Assembly: GCA_040002335.1 (NCBI GenBank)
Contig: JBDUEO010000001.1
Location: forward strand, 1-42,757
Length of the DNA: 42,757 nt
Source of the DNA: Parafilimonas sp.
GTDB lineage: Bacteria; Bacteroidota; Bacteroidia; Chitinophagales; Chitinophagaceae
Direction of reading: 5' to 3'
Shown here one piece after another: positions 1 to 42,757 of the stretch (position 1 is the first letter of the stretch; every line of letters begins with the position of its first letter). A model generated the notes under the pieces. That model saw only the letters and a list, made by a program, of their open reading frames with translations, ran no database searches and was not told the origin of the DNA. Both the position numbers and the translations under genes were made by a program.

Positions 1-1
1 G

Positions 2-673
2 AAAAGCACAACACCGCTTACATATTGGTTTTATGCGATATTCTTACAAACAACAACGCGCAACGGTGTTGCTGCAAAAGAACTTGAAAGACAATTATCA
101 ATATGCTACAAGACAGCATTAAGAATGTCACATCAAATTAAAATATTAATGGCTGATAAGAAGATTGATAAATTAACTGGTGTTGTGCAAATAGATGAAA
201 CATACATAGGAATGAAAATGATTAATAAGCATAGAAAAGAACGTGCAGAAATGAGAGAGAGCGGCGAAACACCAAAAGAAAATAAGACTGCTGTAATGGG
301 ATTTATTACAGACGATAAAAAGATAAAGTTTGAAGTAATGAACGATACCAAAACGTTTAAGGAAAGAGTAATAGCGAATGTTTCAAAAGATGCAATTATT
401 GTTACTGATAGTCACGCCGGTTATTCAGGCTTGAATTTACACCATGTTAAACATGAAGTAGTAAATCATATTGAAAATGAATTTGTGCGTAATGGTTACC
501 ATACAAACAGCATTGAGAACGCATGGTCTAATTTAAAGAGAACAATAAAAGGCACACATATACATGTTTCACCTAAGCATTTAAATAAGTATTGTGATGA
601 AGTAGCTTTTAGATTAATGAATAGAGATAAACAAGATGTAATGTTTGAAACTATTTTGAGCCACCTTGTTTAA
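2..673 (+). CDS. IS1595-family (ISXO2-like) DDE transposase, 5'-truncated by window edge
   Basis: Frame is open from base 2 (KSTTPLTYWFYAIF...GVAAKELERQLSICYKTALRM, HTH-like), then VQIDETYIG, TDSHAGY, VNH, HTNSIENAWSNLKR, HVSPKHLNKYCDEVAFR: the IS1595 catalytic motif series. Confidence 0.93.
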   Translation, partial: KSTTPLTYWFYAIFLQTTTRNGVAAKELERQLSICYKTALRMSHQIKILMADKKIDKLTGVVQIDETYIGMKMINKHRKERAEMRESGETPKENKTAVMGFITDDKKIKFEVMNDTKTFKERVIANVSKDAIIVTDSHAGYSGLNLHHVKHEVVNHIENEFVRNGYHTNSIENAWSNLKRTIKGTHIHVSPKHLNKYCDEVAFRLMNRDKQDVMFETILSHLV

Positions 674-809
674 CTGATACTGCTTTTGCCAAGGTATTAT
701 TAAATAATACCTTATTGCCTTCTTTATTTTCTTTATTTGCAATAAATTTCGCATACCCTGAACTAACTTCAAGCATCGTGAGGTTCTTCTTGCTCTTTGT
801 CTTCTTCAT
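651..809 (-). CDS. Small basic protein (52 aa) convergent on and overlapping the transposase 3' end; not in ORF track
   Basis: ATG at 809, TAG at 653-651: MKKTKSKKNLTMLEVSSGYAKFIANKENKEGNKVLFNNTLAKAVSVKQGGSK. Overlaps the upstream gene by 41 nt and the transposase by 23 nt. Confidence 0.6.
   Translation of the reverse strand: MKKTKSKKNLTMLEVSSGYAKFIANKENKEGNKVLFNNTLAKAVSVKQGGSK
691..713. repeat. 23-bp palindrome AAGGTATTATT-A-AATAATACCTT
   Basis: Perfect 11-bp arms with 1-nt spacer, 17 nt after the transposase stop. Confidence 0.7.
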
Positions 810-1281
810 GAGTTACATTTTCAGTTATTAAATTAGGTTGTGGCGCAAGCTCTTTGAATGCTTCATCCACATCCATACCCCCAAAAATTACTTTTAATAT
901 ATAGGGCATTGAAAAATCTATAATACCTGTATTGATATCAATTACTTTATCAATAATGCTATCATCAAGTTCTGTATTGGTAAAAAAGTTGCTTGTTCTA
1001 AATTTTATCAACCCCTGTCCTTCTTCTGTAGCTAATTCAAAATTACCATACCCTAAAGAAGTATTCATTCGGTTAAATAAATTTATAACCGCCTGTTGTT
1101 TTTCAGGTGGACAAAATGTGCCGCCAAAACTTAGAAAAATCATTAATAGACGCTCCTCCCTTATATCAATTACGCAATTATAAGTTGCATTAAAATGACT
1201 AACAGGAAATCTAATTATATTGCTATCTTGAGTAAACTTCCACTCTCTCTTCTGAAGGAACTCTATTATTTTGGAAATCAT
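769..1281 (-). CDS. YbjN-domain protein (CesT/type III chaperone-like fold)
   Basis: IIEFLQKREWKF...CPPEKQQAVINLFNRMNTSLGYGNFEL...IKFRTS matches the YbjN pattern; acidic tail. ATG 1281 (MISKIIEF) preferred over the track start at 1350. Confidence 0.75.
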   Translation of the reverse strand: MISKIIEFLQKREWKFTQDSNIIRFPVSHFNATYNCVIDIREERLLMIFLSFGGTFCPPEKQQAVINLFNRMNTSLGYGNFELATEEGQGLIKFRTSNFFTNTELDDSIIDKVIDINTGIIDFSMPYILKVIFGGMDVDEAFKELAPQPNLITENVTHEEDKEQEEPHDA

Positions 1282-1945
1282 TATAATTACCTTTACTAAA
1301 AACTTGTAAATAATTACACCCCTCCTTAACACTAACTGTTCCCGCCACATTTAAGGCAGTAAGTAGCGGTGAACCACGATGACCGGTTTGAAATCTAATT
1401 ATCTCACCATCGTTAACATATAAGCCTTCCTGCCAAATTACAGGCATGTGCCCAGTTTCATGCAAGTGAATAAATCTATTTTCATCCTTCATCACCACTT
1501 CCAAGTATGGACTAAGCGGAGTTTTTGATAAGGATAAAGTTTCATAAATTTTATTAAGATTTTTTGCATCTTCTTCTTCAAAAAAAGCATTATTACCTTT
1601 TAAATAATGTGCAGGATAGTTTTCAGATTTTTGAATTATATATTCGATAGTATCTAAAGAACTGTCTATATCAGTATAGAAAATATTTTCAGATGGGATT
1701 TTGTGTAGTAGTTCTCTATGGGATATTTTACCAAATATGAATTTGGATAATTCTTTTGTAGGAACATAATAAACAAGCCATCTATTTTCAGTTCCACCAA
1801 AATCAACAAAATCAAATAAATAAAAGCTATTTGTATTCACATTCTGGAATAATGACAACAAAGGAGCACCATCATTGATTAAATCACCAATGCGCTTTAA
1901 TTCAGCATTCAATTTGCTATTCTCTTTATTTATCAGCTTCTCCAT
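1223..1945 (-). CDS. DUF6575-like protein with ~100-aa C-terminal extension
   Basis: IGDLINDGAPLLSLF...FYLFDFVD...NRWLVYYV...LSKFIFGKISHRELL recalls DUF6575; overlaps both neighbours. Confidence 0.6.
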   Translation of the reverse strand: MEKLINKENSKLNAELKRIGDLINDGAPLLSLFQNVNTNSFYLFDFVDFGGTENRWLVYYVPTKELSKFIFGKISHRELLHKIPSENIFYTDIDSSLDTIEYIIQKSENYPAHYLKGNNAFFEEEDAKNLNKIYETLSLSKTPLSPYLEVVMKDENRFIHLHETGHMPVIWQEGLYVNDGEIIRFQTGHRGSPLLTALNVAGTVSVKEGCNYLQVFSKGNYNDFQNNRVPSEERVEVYSR

Positions 1946-2393
1946 TTACGCCTAATTCTTCGATAATTACATTAACTAAGTTACTTATTTTATCAACAAA
2001 AGTAATATTAATAAAATCGTAAAATGTAAAATGCCCGTATTTATCGGTTTCAGAACAAAGTCCATCTTCTTCCGTAATATTCACACATGCAATTTTATTT
2101 CCTTTTTCAATTAAATAAAGCTGCTGCAATTCTTCATTCTTTTTATTATAATAATGAAGAAATTTTTCTCTCGCTTGTATCGCACTTTCAAAAAAAGAAA
2201 TGCCGTAACTCATGCAATGTTTATCATTATTATCCAAAATTCTTGCAGGTGGGGAGTTTTGTAAACTCATTGGTAAAAAATCTTCTTCATTCCCTAAATC
2301 ATGAATATATCTATAGGCTGGCTTAGATTTAGGAACACAATTTTTAGGACAATTTTTAATACCAGTTATAAACTTAGAATATTTAAGTTCCAT
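1926..2393 (-). CDS. Hypothetical protein, putative ADP-ribosyltransferase-like fold toxin
   Basis: 155 aa with AYRYI (R), DFLP, GISFF (S-x-F) and GHFTFY (H), the strand-motif order seen in ART/Tse2-like folds; fold call is inference. Confidence 0.5.
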   Translation of the reverse strand: MELKYSKFITGIKNCPKNCVPKSKPAYRYIHDLGNEEDFLPMSLQNSPPARILDNNDKHCMSYGISFFESAIQAREKFLHYYNKKNEELQQLYLIEKGNKIACVNITEEDGLCSETDKYGHFTFYDFINITFVDKISNLVNVIIEELGVNGEADK

Positions 2394-2444
2394 TTTTTTT
2401 AATCAACCTTTATGATGCTAAAAATATTTAAAACTAAAATAAAA

Positions 2445-2837
2445 TTAATGTGCATTAATTAAGGAATCTATACGAGTATTCAAGTTTTGAATTTCTACAT
2501 CTTTAGACGTCTTATCAATTTTCCATAATAAAAAGCCTACAATTAAAGAAAATGCAGCGGCAATTATTGCAACTAATAAATCATGTAGTATAACATTTCT
2601 TTCATGCCACTTTGGTTCTGAATAATGGGGATTAAAAACAATTCTTTTTAAACCATTGGCTTTACCTATGTCGTCATGCTCAATGAATTTAGGAGACATC
2701 AAAAATCTAATCTGTATTCTTCTTTCTAAATCTCCATTTAATAGTTTAAGCTTGTTTTGTAGAAACCATTCAACCTTAATTGAATTATTAGAATGAATGT
2801 ATTCTAAACATTTTTCAAAAATTTCATCTTCATTCAT
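2445..2837 (-). CDS. Hypothetical protein with C-terminal TM helix and short coiled coil
   Basis: ATG 2837 (MNEDEIFEK); hydrophobic LLVAIIAAAFSLIVGFLLW followed by DVEIQNLNTRIDSL. Confidence 0.6.
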   Translation of the reverse strand: MNEDEIFEKCLEYIHSNNSIKVEWFLQNKLKLLNGDLERRIQIRFLMSPKFIEHDDIGKANGLKRIVFNPHYSEPKWHERNVILHDLLVAIIAAAFSLIVGFLLWKIDKTSKDVEIQNLNTRIDSLINAH

Positions 2838-2915
2838 CTTAACTTGAATATTACACGAATATAAAAAATTATATCCCCGAAACTCTCCCTCAAATACTTT
2901 TACAATTGACAATTA

Positions 2916-3068
2916 ATGAAGTGTGCAGAACATTATAAGAAGTTATATGACCAGTCAAGCAAATCACGAACGTTTGCAATAGTTGTTTTTTCTATCTTAT
3001 GTTTTGTGTTAGGCTATTTAGTTGCTAAATTGATTTATACACATCATCATTTAGACAATCTATTTTAA
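2916..3068 (+). CDS. Possible 50-aa single-TM protein (not in ORF track)
   Basis: MKCAEHYKKLYDQSSKSRTFAIVVFSILCFVLGYLVAKLIYTHHHLDNLF fills the intergenic gap and ends just before a hairpin. Confidence 0.4.
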   Translation: MKCAEHYKKLYDQSSKSRTFAIVVFSILCFVLGYLVAKLIYTHHHLDNLF

Positions 3069-3071
3069 AAT

Positions 3072-3098
3072 AAAAAAAGCCAGCTTGCGGTGCTGGCT
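3072..3098 (-). terminator. Intrinsic terminator of the KilA-N gene
   Basis: AGCCAGC-N7-GCTGGCT preceded by an A run on + (U tract on -), ~20 nt after the stop at 3120. Confidence 0.7.
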
Positions 3099-3119
3099 AA
3101 TCAAATTTTTATTATTGTA

Positions 3120-4025
3120 TCAAGCGTTAAGTTGCCTTGAGGGAAACATTGTGCCATCCGTTCTTAAATACCCAACAAATTCTCCTGAAACATTTTTGCG
3201 CATTGAATTCGATGGATATACCCTTTCAAATGTTATTAATTGTGATTTCCGAACTTCCACAAGTTTCTTTAACCGAACATCAAAAGCAATATTTTCCTTA
3301 AGCATTTCAGCATTTATGCCTTCTAAACTTGACAATACCATCAGTTCGTTAATACTGGCATATTCACGTACATTTCTGCCTTGTGCGGCAAGTTGCACAT
3401 TTGCTTCTCGCCATTGCTTTGCCGTAAACCCCCACATGGCTAAATTTAAAATATCTCCTTCCTCAGCATAGGCAATAAAATGCTTAGATACATGTAAATT
3501 AGAAATTGGTATTTTAAAATTTTTCACTGCATCTGTTTGAACATGATACTGCGCTTTACATAACAGCCGATGAACATTCCAGCCAACATTATTAGAATTG
3601 TTTTCAATTTCTTTCAACCGTTGGAATTCCTTTATTAAATATAACTTGAACGTTGGACTAATTGCTGCACCAAATTCAAAAGCAATATCCTTGTGAGCAA
3701 ATGTGCCACCTTGTTTACCAGCTTTAGAATAAATTCCTACCGCTTCCGTTTTATTTACCCATTCAGTTACACTTAAACTAAAAGTTTTCAACCCTGCCGA
3801 ATTTTTAATACCCTCGAATTCGAGTACTTTAAATAATTGCGGGTTGTTTAGCATTTCCCATACGCCTAAAAATTCAATAGTACTTCTGTTGCGAAGCCAA
3901 TTACTTATTGTCTTTGCAGACTTTGATTCATCACTATTTACTTTCACCATATCTGTTAGACAGATATAATCATCTTCAACAGCGATTGAAACTCCCTGAA
4001 CTTTAATTACATCATGATTTCTCAT
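3120..4025 (-). CDS. KilA-N domain DNA-binding protein
   Basis: DYICLTDM, ISNWLRNRSTIEFLGVWE, SKAGKQGGTFAHKDIAFEFG, ISPTFKLYLIKEFQRLK. Confidence 0.9.
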   Translation of the reverse strand: MRNHDVIKVQGVSIAVEDDYICLTDMVKVNSDESKSAKTISNWLRNRSTIEFLGVWEMLNNPQLFKVLEFEGIKNSAGLKTFSLSVTEWVNKTEAVGIYSKAGKQGGTFAHKDIAFEFGAAISPTFKLYLIKEFQRLKEIENNSNNVGWNVHRLLCKAQYHVQTDAVKNFKIPISNLHVSKHFIAYAEEGDILNLAMWGFTAKQWREANVQLAAQGRNVREYASINELMVLSSLEGINAEMLKENIAFDVRLKKLVEVRKSQLITFERVYPSNSMRKNVSGEFVGYLRTDGTMFPSRQLNA

Positions 4026-4108
4026 CCTATTTGTTTTAAATATTAATGCGTGCTTCTACGCCTTATTTATTTAAACAACCATTTCAAAAGAAGCTTGAAA
4101 AGAAAAAA

Positions 4109-4140
4109 TTTGGTGAGAATAGTTAGTGGTGTTACTTTTG
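4109..4140 (+). promoter_or_regulatory. Bacteroidota sigma70-type promoter firing antisense to the KilA-N leader
   Basis: TTTG (4109-4112)-N20-TACTTTTG (4133-4140) fits the -33/-7 consensus TTTG-N19-21-TAnnTTTG. Confidence 0.6.
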
Positions 4141-4144
4141 TGCT

Positions 4145-4223
4145 ATAATATCGAGTAACACATTCCTATTTAACAGACAAATTTTTTAAACCTCATCACC
4201 GCAAATGATGGGGTTTATTGTTT
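4145..4223 (+). ncRNA. Putative ~75-80-nt cis-antisense sRNA
   Basis: Lies between the + strand promoter and a 12-bp hairpin (4187-4217) whose single imperfection is a G-U pair only on the + strand; no ORF. Confidence 0.4.
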
Positions 4224-4234
4224 AACACATCTTA

Positions 4235-4265
4235 CAAAGATATTCATTATATAGCATTTTTCAAA
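4235..4265 (-). promoter_or_regulatory. Promoter of the KilA-N gene
   Basis: Minus strand TTTG (4265-4262)-N19-TATCTTTG (4242-4235), giving a ~200-nt leader. Confidence 0.65.
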
Positions 4266-4280
4266 ATGCATAACTGAATC

Positions 4281-4437
4281 TGATTATTTGGTAGATATAT
4301 CCCCAAAACACAAACTATTTTAATGCGAAAAATAAATTGTTAAAATAATTAGTTTGCCTTCTTGTGTCTTGGGTACATATATGCCTAAAAAGGTATATCT
4401 GTAGCCGACATAACTGTGTATTGAGTTTATATATCCC
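4281..4437. repeat. Three degenerate direct 23-mers, candidate IS1595 terminal repeats
   Basis: TGATTATTTGGTAGATATATCCC (4281), TGTGTCTTGGGTACATATATGCC (4363), TGTGTATTGAGTTTATATATCCC (4415); pairwise 17-18/23 identical. Confidence 0.6.
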
Positions 4438-4573
4438 GTAGAAAAGTATTAATTAAACCTAACACCTTCTAAAAATATTAACTGATAAAAATTTCGTTTT
4501 ATTGGCAATGCATTGAACTGCCAAATATTATTAATCATCCTTTATTACATACATTTGTGCTAATTTTTTACTA

Positions 4574-5323
4574 ATGGAAAACATGGAATATAATACCGGA
4601 CGCAGTGATATGAGCATGCGTGAATACGGTCGCCACATTCAGAAAATGGTAGAGTATCTTCTTACACTTGAAGACAAAGAAGAAAGACAACAACAAGCCC
4701 AGGTTGTAATTGAACTGATGGGTTTTTTAAATCCGCATTTAAAAAATGTAGAAGATTTCAGGCATAAGTTATGGGATCATCTTTTTTTTATAAGTGGCTT
4801 TAAATTGCAGGTTGATAGCCCCTATCCAATTCCTACTAAAGAAACGTATAAGCAAAAACCAGATCCGCTGCCTTATCCAAAACGTTATCCAAAATATTCT
4901 CATCTTGGTAAAAATCTTGAACTGATTGTTGATAAAGCACTGAAAGAACAAGACGCTGAAAAAAAACAAGGTTTTGCAAATTCTATTGCTTATTATATGA
5001 AGCTGGCTTACAGCAACTGGCATAAAGAACTTGTGCATGATGATGCTATACGCAGCGAACTAAAAAGCATTACAGGCGGCGAACTTGAATTTAGCAATAC
5101 ACCGTTTATTAAACATCGCACCCAGAATTTTGAACGCGATGATTATCGCAGTAATAACACCGGAAGAAGGCAAAATTTTGGCGGCAGAGACAGCCGTAGT
5201 AGTAATAATAACCGCGATAACCGTAACCAGAATGGTAACGGCGGCAGAGATAGCCGCAATGGTAATGTCGGCAGAGATAATCGCGATAACCGTAACCAAA
5301 ACTTCAAGAAGAGGTTTAAATAA
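4574..5323 (+). CDS. DUF4290 domain protein with R/N/G/D low-complexity tail
   Basis: MEYNTGR...EYGRHIQKMVEY...NPHLKNVEDFRHKLWDHLFFIS is the conserved Bacteroidota DUF4290 signature. Confidence 0.9.
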   Translation: MENMEYNTGRSDMSMREYGRHIQKMVEYLLTLEDKEERQQQAQVVIELMGFLNPHLKNVEDFRHKLWDHLFFISGFKLQVDSPYPIPTKETYKQKPDPLPYPKRYPKYSHLGKNLELIVDKALKEQDAEKKQGFANSIAYYMKLAYSNWHKELVHDDAIRSELKSITGGELEFSNTPFIKHRTQNFERDDYRSNNTGRRQNFGGRDSRSSNNNRDNRNQNGNGGRDSRNGNVGRDNRDNRNQNFKKRFK

Positions 5324-5407
5324 TCACAATCATAATACAAAAAAATATTGCATTTGCTTTACCAAAGCAGGTGTAATATTTGTATACTTTAATATAAAAG
5401 ATACTGT

Positions 5408-5602
5408 ATGAAAAAAGAAATAAAGCAAACCGAAAAAACAACCGCATCATCATCAGCTAATAAAAAAAATACCCGCCCTTTTACCGCCAAAAAAAATGGA
5501 TATAAAGAAGATGTGTATAATAGTGAGCAACAAGCTTCTTACAATAAAAGTGATGCAGCAAAAAAAGATAACAAGAGGAATACATCTGGCCCGAAATCAT
5601 AA
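5408..5602 (+). CDS. Small hydrophilic basic hypothetical protein
   Basis: 64-aa ATG-initiated ORF, K/N/S/T rich; no family recognised. Confidence 0.45.
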   Translation: MKKEIKQTEKTTASSSANKKNTRPFTAKKNGYKEDVYNSEQQASYNKSDAAKKDNKRNTSGPKS

Positions 5603-5865
5603 TTTTTGTTTGTAGTTTTTACTGTAATTATTTACAATGTTGAATTCATTATAGCTCATGATATTGCAAGCATGAATGCTTTTTTATCAATAATCTTTTT
5701 TAATAAAATTTTTATTTTTAATAACTACTTCGGCAATTACCTTTTGTATTACGATGAAGAAGCATATAATAATGCAGGATTTATTATCTTCAGTAACCAA
5801 TAACAGAAATGTTTTTAAACATCAACAATCTAAAACATTGAAATCTTATTTTCAAATATTAAATA

Positions 5866-6327
5866 ATGGCTATTTTGACAAAAATAACTGAGCTGCTTTA
5901 CCGAAGACAAAAGGCTATTGAAATTATTGCAATCTTTCTTTTTTTTTCTTTGGTTGCATTTAGGTTTGATAATAAAAAAGTAAAATTATTTTGGAGTGAT
6001 TACCCTTCTGTTGCAATTTTATTGGCACTAACGATTGCTTCAATTGCAGTTATCTGGCTTAGAATTGAAAGGCAAAAAACGCAATTACTTATCAATAGCC
6101 TTCAAAAAAATAATGCGGAAAAATCTACCAAAATAGAAAGCAAATTGTTTGAATTAAGTTTGCGACAGAAAGAAGTTTTTGATTTAATATTAAAAGGGAA
6201 ATCCAATAAAGAAATAATGGCAGAGCTTAATATTGAATTAAGCACACTTAAAACGCACATCAACCAAATTTATAAAACACTTGAAATTAAAAGTCGCAAA
6301 GAAACAAAAGGCTTTGAACTGAAATAA
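5866..6327 (+). CDS. Membrane-anchored LuxR-type HTH regulator
   Basis: Two N-terminal hydrophobic segments; C-terminal LSLRQKEVFDLILKGKSNKEIMAELNIELSTLKTHINQIYKTL. Confidence 0.88.
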   Translation: MAILTKITELLYRRQKAIEIIAIFLFFSLVAFRFDNKKVKLFWSDYPSVAILLALTIASIAVIWLRIERQKTQLLINSLQKNNAEKSTKIESKLFELSLRQKEVFDLILKGKSNKEIMAELNIELSTLKTHINQIYKTLEIKSRKETKGFELK

Positions 6328-6338
6328 ATACTGTTGAA

Positions 6339-6418
6339 TAAACCCATTTTCAACCCCGCATTCAACCTTTTTTCAACCCTCATTATTTTCATTTAATATA
6401 TAGTGCAACATAATTTTG
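6339..6418 (+). promoter_or_regulatory. Phased TTCAACC direct repeats upstream of a -7 promoter element
   Basis: TTCAACC at 6349, 6361, 6372 (plus TAAACC at 6339), 11-12-bp period; TAATTTTG at 6411-6418. Confidence 0.6.
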
Positions 6419-6455
6419 CAATGACAAATAATTGGTCAAACTAAAAAATAATAAA

Positions 6456-6656
6456 ATGAAAAAGAGAAATTTGTTTATGAGCTTTACACTAATGTGTGGA
6501 TTTTTTTGTATCGCATTTACCTTTAATAATAACGAAATACATTGGCTTTGGGCAGACCTTAAACCAGTTGCAATTATTTTAGCAATAGCAACAATTATAT
6601 TTGGAATATTTTGGTATAAATCATCCAGGAAATTAAAACCTGAATGTAAAAACTAA
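6456..6656 (+). CDS. Small 2-TM protein homologous to the membrane domain of the upstream LuxR
   Basis: 66 aa from ATG 6456; ungapped motif AFxFxNx6WxDx3VAIxLAx9W shared with 5866-6327. Confidence 0.75.
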   Translation: MKKRNLFMSFTLMCGFFCIAFTFNNNEIHWLWADLKPVAIILAIATIIFGIFWYKSSRKLKPECKN

Positions 6657-6694
6657 GGCAACAGGCACAAGCACTTTTGCGTAAGTGGAGTTGA

Positions 6695-6844
6695 CCTGCT
6701 AAAATAAAAAAAGACAATCCCATTATCATTTGTTGTGCCTCAGGTATGCGAAGCGTTTCTGCAAAAAACGTTTTAAAATCAAAAGGTTTTAATGAAGTGT
6801 ATAAAGGAGGCGGATGGATAAGTTTACAAAATAAAATCAATTGA
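6695..6844 (+). pseudogene. Rhodanese-domain gene, C-terminal fragment
   Basis: KDNPIIICCASGMRSVSAKNVLKSKGFNEVYKGGGW (active-site loop CASGMRS); in-frame TGA at 6692 and no start codon for the full domain. Confidence 0.75.
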
Positions 6845-7089
6845 ATGAAGTACGAATTTTAAGCGGCGGGACATTTAGAAGGATATTGTATACTGTAATC
6901 GGAACATTGGTAATCATTCAATCCATTATGCAACACCAATGGTTTGGAATTTTATTTGGGGCATACTTTGCATCAATGGGAATATTTGCTTTTGGTTGTG
7001 CTGCTGGAAATTGTTTTGAAGGAAAATGCAATGTTCAACCAAGGCAAAGCAACAAAGTAGAAATTTAGGGTGTATCGTTTGAAGAATAA
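6841..7089 (+). pseudogene. Small Cys-tailed membrane protein (GCAAGNC), probably damaged
   Basis: Nearest ATG (6845) is out of frame with RILSGGTFRRILY...; TAG at 7066 is followed by GVSFEE, resembling the usual C-terminus of this family as I recall it. Confidence 0.5.
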
Positions 7090-7278
7090 ACAAAAATAAC
7101 ATGAAAGCATTTCAGCTCTTACCGGTCAACCCGAAATCTATTTAGATAGAGTTATTAACTTCATCCAAGATATACAAATATAGACTTGCATACAATTAAA
7201 AAAATCCGTACTGAAGTAGTACACGAGAACTAAAGGCTATATTGCTGTAAAGTCATAATATTAAAATATTCTTTGGGA

Positions 7279-9783
7279 ATGCCTGCAAACAATTTCGATA
7301 TAAAAGGATTGACAGATGAGCAGGTATTGCTTGCCAGGAAAGAATTTGGGCAAAATAAACTGCAGTATAAAGAAGAAAATAGTTTTATAGATGTAATAAA
7401 AGACCTGGCGAAAGAACCAATGATCATTTTATTATTGGTTGCTTCTCTTATTTATTTTGTAAGCGGGCAAACAGGTGATGGTATCTTTCTTTCATCGGCC
7501 ATTATTGTCGTTTCGGTTATATCGTTATTCCAGGATTCCAGGAGCAGGAATGCACTGCAGAAATTAAAAGACTTTTCGCAACCTAATTGTAAAGTGATCC
7601 GGAATGGGCAGACACAAGAAATAAAAAGCGAAGACCTGGTGGTAGGAGATAGTTTAATAGTAGAAGAAGGAACGTTGATCACTGCCGATGGGATCATTAT
7701 TCATTCCAATGATTTTTCGGTAAATGAATCTATTCTTACCGGGGAATCTTTCCCGGTTTTTAAAGACAAGGATAAAGAGGATAATTTAATTTTTAAAGGC
7801 ACGACGGTGGCGAGTGGTTTAGCCATTGTAACGGTTACGCATATTGGCAACAAAACCAAGCTGGGCAAAATTGGTGAAAGCCTGGAAAGCATTAAAGATG
7901 AAAAGACGCCGCTGGAAATTCAGATCAGCAATTTTGTAAAAAAGATGGTGATTGCCGGCGCTATAGTTTTTTTGGTAGTGTGGGGCATCAATTATTTTCA
8001 CTCGTACAATGTATTGGATAGTTTACTAAAAGCACTTACCCTGGCGATGAGTATTTTGCCCGAAGAAATTCCGATGGCATTTACAACTTTCATGGCTATT
8101 GGCGCCTGGCGCTTAATGAAATTAGGTGTGGTGGTAAAGCAAATGAAAACGGTGGAAACGCTTGGCTCTGCTACGGTTATCTGTACCGATAAAACGGGAA
8201 CGATCACTGAAAATAAAATGAGTCTGGCAAAATTATTTTCGTTGGCTTCTCATAGAATAGTAAATCCTGCGGAAGCAAATGAAGATGAAAAAGCTTTGCT
8301 CAGAATTGCGATGTGGGCAAGCGAGCCAATCCCTTTTGATCCGATGGAAATTGCCTTGCATAAGGCTTACGGTGATCTGCAAACAAAAGATGAGCGACCG
8401 GATTTTAAAATGATCCATGAATATCCATTGAGTGGAAAGCCACCCATGATGACGCATCTTTTTGAAAATACTTCAGGCCAAAGGATCATTGCTGCCAAAG
8501 GTGCGCCGGAAGCATTGATGAATGTAGCTGATCTGTCAAAAGAAGAAATTGAAAAAATTGAGAATGCCATACAAACCATTACTGCTGAAGGTTACCGGGT
8601 ATTAGGTGTAGGTGAAGCTGATTTTACTGGCACCGACTTTCCTGCAACACAACAGGAATTTAAATTTAAATTCAAAGGGATAGTAGCTTTTTATGATCCG
8701 CCAAAAGCAAATATAGGAAGCGTTTTAAATTCTTTTTACAAAGCTGGTATTGCAGTAAAAATAGTTACCGGCGACAATGCTGCAACTACAATAGCTATTG
8801 CCAAACAAATTGCATTTAAAGGAGTGGAAAATAGTTTGACAGGTGATGACCTGATGCAGTTATCGGATACTGAATTGCAGGGAAAAGTAATGCGGACAAA
8901 TATTTTTACCAGGATGTTTCCTGATGCAAAGCTGCGTATTATTACTGCATTAAAAGCGAACAACCAGGTAGTGGCAATGACAGGTGATGGTGTAAATGAC
9001 GGGCCGGCTTTAAAGGCAGCGCATATCGGTATTGCCATGGGTAAGAAGGGAACAGAGATTGCGAAAGAAGCGGCATCGATGATATTGTTGGAAGATGATC
9101 TATCGAAAATGGTAGATGCCGTTGCCATGGGAAGGAGAATTTATACAAATCTTAAAAAAGCAATTCAGTACATTATATCGATTCACATCCCGATCATTCT
9201 TACGGTTTTTATTCCGTTGGCATTGGGCTGGATCTATCCCAATATTTTATCGCCGGTGCATGTTATTTTTTTAGAATTAATAATGGGTCCAACCTGTTCT
9301 ATTATTTTTGAAAATGAACCCATGGAGAAGAATAGTATGTTGCAAAAGCCAAGGCCATTTACGGCATCTTTTTTTAATTGGAAAGAGCTAACAACAAGTT
9401 TAATACAGGGATTAGCCATTACTGCAGGCACCTTGTTTGTATATCAATATTCCGTTTACCAATCTTTCAGCGAAGCACATACACGGGCTATGGTATTCAC
9501 TGTGCTGATTGCCGCAAATATTTTTTTAACGCTTGTAAACCGTTCTTTTTATTATTCAATATTTACCACGATACGCTACAAAAATAATTTGATCTTACTC
9601 ATCATTGCCATTACAATTCTTATTACAGGTCTTTTATTATTTGTACCGGTATTGGCAAATTTCTTTCAGTTTGAAGTGATGAGTATTTCGCAATTATTTA
9701 CCTGTATTGTGATAGGATTTGTTTCGGTGATATGGTATGAGCTGGTAAAAATAAAAAATAGATTGAAAAGTAATGCCGGATAA
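7279..9783 (+). CDS. Cation-translocating P-type ATPase (type II, Ca2+-like)
   Basis: TGES, PEEIP, DKTGTIT phosphorylation motif, KGAPE, TGDN, GDGVND; multiple TM segments. Confidence 0.95.
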   Translation: MPANNFDIKGLTDEQVLLARKEFGQNKLQYKEENSFIDVIKDLAKEPMIILLLVASLIYFVSGQTGDGIFLSSAIIVVSVISLFQDSRSRNALQKLKDFSQPNCKVIRNGQTQEIKSEDLVVGDSLIVEEGTLITADGIIIHSNDFSVNESILTGESFPVFKDKDKEDNLIFKGTTVASGLAIVTVTHIGNKTKLGKIGESLESIKDEKTPLEIQISNFVKKMVIAGAIVFLVVWGINYFHSYNVLDSLLKALTLAMSILPEEIPMAFTTFMAIGAWRLMKLGVVVKQMKTVETLGSATVICTDKTGTITENKMSLAKLFSLASHRIVNPAEANEDEKALLRIAMWASEPIPFDPMEIALHKAYGDLQTKDERPDFKMIHEYPLSGKPPMMTHLFENTSGQRIIAAKGAPEALMNVADLSKEEIEKIENAIQTITAEGYRVLGVGEADFTGTDFPATQQEFKFKFKGIVAFYDPPKANIGSVLNSFYKAGIAVKIVTGDNAATTIAIAKQIAFKGVENSLTGDDLMQLSDTELQGKVMRTNIFTRMFPDAKLRIITALKANNQVVAMTGDGVNDGPALKAAHIGIAMGKKGTEIAKEAASMILLEDDLSKMVDAVAMGRRIYTNLKKAIQYIISIHIPIILTVFIPLALGWIYPNILSPVHVIFLELIMGPTCSIIFENEPMEKNSMLQKPRPFTASFFNWKELTTSLIQGLAITAGTLFVYQYSVYQSFSEAHTRAMVFTVLIAANIFLTLVNRSFYYSIFTTIRYKNNLILLIIAITILITGLLLFVPVLANFFQFEVMSISQLFTCIVIGFVSVIWYELVKIKNRLKSNAG

Positions 9784-9870
9784 AAAGGGCAGCTGCTAAC
9801 TGCCACAATACATCAAACCCGGGCTCTATTTTTGTATCAAATTATTAAAGAACAGATTAATAAACAATAA

Positions 9871-10854
9871 ATGAAAGCATTACAGTTAGTAAAATACGGT
9901 GACATTAAAGATAGTTTGGCATTTAATGAGGTGAGCGAACCGGCTATTCAGGCGAATGATGTTATGATTGAAATTAAGGCAGCGGCAATTAATCCAATAG
10001 ACAAGGGTATCGTGGCGGGAAACCTGCAACGCATACTTGCGCTTCAGTTACCTGCAACGCTTGGGTATGATGTAAGCGGAATTGTGGTAGAAAAAGGTGA
10101 TGAAGTAAATAATTTTGAAGTTGGTGACTTAGTATATTCAAGAGTGCCGCAGGAACAAATGGGTACACTTGCTGAGTATGTTGCTGTAAGTAGTTACGCA
10201 GTATCAAAAAAGCCTGCAAACATTTCTTTTGAAGAAGCTGCCGGTTTACCATTGGCAGGGCTTACAGCTTTACAATCTTTAGAAGCTGCGGGCCTAAAGA
10301 AAAATGATAAAGTGCTTATCCACGCCGGCTCCGGCGGTGTAGGAAGTTTCGCCATTCAGTATGCCAAAAATAAAGGAGCTTATGTTTATACGACCACTGG
10401 CACTGACAATGTAAAATGGGTTAAAGAGCTCGGTGCAGACAGTGTAATTGATTACAAAACAGAGGACTATAAAACCATAGTAAAAGATGCAGATATTGTA
10501 TTTGATACACTTGGGAAAAATTATACTTTAGAAGCGTTTAAGGTGATTAAGCAAGGCGGAAAAGTAGTGAGCGTTATGGGTTCTATGGACGAGGAAGCCG
10601 CTAAAAAGTTCGGGATGGCCAACTACAAAATGCCGGAAGAATTATCTAAATTAATTGCAGGTAAAGATGCACTTTACAAATATATATGGATGCATCCGGA
10701 CGGAATGCAATTAGATCAAATTAAAACATTGATAGAAGATGAAAAAATTAAACCAGTCATTGATAAAATCTATTCCTTCTCTGAAAGTATTGAGGCATTG
10801 TTACACCTGGCTTCAGGCAAAGCAAAAGGCAAAATTATAATAAAGATCAAATAA
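9871..10854 (+). CDS. NADP-dependent oxidoreductase, MDR/quinone oxidoreductase family
   Basis: AAAINPID, LGYDVSG, LIHAGSGGVGSFAIQYAK, GKAKGKIII. Confidence 0.92.
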   Translation: MKALQLVKYGDIKDSLAFNEVSEPAIQANDVMIEIKAAAINPIDKGIVAGNLQRILALQLPATLGYDVSGIVVEKGDEVNNFEVGDLVYSRVPQEQMGTLAEYVAVSSYAVSKKPANISFEEAAGLPLAGLTALQSLEAAGLKKNDKVLIHAGSGGVGSFAIQYAKNKGAYVYTTTGTDNVKWVKELGADSVIDYKTEDYKTIVKDADIVFDTLGKNYTLEAFKVIKQGGKVVSVMGSMDEEAAKKFGMANYKMPEELSKLIAGKDALYKYIWMHPDGMQLDQIKTLIEDEKIKPVIDKIYSFSESIEALLHLASGKAKGKIIIKIK

Positions 10855-11253
10855 ACTATTTACAATAATCAGTCAACGTTTTATCAACATCTCCAGTAAA
10901 AAATAAATAATAAACAACCAAAATATGCTCTTTCGGAAATCGGGAAAATAGAGAATAGACAGTATTTGGTACAAACATCCGTTATTATCATTTTAGTGAT
11001 TTTTTTTGACGTGTTTCCGATTATGGAACGTTTAAGAACATGAGCGTTTTCCATAGAAAAAAAGAAATAAAATCATAAATTCCTATTGCATTTGCGCTAT
11101 CACTCCGGCATCCCTTTTTTTAAAGCTTTAAGAGTCAGTAATTCAAAAATTTTTGAATAAAATGTGTTACGTATTTTAGCGTGGGCATAAACGTTGGTTG
11201 GCAACTAAATTTGCCATTTAAAATAACAAACTTCATTTAAAAAATAGTATGAA

Positions 11254-11643
11254 ATGAATACAAAGTATTTAATGATTGCAAGTTCAATATTTATGGGTCT
11301 TCCTGGGCTCTCTGCAACTTTTTTGCCTAATGAGATTTTAAATTACGTTGGCCTGAATTCATCCGTTTTATCAACTTTATTAATACAAATTACAGGTGCA
11401 TTATATGTTGGCTTCGGGTTAATGAATTGGATGGCAAAGACAGTTTTAATCGGAGGCATTTATTCAAAACCACTTTGCATGGGCAATTTTTTACATTTTA
11501 CTGTAGCAGCACTTGCCCTTATAAAAGCAGCGTTTAAACACCTTGATGTAAAATTTATTTTGATTGCTGCAATAGCTTATTCAATTTTTGCAATTTTATT
11601 TGGACTTGTTTTATTTACGAGCCCTAAACAAACTAATAGATAA
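11254..11643 (+). CDS. Hypothetical 4-TM membrane protein
   Basis: 129 aa, four hydrophobic segments, NWMAK...IGGIYSKP motif. Confidence 0.75.
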   Translation: MNTKYLMIASSIFMGLPGLSATFLPNEILNYVGLNSSVLSTLLIQITGALYVGFGLMNWMAKTVLIGGIYSKPLCMGNFLHFTVAALALIKAAFKHLDVKFILIAAIAYSIFAILFGLVLFTSPKQTNR

Positions 11644-11828
11644 TTCACTATTTTAAGTTTAATACATCAAACCCGCTTATAAGAAAGCTGTTGAAATAGA
11701 ATATGCTTTTTTATTTTATAAAATTCAGGGTTGACAGATAGCATCGGCAACTATTACACAACATTGGTCAGCAACATATCAATTGAATGCAATGCTATTT
11801 CCTTTCAATAATATGCCTCTTACAGAAA

Positions 11829-13133
11829 TCACTGTTTTGCCATCATATAAAACATAGCGATGGCTGCAGAAGCCATTCCCAAAAAGGTAGTCCATAATAT
11901 TATTTTTGAAAGTACACCGCTTTTATATTCACCCATGATCTTATTATTTGCCGATATTTTTATGATAAGAAAAATGAGTGGCACCGCCGCCACGCCATTT
12001 AAAACTGCAGCATATACAAGTGCTTTTACAGGATTTATGCCTATAAAATTGATAACTAAACCAATGATTGTCGCAACCGTTATGATGCCATAGAATCCAT
12101 GGGCTTTTTTTAGTTTTAAATTCAAACCTGATTCCCAGTTTACAGCTTCTGAAACAGCATAGGCAGCCGAACCAGAAAGAACAGGAACTGCTAAAAACCC
12201 TAATCCTATTATTCCAACAGAAAAAATAACCTTGGATAAATAACCTGAATGCGGAAAGGAATGTACCAATGGTTCCAATGCTTTTGCGGCATCGGCAGCG
12301 GTCTTTATATCAGTTACACCGCTGTTATGCAATATTGTTCCTGCAACCACTAATATGCTCCATGTTGTAATTTCAGAAATGATCATTCCAACATTATTGT
12401 CAATTCTCATAGAGCGGATATTGCTTTTTCGGATAGAAGGAATGCCATTTTTCAACCACTTTTTTTCTTTTACTTCCTCTACTTCCTGCGATGTTTCCCA
12501 GAAAAACATGTAAGGAGAAATAGTAGTACCTAAAACACCGGTGATTATAAAAAAGAAAGCAAAGCTGAATTCGATATGCGGGATAAAAGTGGCCTTTAAA
12601 ACCGTAAGCCAGGGCATCTTCACAATAAAAACGGTAATGGGATATGCCAATAAAGAAAGTGCCAGCCATTTTAATATGCGGGCATATACTTTATAACTGG
12701 TAAATATCTCCAATACCAAAATAATTGCAGTAAAAAATAATGTCCATATTACAAATGGCAATGGCATTAGTAAGTTAGCGGCTGCGGCCATAGCCCCCAG
12801 ATCTGCACCTATATTAATTACATTAGCAATTAGCACAAGCGCGACTACTGAATAAAGTATTTTAGCATTGTAATGTTGTTTCACAATTGCAGTTATTCCT
12901 TTGCCGGTTACCATGCCTATTCTTGCGCACGCTTCCTGCACGCCTATCATAAAAGGAAGCATATACAATGCTGTCCATAATTGTCCATAGCCAAACTGTG
13001 CGCCGGTTTGGGAATAAGTGGCAATGCCGGAAGGGTCATCATCTGCTGCTCCGGTAATAAGTCCGGGTCCAAGAACGGAAAAAAATTTCAGGAACTTATT
13101 CCGTTTTGGTTTAGGTTTTTTTTCCTCCTCCAT
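11829..13133 (-). CDS. Nramp-related divalent metal transporter
   Basis: LGPGLITGAADDDPSGIATYSQTGAQFG and GTTISPYMFFW; ~11 TM segments. Confidence 0.9.
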   Translation of the reverse strand: MEEEKKPKPKRNKFLKFFSVLGPGLITGAADDDPSGIATYSQTGAQFGYGQLWTALYMLPFMIGVQEACARIGMVTGKGITAIVKQHYNAKILYSVVALVLIANVINIGADLGAMAAAANLLMPLPFVIWTLFFTAIILVLEIFTSYKVYARILKWLALSLLAYPITVFIVKMPWLTVLKATFIPHIEFSFAFFFIITGVLGTTISPYMFFWETSQEVEEVKEKKWLKNGIPSIRKSNIRSMRIDNNVGMIISEITTWSILVVAGTILHNSGVTDIKTAADAAKALEPLVHSFPHSGYLSKVIFSVGIIGLGFLAVPVLSGSAAYAVSEAVNWESGLNLKLKKAHGFYGIITVATIIGLVINFIGINPVKALVYAAVLNGVAAVPLIFLIIKISANNKIMGEYKSGVLSKIILWTTFLGMASAAIAMFYMMAKQ

Positions 13134-13478
13134 CTTTATAGATTGAGCACGTAAGATAATTATTTAGCAGAGTTATTTTGATGACGTTTCGATTGTATAA
13201 ATGTATATTCTTTGAAAGTATTTTTACGAATGGCCTGCTCTGCCAGGCATTATCGCAGCACACATAAGAAATAAATAAAAGCCACGCTTTGACAGGAGCA
13301 TGAATCATTGCAGCCGCAATATATATTTTCAAATAAAAAAAGAAAAATGCGCCTATTAATAAATGGAAAAGCAAATTCATAAATTGAAATCAGTAATTAT
13401 GATTTTAGATTGAAAATATTTAATGTTTCAAACTAAATGTTACATTACTCAGAATCTTAACAGACCGCAATTATAAAA

Positions 13479-14168
13479 ATGGAACTATACGGGCAACAAA
13501 GCAAAAGCATTCCGCAAAAAATTATAATTCATATAATCGAAATCGTTTTTATAATTATATCATATTGGATATTATTTAAGAGCGGAGGTAAGTGGGTTGA
13601 CAGGCATTTACACATAAGAAATTCCGCAGGTAATATTGACCGGAGAATAATTATTTTTGCTTTTACTATCATCATATTTATTCGGCTTGCTTACATGATG
13701 TTTTTTTTATTAAAAAGAAAAATACCCTGGGCAGAAAGTATAAATATTCCATTTGCGTTCGCCCTTTATTTTGTTGGATTTCCATTATTTGTTTTACCTG
13801 TGTCACAACCTATTGACGGGCTTGACTATTTTGCAATCGTTTTGTTTTTAACCGGCTGTTTTCTAAATAGCGGAGGAGAAATATTAAGAGCTAAATGGAA
13901 AAAAGATCCTGAGAATGCAGGAAAAATATATACTCAAGGATTTTTCAACTATTCAAGACACATTAATTATTTTGGAGACATTTTATGGGTTACAGCCTAC
14001 GCAATAATTACAAAAAATTGGTATTCCATAACAGTTCCAGTTTTTTTATTCTGCTTTTTTGCATTTTATAACGCACCAAAACTTGACAAATATCTTAAAG
14101 AAAAATACGGCAGTTCGTATGAAGATTATGCCAAAAAAACAAAAATGCTATTACCATATATTTTTTGA
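13479..14168 (+). CDS. DUF1295 (steroid 5-alpha-reductase/ICMT-like) membrane protein
   Basis: GKIYTQGFFNYSRHINYFGDILW, YEDYAKKTKMLLPYIF. Confidence 0.85.
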   Translation: MELYGQQSKSIPQKIIIHIIEIVFIIISYWILFKSGGKWVDRHLHIRNSAGNIDRRIIIFAFTIIIFIRLAYMMFFLLKRKIPWAESINIPFAFALYFVGFPLFVLPVSQPIDGLDYFAIVLFLTGCFLNSGGEILRAKWKKDPENAGKIYTQGFFNYSRHINYFGDILWVTAYAIITKNWYSITVPVFLFCFFAFYNAPKLDKYLKEKYGSSYEDYAKKTKMLLPYIF

Positions 14169-14345
14169 AAGGCTACATGCAACAAGCGTAACGGTTACGC
14201 AATAACATTCTATTAAAAAAGATTAACAAATAAATTATTCATCCTGATCAACAATAAATATCTGAAGTTGATAAATTCTTTGGCTGAAGCACTGCAAAAA
14301 ATTACTTAAGCTCCGCAATATCAATAAATGATATTCATTCTTTAG

Positions 14346-14723
14346 TTAATGATCAAGGAAAATCTTTTTTAGGCTTGCAATTAATTCAGATGTATCAGCC
14401 GTTTTGTTCAAACATAAGTCTGCGCCTTTCTCAAGCACTTCTGCCTGTATGCTGTTATTAAATATATCTGAATAAGCGATAAGGCGTGCGCTTTTTAAGT
14501 TAGTGATATTTCTTATGCGTTTAAAACATCCAAGTTCATTCAAAGCGGAGATATTTATAAAAATATAATCAGGAATTGCTTTGCGCAAAAGCCTTATTGC
14601 CTGGTCAACACTTTTTATAAACCTGCAAGTGTATTGAATGTCTAAGTTATTTAAGGCGAGTGAAAAAACATCGTGGTCGCGCCTGTTGTCATCAATCATC
14701 ACAATGGTAATCTCGTTCTGCAT
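14346..14723 (-). CDS. Stand-alone receiver domain, atypical
   Basis: IVMIDDN...PDYIFIN...GADLCLNK; the phospho-acceptor position reads Asn. Confidence 0.75.
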   Translation of the reverse strand: MQNEITIVMIDDNRRDHDVFSLALNNLDIQYTCRFIKSVDQAIRLLRKAIPDYIFINISALNELGCFKRIRNITNLKSARLIAYSDIFNNSIQAEVLEKGADLCLNKTADTSELIASLKKIFLDH

Positions 14724-15320
14724 TTTCAATGTTTTAAACTACACCCTTTTATTCCGTTCGGTTAATTTACTGTCAAAAAAATCGTAATTATTACTTTTTT
14801 TTACATCACATGGCTTTGCTGAACTCTCAGCTTTATGGCTTCTCACTTTCTCATCTTTACCTCCACATGGGCCTTTATGAATTTCCTTTTCACCAGCAAT
14901 TTTTTGCATCAGGGTTTCTGTTTTTCGTATTTTCCATAATGTTACGGTTTAGTATTTTAAACATCAAACCTTATGCCCTAAAAGCAAAATCAATTGCTGC
15001 ATGTGCGCTGTTGTAAATTAATTTATTGTAGTTTGTTAAGAACTGGAAAACGGAAATGCGAAGCGTTTGCATTTTATCAAATACTGGTTTAGAAATGTTT
15101 GAAAAAAACTATTAGCATTTGTTTAATAACTAACCCAAGTTTTGAATTTTGGGCATATTGAAAGATAAATGGCAAAAGGTTTGTGTTTAATCTTAATTTG
15201 TAAAAGACCTTTGGTAAAAGCCAAAATTCTATATTAATGTTCATCCCAATGCTAAGACATTGGGTTAATAAATTTTATTGCAAACTCACGTTTAATTAAG
15301 AATTATTTAATATAAAACAA

Positions 15321-18215
15321 TTAATCATCATACCCAACCTGTAATAAAAAATCGAAGAGATTTGTTTCGGTTGGAATTTGCAATTTCTTTCTTAACCGAT
15401 AGCGGCTTATCTCAACACCGCGCACAGAAATATTTTCCAGTTGTGCAATTTCTTTGCTTGATAAATTCATGCGCAGGTAAGCGCACAATTTTAAATCATG
15501 CGCACTTACATTAGAATATTTTTGTTTCAGCACTCTTAAAAAACCCGAGTGCACAGAATCAAAATGTACAGCAAATTGTTCCCAGTCTTTATCAAGTTTT
15601 GCCTCTTCTTTTAGAACGCGTATTAATTTTTTTACATCATCAGAAGATGTTATAGCGGATGTTTTTCTAATCCTGATCAATTCATCTTTAATATTCTCCA
15701 GCAAATCTCCTTTTTGCATTAAATGCATTGAAGTAGATGCAAGTTCTGAGTTCTTATATTCAAGTTCTGTTTCTAATTTTTCATTTTTTAATTTAACGAT
15801 TTCGTTTTCAGATTTTTCAATTTCAAGCTGATGTAAATACCGCAATTGTCTTTGTTCTTCTTCATGTTTTACTTGCTGGCGTGCTAACATTTTTTGTTGC
15901 ATGCGATGCACTTTGTAAATGATGAAACATGCAATTAAAATATATAAAATATAAGCCAGCGTTGTTTGATACCAGGCTGGCAACACAACAAATTGATATC
16001 TGCTTATTGCAGATTCACTACTCAAATTATTTTTGGCTTTAACCTGGAACGAGTAATTGCCCGCAGGTAAATTGGTATAATCTTTCTCTGCTTTTTTTGA
16101 CCATGCAGACCAATTTTTATCAAATCCTTTTAGCCAATAACTGTACTCCAAATTTTTCTGGCTTTCATAAAAAGGAGACGAATATTCAAAGTGAACAGAG
16201 TTCCATTTGTTAGCAAGATTTGGTATTTTATCAGCAGTTTGTTTTGCAGTTGTATTTACGTCGCCATAATAACCGCCAAACAATAAACTATCTGTTTTTC
16301 CGAAAGCTTTTACTGAGCTTATTTTTACCTCAGTTGAATAATTATTCTGTTTATATTCTTTATAATTGATATGATAAAATCCTTTTTCAGCACCAACAAA
16401 AATATTATAGTCATCGTACGGATAAATGTATTCGAAACCTTTTACCATTTTATCATTCAACTCAGGAAAATAAATAAGCGCTGGTTTGTCTTTCGAAAAA
16501 TCAATAACACCTAAATTTTTATCTTCAATAAACCAGATATTTCCCTTTTGATCTTCTTTTAAATACCTTATATTTTTATCAGCCAAAAACTGGTTATAAA
16601 AAGCCGATGGCTGAAAGCGATCTGTTTTATTATTGTATTCATACACGCCTTTTTCAGTAGTAATAACAACATGGTTTTTTATTTTAAACAGATGATTATT
16701 TAAAAAAGACGGCAACCCGTTTACGTTAGTATATAATTTTATTTTTGGTTTGGATTGATTAGAAATATCAACGCTGTAAACGCCTCGGTATGGATGTGCT
16801 ACCCAAATTATGTTTTTGTTGTCAATGGCTATAAACTGGCAATATTCGTTAAAGCCGGCAAGTTTATCTTTTAAAATAAATGTATTGTTTTTATAATCAA
16901 AAAAGTTAAGCCCGCTTTCGCTGCCGCCAATAATTAGCGACGAAGGCTGCACGCTGTAATAAGGAATAAAATTAAAATAACTCTGGTGCGCATCTATTGA
17001 TGTTGCAGTATTACCATTTATTTTAAACGCACCATCATGATGACCAAATAACAAGTTATTATTTACATTGAATAAAGCGAATGCAGAGCCTTTTGTATCA
17101 GCGATTGGAATAAATTCGCCGTTGCAATAACTTAAATCTTTTTTATTTGACAGCGCAACTTTATACAAGCCATTCGAAGTACCAACATACAAATCGTTTT
17201 TAAAAATTAAAGCCGTATAACCTTCACCTTCATTTAATTTTTCAGGATAAATATGTTTGATAGCGTTGTTGTATGCGATGAAATCGATTCCATCATCCAG
17301 GCCAATCCATAAATTTTTTCTGGCATCTTCAAACAAATAAAGAATGTTGTTTATCTGCAAACCTTCTTTGCGCGAAATATTTTGTATTATTTCTCCTTGT
17401 TTATTAATAATATAAAAACCGGCAAGGTTTGTTCCAACCGCAATTTTATCATCGCTTATTGCCGTTGCCGTTAATATGCGTTGGTTTACAAAAGGGTTTT
17501 GATCTTTAAAATGAAAATCTGAAAGCTTGTTATTTGAAAGAATATAAAAGCCTGTATTGATGGTTGTAATAAGCGCGCTGTCTTTGCCAATGGGCAAAAC
17601 AGCGCTTATAATAAATTTAGGCGATGGTTTAAAATCATTAATAAAAGGTTGCCATAAACCATTGCTAAACTGAAGTATATTATTCTCATCCTGTGCAATT
17701 AATATTTTATTTGCAATGCCTAAATATTGCCATCCGGATGTTGATGGATAAACTGAAACAGTATAATTATCCCACTGATAAATTTTTTCTTTTGACCTGA
17801 AAAAAATATTGTTACCAAATGCAACAGTGTTCCATATATCTGTGCAATAAAAATCTTTTTTGGGTAAAAATGTTTTTAAAGATTTGAAGATGAGCTTGCC
17901 ATTTTCATCGGGCGAAAAATATCCAAAATCATCCTGGCCTCCGGCATATATTTTATTATCTTCTCCAATGGCAAGTGAACGAATAATGGTTTTATTTGGA
18001 AGCGTATATGTTTTCCAGTAAGTGCCGTCAAAACTTAATAAACCTTCCTGGTTGGCAAAATAAATAATGCCATTTTTATCCTGAACAATACAGCGGTTTT
18101 GTGTGCCTGCATTGTAAGCATCTTTAGAATAATTTATTATATCAGGTATGCCAATTGTGTTTTGAGAATACGTATTAACTGCAAAAAATAAAACAAAAAT
18201 CAACACTGGTTTCAT
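15321..18215 (-). CDS. One-component PUL regulator: periplasmic beta-propeller + Y_Y_Y domain, TM, coiled coil, LuxR-type HTH
   Basis: Signal peptide; YSYWLKGFDKNWS...YTNLPAGNYSFQVKA; PAWYQT-TM; LCAYLRMNLSSKEIAQLENISVRGVEISRYRLRKKL. Confidence 0.9.
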   Translation of the reverse strand: MKPVLIFVLFFAVNTYSQNTIGIPDIINYSKDAYNAGTQNRCIVQDKNGIIYFANQEGLLSFDGTYWKTYTLPNKTIIRSLAIGEDNKIYAGGQDDFGYFSPDENGKLIFKSLKTFLPKKDFYCTDIWNTVAFGNNIFFRSKEKIYQWDNYTVSVYPSTSGWQYLGIANKILIAQDENNILQFSNGLWQPFINDFKPSPKFIISAVLPIGKDSALITTINTGFYILSNNKLSDFHFKDQNPFVNQRILTATAISDDKIAVGTNLAGFYIINKQGEIIQNISRKEGLQINNILYLFEDARKNLWIGLDDGIDFIAYNNAIKHIYPEKLNEGEGYTALIFKNDLYVGTSNGLYKVALSNKKDLSYCNGEFIPIADTKGSAFALFNVNNNLLFGHHDGAFKINGNTATSIDAHQSYFNFIPYYSVQPSSLIIGGSESGLNFFDYKNNTFILKDKLAGFNEYCQFIAIDNKNIIWVAHPYRGVYSVDISNQSKPKIKLYTNVNGLPSFLNNHLFKIKNHVVITTEKGVYEYNNKTDRFQPSAFYNQFLADKNIRYLKEDQKGNIWFIEDKNLGVIDFSKDKPALIYFPELNDKMVKGFEYIYPYDDYNIFVGAEKGFYHINYKEYKQNNYSTEVKISSVKAFGKTDSLLFGGYYGDVNTTAKQTADKIPNLANKWNSVHFEYSSPFYESQKNLEYSYWLKGFDKNWSAWSKKAEKDYTNLPAGNYSFQVKAKNNLSSESAISRYQFVVLPAWYQTTLAYILYILIACFIIYKVHRMQQKMLARQQVKHEEEQRQLRYLHQLEIEKSENEIVKLKNEKLETELEYKNSELASTSMHLMQKGDLLENIKDELIRIRKTSAITSSDDVKKLIRVLKEEAKLDKDWEQFAVHFDSVHSGFLRVLKQKYSNVSAHDLKLCAYLRMNLSSKEIAQLENISVRGVEISRYRLRKKLQIPTETNLFDFLLQVGYDD

Positions 18216-18350
18216 ACGGCAAATTATTAAGTAATAATTTAAAATCAGGCTGCATTAATCAACAAAAAATAATAGTAATAGTATTGCTTATGTGGTAAAA
18301 ATAATGCTATGTTGCCAGTTTCTTTAAATGCAGTTTATCAACCATTAATT

Positions 18351-18378
18351 AAAAAAGCAGGGCATAGAAATACCCTGC
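18351..18378 (-). terminator. Intrinsic terminator after susD
   Basis: GCAGGG-N10-CCCTGC preceded by A6 on + strand. Confidence 0.65.
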
Positions 18379-18406
18379 ATGTTGCTTGTATTATTGAATA
18401 CACCTC

Positions 18407-20227
18407 TTAATTATAACCTGGATTTTGTTTAAGATATATTACGCCGGTAGCATTTTCCGCATCAATCTGCACTTGTGGAATAGCAAAATATTCGTTCACA
18501 CCTTTTGTAAATTTTGCAGTGTTTACAACATAGTAAAAAGAATATCTTGTTTTTTCAACATTTACATAAGCATTTAATATATCGGCCATAGAACCTGTAC
18601 CATTATCCCATCTTTGTAAATCAAAAAAGCGATGGCCTTCCATTGCCATTTCAAGCCTTCGTTCATATTGAACTGCATTGCGTGCATAGTCTTTTCCTTT
18701 GCTTGCAAACATACCTGCCGGATATGGCTTTATTAAATAATTAGCTGCAGGTTTTGTTTGTGGTGAATATTCACCTGTTGATGCATTATATGTTGCGTTG
18801 GCATACACCCAACCTGCAGGATTCGCTGCGCGGTTGCGTATCATATTTACATAATCTTCTGCTTTATCAAGACTGCCAACTTCTACTTCGCATTCCGCAG
18901 CCCAAAGCAATACATCAGCATAGCGAATAATATTATAATTGTTGGCAGTTATTTGTGTTGCACCCCAAAACACTGTTTCGTTAGAAGAATAAGTGCCAGC
19001 CTGGCTTTTAGCATATACATTCTTTTTTGGGCTGAATATTCCGTTGCTTGTTGGGTCGCGTATCCACGCAACATTATCCAAACCCCAGTCAAGATATGGA
19101 ATTCCCGGTCTGCCTGTTGTCCAATCTAAACGTGGATCTAACGTACCTGAATAGGCATTGCTTGTATCACTTACCAATGGCTTATTGTTATAACTGCCGT
19201 CTAATAATGGTAATCCGTTTGCATCTGTTTTATAAGCCTGCACCAAATTCCATGAAGGATTATTAAACCCGCAACAACCACCCGGTGCGCCGGCACCATT
19301 TGGAAAATTTAATACATCACCCATGTTCCCATTGCCGCCATCATTAGCAGAAGCAGAGCCATCGTTCACAGACATCTGACAGGCAAATACAGATTCAGGC
19401 CCATTCTTTTGTGCAGCATTAAAATTGCTTTCAAAATTCACTAATGCATATTTTTTCCCGCCTGCAGTTTCTCCATTTGCTATAATCTCATCTAACAAAG
19501 TTTTTGCTTCAGTGTATTTATGTTCAAACATATAAGCCTTAGCTAATAAACTCATTGCCGCCCATTTATTTGCGCGGCCAATCTGTGGTTGTGTTTCAGG
19601 AAGATTATCTGCGGCATATTGTAAATCGGATTCTATATCAGGCCATATATCCTGGTCGTTTGACACATTAAGGTTATCATTCAAAAAAGATACGGATTCA
19701 TCAACATAAGGAAACATGTTGAAAATTTTCTTTCCATCAAAATGATAATAACCTCTTAAAAATCTTGCCTCTGCTGCAATTCTTGAAGTATCGGCCGGTG
19801 AAATATCTGTTGCCAAACGCATATTGCGCAACACATCATTACAACGCTGAATGCCTGTATATAAAAGCGTCCATTTCTGATTTACATAAGCTGTTGTTGC
19901 TTGTGACACAGACCATGATTCAACAGAAGTCGCATCAGGCTGATCGCTTGGAATAGAACCTTTATAAGAATCATCGGCGCATATACTTCCATACACCCAG
20001 TTAGAACCTGCACTGCCATAAGCATTGCCGGCACCAGGAAGGTTTTCGCCGTCTAATATGGCGTAAGCGCCAATTAATAACTCACTAACGCCTGCATTGT
20101 TGGCAACATTTTGCGGAAGTAAATAACCTTGCGGTTGTTTATTAAGATCTTTGTTGCATGCGTAAATAACAAACATTAATATGAATGTTATAGCTGGTAT
20201 AACGTACTTTAAAGAAGTTCTTTGCAT
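18407..20227 (-). CDS. susD: SusD/RagB glycan-binding lipoprotein
   Basis: Lipobox IYAC; AEARFLRGYYHF, IRYADVLLWAAE, ERRLEMAMEGHRFFDLQRW, QNPGYN; directly after susC. Confidence 0.95.
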   Translation of the reverse strand: MQRTSLKYVIPAITFILMFVIYACNKDLNKQPQGYLLPQNVANNAGVSELLIGAYAILDGENLPGAGNAYGSAGSNWVYGSICADDSYKGSIPSDQPDATSVESWSVSQATTAYVNQKWTLLYTGIQRCNDVLRNMRLATDISPADTSRIAAEARFLRGYYHFDGKKIFNMFPYVDESVSFLNDNLNVSNDQDIWPDIESDLQYAADNLPETQPQIGRANKWAAMSLLAKAYMFEHKYTEAKTLLDEIIANGETAGGKKYALVNFESNFNAAQKNGPESVFACQMSVNDGSASANDGGNGNMGDVLNFPNGAGAPGGCCGFNNPSWNLVQAYKTDANGLPLLDGSYNNKPLVSDTSNAYSGTLDPRLDWTTGRPGIPYLDWGLDNVAWIRDPTSNGIFSPKKNVYAKSQAGTYSSNETVFWGATQITANNYNIIRYADVLLWAAECEVEVGSLDKAEDYVNMIRNRAANPAGWVYANATYNASTGEYSPQTKPAANYLIKPYPAGMFASKGKDYARNAVQYERRLEMAMEGHRFFDLQRWDNGTGSMADILNAYVNVEKTRYSFYYVVNTAKFTKGVNEYFAIPQVQIDAENATGVIYLKQNPGYN

Positions 20228-20250
20228 AAAAATATTTTTGCTGATTTTAA

Positions 20251-23200
20251 TTAATGAATGGCCACATTTATTCCTACATAATAAACTTTCTGGTTATTGG
20301 GATAATTTCCGCCATCAATACCAAACAATGTATTCGATCCGCCAATTTCCGGATCAAGGCCGCTGTATTTTGTTATCGTAAATAAGTTGATGGCTTGCAC
20401 ATAAATTCTTAACCTGTCAATATGATATTTTTCTAAAACTTTATTTGGAATAGTGTAACCAAGCGTAAGGCTTTTATTTTTTAAGAAAGATCCATTTTCC
20501 AACGGATAAGAATTAAAGGCAGTAGCATTACTAAAGTTTGCCGATCTTTCTAATATAGGCACATTGCCATTTTGATTGACTACATGTGCTTCCGGATCGT
20601 TGATATTTGTTGGCTGGCCTGCATCGTTTACCAATGTTGGCGAATGCAATGCAACTCTTGTGCTCATAGCATTACCAAATGCCTGTGGAAAATCGGTGGA
20701 CGCACGTACATTATTTAAAATATCATTTCCGAAAGATGAATAAAAGAATGTTGAAAAATCAAAACTTTTATATGCAATGGAAATGTTTAAACCTGCCGTA
20801 AAATCAGGATTTGGATTGCCGAAAAAAGTTCTGTCATCAGCATTAATCTGCCCGTCGCCATTTACATCTTTATACTTAAATCTTCCTGGTGCTGCTGCAT
20901 CTTGTGTTGGAGATTTTGCAACATCTTCCTGGTTCTGAAACAAACCGATTACCTGGTAACCAAAAAATGCACCTGCCGGTTCACCAGGCTGTAATCTTGA
21001 TATAGTTGTATTGCCACTATTAATATTTAAATATTTTTCACCGGGCGGCAGGCTTTGCACTTTATTGTTGTATGATGTGAACGTGCCGGTTATATCAAAA
21101 TGAAAATCTTTTGCAACAGTGCCATGATATGTGGCTGAAGCATCTATGCCTTTGTTTACAATGTTGCCGGCGTTAATATAAGGCAATGCAGCGCCGCCAC
21201 CGGTTCCAACTGCAAGCGGCAAAAATATCAACCCGCTTATTTTCTTTTCATACCATTCAACGGTTACATCAATTTTGCTTTTGAATAAGCTTGCATCAAA
21301 ACCAATATTTGTTATAATATCTTTTTCCCAGGATGTATTTGTGTTACCATATTGACTTGTATATAAACCTGCAGCCGATGATGTTCCGGTGCCATAAATA
21401 TCATAGTATGATTGATTGGCTGCCTGACCGAATAAAGTGTACGGATTGGTTGGCGTTATATTACTGATGGAACCCAGTTTACCCCAGCCGCCGCGAATTT
21501 TTAAATCGCTGATCCAGCTAACACCTTTCATAAATTCTTCCTGCGATATTCTCCAGCCGGCTGTAAAGGCCGGAAATGTTCCATATCTTTTTTCGCTCGC
21601 AAATACAGAAGAGCCATCTCTTCTTACCGTAGCGCTGAATAAATATTTATCATTAAAACTATAATCAACTCTTCCAAACAAAGAATATAATGTTTGCTCA
21701 TAAGGAGTTTGAATACCATTATTACTTGTAATGTTCGCGTTCGTTTGTCCGGCCGGTGAGCCAAAATTCAACGTCCATAAATTTGGATCAACCGTTAAGT
21801 TGCTTGAATCTGTAATATAATAACTGCCTCTTGTAGCACCGGCTGCGCGTCCATCATTATTTATATATTCACTGCCAATTAAAACAGTAAGGTTATGCTT
21901 ATCTGCAATTAACTGAGAGAAGCGTAAAGTATTCGTCCATGTAAGGCTGCTGTTCCATCCATAATTTTCAAGATAGCTGTTTGGATTTTGAGAATTTTCT
22001 GCATTTTCATAAGCCGTATATACAAATGCATTTCTGTAAAAATTATCTACTCTCCCACCAATACTTGTTCTTAATGTGAGATGCTTTAGCACATCAACTT
22101 CAGCAAACATATTTCCGTTTATCTGCCAGTCGTTATTCTTATTATTACTTTGACGGGAAAGCACAGCATACGGATTTTGCTGGTTACCCAATCCCTGCGA
22201 ACCTGTACCTGCAAAATTTCCCATTATATCAAATACCGGAATTATTTCAGGTACTGAATAAGACATTGTAATTGGGTTAGAACTATTTACACCAGGTAAG
22301 TTGAGATAACCAGGATTGTTTTTGAAAAACACATACGCATTTTCGCCTACACGTACGCGGTTGTTTAATAAACTGAACGTAGTATTAATTCTTGCTGAAT
22401 ACCTTTTTAATGAGGTGTTTTTTAAAGTGCCGTCCTGGTTTAAATAATTAAAAGAGAAGAAGTAAGTTGATTTATCGCTGCCGCCGCTTGCCGAAATATT
22501 ATGGCTCATAATAGTGGCGGGATTGAAGATGGTATGAAACCAGTCAGTGCCTGCTTTATTTGCTTTTGTAATTTGATTTTTATATAAAGCATACGTGGAA
22601 GGATCAGTATTTGGATCGCCTTCTTTACCACCGGGCGGTGTAATATAATCGGGCACAACAGGTGCAGCGCCGTTACCATATTGTTTATCGGCAGGCGTTA
22701 ATCCATCATTAATATATTCCTGCCATAAAGCACTGCCGGTTTCTGTTGGATTAGCAATGTCGTATCCTTTTTTTAAAGGTTGCTGTGTTCCAACAAATGC
22801 ATCATACGATAATTGCACTTTGCCTGATTTTCCACGTTTGGTGGTAACAATTATAACACCGTTGGAACCACGCACGCCATAAATAGAAGCAGCACCTGCA
22901 TCTTTCAAAACCTGTATAGATTCTATGTCATTAATATTTATATCATGCAAATTGCCGGGCGTTCCATCAACAATAACTAATGGATCAGAACTGCCCACAG
23001 AAGTAATGCCGCGAATACGGATTACGCTGCCTGCACCAGGCGCGCCGCTGTTGATAATTGTTACGCCAGCAGCTTGCCCTTGCAATGCAGATTCTGTACT
23101 GCCCGAAGGAACCTGCCTTGCATTTGCCATATTTACTACGGCAACAGAGCCTGTAATATCTTTTTTGCGCTGAGAGGAATAACCCGTAACCACAACATCG

Positions 23201-23529
23201 TTTAATGAAGCAGTATTTGATGAAAGTGCAATATCACCCATACTTGTTTTTCCTGTTGTTGAAACTTCAAGCTGATCATAACCAACAACAGAAATAATTA
23301 ATGCGCTGCTGTCTTGCGGCACTTGTATAGAGAAAGTTCCATCACTTGCAGTTTGCGTTGCTTTACTTGAATTTTTTACAACAATAGTTGCGCCCGCTAT
23401 CGGCTGTTTATCGCCATTATTAATTATGCGACCTGAAATAGTTTTTTGCGCATTTGCTGCAAACATGCAAAAGATAAACATGAATAAAGCGCATAATTTC
23501 TTTATAAAGTAATTAGATTTTGAAGGCAT
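20251..23529 (-). CDS. susC: SusC/RagA TonB-dependent transporter
   Basis: DVVVTGY, IRIRG, DIESIQVLKDAGAASIYGVRGSNGVIIVTTKRG, RRDGSS, TKYSGLDPE. Confidence 0.97.
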   Translation of the reverse strand: MPSKSNYFIKKLCALFMFIFCMFAANAQKTISGRIINNGDKQPIAGATIVVKNSSKATQTASDGTFSIQVPQDSSALIISVVGYDQLEVSTTGKTSMGDIALSSNTASLNDVVVTGYSSQRKKDITGSVAVVNMANARQVPSGSTESALQGQAAGVTIINSGAPGAGSVIRIRGITSVGSSDPLVIVDGTPGNLHDININDIESIQVLKDAGAASIYGVRGSNGVIIVTTKRGKSGKVQLSYDAFVGTQQPLKKGYDIANPTETGSALWQEYINDGLTPADKQYGNGAAPVVPDYITPPGGKEGDPNTDPSTYALYKNQITKANKAGTDWFHTIFNPATIMSHNISASGGSDKSTYFFSFNYLNQDGTLKNTSLKRYSARINTTFSLLNNRVRVGENAYVFFKNNPGYLNLPGVNSSNPITMSYSVPEIIPVFDIMGNFAGTGSQGLGNQQNPYAVLSRQSNNKNNDWQINGNMFAEVDVLKHLTLRTSIGGRVDNFYRNAFVYTAYENAENSQNPNSYLENYGWNSSLTWTNTLRFSQLIADKHNLTVLIGSEYINNDGRAAGATRGSYYITDSSNLTVDPNLWTLNFGSPAGQTNANITSNNGIQTPYEQTLYSLFGRVDYSFNDKYLFSATVRRDGSSVFASEKRYGTFPAFTAGWRISQEEFMKGVSWISDLKIRGGWGKLGSISNITPTNPYTLFGQAANQSYYDIYGTGTSSAAGLYTSQYGNTNTSWEKDIITNIGFDASLFKSKIDVTVEWYEKKISGLIFLPLAVGTGGGAALPYINAGNIVNKGIDASATYHGTVAKDFHFDITGTFTSYNNKVQSLPPGEKYLNINSGNTTISRLQPGEPAGAFFGYQVIGLFQNQEDVAKSPTQDAAAPGRFKYKDVNGDGQINADDRTFFGNPNPDFTAGLNISIAYKSFDFSTFFYSSFGNDILNNVRASTDFPQAFGNAMSTRVALHSPTLVNDAGQPTNINDPEAHVVNQNGNVPILERSANFSNATAFNSYPLENGSFLKNKSLTLGYTIPNKVLEKYHIDRLRIYVQAINLFTITKYSGLDPEIGGSNTLFGIDGGNYPNNQKVYYVGINVAIH

Positions 23530-23610
23530 AAGCAATGTGTTTTTAATTTTTAGATATTATGTTTCGAGGAGTACTTTTTTATTTAAACAAAGACAATTTT
23601 TTTATTGATT

Positions 23611-25152
23611 TTAATGCGAGTTGCTAACAAAAGAAATGCTCTTACTATCCGGCGACCACGAGTTTACATTGATGGTTCCCTGTCCGCCATATAAATAAGC
23701 AATCACTTTTGGTGCTCCGCCATTTGCCGGCATTAAGCGAAGCATAACTCTTTCATAAGATGGATGAGAAATCGGATCAATATCTATCGGGAAAGAAATA
23801 AAAACGATCCATTTACCATCAGGAGAAATATGCGGAAACCAATTGTGATATTGATCGAATGTTAGCTGTTCTTTTTCTGATCCATCAGTTTTCATTCTCC
23901 ATATTTGCATCGTGCCTGTTGGGTTTGCATTATAATAAATGTATTTGCCATCAGCAGAATATTCTGGTCCATCAACATGACCTTTTGTATTATGCGTTAA
24001 AGCAATTTCTTTTCCACCATCTATTGATTGTTTGTAAATGTTGTAAATTTTTGAACTGTCTCTTTGCGCAACAAAAGCCACTTCTTTATTATTAGGATTC
24101 CAGCCATGTAAGTAAGAAGGCGTTTGTTCTGTAAGCAGCTTTGGTTCGCCGCCACCAACCGGCATAATATATACTGATGAACCGCCGCCATATAAACCTG
24201 CCCGGCTATTGCTGATAGCGATCATTTTTTTATCGAAAGAAATCTGGTGATCATTATTTATTTTATTTGCTGCGCCTGTATTTAATTTTTCCGGCTCACC
24301 TCCATTAATAGAAAGCGTGTACAACGATCCATTCATATTAAATAAAAGATGCTGACCGTCGGGCAAATAATTCGGCGCTTCAAAACGTCCCGGCGCTTCA
24401 TAGATCACTTTTCTTTTTCCATCAAACACATTCATAATTTCCATTCTTGAACCCAACACATTTTTCAATGCAGGAATTATTGCATGCGGGTTTGAAGTAA
24501 ATGGATGATCAACTGGTTTATCAATTCTCACGTTCCAAACTTTTGCTTCCGCTATTTGATCAGAATCATGTGAGCATATATAAATGCCAACCAGCATTGA
24601 ATCATTTATTGCAGGCATTTCAGCAGTGCCAACAATTTGCAACGGCTCGCCCGGATGTGCAACAGACATCGTTATCATTTTGCCTTTGCGTTCAAGACGT
24701 ATAGTTTGTCCGCCTTGTTTAGGATAAAAAATTTCTTCTTCCGGATCGCGCATAAACATGCCTGTGTACGGGCGCCATTGCAATACCGTTAAACCATCAA
24801 TATGCTTACAAGCATTCATGCTGGCTGCGCCTTCATCAGTTGACTCGCGAACCATCCAGCCAATTTTTCTGTGCCCGATTGAATTTGAAGTATCACCGGC
24901 AAAAGAAAAATCGGCCGTAACAATAAAATCACCTGCAATTTTTTTATATACAAACTGAAACTCATCGCGGTTAAACCAAATGTTTGAACCGGCACCTTTA
25001 ATATCGTATTCCTGCGTTGCCTGATCATACGACGCTGAACCGGCAAGCTTTGGATGACCAATATCAATATGATTGTCAAAAACACCAACAGGATTTTGCG
25101 CGAAAGAAATAGTACTTAAAAAAGAAAATAAGGTAAACAAGCAAACTTTCAT
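23611..25152 (-). CDS. Exported TolB-like protein: N-terminal beta-sandwich + PD40 beta-propeller (paralogue 1)
   Basis: Signal peptide; NNDHQISFD, DGPEYSADGKYIYYN, WFPHISPDGKWIVFIS, GGQGTINVNSWSPD. Confidence 0.85.
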   Translation of the reverse strand: MKVCLFTLFSFLSTISFAQNPVGVFDNHIDIGHPKLAGSASYDQATQEYDIKGAGSNIWFNRDEFQFVYKKIAGDFIVTADFSFAGDTSNSIGHRKIGWMVRESTDEGAASMNACKHIDGLTVLQWRPYTGMFMRDPEEEIFYPKQGGQTIRLERKGKMITMSVAHPGEPLQIVGTAEMPAINDSMLVGIYICSHDSDQIAEAKVWNVRIDKPVDHPFTSNPHAIIPALKNVLGSRMEIMNVFDGKRKVIYEAPGRFEAPNYLPDGQHLLFNMNGSLYTLSINGGEPEKLNTGAANKINNDHQISFDKKMIAISNSRAGLYGGGSSVYIMPVGGGEPKLLTEQTPSYLHGWNPNNKEVAFVAQRDSSKIYNIYKQSIDGGKEIALTHNTKGHVDGPEYSADGKYIYYNANPTGTMQIWRMKTDGSEKEQLTFDQYHNWFPHISPDGKWIVFISFPIDIDPISHPSYERVMLRLMPANGGAPKVIAYLYGGQGTINVNSWSPDSKSISFVSNSH

Positions 25153-25195
25153 ATGGATTAAATTTTAGTTGAAGCAATCAGAATTATTGCTGCAA

Positions 25196-25307
25196 CAAAT
25201 CTATGTATGAAGTATGCCGATAACCGCGTTTTACACTACATCAATGCTACATCAGCTACTAAAATCAAGAGAGAAAACAATTAAAGATGCGCATCAATGC
25301 TACATCA
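25196..25307 (-). promoter_or_regulatory. Promoter with paired CTACATCA direct repeats
   Basis: -7 TAGATTTG on minus strand (25203-25196); CTACATCA-atg-CTACATCA at 25236-25254 and gcgCATCA-atg-CTACATCA at 25289-25307. Confidence 0.7.
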
Positions 25308-25310
25308 ATA

Positions 25311-28115
25311 TCATTTTGCAGAATTTATGTTTGATGGAAGTGAAATAGTTTGTTCTTTAAGGTTCCATCCTTCCACTTTTAATTTGGTAATTGTTTGATT
25401 TATTTTATCAGTAGCGCAGCTTACAGTGATCGTTTTATTTTTTCCTGCATTAATAGAAAAATAGTTATCAGACCAGAATGAAGGCAATACTTCTTCATCG
25501 CCATTCATTAATTGCGGATTGATGAAGAAAGCAATTTGTTTGGAGGGATTAGATAATTCCAGAGTTAATTGATATTGATTTTTTATGATTTGAGGTTGTA
25601 TAATTTTTACATTTAATATTGCCGGTTGCATTTGTTTTAAAGAAGTAAAATCGTGGTTCGGCGACATCCAATAAAAATTTTCTGAAACAGGTTTTTTATT
25701 TTTATCTTTTAATTGCAGGCTGATGAAGGAAACACCATTTATATTTTTTAATACATCTGCCAATTGAAGTATCTCATTTTCGCTTGTTGCATCAGCATTG
25801 ATAGTTCCATCTTTTTTATATAAACATTTTCCATTAATATTAAATACTTCAGCAACATAATTTAAAGATGATTGCGCATGATACGTTCGATTAATTACAG
25901 CCACTGCAGAATCATCTAAATTAAATTGAATGTGTAACGGCTCAACTGCACGCTTCATAAAATAATATCCTGCATTTGGTTCTAAATACCAATCATAAAT
26001 TTGCCAGATAACACTTGGGAAAGCAGCATTTAATTTCCATAACATTACTCCGCCTGTTTCATTTAATTTATGTCCGGCTGCTTCAAAAATGCTGCGATAA
26101 CCATTGGCATTTATCAATTGCATTTTATTTGAAAAATCTTTTATACTTGTTGGTTCTCCATAATATTTTTTCATCGCATTGTAATACGTTTCATAATGCC
26201 CGTTACCGGCACATGCATCATGATAACCCCAGGTATTATTTAAAGGATACGGCAAGCTGCTATCTGGCACTAAATCTGGAATTATTTTTTTCAACGTGTT
26301 ATATGGCGGTTGCGATGGAATGCCTGTTTCATCTTTAAAAACCCAGTCTTTACCGCCATCAACTAATTTATAATATTGTGCATCTTCCTGCCATGAATAT
26401 GGGCCGCCGCTATACACGCCGGCAGGTTTATCATCGGGCCAGGAACCTTTCCAGCCTGCGGCTTGTTTTGCAAAACCAGACGATGACGGAATGAAAGGGC
26501 GCGTTACATCTAATGTTGAAACATTATCACGCATCGCATCATACAATTCTTTACGCGCATGACCTTCATTGCCGCCAGTCCAAACCAACAAGCTCGCATG
26601 GTTGCGTATGCGATAAATGGTGCTGATGATATTTCTTATAAAAACATTTCCCTGCAACGGCCAATCTGGTGAACCTTTAAACTCACCTTGCGTATCGCCG
26701 GTAACCCAGAAGTCTTGCCACACCAGCATTCCATAACAATCGGCTGCTTCATAAAATTCATCTGTTTCTCCAAGACCGCCGCCCCAAATGCGCACAAGAT
26801 TTACATTCGCATTGCGGCATAAATGCAACTCTTCATCATACCGCAAAGAATCACGATTCAACATCATATCAGGTACCCATGCGCCGCCATTCAAATGCAC
26901 ACGTTTTCCATTCACATAAAAATCTCTGCGCGTCCATCCATTCACATCAACCGCATTTGAACTTACAGTGCGAATGCCAAATGAAAAAGATGTATCATCT
27001 GATATTTGATTATTGTTTGTGTATTGAATATGCAGGCGATACAAATTTGCATCACCATAATTATTCGGCCACCATAAATGCGGATTTTTAATGAGTAATT
27101 CTTTTACATCATCTGATGTGAATTGAATGCTTTTATTTTCGTTTGCATTAATAGAAATTGCTTTTGTAAAACTGATTGAACTGCCACTAAAATTTTCAGG
27201 AATAATAGAAATTTTTAATGCACCATTTTGATGCTGATCACCATGATTGATTAAAGATAATTGCAATGATAATTTTGCAACACTTGTATCCGGCAACGAA
27301 GGAAATTCTGTTTTTATAAAAGGCTGACTGATGACAACATTTCCTGTTGTTCTTAAATAAACCGGCAACCAAATTCCCATGTTACGATCACGCACTGCAG
27401 GAATCCAATCCCAACCAACAGAACTTAACATCGTTACATTTTTTCCAATGTCGCCGGTTGGTCCGCCGTTCGCATAAAAATCTCCCAATGCATCTAACTG
27501 CGGATGCGAAGGCAAACCCGGATAATCCAACGGATAAATTTTTACGGCAAGAATATTTTCATCGCCGGGTTTTATTGCATCACTTGCATTCAAACTATAT
27601 TCTGCAAACATGCCCACCATTTGCGATGAATCGGCAATCTGTTTTCCATTCAGCCAAACATCTGCGCGGTAATTAATACCTTTAAATATCAACTGAAAAT
27701 ATTTTCCTTTATCTGTTGCCGGAACATTAAAACTTGTACGATACCAATATGGTTTTTTCCATGGATTTGGTTCATTCGGCAAGAAACTATACTGCGCTAA
27801 ATTATATTGATGATTGAATGAATCGGATGCATCGGGAATCAACATATTATTCATGCCGATGTATGGATCAGCATATACTTTATTTTGAACAAGACCCGAT
27901 AACACCGTGCATGGAACGGTAACAGGAAACCAATAATTTTTTGATTGATAATCTGATGCTGAAATAGTTTGCCCATCATCCTTTATAACGGCAGAAGATT
28001 GCAGATTAAACTTTGTAAGTTTTATTTGCTTAACATTATTTGCTTGTGCAAAAAGCAGGTTACCAAAAGAAAATAATATCGCAGATAAAAATAAACTGCT
28101 GAAAATTTTTTTCAT
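25311..28115 (-). CDS. Glycoside hydrolase family 2 (beta-mannosidase / endo-beta-mannosidase-like)
   Basis: FKGINYRADVWLNG, GWDWIPAVRDRNMGIW, FGIRTV, VRIWGGG, RNHASLLVWTGGNE (acid/base), ETGIPS (probable nucleophile); signal peptide. Confidence 0.92.
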   Translation of the reverse strand: MKKIFSSLFLSAILFSFGNLLFAQANNVKQIKLTKFNLQSSAVIKDDGQTISASDYQSKNYWFPVTVPCTVLSGLVQNKVYADPYIGMNNMLIPDASDSFNHQYNLAQYSFLPNEPNPWKKPYWYRTSFNVPATDKGKYFQLIFKGINYRADVWLNGKQIADSSQMVGMFAEYSLNASDAIKPGDENILAVKIYPLDYPGLPSHPQLDALGDFYANGGPTGDIGKNVTMLSSVGWDWIPAVRDRNMGIWLPVYLRTTGNVVISQPFIKTEFPSLPDTSVAKLSLQLSLINHGDQHQNGALKISIIPENFSGSSISFTKAISINANENKSIQFTSDDVKELLIKNPHLWWPNNYGDANLYRLHIQYTNNNQISDDTSFSFGIRTVSSNAVDVNGWTRRDFYVNGKRVHLNGGAWVPDMMLNRDSLRYDEELHLCRNANVNLVRIWGGGLGETDEFYEAADCYGMLVWQDFWVTGDTQGEFKGSPDWPLQGNVFIRNIISTIYRIRNHASLLVWTGGNEGHARKELYDAMRDNVSTLDVTRPFIPSSSGFAKQAAGWKGSWPDDKPAGVYSGGPYSWQEDAQYYKLVDGGKDWVFKDETGIPSQPPYNTLKKIIPDLVPDSSLPYPLNNTWGYHDACAGNGHYETYYNAMKKYYGEPTSIKDFSNKMQLINANGYRSIFEAAGHKLNETGGVMLWKLNAAFPSVIWQIYDWYLEPNAGYYFMKRAVEPLHIQFNLDDSAVAVINRTYHAQSSLNYVAEVFNINGKCLYKKDGTINADATSENEILQLADVLKNINGVSFISLQLKDKNKKPVSENFYWMSPNHDFTSLKQMQPAILNVKIIQPQIIKNQYQLTLELSNPSKQIAFFINPQLMNGDEEVLPSFWSDNYFSINAGKNKTITVSCATDKINQTITKLKVEGWNLKEQTISLPSNINSAK

Positions 28116-28151
28116 AAAAAATTATATATAAAACTGATTTGTAAAAAATAA

Positions 28152-28832
28152 TTATTGTTCACGCTTACTTTTTTCAAGTATACGAATTCCATTTGTTTTC
28201 GCAAGAATTGCTTTGCTTGCCAGGTTATAAAATAAAGAGGTTTCTAAAACGCCGGTAATATTTTTCAGCAGGAAATTTAAGATAGACAATTCAGGAAAAG
28301 CAGCAAACCAAATATCAATAAGTTGATTTGAATATTTTGTAATTACAGGCGTATTGTTTTTATAACGTATCTCCGTTTTTGCATCAGGAAACAATTCTCT
28401 TATTTTATGCTGAACAAACGTTGCAGCCGCAGGAATTACTTCAATCACCAACGGAAATCTTGTTTCAAGTTCTTCAACATATTTTGTCTCATCACCCACC
28501 AAAATAAATTGCCTTGCCATTGATGCAAGCAATTTTTCTGTTGTATGAATTCCGGAACCGCTTTTTAATGCATGTAAATTTTTATCGAATTGATCGCAGC
28601 CATCAAAGTAAATATCAAGTGAATGAATTTCAGAAAAATCATTCACTGAAAAACCTGACTGTTCTAAAATTTTTTTTGTTGAATCAGATGAAGTATATAG
28701 CAGCAGATCTAAATTTTCTTCTTTTAAAAATTCAACCATATATGCAATAGTTGATCCATCGCCAAGCCCGACTGCTGTATTGCTTTTAATGAATTTTACT
28801 GCTTCCTCAGCAGCAATCTTTTTTAAATTCAT
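28152..28832 (-). CDS. rpiA: Ribose-5-phosphate isomerase A (divergent motifs)
   Basis: KKIAAEEA, VGLGDGST, DGCDQ, KSGSGIHTTEK, ITGVLETSLF. Confidence 0.85.
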   Translation of the reverse strand: MNLKKIAAEEAVKFIKSNTAVGLGDGSTIAYMVEFLKEENLDLLLYTSSDSTKKILEQSGFSVNDFSEIHSLDIYFDGCDQFDKNLHALKSGSGIHTTEKLLASMARQFILVGDETKYVEELETRFPLVIEVIPAAATFVQHKIRELFPDAKTEIRYKNNTPVITKYSNQLIDIWFAAFPELSILNFLLKNITGVLETSLFYNLASKAILAKTNGIRILEKSKREQ

Positions 28833-28874
28833 TTATAATTTTTAACACATAAGTTTAGTATAGATTATTTGCGC

Positions 28875-28912
28875 CTTAGTGGTTCAAAACAAATAACCAC
28901 AAAACCACTAAG
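28875..28912. repeat. Intergenic inverted repeat, REP-like
   Basis: CTTAGTGGTT-N18-AACCACTAAG within ACCAC/ACACAAAG-like iterations. Confidence 0.5.
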
Positions 28913-28958
28913 ACTCAAAGGAAACACAAAGAAAATTTATGCAAGTTTATAAAAATAA

Positions 28959-29813
28959 TCAGCCTTTAATATCTGCTTTTTGAAGCCAGTTATAATCGAA
29001 TGTCATGCTTTCAAAAGCATTGTTAGTATATTCTTCCTGTTCTATAAAATAATATTTCATGCCTGATTCTTTTGCATATTTAAACATGCCTGCAATATCA
29101 ACATTACCTTTTCCAAATTCGGTGCTGTGTTTTTTAGCAGGATCCATATCTTTTAAATGCCAAAGCGGAAAACGTCCCGGATATTTTTTGAAATAATCCA
29201 ATGGATTTTTTCCTGCATTAATTACCCAACCCAAATCCATTTCCATTATCACATATTTCGGATCAACATTTTCGAGCAATACATCATACAAAATTTTTCC
29301 ATCCACTTCATCAAACTCTGAGTTATGATTATGATAGCCGAAAATCAATCCTGATTTTTTACATTGTTCACCAGCCTTAGAAAGTTGCTCTGCACTTTTT
29401 TTATAATTGTCAACTGTTTGGCCCTGCGAAGGCAACACAGCAGAAATTAAATATTGCTGACCGGTTTCTGCAGCTTCATCAATTGATTTTTGAAAATCAT
29501 CATCCACATGTATATGACCGCTGCGCAACGTCATGCCATTATCATTCAAAATACTTTTAATTTCTTTTGGTGCAAGTCCGTAATAATTTCCTTTATCACT
29601 TTTTGCAGATTCAATTTCTTTATAACCGATCTTACCAATTTTTAATAACGTGCCTTTTGCATCAGCCAACATTTCATTACGCACAGAATATAATTGTATG
29701 CCCACATCTTTTTTGCCGGCTGATGATGCTGCCGCTTTTAAAATGTTGCTGCCCAACAAACCTGCAGCAGTTAAAAACGATGTTTGTTTAATAAATTCTC
29801 TTCTTGTTTTCAT
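28959..29813 (-). CDS. Tat-exported sugar phosphate isomerase/epimerase (xylose-isomerase-like TIM barrel)
   Basis: TRREFIK Tat motif; GIQLYSVR, GYHNHNSEF, EMDLGW, HLKD, IEQE. Confidence 0.9.
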   Translation of the reverse strand: MKTRREFIKQTSFLTAAGLLGSNILKAAASSAGKKDVGIQLYSVRNEMLADAKGTLLKIGKIGYKEIESAKSDKGNYYGLAPKEIKSILNDNGMTLRSGHIHVDDDFQKSIDEAAETGQQYLISAVLPSQGQTVDNYKKSAEQLSKAGEQCKKSGLIFGYHNHNSEFDEVDGKILYDVLLENVDPKYVIMEMDLGWVINAGKNPLDYFKKYPGRFPLWHLKDMDPAKKHSTEFGKGNVDIAGMFKYAKESGMKYYFIEQEEYTNNAFESMTFDYNWLQKADIKG

Positions 29814-29848
29814 ATAACAAATAATAAGGTTAGAAATAATATATTAAG

Positions 29849-29876
29849 CGATTTCTCCTACCGTGGAAATGACGCG
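29849..29876. repeat. REP-like palindrome remnant
   Basis: ATTTC-TCCTACCGTG-GAAAT-GAC, resembling Bacteroidota GAGATTTC...GAAATGAC extragenic repeats from memory; single copy in window. Confidence 0.35.
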
Positions 29877-29914
29877 CTAAACCAAAAGTAATTGTATAAG
29901 TTTTACAATAAAAT

Positions 29915-31417
29915 TTATTTACCGCTCATATCTGTATTGCTGATGAATGCAATTTTTTTACTATCTGGCGACCATGAAGGTGTGTTGATGCTGCCTTGGC
30001 CGCCATAGAAATAAGCCAGCACTTTTATTGGTCCGCCTTCAATTGGCATCAACCGAATGTAAACATGTTTGTATGGAGGATGAATGCCGGGCTGTACTTC
30101 TTCCGGTAAAAATGAAATAAATACAATCCATTTTCCGTCGGGTGAAATATGTGCAAACCAATTATCCAAACTATCTTTCGTAACCTGTTCCTGGTTGCTG
30201 CCATCCGGTTTCATGCGCCATATCTGCATTAATCCAGAACGCACTGAATTGAAATAAATATATTTTCCATCGGGCGTGTATTCTGGTCCATCATCCAAAC
30301 CTTTTGCATCAGTTAATTTTATTTCATCACCACCGGTTGAAGGAATTTTATACACATCAAATTCGCCATTACGATCACCACAAAAAACCATATCTTTTCC
30401 ATCTGGCGACCAACCATGAAAATAAGAAGGACCTTTTGGTGTGATTAATTTTGGCGTGCCGCCGGTTATAGGAACACTATAAATTACAGAGCCGCCTTTA
30501 TCTTTTTCATAATTACTTAAGCCAAGCATTTTGCCATCAAAAGAAATAACGTGATCATTATTATTATGAATTACATCGCCGGTGTTTATCTGCGTTGATT
30601 TGTTTGTTGCAAGATTATAATTATAGATCAAACCTTTGTTATCATTAAATATTAAACTCTTTCCATCAGTTGTCCAGTTTGGCGCTTGTATGGAATAAGG
30701 AACTTTATAAATCACATCACGTTTTCCTGAAGCCACTTCCAGAATTTCGAGATTGCTGCCCAACGTCATTTGTGTTGTTTGATCGGCAACGCCTTTGTAA
30801 GGAACCGTTATACTCACATTACTAAACACACCGGTTTCCACTACATCTGAATTATGCGAGCCTACAAATAATCCAACATATACATCATCACCCAAATCAA
30901 TATCAGCAATAGTATCTGTTGTAAAAGGTTCGCCATAAGTTGCAGCACGCATTATATATGTATTGCCATGCCTTTCCAACTGCAAAATATTTGCTTTGGT
31001 AATCTTCATTTTTATTTCTTCTGTTTGTGCGCCGGCAGTTCTGCGAAATTGTAAAGATGTTAAACCATCGCCATGTTCAACAGCATTTACATGTGGTGAA
31101 TTTCCATCAAGACTTTTACGAATCATGATGCCAACTTTGCGATGATAATTAACCCAGGTTCCTAAAAACTCTGCTCTTGTTTGCACGATAAAATCGCCGG
31201 TCATTTTTTTCCATACAAACTGAAATTCGTCGTGGTCTGCCCATACATTATAACCGGCACCGGAAATAACATACTGCTGTGTTTGCGGAATGTAAGTTGC
31301 TGAACCGGGTTTTACGTTTGCACCAACATCACCATGACCATCAAAAATTCCGATTTTTTGTGCGTTGATGTTGTAGCTGCAGATAATTAAAAAAATAAGC
31401 CAATAGATTTTTTTCAT
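29915..31417 (-). CDS. Exported TolB-like protein (paralogue 2)
   Basis: Colinear with 23611-25152 (DEFQFV.KK..GDFIV, NNDH.ISFD, DGPEY..DGKYIY.N, GGQG.IN..SWSPD). Start 31417 (MKKIYW) because the track start overlaps the promoter. Confidence 0.85.
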   Translation of the reverse strand: MKKIYWLIFLIICSYNINAQKIGIFDGHGDVGANVKPGSATYIPQTQQYVISGAGYNVWADHDEFQFVWKKMTGDFIVQTRAEFLGTWVNYHRKVGIMIRKSLDGNSPHVNAVEHGDGLTSLQFRRTAGAQTEEIKMKITKANILQLERHGNTYIMRAATYGEPFTTDTIADIDLGDDVYVGLFVGSHNSDVVETGVFSNVSITVPYKGVADQTTQMTLGSNLEILEVASGKRDVIYKVPYSIQAPNWTTDGKSLIFNDNKGLIYNYNLATNKSTQINTGDVIHNNNDHVISFDGKMLGLSNYEKDKGGSVIYSVPITGGTPKLITPKGPSYFHGWSPDGKDMVFCGDRNGEFDVYKIPSTGGDEIKLTDAKGLDDGPEYTPDGKYIYFNSVRSGLMQIWRMKPDGSNQEQVTKDSLDNWFAHISPDGKWIVFISFLPEEVQPGIHPPYKHVYIRLMPIEGGPIKVLAYFYGGQGSINTPSWSPDSKKIAFISNTDMSGK

Positions 31418-31440
31418 GTTCAATCGTTTTTGAGTTAGCG

Positions 31441-31549
31441 CAAATTTATTTAAAGCTTGCATTTTATAAATAAGAATGACTACAACAATTCTACATCAAC
31501 AGGTAAAATTTATCTTCTGCAAAATAAATAATACTACTTCTCTACAACA
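31441..31549 (-). promoter_or_regulatory. Promoter with CTACA(T/A)CA direct repeats
   Basis: -7 TAAATTTG on minus strand (31448-31441); CTACAACA-att-CTACATCA at 31480-31498; CTACAACA at 31542. Confidence 0.65.
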
Positions 31550-31776
31550 ACTTTGCTTAATGCAGGTAGTAATAAACCAGAAGTCTTTTTTTGTAGTTAT
31601 GAAGATGATAAGCTGATCTTTTTTGCAGAATATGATAAATAATGTAAAAGTGGTCTTTAAATTTTGGGCTATTTAAATAGTAAGATTTTGCTGATATAAC
31701 AAGCGTTTAGTTTGCCCTGCGAATCTTTGTATTAAAATTTAGTTAGACATTCCCTTTCAAACGAATAAGTTTGCTC

Positions 31777-32469
31777 ATGCATCATATTCTTTTAGTTGAA
31801 GATGATCCTGAAATTGTTCATCTTCTTAAATTAAATTTCGATTCTTCATCTTACGATCTCAGTGTATCTAATACTGGTGATGATGCATTACAAAAAACAA
31901 CCGATAATAATTTTGATTTAATAATTCTTGATATTATGTTGCCCGGCATGGATGGAATGGAAGTATGTAAAATGCTGCGTAAGCGAAATATTACAACGCC
32001 GGTTATGATGCTCACATCGCGCTCTGAAGAAATTGATAAAGTACTGGCTTTGGAGTTGGGTGCAGATGATTATGTTACTAAGCCGTTTGGTATTCGTGAA
32101 CTGCTGGCAAGAGTAAAAGCCATGTTAAGAAGAGCGGAATCTAACGCAACGCCTACAACAAATATTATTAATGAAATAGAGATAGAGGATATTTATATCA
32201 ACCGGGAAAAAATGAAAGCTTCTTTAAAAGGAGACCGGCTTGACCTTACTGCCAAAGAATTTGAATTGCTTTATTTGCTTGCATCCAATCGTGGCAAAAC
32301 ATTCAGCAGGCAGGAATTGCTGGAGATTATTTGGGGTTATTCTTTTTCCGGTTATGAGCATACAGTAACATCGCATATAAACAGGCTGCGCATGAAGATA
32401 GAGCCAAACCTTCAACAACCTTCGTATATATTAACAACATGGGGTGTTGGTTACAGATTTAAAGAATGA
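31777..32469 (+). CDS. OmpR/PhoB-family response regulator
   Basis: LVEDD, LDIMLP, GADDYVTKPF, LTAKEFELL, VTSHINRLRMKIE, TTWGVGYRF. Confidence 0.95.
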   Translation: MHHILLVEDDPEIVHLLKLNFDSSSYDLSVSNTGDDALQKTTDNNFDLIILDIMLPGMDGMEVCKMLRKRNITTPVMMLTSRSEEIDKVLALELGADDYVTKPFGIRELLARVKAMLRRAESNATPTTNIINEIEIEDIYINREKMKASLKGDRLDLTAKEFELLYLLASNRGKTFSRQELLEIIWGYSFSGYEHTVTSHINRLRMKIEPNLQQPSYILTTWGVGYRFKE

Positions 32470-33953
32470 AAACAAGAAAATCAGATCTCTTTAAAAGAAT
32501 AACTATTTTAATCTTTGTATTGATTACAGTACTAAGCCTGCTTTTTATTGCTATAACATATCTTACAACAAAAGAATTTTACCAGAGCAGCACACAGTTG
32601 GTTGATAAAGATGTTGCCACACACATTGCAGAATTTGCTTCACCTTTTGAAGATGAAGGATTGAATAAAAGAATTGCGGATTCTGTTTTTTATAATGCAA
32701 TGGTTTTAAATCCAAGTATTGAAGTTTATTTTTTAGATACCGCGGGTAAGATTATGTATTACCAGTCGCCGGATTCATCCATAAAGCTTTGGACGATTCC
32801 GCTGGATAATATTAAAAAACATATACAGTCGAACGGTGAAGATTATATAAAAGGCCCTGACCCGAAAAATCCATCTAAACAAAAAGTATTTTCTGCAGCA
32901 GAGGTGTATAGTAATAAAAAAAAGGTAGGATACATTTATGTAATTCTCGGCGGCAACGAATATAGTAAAGCCACCGATCTTTTATTTGGAAGCCATGTAA
33001 TGAGTTTGGCTATTACGGCATTTTCTGTAATCATTGTTTTATCAATCATGCTAAGCCTTTTTTATGTAAACCGTTTACAGCGAAATTTCAAAAAAATAAT
33101 TGCTGTATTAAATACATATATGAAAGGCGATTTTAATGCACGTTTTAATTTGAATGAACATAATGAGTTTTCACCCATCACCGATTCATTTAATAAAATG
33201 GCTGCATTACTTTCTTATAATATAGAAAGATTGAAGCAAACTGAACAGGAAAGAAAAAATTTTATTGCTACTATTTCTCATGATTTACGCACACCACTTT
33301 CTGTTGCAAAAGGTTATACAGAAACAGCTATAAGCAAAATGAATAATGGAGAAATAAATCGTCCGGAGATGGATGAATTTATGCAGCTCGTTTATAAAAA
33401 ATTACAGCAGATTGAAGTAATGGTGCAAGACCTTTTTGAGCTATCAAGAATGGAATCAATTCATTTCACACCTAATAAAGAAGCATTTATTTTTTCAGAA
33501 ATATTAAGAGAAATGTATGCTGGTTCTGAAAAGGCTGCATCAGCAAGAAATATTAAAATGTCATGCAACGGATGTGAAGATATGTCGTGGATACATGCTG
33601 ATATAAGAATGATGGAACGTGCAGTACAAAACTTATTGGATAATGCAATTAAATATACGCCGCATGGTGAAAGCATTTACGTTAATCTTGAAAAAAAAGA
33701 CGACCTTCTTACTGTGCGTTTTATTAATACAGGCTCTATAATTTCAAACGATCTCATCAACTGGATTAATATAACTTCAAACGAAACAGGCGCATCTTCA
33801 ATAATAAAACCAACCAATTCAGGGCTTGGATTACTTATTGTAAAAAGAATTCTCGAATTACATGATTATAGTTTTCATGTTACATGCGATGAGAAAAATA
33901 TTATTTCATTTATCATACAAATGAAAACTGCAAATCCACTTTCTATTAATTAA
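32466..33953 (+). CDS. HAMP-domain sensor histidine kinase
   Basis: Two TMs around a periplasmic domain, HAMP, H-box ISHDLRTPL, N-box NLLDNAIKY, SGLGL; 4-nt overlap with the regulator. Confidence 0.93.
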   Translation: MKTRKSDLFKRITILIFVLITVLSLLFIAITYLTTKEFYQSSTQLVDKDVATHIAEFASPFEDEGLNKRIADSVFYNAMVLNPSIEVYFLDTAGKIMYYQSPDSSIKLWTIPLDNIKKHIQSNGEDYIKGPDPKNPSKQKVFSAAEVYSNKKKVGYIYVILGGNEYSKATDLLFGSHVMSLAITAFSVIIVLSIMLSLFYVNRLQRNFKKIIAVLNTYMKGDFNARFNLNEHNEFSPITDSFNKMAALLSYNIERLKQTEQERKNFIATISHDLRTPLSVAKGYTETAISKMNNGEINRPEMDEFMQLVYKKLQQIEVMVQDLFELSRMESIHFTPNKEAFIFSEILREMYAGSEKAASARNIKMSCNGCEDMSWIHADIRMMERAVQNLLDNAIKYTPHGESIYVNLEKKDDLLTVRFINTGSIISNDLINWINITSNETGASSIIKPTNSGLGLLIVKRILELHDYSFHVTCDEKNIISFIIQMKTANPLSIN

Positions 33954-33978
33954 GCAAAGATTTTAATCAGTACGCTTT

Positions 33979-34024
33979 TGTAATACTTCTGTGATATCTG
34001 CCACTGGCATTGGCAATAGTTTTG
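33979..34024 (+). promoter_or_regulatory. OmpR-type direct repeat plus -7 element
   Basis: TGTAATA-cttc-TGTGATA (11-bp period) 20 nt upstream of TAGTTTTG (34017-34024). Confidence 0.6.
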
Positions 34025-34085
34025 TGTTATAAATCTGAACAATTATTATTTCTAAAAACAATTTTTAAATCACAAAACAAATAAC

Positions 34086-34457
34086 ATGAAAAAGATTCTT
34101 TGCTTAATAGTATTTAGCGGTTTTTGCTGTTGCCTTTTTGCACAAAACGATAGTATGATGCATAATAAAATGGATAAGATGAGCAAAACGGACAAGATGG
34201 ATAAAATGAAAGATTGTGTGTACATGGATAACAACCAAATGATGGTGATGAAAGACGGCAAAACCATGATGATGAATGAAGACATGAAAATGAAAAACGG
34301 AACTACCGTAATGAAAGATGGCAGCATGATGATGAAAGATGGCAGTAAAAAAATGCTGATGAACGGAGAATGCGTTGACATGAATGGAAAGATGATTAAG
34401 ATGAAAATGGAGGATATGAAAATGATGGATGATAAAATGATGAAAGACAGTATGTAA
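34086..34457 (+). CDS. Secreted methionine-rich protein (DUF6799-like)
   Basis: Signal peptide; 32 Met in 123 aa by my count; repeated MKDG/MKNG turns. Confidence 0.88.
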   Translation: MKKILCLIVFSGFCCCLFAQNDSMMHNKMDKMSKTDKMDKMKDCVYMDNNQMMVMKDGKTMMMNEDMKMKNGTTVMKDGSMMMKDGSKKMLMNGECVDMNGKMIKMKMEDMKMMDDKMMKDSM

Positions 34458-34479
34458 ATGAGTTTGATTGGTATAAACA

Positions 34480-34511
34480 AAAACCTGTAAAGTATAAGCT
34501 TTACAGGTTTT
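34480..34511 (+). terminator. Hairpin between the Met-rich gene and rclC-like gene
   Basis: AAAACCTGTAAAG-N6-CTTTACAGGTTTT, perfect 13-bp stem. Confidence 0.7.
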
Positions 34512-34546
34512 ATAACATGCAAATATATTTAACCTGAAAAAAATTT

Positions 34547-35017
34547 ATGAATACAGAAAACGCGGCTAAGCTAAAACACATTGGAGCAGGCATAATACGC
34601 TACGGACTTGTAATAATATTGTTATGGATAGGATTTTTAAAATTTACGCCTTATGAAGCGGAAGGAATAAAGCCTTTAGTAATGAACAGCCCGTTTTTAT
34701 CATGGGGTTATAGTATTACAAGTGTAGAAGGTTTTTCAAAATTGATTGGTGTAATTGAAATTGTTTTAGGAATATTAATTGCAATAAAACGCATATCTCC
34801 AAAGGCATCTGCCACCGGAAGCATCGGCGCTATTATTATGGCAGTTATTACGCTAACTTTTTTAATTTCTACGCCTGCCGCCGCAATATGGCAAATGGAT
34901 TATGGATTTCCATATTTATCTCCTATGCCTGGCCAATTTATTATAAAAGATCTTTTATTGCTTGGCGCCGCTGTGTACACTGCGGGAGACTCGTTGCTTG
35001 TTGCAAAACAAGTATGA
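34547..35017 (+). CDS. rclC: RclC/YkgB (DUF417) inner-membrane protein
   Basis: RYGLVIILLWIGFLKFTPYEAEGIKPLVMNSPFLSW and GQFIIKDLLLLG are DUF417 hallmarks. Confidence 0.88.
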   Translation: MNTENAAKLKHIGAGIIRYGLVIILLWIGFLKFTPYEAEGIKPLVMNSPFLSWGYSITSVEGFSKLIGVIEIVLGILIAIKRISPKASATGSIGAIIMAVITLTFLISTPAAAIWQMDYGFPYLSPMPGQFIIKDLLLLGAAVYTAGDSLLVAKQV

Positions 35018-35177
35018 AACACGCGAACTGCGCATCATATTAAATGGCAAAAGAATTACCACCTGAATATTTTATAAGCTGTTTTTAAAATCAATCCTGT
35101 AAAAAAATTTGCAGAATAAAATGATTTAAACTTTACTGCATAATGAGCAGATTTACTTCAACATTTTTGCCTTTTAT

Positions 35178-35816
35178 TTATATCAACTTATTTTCTGTAG
35201 CAACATGTACTAATTCGGGCGCATTGTTTACTTCAAATTTTTGCATAAGATTTCTTCGATGTGTTTCTACTGTAAGCGGACTTATAAAAAGTTTTTCTGC
35301 TGTTTGCGCAGTCGTTAATCCTGCAGCAATACATTTCAGAATTTCTGTTTCGCGCCGGGTAATATGTGGTGTTTCTGAAAGCGACCGGTTTGATGTGGCG
35401 AGTATTTTTTGCACTTCATCATTCATCACCAGCTTATCATCCATTACATCTTTTATCGCCTGAATTAATTCTTTGGATGATGCATTTTTTAAAATATAAC
35501 CTGATGCGCCGTTCTGCAATATTTTTGTTATCATCAGCCGTTCATTGTGATTACTAAGCGCAAGTATTTTTATGTGCGGGTATAATTTTTTAATGGTTTT
35601 ACATAAATCAATGCCATTAATATCGGGAAGATTAATATCAAGTAAAATAAGATCAGCAAATTGTTCCTGCAAAAAAGTTAGCGCTTCAGTTGCAGTAATG
35701 CACGAAGCCAATACTTCAATATCTGCATGTTGCTGCAAAATATGCTGCAGGCCTTCATGCACTAAAGGATGATCATCAATAATAATAAGCCGTATTACTT
35801 TATTGTTGCTGTACAT
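35178..35816 (-). CDS. NarL/FixJ-family response regulator
   Basis: IIDDHPLV, LLDINLPD, GASGYILKN, ITRRETEIL...LFISPLTVETHRRNLMQK. Confidence 0.93.
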   Translation of the reverse strand: MYSNNKVIRLIIIDDHPLVHEGLQHILQQHADIEVLASCITATEALTFLQEQFADLILLDINLPDINGIDLCKTIKKLYPHIKILALSNHNERLMITKILQNGASGYILKNASSKELIQAIKDVMDDKLVMNDEVQKILATSNRSLSETPHITRRETEILKCIAAGLTTAQTAEKLFISPLTVETHRRNLMQKFEVNNAPELVHVATENKLI

Positions 35817-37797
35817 GTACTTCAATATTTACTGTTGTGCCTTGTGCATTAGACTGAATTTCCATTTTTCCCTTTAAATAATTTACACGGTTTTCAATAC
35901 TTGCCAAACCCATACTTTCATTTTTTGGTTGATTAATATCAAACCCTTTTCCATTGTCTTCAACAGTAATGTGTAAAATATTTTCTTCCTGTATGCATTG
36001 CACCAGCACCTTTTCTGCTTCAGCGTATTTTACAGCGTTAGCAACAAGTTCCTGCACTATTCTGTAAATGGTTAACTGGTGTTCCTGCTTAATTTTGCTG
36101 TTTATTTTATACGCTTGGAAAACAACATTTGTTTTATTGTTTCCAATGCTTTCGCATAAATCTTTCAAGGCAGGTTCAAGGCCAAACCTAAGTAATGTTT
36201 CGGGCATTAAGTTGCGTGCTATTCTGCGCAACTCGTTTACAGAATAATCAAGCTGGTTAATTACTTTATACAATTCCATATCACGCGGTTTTTGATTTGT
36301 ATTTTCAGCAATGTGCGACAAACCGATTTTTACACCAGCCAGCATTCCGCCTAATCCATCATGTAAATCCTGTGCCAGGCGCTTTCGTTCTGCTTCCTGG
36401 CCCTGCAGCATTGCATTATAAATTTGCAATTCTTGCTGCTGTTCCATTTCTTTTATCTTTTGTTGATTGCTTTGCTGCTGCAGTTTTGTAGTACGTTGTT
36501 TGTTTTTATAAATGATGAATAATAATATTGAAAGCAGTAACAGAATTAAAACGCTGCTTAATAAAAGATAATTCACAAATCGCCCGTGTTCTAAATCTGC
36601 CTGTTGCTGCTTTGATTTATTTTCAAGCGCTAAAATTTGTTTCTCTTTTTTTTCTGATTGATATTTCGCTTCAAGCGCAGCAATATCTGTTTTGGTTTTT
36701 GCACTGAATAAACTATCAGATAAAATGCTGTATTGCATTAACCATTTATATGCTGCCGGTGTATTGCCAAGCGCCGCATCTGTTTCAGCCAATTCAAACA
36801 AAATTTGTTTTGTATTATTTGATAAAGGCATTTGTTTATTCATGTTATAAACCTGTAACAAAACAGGCATAGCATTTTCAAATTTTTTCTGTTCTTTATA
36901 CACTTTATATTTTTCATACAAAATAGATTGCACATCATATTTTGAGTTTATTTTTTCTGCCAGTAATAATCCTTTATTCAGTTCCGTAATAGCCGTATCA
37001 AAACTTCTAATTCCCCTGTAATACATACCAGATACAGAATAGTAAGTAGTTAAATATACAGGCAGGGAATTGGTGTGGAGAATTTTAAAAGCACTGTCTA
37101 AGCAGGGTTTTGCTTTTTGAAATTGATAGTTTTCTGTAAAAGCTTTCGCAATCATAGTATAACAATCAGCAAGTGCTGCATTATTATTAGCAACTTTTGT
37201 AAGCAGGTGCAGCGCTTTATTATAATATTTTAAAGCATTTTCATAATCTGTATTGTTCATAAACACAGCACCGAGATCCATATAATTCATACCCATTCTT
37301 AAACTATCACCGGCCAAAGTAGCAAACGGTATGGCTTTATTTAAAAGAATGTCAACATATTCTTTTTCATTATTTTTTCTTTGTTCCAAAGCTCCATAGT
37401 TGTGCCACAATCTTGCCCTGTATTGATATGCCAATGGTGAAGTATTATGATTCAATAATTTTTCGGCCAGCATATATTCCTGCTGGCTTTTATTAAAATC
37501 ATAATCAAATAAAATTCCTGCTTTATTAAAATGAGCAATAGCTGTATAAAAAGAATTTCCGTTGCTAAACTGTAAAGATTTTTTTATGTATTCAAATGCT
37601 TTTGCAGTGTCTTCATCTGACCAATAATCTGCAAGTTGCAAATACAAATTTGCTTTTGCAGTATCTGTTGTTGCATTGTTTAACAGCGTTTGCAAACTAT
37701 CAGGCAATGATCTGTTATCAGCCATATCTTGCGCTGACACATTGGTGTAAATAAATATGATGAAGATTAAATAAACTGACGATAAAAATTTGTTCAA
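35800..37797 (-). CDS. TPR-repeat sensor histidine kinase (HisKA_3)
   Basis: Signal peptide, helical TPR-like periplasmic region, TM, ERKRLAQDLHDGLGG, YRIVQELVANAVKYA, EDNGKGFD. Confidence 0.92.
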   Translation of the reverse strand: MNKFLSSVYLIFIIFIYTNVSAQDMADNRSLPDSLQTLLNNATTDTAKANLYLQLADYWSDEDTAKAFEYIKKSLQFSNGNSFYTAIAHFNKAGILFDYDFNKSQQEYMLAEKLLNHNTSPLAYQYRARLWHNYGALEQRKNNEKEYVDILLNKAIPFATLAGDSLRMGMNYMDLGAVFMNNTDYENALKYYNKALHLLTKVANNNAALADCYTMIAKAFTENYQFQKAKPCLDSAFKILHTNSLPVYLTTYYSVSGMYYRGIRSFDTAITELNKGLLLAEKINSKYDVQSILYEKYKVYKEQKKFENAMPVLLQVYNMNKQMPLSNNTKQILFELAETDAALGNTPAAYKWLMQYSILSDSLFSAKTKTDIAALEAKYQSEKKEKQILALENKSKQQQADLEHGRFVNYLLLSSVLILLLLSILLFIIYKNKQRTTKLQQQSNQQKIKEMEQQQELQIYNAMLQGQEAERKRLAQDLHDGLGGMLAGVKIGLSHIAENTNQKPRDMELYKVINQLDYSVNELRRIARNLMPETLLRFGLEPALKDLCESIGNNKTNVVFQAYKINSKIKQEHQLTIYRIVQELVANAVKYAEAEKVLVQCIQEENILHITVEDNGKGFDINQPKNESMGLASIENRVNYLKGKMEIQSNAQGTTVNIEVHVQQQ

Positions 37798-37875
37798 AAC
37801 AAAAAAGATTTAAGCGAAGCACAATTTAGTTCTTCGGTTTAAAGCAGATAAGTATAAATATGTTTTTTATAAAAA

Positions 37876-37919
37876 AATACCGGTAAACCAGTAGATGAAT
37901 TTAATGAGTTACCGGTATT
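37876..37919. promoter_or_regulatory. Inverted repeat AATACCGGTAA-N22-TTACCGGTATT, candidate NarL-type operator
   Basis: Perfect 11-bp arms in the divergent intergenic region between the kinase and 38002. Confidence 0.55.
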
Positions 37920-38001
37920 GCAAAGAACCATAAAAAATACGCTATTTGTGTTGATGATAAATGCTGTTATTTAAAATCATTCATCAATAAAATTGTACTT
38001 A

Positions 38002-38421
38002 ATGAAAATTATATTATCCGTTTTATTATTAGCAACAACCTTCTTTTCATTTGCACAAGATGCAGCTTTAAAAAAAGGCAACACCGTTTTTGTGCAGCAA
38101 ATATCTGCAAACGATAATGTAAAAGATTATACCAATGATTTTGCGAACGAATTGCAGGATTGGGGTTACTGGAAAATTACTTCTTCAAAAGATAATGCTG
38201 ATTTTATAATTGACCTGAATTTTGATTCGCATAAAGGCATTACGCTTACTTCCTGGGGCGGCGAATCTGTTATGGTAAGTGCAAAGTTTCATACAAAAAG
38301 CGGCGATAAACTTTTTCAAACAGAAACATACCAGGCAAGCCCTAATGGTTCAAATGGTTTTAATGGAGGCAAGTCATCCATAAAAAAATTAATACGCGGA
38401 TTAAAAAAGCATTTTAATTAA
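38002..38421 (+). CDS. Exported hypothetical protein
   Basis: ATG 38002, signal peptide MKIILSVLLLATTFFSFA-Q; no family recognised. Confidence 0.75.
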   Translation: MKIILSVLLLATTFFSFAQDAALKKGNTVFVQQISANDNVKDYTNDFANELQDWGYWKITSSKDNADFIIDLNFDSHKGITLTSWGGESVMVSAKFHTKSGDKLFQTETYQASPNGSNGFNGGKSSIKKLIRGLKKHFN

Positions 38422-38458
38422 ACGCTTCAATCTATTTCTACAATAAAAATATTTATCT

Positions 38459-39439
38459 ATGAACATTAAAAAGTTATGCGTTATTGTATTTGCGATTTCT
38501 TCTGTTTTAACATCGTGCAGTAAAGGCAGCGATGCACCGGGTAATGGTGGAAATAATAACGGTGGTGGTGGTGATAATGGCGGCAATAACAGCAGCCTTG
38601 GTACGGGCCATATTTATGTACAATGGGCAGATGAAGGCGTAAAAGATATTGATTTGCAAACAGCAGCAGAATCTACATTATTGCCGAACACTACAGGCTT
38701 GCACAGCTATTATATAAGCCAGGATGGAACAAAAATTTTACAGTCATCTACTGCATCTGGTACTGATTATGATGCAAATCTTTATACGCTTACAAACCTT
38801 GATGGTTCAATAATACAGCAGTTTAAATATTATCCTGCAGAAGGCGATTATACGTTTCCGCAACTTTCTCCCGATGCAACAATGATTGCTGTTCCGCCAA
38901 CTTTTGATGATGGTGTTGTAATAATGAATACTTCAGGCAAAGTATTATACAATTTTGCTACAATTAATGGCAACAAAGTAAATGGCGGCATTGATTGGTT
39001 GCCAAATAATGAGTTACTGATTTCTACATCGGCGGGCATTTGGCATATTGGTTCACCATTTAAAACAGCCTATTTTATTACGAAGCCAAACTTTGCAAGT
39101 TGGGGCGATATAGCGGCAAGCCCTGATGGTAAAAAAATTGCGTTTACTGGTGGAAGCCATATTTGGATAATGGATATTGACGGAACAAACCTAAAGCAGG
39201 TTACAACCAGCAGTACAGTTGAAGCTTATCCTGTTTTTTCGCCCGACAGCAAATCTTTATTAGTAGGTACAGATTATCAGGAAACGCTTGCTACCAGTTA
39301 TATATGGTACTTAGGCATTATTCCGGCAGATGGCAATACGTATAATGTTGACCCTGGTAAAGACACCAATGTTGTTGAAGTTATTCCTAAAGGAGAGACA
39401 CAACCACAACCCGGCGATGACTATATGTATTGGCGATAA
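38459..39439 (+). CDS. Lipoprotein with TolB/PD40 beta-propeller
   Basis: Lipobox LTSC, G/N-rich linker, SPDGKKIAF, PVFSPDSKSLL. Confidence 0.85.
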   Translation: MNIKKLCVIVFAISSVLTSCSKGSDAPGNGGNNNGGGGDNGGNNSSLGTGHIYVQWADEGVKDIDLQTAAESTLLPNTTGLHSYYISQDGTKILQSSTASGTDYDANLYTLTNLDGSIIQQFKYYPAEGDYTFPQLSPDATMIAVPPTFDDGVVIMNTSGKVLYNFATINGNKVNGGIDWLPNNELLISTSAGIWHIGSPFKTAYFITKPNFASWGDIAASPDGKKIAFTGGSHIWIMDIDGTNLKQVTTSSTVEAYPVFSPDSKSLLVGTDYQETLATSYIWYLGIIPADGNTYNVDPGKDTNVVEVIPKGETQPQPGDDYMYWR

Positions 39440-39625
39440 ACAGAATTGAACAAATTATAGTGCGAAAATATTTGTTTAAAGAAAGGCAGGCAGTGCAATA
39501 AAAGAATGTTCATCATCTAATAAAAAAATTTTTTTAAACGAAATTTTACAACAACTCAATAATTATCTTTAGCCTTTCAAGTATGTAGAATAGCAACTTA
39601 TTTCTTATCTAAAAGACTAACCTTA

Positions 39626-41359
39626 ATGAAAAAAATTTACGCCTTTACCATCTTAACAATAGCTATCTTATTTGCTAATGAAATAAAAGCCCAGGTAAGT
39701 AAAAGAGATTCCTTAGCCTTGGTGAATTTGTATGACAGCACTTTTGGTGATAGCTGGAGGCATAATAAAAATTGGTTAAACGGACCTGTTAGCACATGGT
39801 ATGGTATTACCGTAGTTGATACAAGCGTAACTTCAGTAGTATTGGGTACAAATGGTTTGGGAGGAACGCTGCCCGCATGTATTGGAGATCTTAGTAATTT
39901 GAATACTTTATACTTAAATGACAATCATATACACGGCACAATACCAGAAACAATAGGTAATCTTACTAATCTGCAATATCTAAGTTTTTATCACAATAAT
40001 ATTAAGGGAGGAATTCCAGTTAGTATCGGTAATTGTATTAACCTGCTTCAACTTTCCTTAAGTTATAACCAATTACAAGTAATTCCAACTTCCCTGTGCC
40101 ATTGCATTAATTTATACTGGCTTTATTTAGATAATAATAGCTTTAAAAGTTTACCTGATTCGATAGGCAATTTAAGCCGGTTATTTTTTCTTGATGTAAG
40201 CTATAACGATTTAAAAGGAAGTATACCTCAATCTATTGGTGGCCTTGTTAATCTTGTTGGCCTTAATCTGTCAATCAATTCTTTAACAGGCCCAATTCCT
40301 GAATCAATTGGTGACCTTGCCAGCGTTACAAGTATTAATTTAAGGCACAATAACCTTACAGGTGAAATTCCTTCTTCAATAGGTAATTTATCGAAACTTC
40401 AATATTTAGATCTAAGTTATAATTCTATCGCTGGTACTATTCCAGGTACTGTGGGCAATCTTTATAATATTCAGGAAATATATCTTTATAACAATAAGCT
40501 GACTGATAAAATACCTGCTTCAATTGGCAAATTAGATAGTTTACAGGAACTAAACCTGCAATCAAATAAACTCACTGGAAATATTCCTGCGTCGTTAGCG
40601 CATCCTGGTAATTTACATGTGCTGTATTTAAGCGACAATCAGCTAACAGGCAGTATTCCGCCAGAATTTGCTGATCCTAAAAAGCATATTAGCCTAATTG
40701 TAAGCGGTAACCATCTTTCACAAATCGGAAATGTAAACTTTCCCAATTTTCATAATTCACAGTTTTATGCAGCAATAGATCATAACTGGTTTACGTTTGA
40801 TGGCCTTGAATTTATAGCATCCAGTTTTCCTTCAATAACTTATTCACCTCAATCAAAGATTAATATTCATCAACGTGGCAATTACTTAACTGTTTATGCG
40901 GGAGGAACGCTAAATAATAATATTTATCAATGGTCTAAAGATGGTATTGTTATAAAAACAAAACAAGGAGATTCAGCTTTTCTTCCTGCTATTAGTGGAA
41001 ATTATACAGTTAAGGTTACAAATTCAGTTGCTACCAAACTTACCTTATATGGTGATACAATAAGTTTTAATACATCAAATATTTCACCGGCAATTGCAGC
41101 AAATCAAATTAATAATAATAGCTTTTCAATATATCCAAACCCAGTAAAAACAATTGCAACAATTTCATTTATCACTAAAGGAAATTGTATAATAAAACTT
41201 GCTGATGTTTCTGGAAATATTATTCAAACCAAAACAGTAAGCATTAAAGGCTTAAATACGTTACAATTAGATGTAAGCAAATATGCTTCGGGGATTTATT
41301 TTGTTTCGATCCTTGGGGAAGGAAAACAAATCCAAACTTTACAATTGAATAAAGAATAA
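39626..41359 (+). CDS. Leucine-rich-repeat protein with T9SS type A C-terminal sorting domain
   Basis: About 11-12 repeats of LxxLxLxxNxLxGxIPxxIGxL; Ig-like YQWSKDG...SGNYTVKVTN; CTD FSIYPNPVK...SGIYFV. Confidence 0.92.
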   Translation: MKKIYAFTILTIAILFANEIKAQVSKRDSLALVNLYDSTFGDSWRHNKNWLNGPVSTWYGITVVDTSVTSVVLGTNGLGGTLPACIGDLSNLNTLYLNDNHIHGTIPETIGNLTNLQYLSFYHNNIKGGIPVSIGNCINLLQLSLSYNQLQVIPTSLCHCINLYWLYLDNNSFKSLPDSIGNLSRLFFLDVSYNDLKGSIPQSIGGLVNLVGLNLSINSLTGPIPESIGDLASVTSINLRHNNLTGEIPSSIGNLSKLQYLDLSYNSIAGTIPGTVGNLYNIQEIYLYNNKLTDKIPASIGKLDSLQELNLQSNKLTGNIPASLAHPGNLHVLYLSDNQLTGSIPPEFADPKKHISLIVSGNHLSQIGNVNFPNFHNSQFYAAIDHNWFTFDGLEFIASSFPSITYSPQSKINIHQRGNYLTVYAGGTLNNNIYQWSKDGIVIKTKQGDSAFLPAISGNYTVKVTNSVATKLTLYGDTISFNTSNISPAIAANQINNNSFSIYPNPVKTIATISFITKGNCIIKLADVSGNIIQTKTVSIKGLNTLQLDVSKYASGIYFVSILGEGKQIQTLQLNKE

Positions 41360-41507
41360 TACAGGCTAACGATAATATGCAGACTTCAATATTAGCAATT
41401 TCTTAAATTCCTATATCATCAAAAAGTCCGTTCCATTATATTTTTAGTATTCTTATTGGTTATAATTTCAGATATAACACCTTATACAGATTGATTTTCA
41501 ACTAAAC

Positions 41508-41539
41508 AAAAAAAGCCCATCAAATAATGATGAGCTTTT
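41508..41539 (-). terminator. Intrinsic terminator directly after the tRNA remnant (possibly bidirectional)
   Basis: AAAAGCCCATCA-N5-TGATGAGCTTTT with A7 on + strand. Confidence 0.7.
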
Positions 41540-41541
41540 AA

Positions 41542-41554
41542 GTCGGGAGGACAG
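41542..41554 (-). other. tRNA-Pro 3'-end remnant, candidate att site
   Basis: Minus strand CTGTCCTCCCGAC resembles the 3' T-stem/acceptor end of tRNA-Pro; no T-loop or remainder of a tRNA upstream; terminator follows. Confidence 0.5.
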
Positions 41555-41668
41555 AACTATTATTTAAAGTTGCAAAAATCTCACTATCAAAAAGATCAAA
41601 ATTTAAAAGAGCATACTCACATTATTTATCTCATTATGCTGAAGAATAAGAGGGAGTAAAGATAGGTA

Positions 41669-41860
41669 AATGAATTAATACAATGCCTGCCTGTTATATA
41701 TAGAATATCAAAAACTTTTGAAGTTCTATATTCATTCAGCACATCTTTTATAAATTCAACTTCTGCATTTGTCCATTCAGGCGTTGCAGCTTTCTCCCAC
41801 ATTTCTCAGTTAATACCTGCAAAAATGTTCATACCAGTTATCGGGAATGTTATTTTTCAT
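41669..41860 (-). pseudogene. Class I SAM methyltransferase N-terminal remnant
   Basis: MKNNIPDNWYEHF / frameshift / AGIN*EMWEKAATPEWTNAEVEFIKDVL...VFDILYITGRH (degenerate motif I); start overlaps the GNAT stop. Confidence 0.55.
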
Positions 41861-42399
41861 CACAAGACTTTGTTTTCAATTTTATAAAGTACATGTCTAC
41901 ATAATGTATTGTCGGGCGCAATATTTGGATGATTAAATTCTCCTTGCTTTATCATCCCGACTTTGTTCATTACTCTTTCTGAAGCAGAATTTACTACAGC
42001 AGTAAATGAATATACTGTTTGGAATTGTAATGTATCAAATCCATATTGTAAACATGCTTTTGCCGCTTCAGTTGCATAACTCTTATTCCATTCTACTTTT
42101 TTCAGACGCCAGCCAATTTCAATACACGGGGTAAAAAAACTTTCAAATGGTGGAATCATAAAACCGGTGTAACCAATAAATTCTCCCGTTGAAATTTTTT
42201 CAATTGCAAAGACCCCAAAACTATATTGTTCAAAATGCGAATTGATTCTTTTCATCATCGCTGCTGTTTCTTCTTCATTTAATAATGAAGGATAATATTT
42301 CATTACATCAGCATCTTTATTCATTGCAGAAAAGGGAATAAAATCTGCATCAATCCATTTCCTTAATTTTAATCTTTCCGTATAAATTATATCTTCCAT
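41860..42399 (-). CDS. GNAT N-acetyltransferase (RimJ/RimL type)
   Basis: TERLKLRKW, EIGWRL...WNKSYATEAA, NSASERVMNKVGM. Confidence 0.92.
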   Translation of the reverse strand: MEDIIYTERLKLRKWIDADFIPFSAMNKDADVMKYYPSLLNEEETAAMMKRINSHFEQYSFGVFAIEKISTGEFIGYTGFMIPPFESFFTPCIEIGWRLKKVEWNKSYATEAAKACLQYGFDTLQFQTVYSFTAVVNSASERVMNKVGMIKQGEFNHPNIAPDNTLCRHVLYKIENKVL

Positions 42400-42451
42400 T
42401 TTTTAACCAGGTCTTCATATCTTCTGTGATATTGTTTTTATGCTGTGGCCT

Positions 42452-42584
42452 TTTGCATCAATAAATTTTTCTTTTAATTTTTTATTTGCAGAACCCTTAA
42501 TAAACTGCCATGACCAAATACAGTTAAAAAAGTATTAATCGCACCCAAACTGATTTGATAAATATTCCCGGTTATTTGTTGCAT
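42452..42584 (-). pseudogene. MBL-fold hydrolase gene with large internal deletion
   Basis: N-terminus MQQITGNIYQISLGAINTF is joined directly to a C-terminal VFGHG motif; the HxHxDH core is absent. Confidence 0.5.
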
Positions 42585-42757
42585 GATGGTATCATTGTAA
42601 TGTATTATGATTTCATGTTTTATGATTTTTTTGAATGACAGCATTTCCATCATCAATTAAAAAAAGCAACCTAATAATAAAAAATTATTCACTAAGTTTT
42701 TTTTTCTTTTTTTATACCGCTAAAAATAACAAAAGCCTTTACCGGTTCACCTTTTGA

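What the first reader, a model, noticed from the sequence alone, without database searches (positions are those of the whole stretch)
769..2393. Candidate new toxin-partner-chaperone system: ART-like protein + DUF6575-like protein + YbjN/CesT-fold chaperone, as IS1595 cargo
Seen: three co-oriented genes overlap (20 nt and 59 nt), suggesting translational coupling. Gene 1 has R...SxF...H motifs (AYRYI, GISFF, GHFTFY); gene 2 has a DUF6575-like domain plus a ~100-aa extension; gene 3 looks like YbjN. Established: toxin-antitoxin-chaperone systems (HigBAC; CmdTAC with an ADP-ribosyltransferase toxin) use this gene order, with an antitoxin C-terminal extension bound by a SecB-like chaperone, and act in phage defence. 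Inference: this is an analogous tripartite system where a type III-chaperone-fold protein replaces SecB. I know of no description of it.
Basis: partly seen in the sequence, partly recalled or inferred. Interest (0 to 1): 0.8.

Follow-up and report, generated by a model that had tools for sequence, protein, structure and literature searches.

The report
Three-gene toxin module with YbjN chaperone
Three overlapping genes form a recurring unit, found mostly in Bacteroidota and related to the anti-phage system PD-T4-10: likely a toxin held in check by a partner whose floppy tail would depend on a type of chaperone that our literature searches did not find reported for such systems.

Summary
Gene 1 folds like an ADP-ribosyltransferase with near-invariant R28/S66/H121. 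Gene 2 is a DUF6575-family domain plus a ~100-aa unstructured tail. Gene 3 is YbjN-family. The trio recurs in 22 of 29 loci found from gene 1 and 6 of 33 found from gene 2. Gene 3 always follows a tailed partner (one deleted case aside), never a partner with a folded C-terminal domain or no tail. Best reading (0.5): a TAC-like variant of PD-T4-10 with gene 1 as toxin. Orphan, tandem and HTH-fused gene-2 domains support this. Against it: in E. coli the longer B protein was toxic and A neutralised it (PMC9519451), one locus keeps A and B with the chaperone broken, and the tail-chaperone link may have a single origin. No complex prediction could be run, so binding, toxicity and defence are untested. 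The IS1595 link is local: the genes sit in an island bounded by 51-nt direct repeats. Ten literature searches and three look-ups of this scan's notes found no description.

The parts
1926..2393 (-). Gene 1 (A): PD-T4-10A homologue, 155 aa, predicted ADP-ribosyltransferase-like fold, conserved R28, S66, H121, C15, C60; likely toxin (inferred)
   Evidence: PADLOC PD-T4-10_A E 4e-20; AF2 model pLDDT 92; fold matches to ART/NADase-fold chains, best Z 6.1, rmsd 3.2, 88 aligned; conservation
1526..1945 (-). Gene 2 (B) N-terminal domain, residues ~1-140: DUF6575 / PD-T4-10B N-domain; likely antitoxin (inferred)
   Evidence: PADLOC PD-T4-10_B residues 15-129 on profile 16-127 of 353, E 2.2e-13; DUF6575 in 10 of 18 family members; confident model for 1-140; no fold match above Z 3.8
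1223..1525 (-). Gene 2 (B) C-terminal tail, residues ~141-240: unconserved, mostly low-confidence in the model; candidate chaperone-addiction-like element
   Evidence: pLDDT <50 over 147-168, 190-228, 235-240; column identity 0.08-0.14 vs 0.23-0.62 in the core; pN/pS 0.50-0.94 vs 0.26-0.40 in the core
769..1281 (-). Gene 3 (C): YbjN-family (type III secretion chaperone-like) protein, 170 aa; predicted chaperone or sensor
   Evidence: Pfam YbjN E 0.0094; 18 of 18 family members hit YbjN; fold of the family from the literature (PMC9503650 passage), not modelled here
2..673 (+). 3' part of an IS1595-family transposase, convergent with the module
   Evidence: NF033547 E 4.4e-51; PF12762 E 4.2e-33
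2445..2834 (-). 129-aa ORF with a hydrophobic stretch upstream of gene 1; island passenger, not part of the family
   Evidence: no tblastn hit in 36 related loci
3120..4025 (-). KilA-N protein (PADLOC candidate PDC-S22); island passenger
   Evidence: PF04383 E 5e-20; PDC-S22 E 4.5e-102
4470..4520 (.). Right copy of a 51-nt direct repeat bounding the island; left copy on contig C309 after the TPM-domain genes
   Evidence: 98% identical copy at C309 1149-1199; empty site, with the C309 flank gene next to the window's 4574 gene, in 5 of 14 relative loci

Best explanation
The three genes are a conserved tripartite variant of the PD-T4-10 family that likely works like a toxin-antitoxin-chaperone (TAC) anti-phage switch. 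Shown: the homologies, the predicted ART-like fold of A, the unstructured variable tail of B, and the restriction of the YbjN gene to tailed B. Inferred: A is an NAD+-using toxin with an R-S-H site; the DUF6575 domain of B binds and neutralises it; the tail makes B unstable unless the YbjN protein C holds it; a phage protein that competes for C would free the tail, B would be lost, and A would stop the infected cell.
For: (1) Co-occurrence: 22 of 29 A-first loci and 6 of 33 B-first loci have A-B-C in this order, 23 distinct sequences besides the window. All have a 63-106-aa hydrophilic tail, except L035 where B is cut by a deletion. None of the 41 other loci has C; with two exceptions (L066, L088) their B is long or carries another domain, ends in a short leucine/glutamate-rich extension, has no tail, or is broken (4 of the 41 end too close to judge). 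(2) Four genomes with C-less systems have no C-family gene anywhere; the control has one. (3) Inside the tailed clade, loss of C goes with tail replacement by an HhH domain (L053) or shortening to 52 aa (L066). L069 has tail+C on an A/B pair whose nearest BLAST neighbours are C-less. (4) The tail meets several ChAD traits described in the Mets preprint: C-terminal, disordered, most variable part, aromatic residues. (5) For B as antitoxin: intact DUF6575 frames without A in six loci (L077, L080, L083, L085, L091, L096), no A found in 0 of 4 such genomes searched while the control was positive; L080 keeps the residue set of A-paired B proteins; tandem A-B-B (L093) and an ArsR-HTH fusion (L082); L049 has A frameshifted with B and C intact. 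(6) The E. coli-type C-terminal domain of B, absent here, occurs as a stand-alone gene, so the published B toxicity may reside there. (7) CmdT alone is non-toxic because it is insoluble without its antitoxin (PMC11618068), a precedent for an ART toxin scoring as harmless alone.
Against: In E. coli PD-T4-10, B alone was toxic, A neutralised it, A could not be deleted and B could (PMC9519451). L035 lost most of B with A and C intact (1,050-bp contig), and L027 keeps A and B intact with C split by an insertion; both are awkward for a lethal A. The tail+C trait may have arisen once: AU test does not reject one clade including L069 (p 0.42), so the loci are not independent. No ClpXP-type degron: 11 of 51 tailed B end in Ala, largely explained by overlap with the ATG of C, and the window's ends in ...YSR. 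The best fold Z (6.1) is below the tool's typical background of 7-8 and Foldseek gave no E<=0.001 hit. YbjN homologues also stand alone: 0 of 5 found from C lay beside A or B. Orphan B genes may be silent, and divergent A genes in trans could be missed.
Confidence: 0.5

Rival explanations
1. Same three-part unit with the E. coli roles: B (DUF6575) is the toxin, the ART-fold A is the antitoxin (by binding or by ADP-ribosylating B), and C is an effector-type chaperone that keeps tailed B soluble or silent, as type III secretion chaperones do for effectors (recalled).
For: Published genetics of PD-T4-10. L035 (B deleted, A and C intact) and L027 (C broken, A and B intact) are harmless under this model. 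B has invariant polar residues R18, D21, D45, D48, N54, R55, W56 that could be an active site.
Against: DUF6575 frames without A persist in six loci, with no A found in four genomes searched. L049 has a broken A with intact B (may be a homopolymer error). The domain that could explain E. coli toxicity is missing here.
Confidence: 0.25
2. A and B form a plain two-gene pair. C is an accessory protein (a phage sensor, or a TY-chaperone for ADP-ribosylated proteins as proposed for ARG-centred systems) and the tail is a remnant kept open only to couple translation of C.
For: The tail evolves nearly neutrally (pN/pS 0.50-0.94) and shares no motif across the family. TY-chaperones are proposed to bind ADP-ribosylated targets in other NAD+/ADPr conflict systems (PMC9503650). 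One origin of tail+C is not rejected.
Against: A neutral spacer would be expected to shrink, yet tails stay at 63-106 aa over A proteins 27-49% identical to the window's. The frame stays open (chance 4e-4 for 95 codons at this composition). Tail-less B never has C.
Confidence: 0.2
3. The window holds a truncated, decaying PD-T4-10 next to an unrelated YbjN gene picked up by chance in a mobile island.
For: B is much shorter than E. coli-type B (240 vs about 340-440 aa); genes 2 and 3 had no close relatives in single-sequence searches.
Against: The same architecture recurs in 23 other distinct loci across several orders, with purifying selection on A, the B core and C (pN/pS 0.16-0.41) and broadly matching A and C trees.
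Confidence: 0.05

Closest known systems
PD-T4-10 (Vassallo et al. 2022, PMC9519451)
   Same: Genes 1 and 2 are homologues of A and of the N-terminal third of B, in the same order and overlapping.
   Different: B lacks the ~210-aa C-terminal domain of the E. coli type and has a disordered tail; a third, YbjN gene is added. The paper and its HHpred table give no function or ART hit for A. Toxin and antitoxin roles may differ.
TAC systems: CmdTAC (PD-T4-9), HigBAC, MqsRAC (PMC11618068; bioRxiv 2024.02.24.581848)
   Same: Gene order toxin-like, tailed partner, chaperone; ART-fold first gene as in CmdT; variable disordered C-terminal extension of about 100 aa, like the 96-aa HigA ChAD.
   Different: The chaperone is YbjN-family, not SecB-like; the ART has R-S-H rather than CmdT's H-Y-[E,D,Q] triad; B is DUF6575; no clear ClpXP degron; no PADLOC PD-T4-9 hit.
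TY-chaperones (T3SS/YbjN fold) in ARG-centred NAD+/ADPr conflict systems (PMC9503650)
   Same: A YbjN-fold chaperone in an ADP-ribose-related, predicted anti-phage operon.
   Different: Those operons are built on ADP-ribosylglycohydrolases, phosphatases and repressors; no ART-DUF6575 pair or tailed partner appears in the passages read.
Tse2 and RES-type ART-fold toxins (MbcT, ParT, VPA0770, TreX)
   Same: Top structural neighbours of the gene 1 model. An R-S-H triad in Tse2 is recalled, not confirmed by a call (search 96 did not return it).
   Different: No sequence similarity; Tse2 ranks only 48th, Z 3.1; substrate of gene 1 unknown.

Membership tests
PD-T4-10 | Gene A homologue upstream of and overlapping gene B | tested here: met
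   PD-T4-10_A E 4e-20 over 2-137; 20-nt overlap
PD-T4-10 | Full-length B (N-domain plus C-terminal domain, about 350 aa) | tested here: not met
   Only profile positions 16-127 of 353 match, whereas L036, L037 and P0217 match end to end
PD-T4-10 | B toxic, neutralised by A; abortive defence against T-even phages | not testable with these tools
   Experimental property
TAC systems | Conserved three-gene operon: toxin, antitoxin, chaperone | tested here: met
   Order conserved in 22 of 29 and 6 of 33 loci; roles themselves inferred
TAC systems | SecB-like chaperone | tested here: not met
   Gene 3 family hits YbjN in 18 of 18 members and no other Pfam family at E<=0.01
TAC systems | Disordered, variable C-terminal extension on the second gene | tested here: met
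TAC systems | Extension is bound by the chaperone and makes the antitoxin chaperone-dependent | not tested
   No complex prediction could be run; needs experiment
TAC systems | C-terminal aliphatic-Ala ClpXP degron (some members only) | tested here: inconclusive
   11 of 51 tailed B end in Ala, confounded by overlap with the next ATG; absent in the window's copy
ADP-ribosyltransferase fold superfamily | ART-like split beta-sheet fold | tested here: met
   The 50 listed VIA-align matches are ART/NADase-fold proteins by title or my recall; best Z 6.1, so the evidence is their uniformity, not one score; nearest named Atlas cluster is Arr-ms at 0.79, a lead only
ADP-ribosyltransferase fold superfamily | Catalytic triad and NAD+-dependent activity | tested here: inconclusive
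   R28 starts strand E24-30's core, S66 lies in E65-68 and H121 in E121-127, all near-invariant; residue-level superposition and activity not available
IS1595 element with passenger genes | Cargo enclosed with the transposase by terminal inverted repeats | tested here: inconclusive
   No inverted repeat found between the C309 left flank and window 661-4600; a 51-nt direct repeat bounds the island instead; the middle of the island is an assembly gap

The most novel reading that the evidence does not exclude
A TAC-type anti-phage switch that uses a type III secretion/YbjN-fold chaperone instead of SecB, built on an R-S-H ADP-ribosyltransferase toxin. PD-T4-10 is then a modular family in which A is the enzyme and the DUF6575 domain is its inhibitor, fitted with interchangeable C-terminal modules (second toxin, HTH, HhH, OB-like, coiled coil, or chaperone-addiction tail plus YbjN).
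Probability: 0.45. Interest if true: 0.82.

Novelty: new variant of a known kind. Interest (0 to 1): 0.7.

Why it matters
If right, chaperone addiction has evolved with a second chaperone fold, in a phylum outside SecB's usual Pseudomonadota range (as described in the Mets preprint). It would give YbjN proteins a defined client and a role in phage sensing. It also gives the first mechanistic handle found here on PD-T4-10, whose two proteins had no predicted function: A has an ART-like fold with a testable R-S-H site, and the natural variants (tail-less, orphan, HTH-fused, tailed) make the toxin/antitoxin question directly testable.

Tried and rejected
Complex prediction of B with a C dimer was not available, so nothing was folded. 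Single-sequence searches with genes 2 and 3 returned only themselves. Viral contigs gave no relatives, nor did phages and plasmids with gene 1 or plasmids with a tail-less B; an E. coli-type B found nothing in phages. No fold match for the B domain (best Z 3.8) or its tail. PDB sequence searches with the A and C profiles gave only chance hits; PHROGs had none for the three genes. No sequencing run was listed. No convincing promoter upstream of gene 1 (4 sites vs 14 expected by chance). Rejected: a frameshift joining genes 2 and 3 into one long B (gene 3 has its own start and RBS, B and C profiles are unrelated, and both are separate throughout the family); an HExxH peptidase or 'GSF' motif in the tail (not conserved); a conserved C-terminal degron; a second independent origin of tail+C (suggested, not established). 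Literature searches: PD-T4-10 (3 papers), with ADP-ribosyltransferase (same 3), YbjN+phage+defense+toxin-antitoxin (2), DUF6575 (2), TAC+YbjN (0), YbjN+anti-phage (1), CesT+chaperone addiction+antitoxin (0); subscription papers and bioRxiv supplements were not searchable.

Full report
Observation. The window starts inside an IS1595-family transposase (2-673, +). Facing it on the minus strand are three ORFs: 2393-1926 (A, 155 aa), 1945-1223 (B, 240 aa) and 1281-769 (C, 170 aa), overlapping by 20 and 59 nt.

Identity. A matches PADLOC PD-T4-10_A (E 4e-20). B matches only positions 16-127 of the 353-position PD-T4-10_B profile (E 2.2e-13). PD-T4-10 is a two-gene E. coli anti-phage system. In passages of PMC9519451, neither protein had a predicted function, B was toxic, A neutralised it, A could not be deleted, and deleting B abolished defence; its HHpred table lists no ART hit for A (supplement part 3). 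The window's B has no Pfam hit of note, but 10 of 18 close homologues hit DUF6575. C hits YbjN weakly (E 0.0094), and 18 of 18 family members hit it.

Gene 1 fold. A has 398 relatives at E<=0.001 among 50%-identity representatives. With 138 sequences the model reached pLDDT 92. The 50 listed VIA-align matches are ART/NADase-fold proteins by title or by my recall (MbcT, RES toxins, TreX, DarT, Tpt1, Tse2 and others). The best Z is 6.1, below the tool's usual background of 7-8, and Foldseek gave no E<=0.001 hit, so the fold call rests on the uniformity of the list. R28, S66 and H121 are kept in 135, 138 and 135 of 138 rows; C15 and C60 in 136 and 137. Activity is inferred.

Gene 2 anatomy. Residues 1-140 model confidently and match no solved fold (best Z 3.8); most of 147-240 has pLDDT below 50, with a weak hairpin at 171-188. 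Across 18 tailed members the tail is 63-104 aa, hydrophilic, mostly basic, 8-18% aromatic, with column identity 0.08-0.14 against 0.23-0.62 in the core. In six close pairs, pN/pS is 0.50-0.94 in the tail and 0.16-0.41 in A, the B core and C; a 95-codon open frame at this composition has probability 4e-4. Length is conserved and sequence is not.

Conservation of the trio. A five-sequence alignment of A found 12 metagenome and 17 genome loci. In 22 of these 29, a C-family gene directly follows B; removing three duplicates leaves 19. Named hosts include Cytophagales, Saprospiraceae, Sphingobacterium, Tannerella, Chitinophagaceae, one Chlorobiota and one Thiomargarita bin. A search from B over 642 genomes gave 33 loci, 6 with C, 4 of them new. 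Seven loci from earlier profile searches have no C (weak hit L005 was not evaluated). All C-bearing loci have the tail except L035, where B is deleted. The 41 loci without C have a long B (E. coli-type, PDC-M63B-like, or unassigned), an HhH or ArsR-HTH fusion, a short L/E-rich extension, no tail, or a broken gene; four end too near B to judge, and some others give under 300 nt downstream. Exceptions with a tail-like end and no C are L066 (52 aa, intact A) and L088 (no A). Four genomes with C-less systems have no C-family gene. The system is rare: 0 of 400 genomes of the window's family gave a tripartite locus. YbjN homologues also occur alone (0 of 5 beside A or B).

Phylogeny. C presence is clustered on the A tree (3 changes against 11 shuffled) and the B-domain tree (5 against 17), and the C tree broadly repeats the A groupings. 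L069 carries tail+C on an A/B pair closest to C-less lineages, but one origin is not rejected (p-AU 0.42); a clade of C-bearing rows alone is rejected (p-AU 0.017), which implies losses. The correlation is therefore strong but rests on few events.

Which gene is the toxin. For A: intact DUF6575 frames lie without A in L077, L080, L083, L085, L091 and L096, two of them after what looks by eye like the first codons of a deleted A. No A was found in 0 of 4 such genomes searched, with a positive control. L080 keeps the residue set of A-paired B proteins; L083 and L085 are more diverged. L093 is A-B-B, and L082 fuses an HTH. L049 has A frameshifted in an A-run with B and C intact; L084 and L034 have both broken. 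The C-terminal domain of E. coli-type B exists as a separate gene, after ogr in a P2-like prophage and in a Vibrio record, so it could carry the published toxicity. CmdT alone is non-toxic because it is insoluble (passages of PMC11618068; whole text of the correction PMC11445053). For B: the E. coli genetics, L035 (B deleted, A and C intact) and L027 (C split by an insertion, A and B intact). I put A-as-toxin with a chaperone-dependent B at 0.5, reversed roles at 0.25, an accessory C at 0.2.

Comparison with TAC. Passages of bioRxiv 2024.02.24.581848 define the ChAD as a C-terminal disordered, variable element with aromatic residues, bound by a SecB-like chaperone and sometimes ending in a ClpXP degron. 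The tail fits the first three traits. The degron is not evident (11 of 51 end in Ala, confounded by the next ATG). The chaperone is not SecB-like. So it likely works like a TAC but is not a member as defined. YbjN-fold chaperones were noted in other ADP-ribose conflict operons (passages of PMC9503650). A review preprint lists PD-T4-10 as of unknown function (passage). Binding of C to the tail remains open because no complex prediction could be run.

Mobile context. A 51-nt sequence at 4470-4520 recurs on contig C309, followed there by a small ORF, an excisionase-like ORF (label from my recall) and a second IS1595 transposase 84% identical over 180 nt. In 5 of 14 relative loci the C309 flank gene lies next to the window's 4574 gene, an empty site. 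The module is thus cargo of an island with at least two transposase copies; terminal inverted repeats were not found. Only 1 of 36 other loci had an IS1595 transposase nearby (L055, a C-less system).

Verdict. A real, recurring and, in the ten searches made, undescribed three-gene variant of PD-T4-10, with an ART-like first gene and a YbjN-family third gene tied to a disordered tail. New variant of a known kind; interest 0.7.

Noticed in passing
window 4470-4520 and G000 contig C309 1149-1199: An island with at least two IS1595 transposase copies is bounded by 51-nt direct repeats, much longer than a usual target duplication, and carries an excisionase-like ORF upstream of the transposase; L055 has the same small ORF plus IS1595 transposase beside a two-gene PD-T4-10-like pair.
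   Followed up: partly
window 3120-4025 (-): KilA-N protein matching PADLOC candidate PDC-S22 (E 4.5e-102), a second candidate defence gene in the island, followed by a terminator-like hairpin at 3078-3098.
   Followed up: no
L062 2986-3627 and L063 2995-3633: The C-terminal domain of E. coli-type PD-T4-10B occurs as a stand-alone ~213-aa gene after ogr in a P2-like prophage and among cassette-like genes in Vibrio; candidate single-gene defence effector with no Pfam or PHROG hit.
   Followed up: partly
L004, L006, L008, L009, L026, L053, L079, L082, L093: The DUF6575 domain is fused to many different C-terminal modules (PDC-M63B-like, DUF4332 HhH, ArsR HTH, others) or duplicated in tandem; in G1068 and G1562 five matches each were found.
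   Followed up: partly
window 2122-2351 region, gene 1 codons for C15 and C60: Two cysteines are nearly invariant in the A family (136 and 137 of 138), with H121; a disulfide or metal site is possible and could act as a redox switch.
   Followed up: no
window 691-713: A 10-bp AT-rich hairpin lies between the convergent transposase and gene 3 (seen by eye, not reported by the terminator scan).
   Followed up: no
L057 1495-1968 and L058 1477-2010: Stand-alone YbjN genes close to the system's C family follow a TerB-like gene (label from my recall) and an ankyrin-repeat gene, next to an acyltransferase, in two genomes of one family.
   Followed up: no
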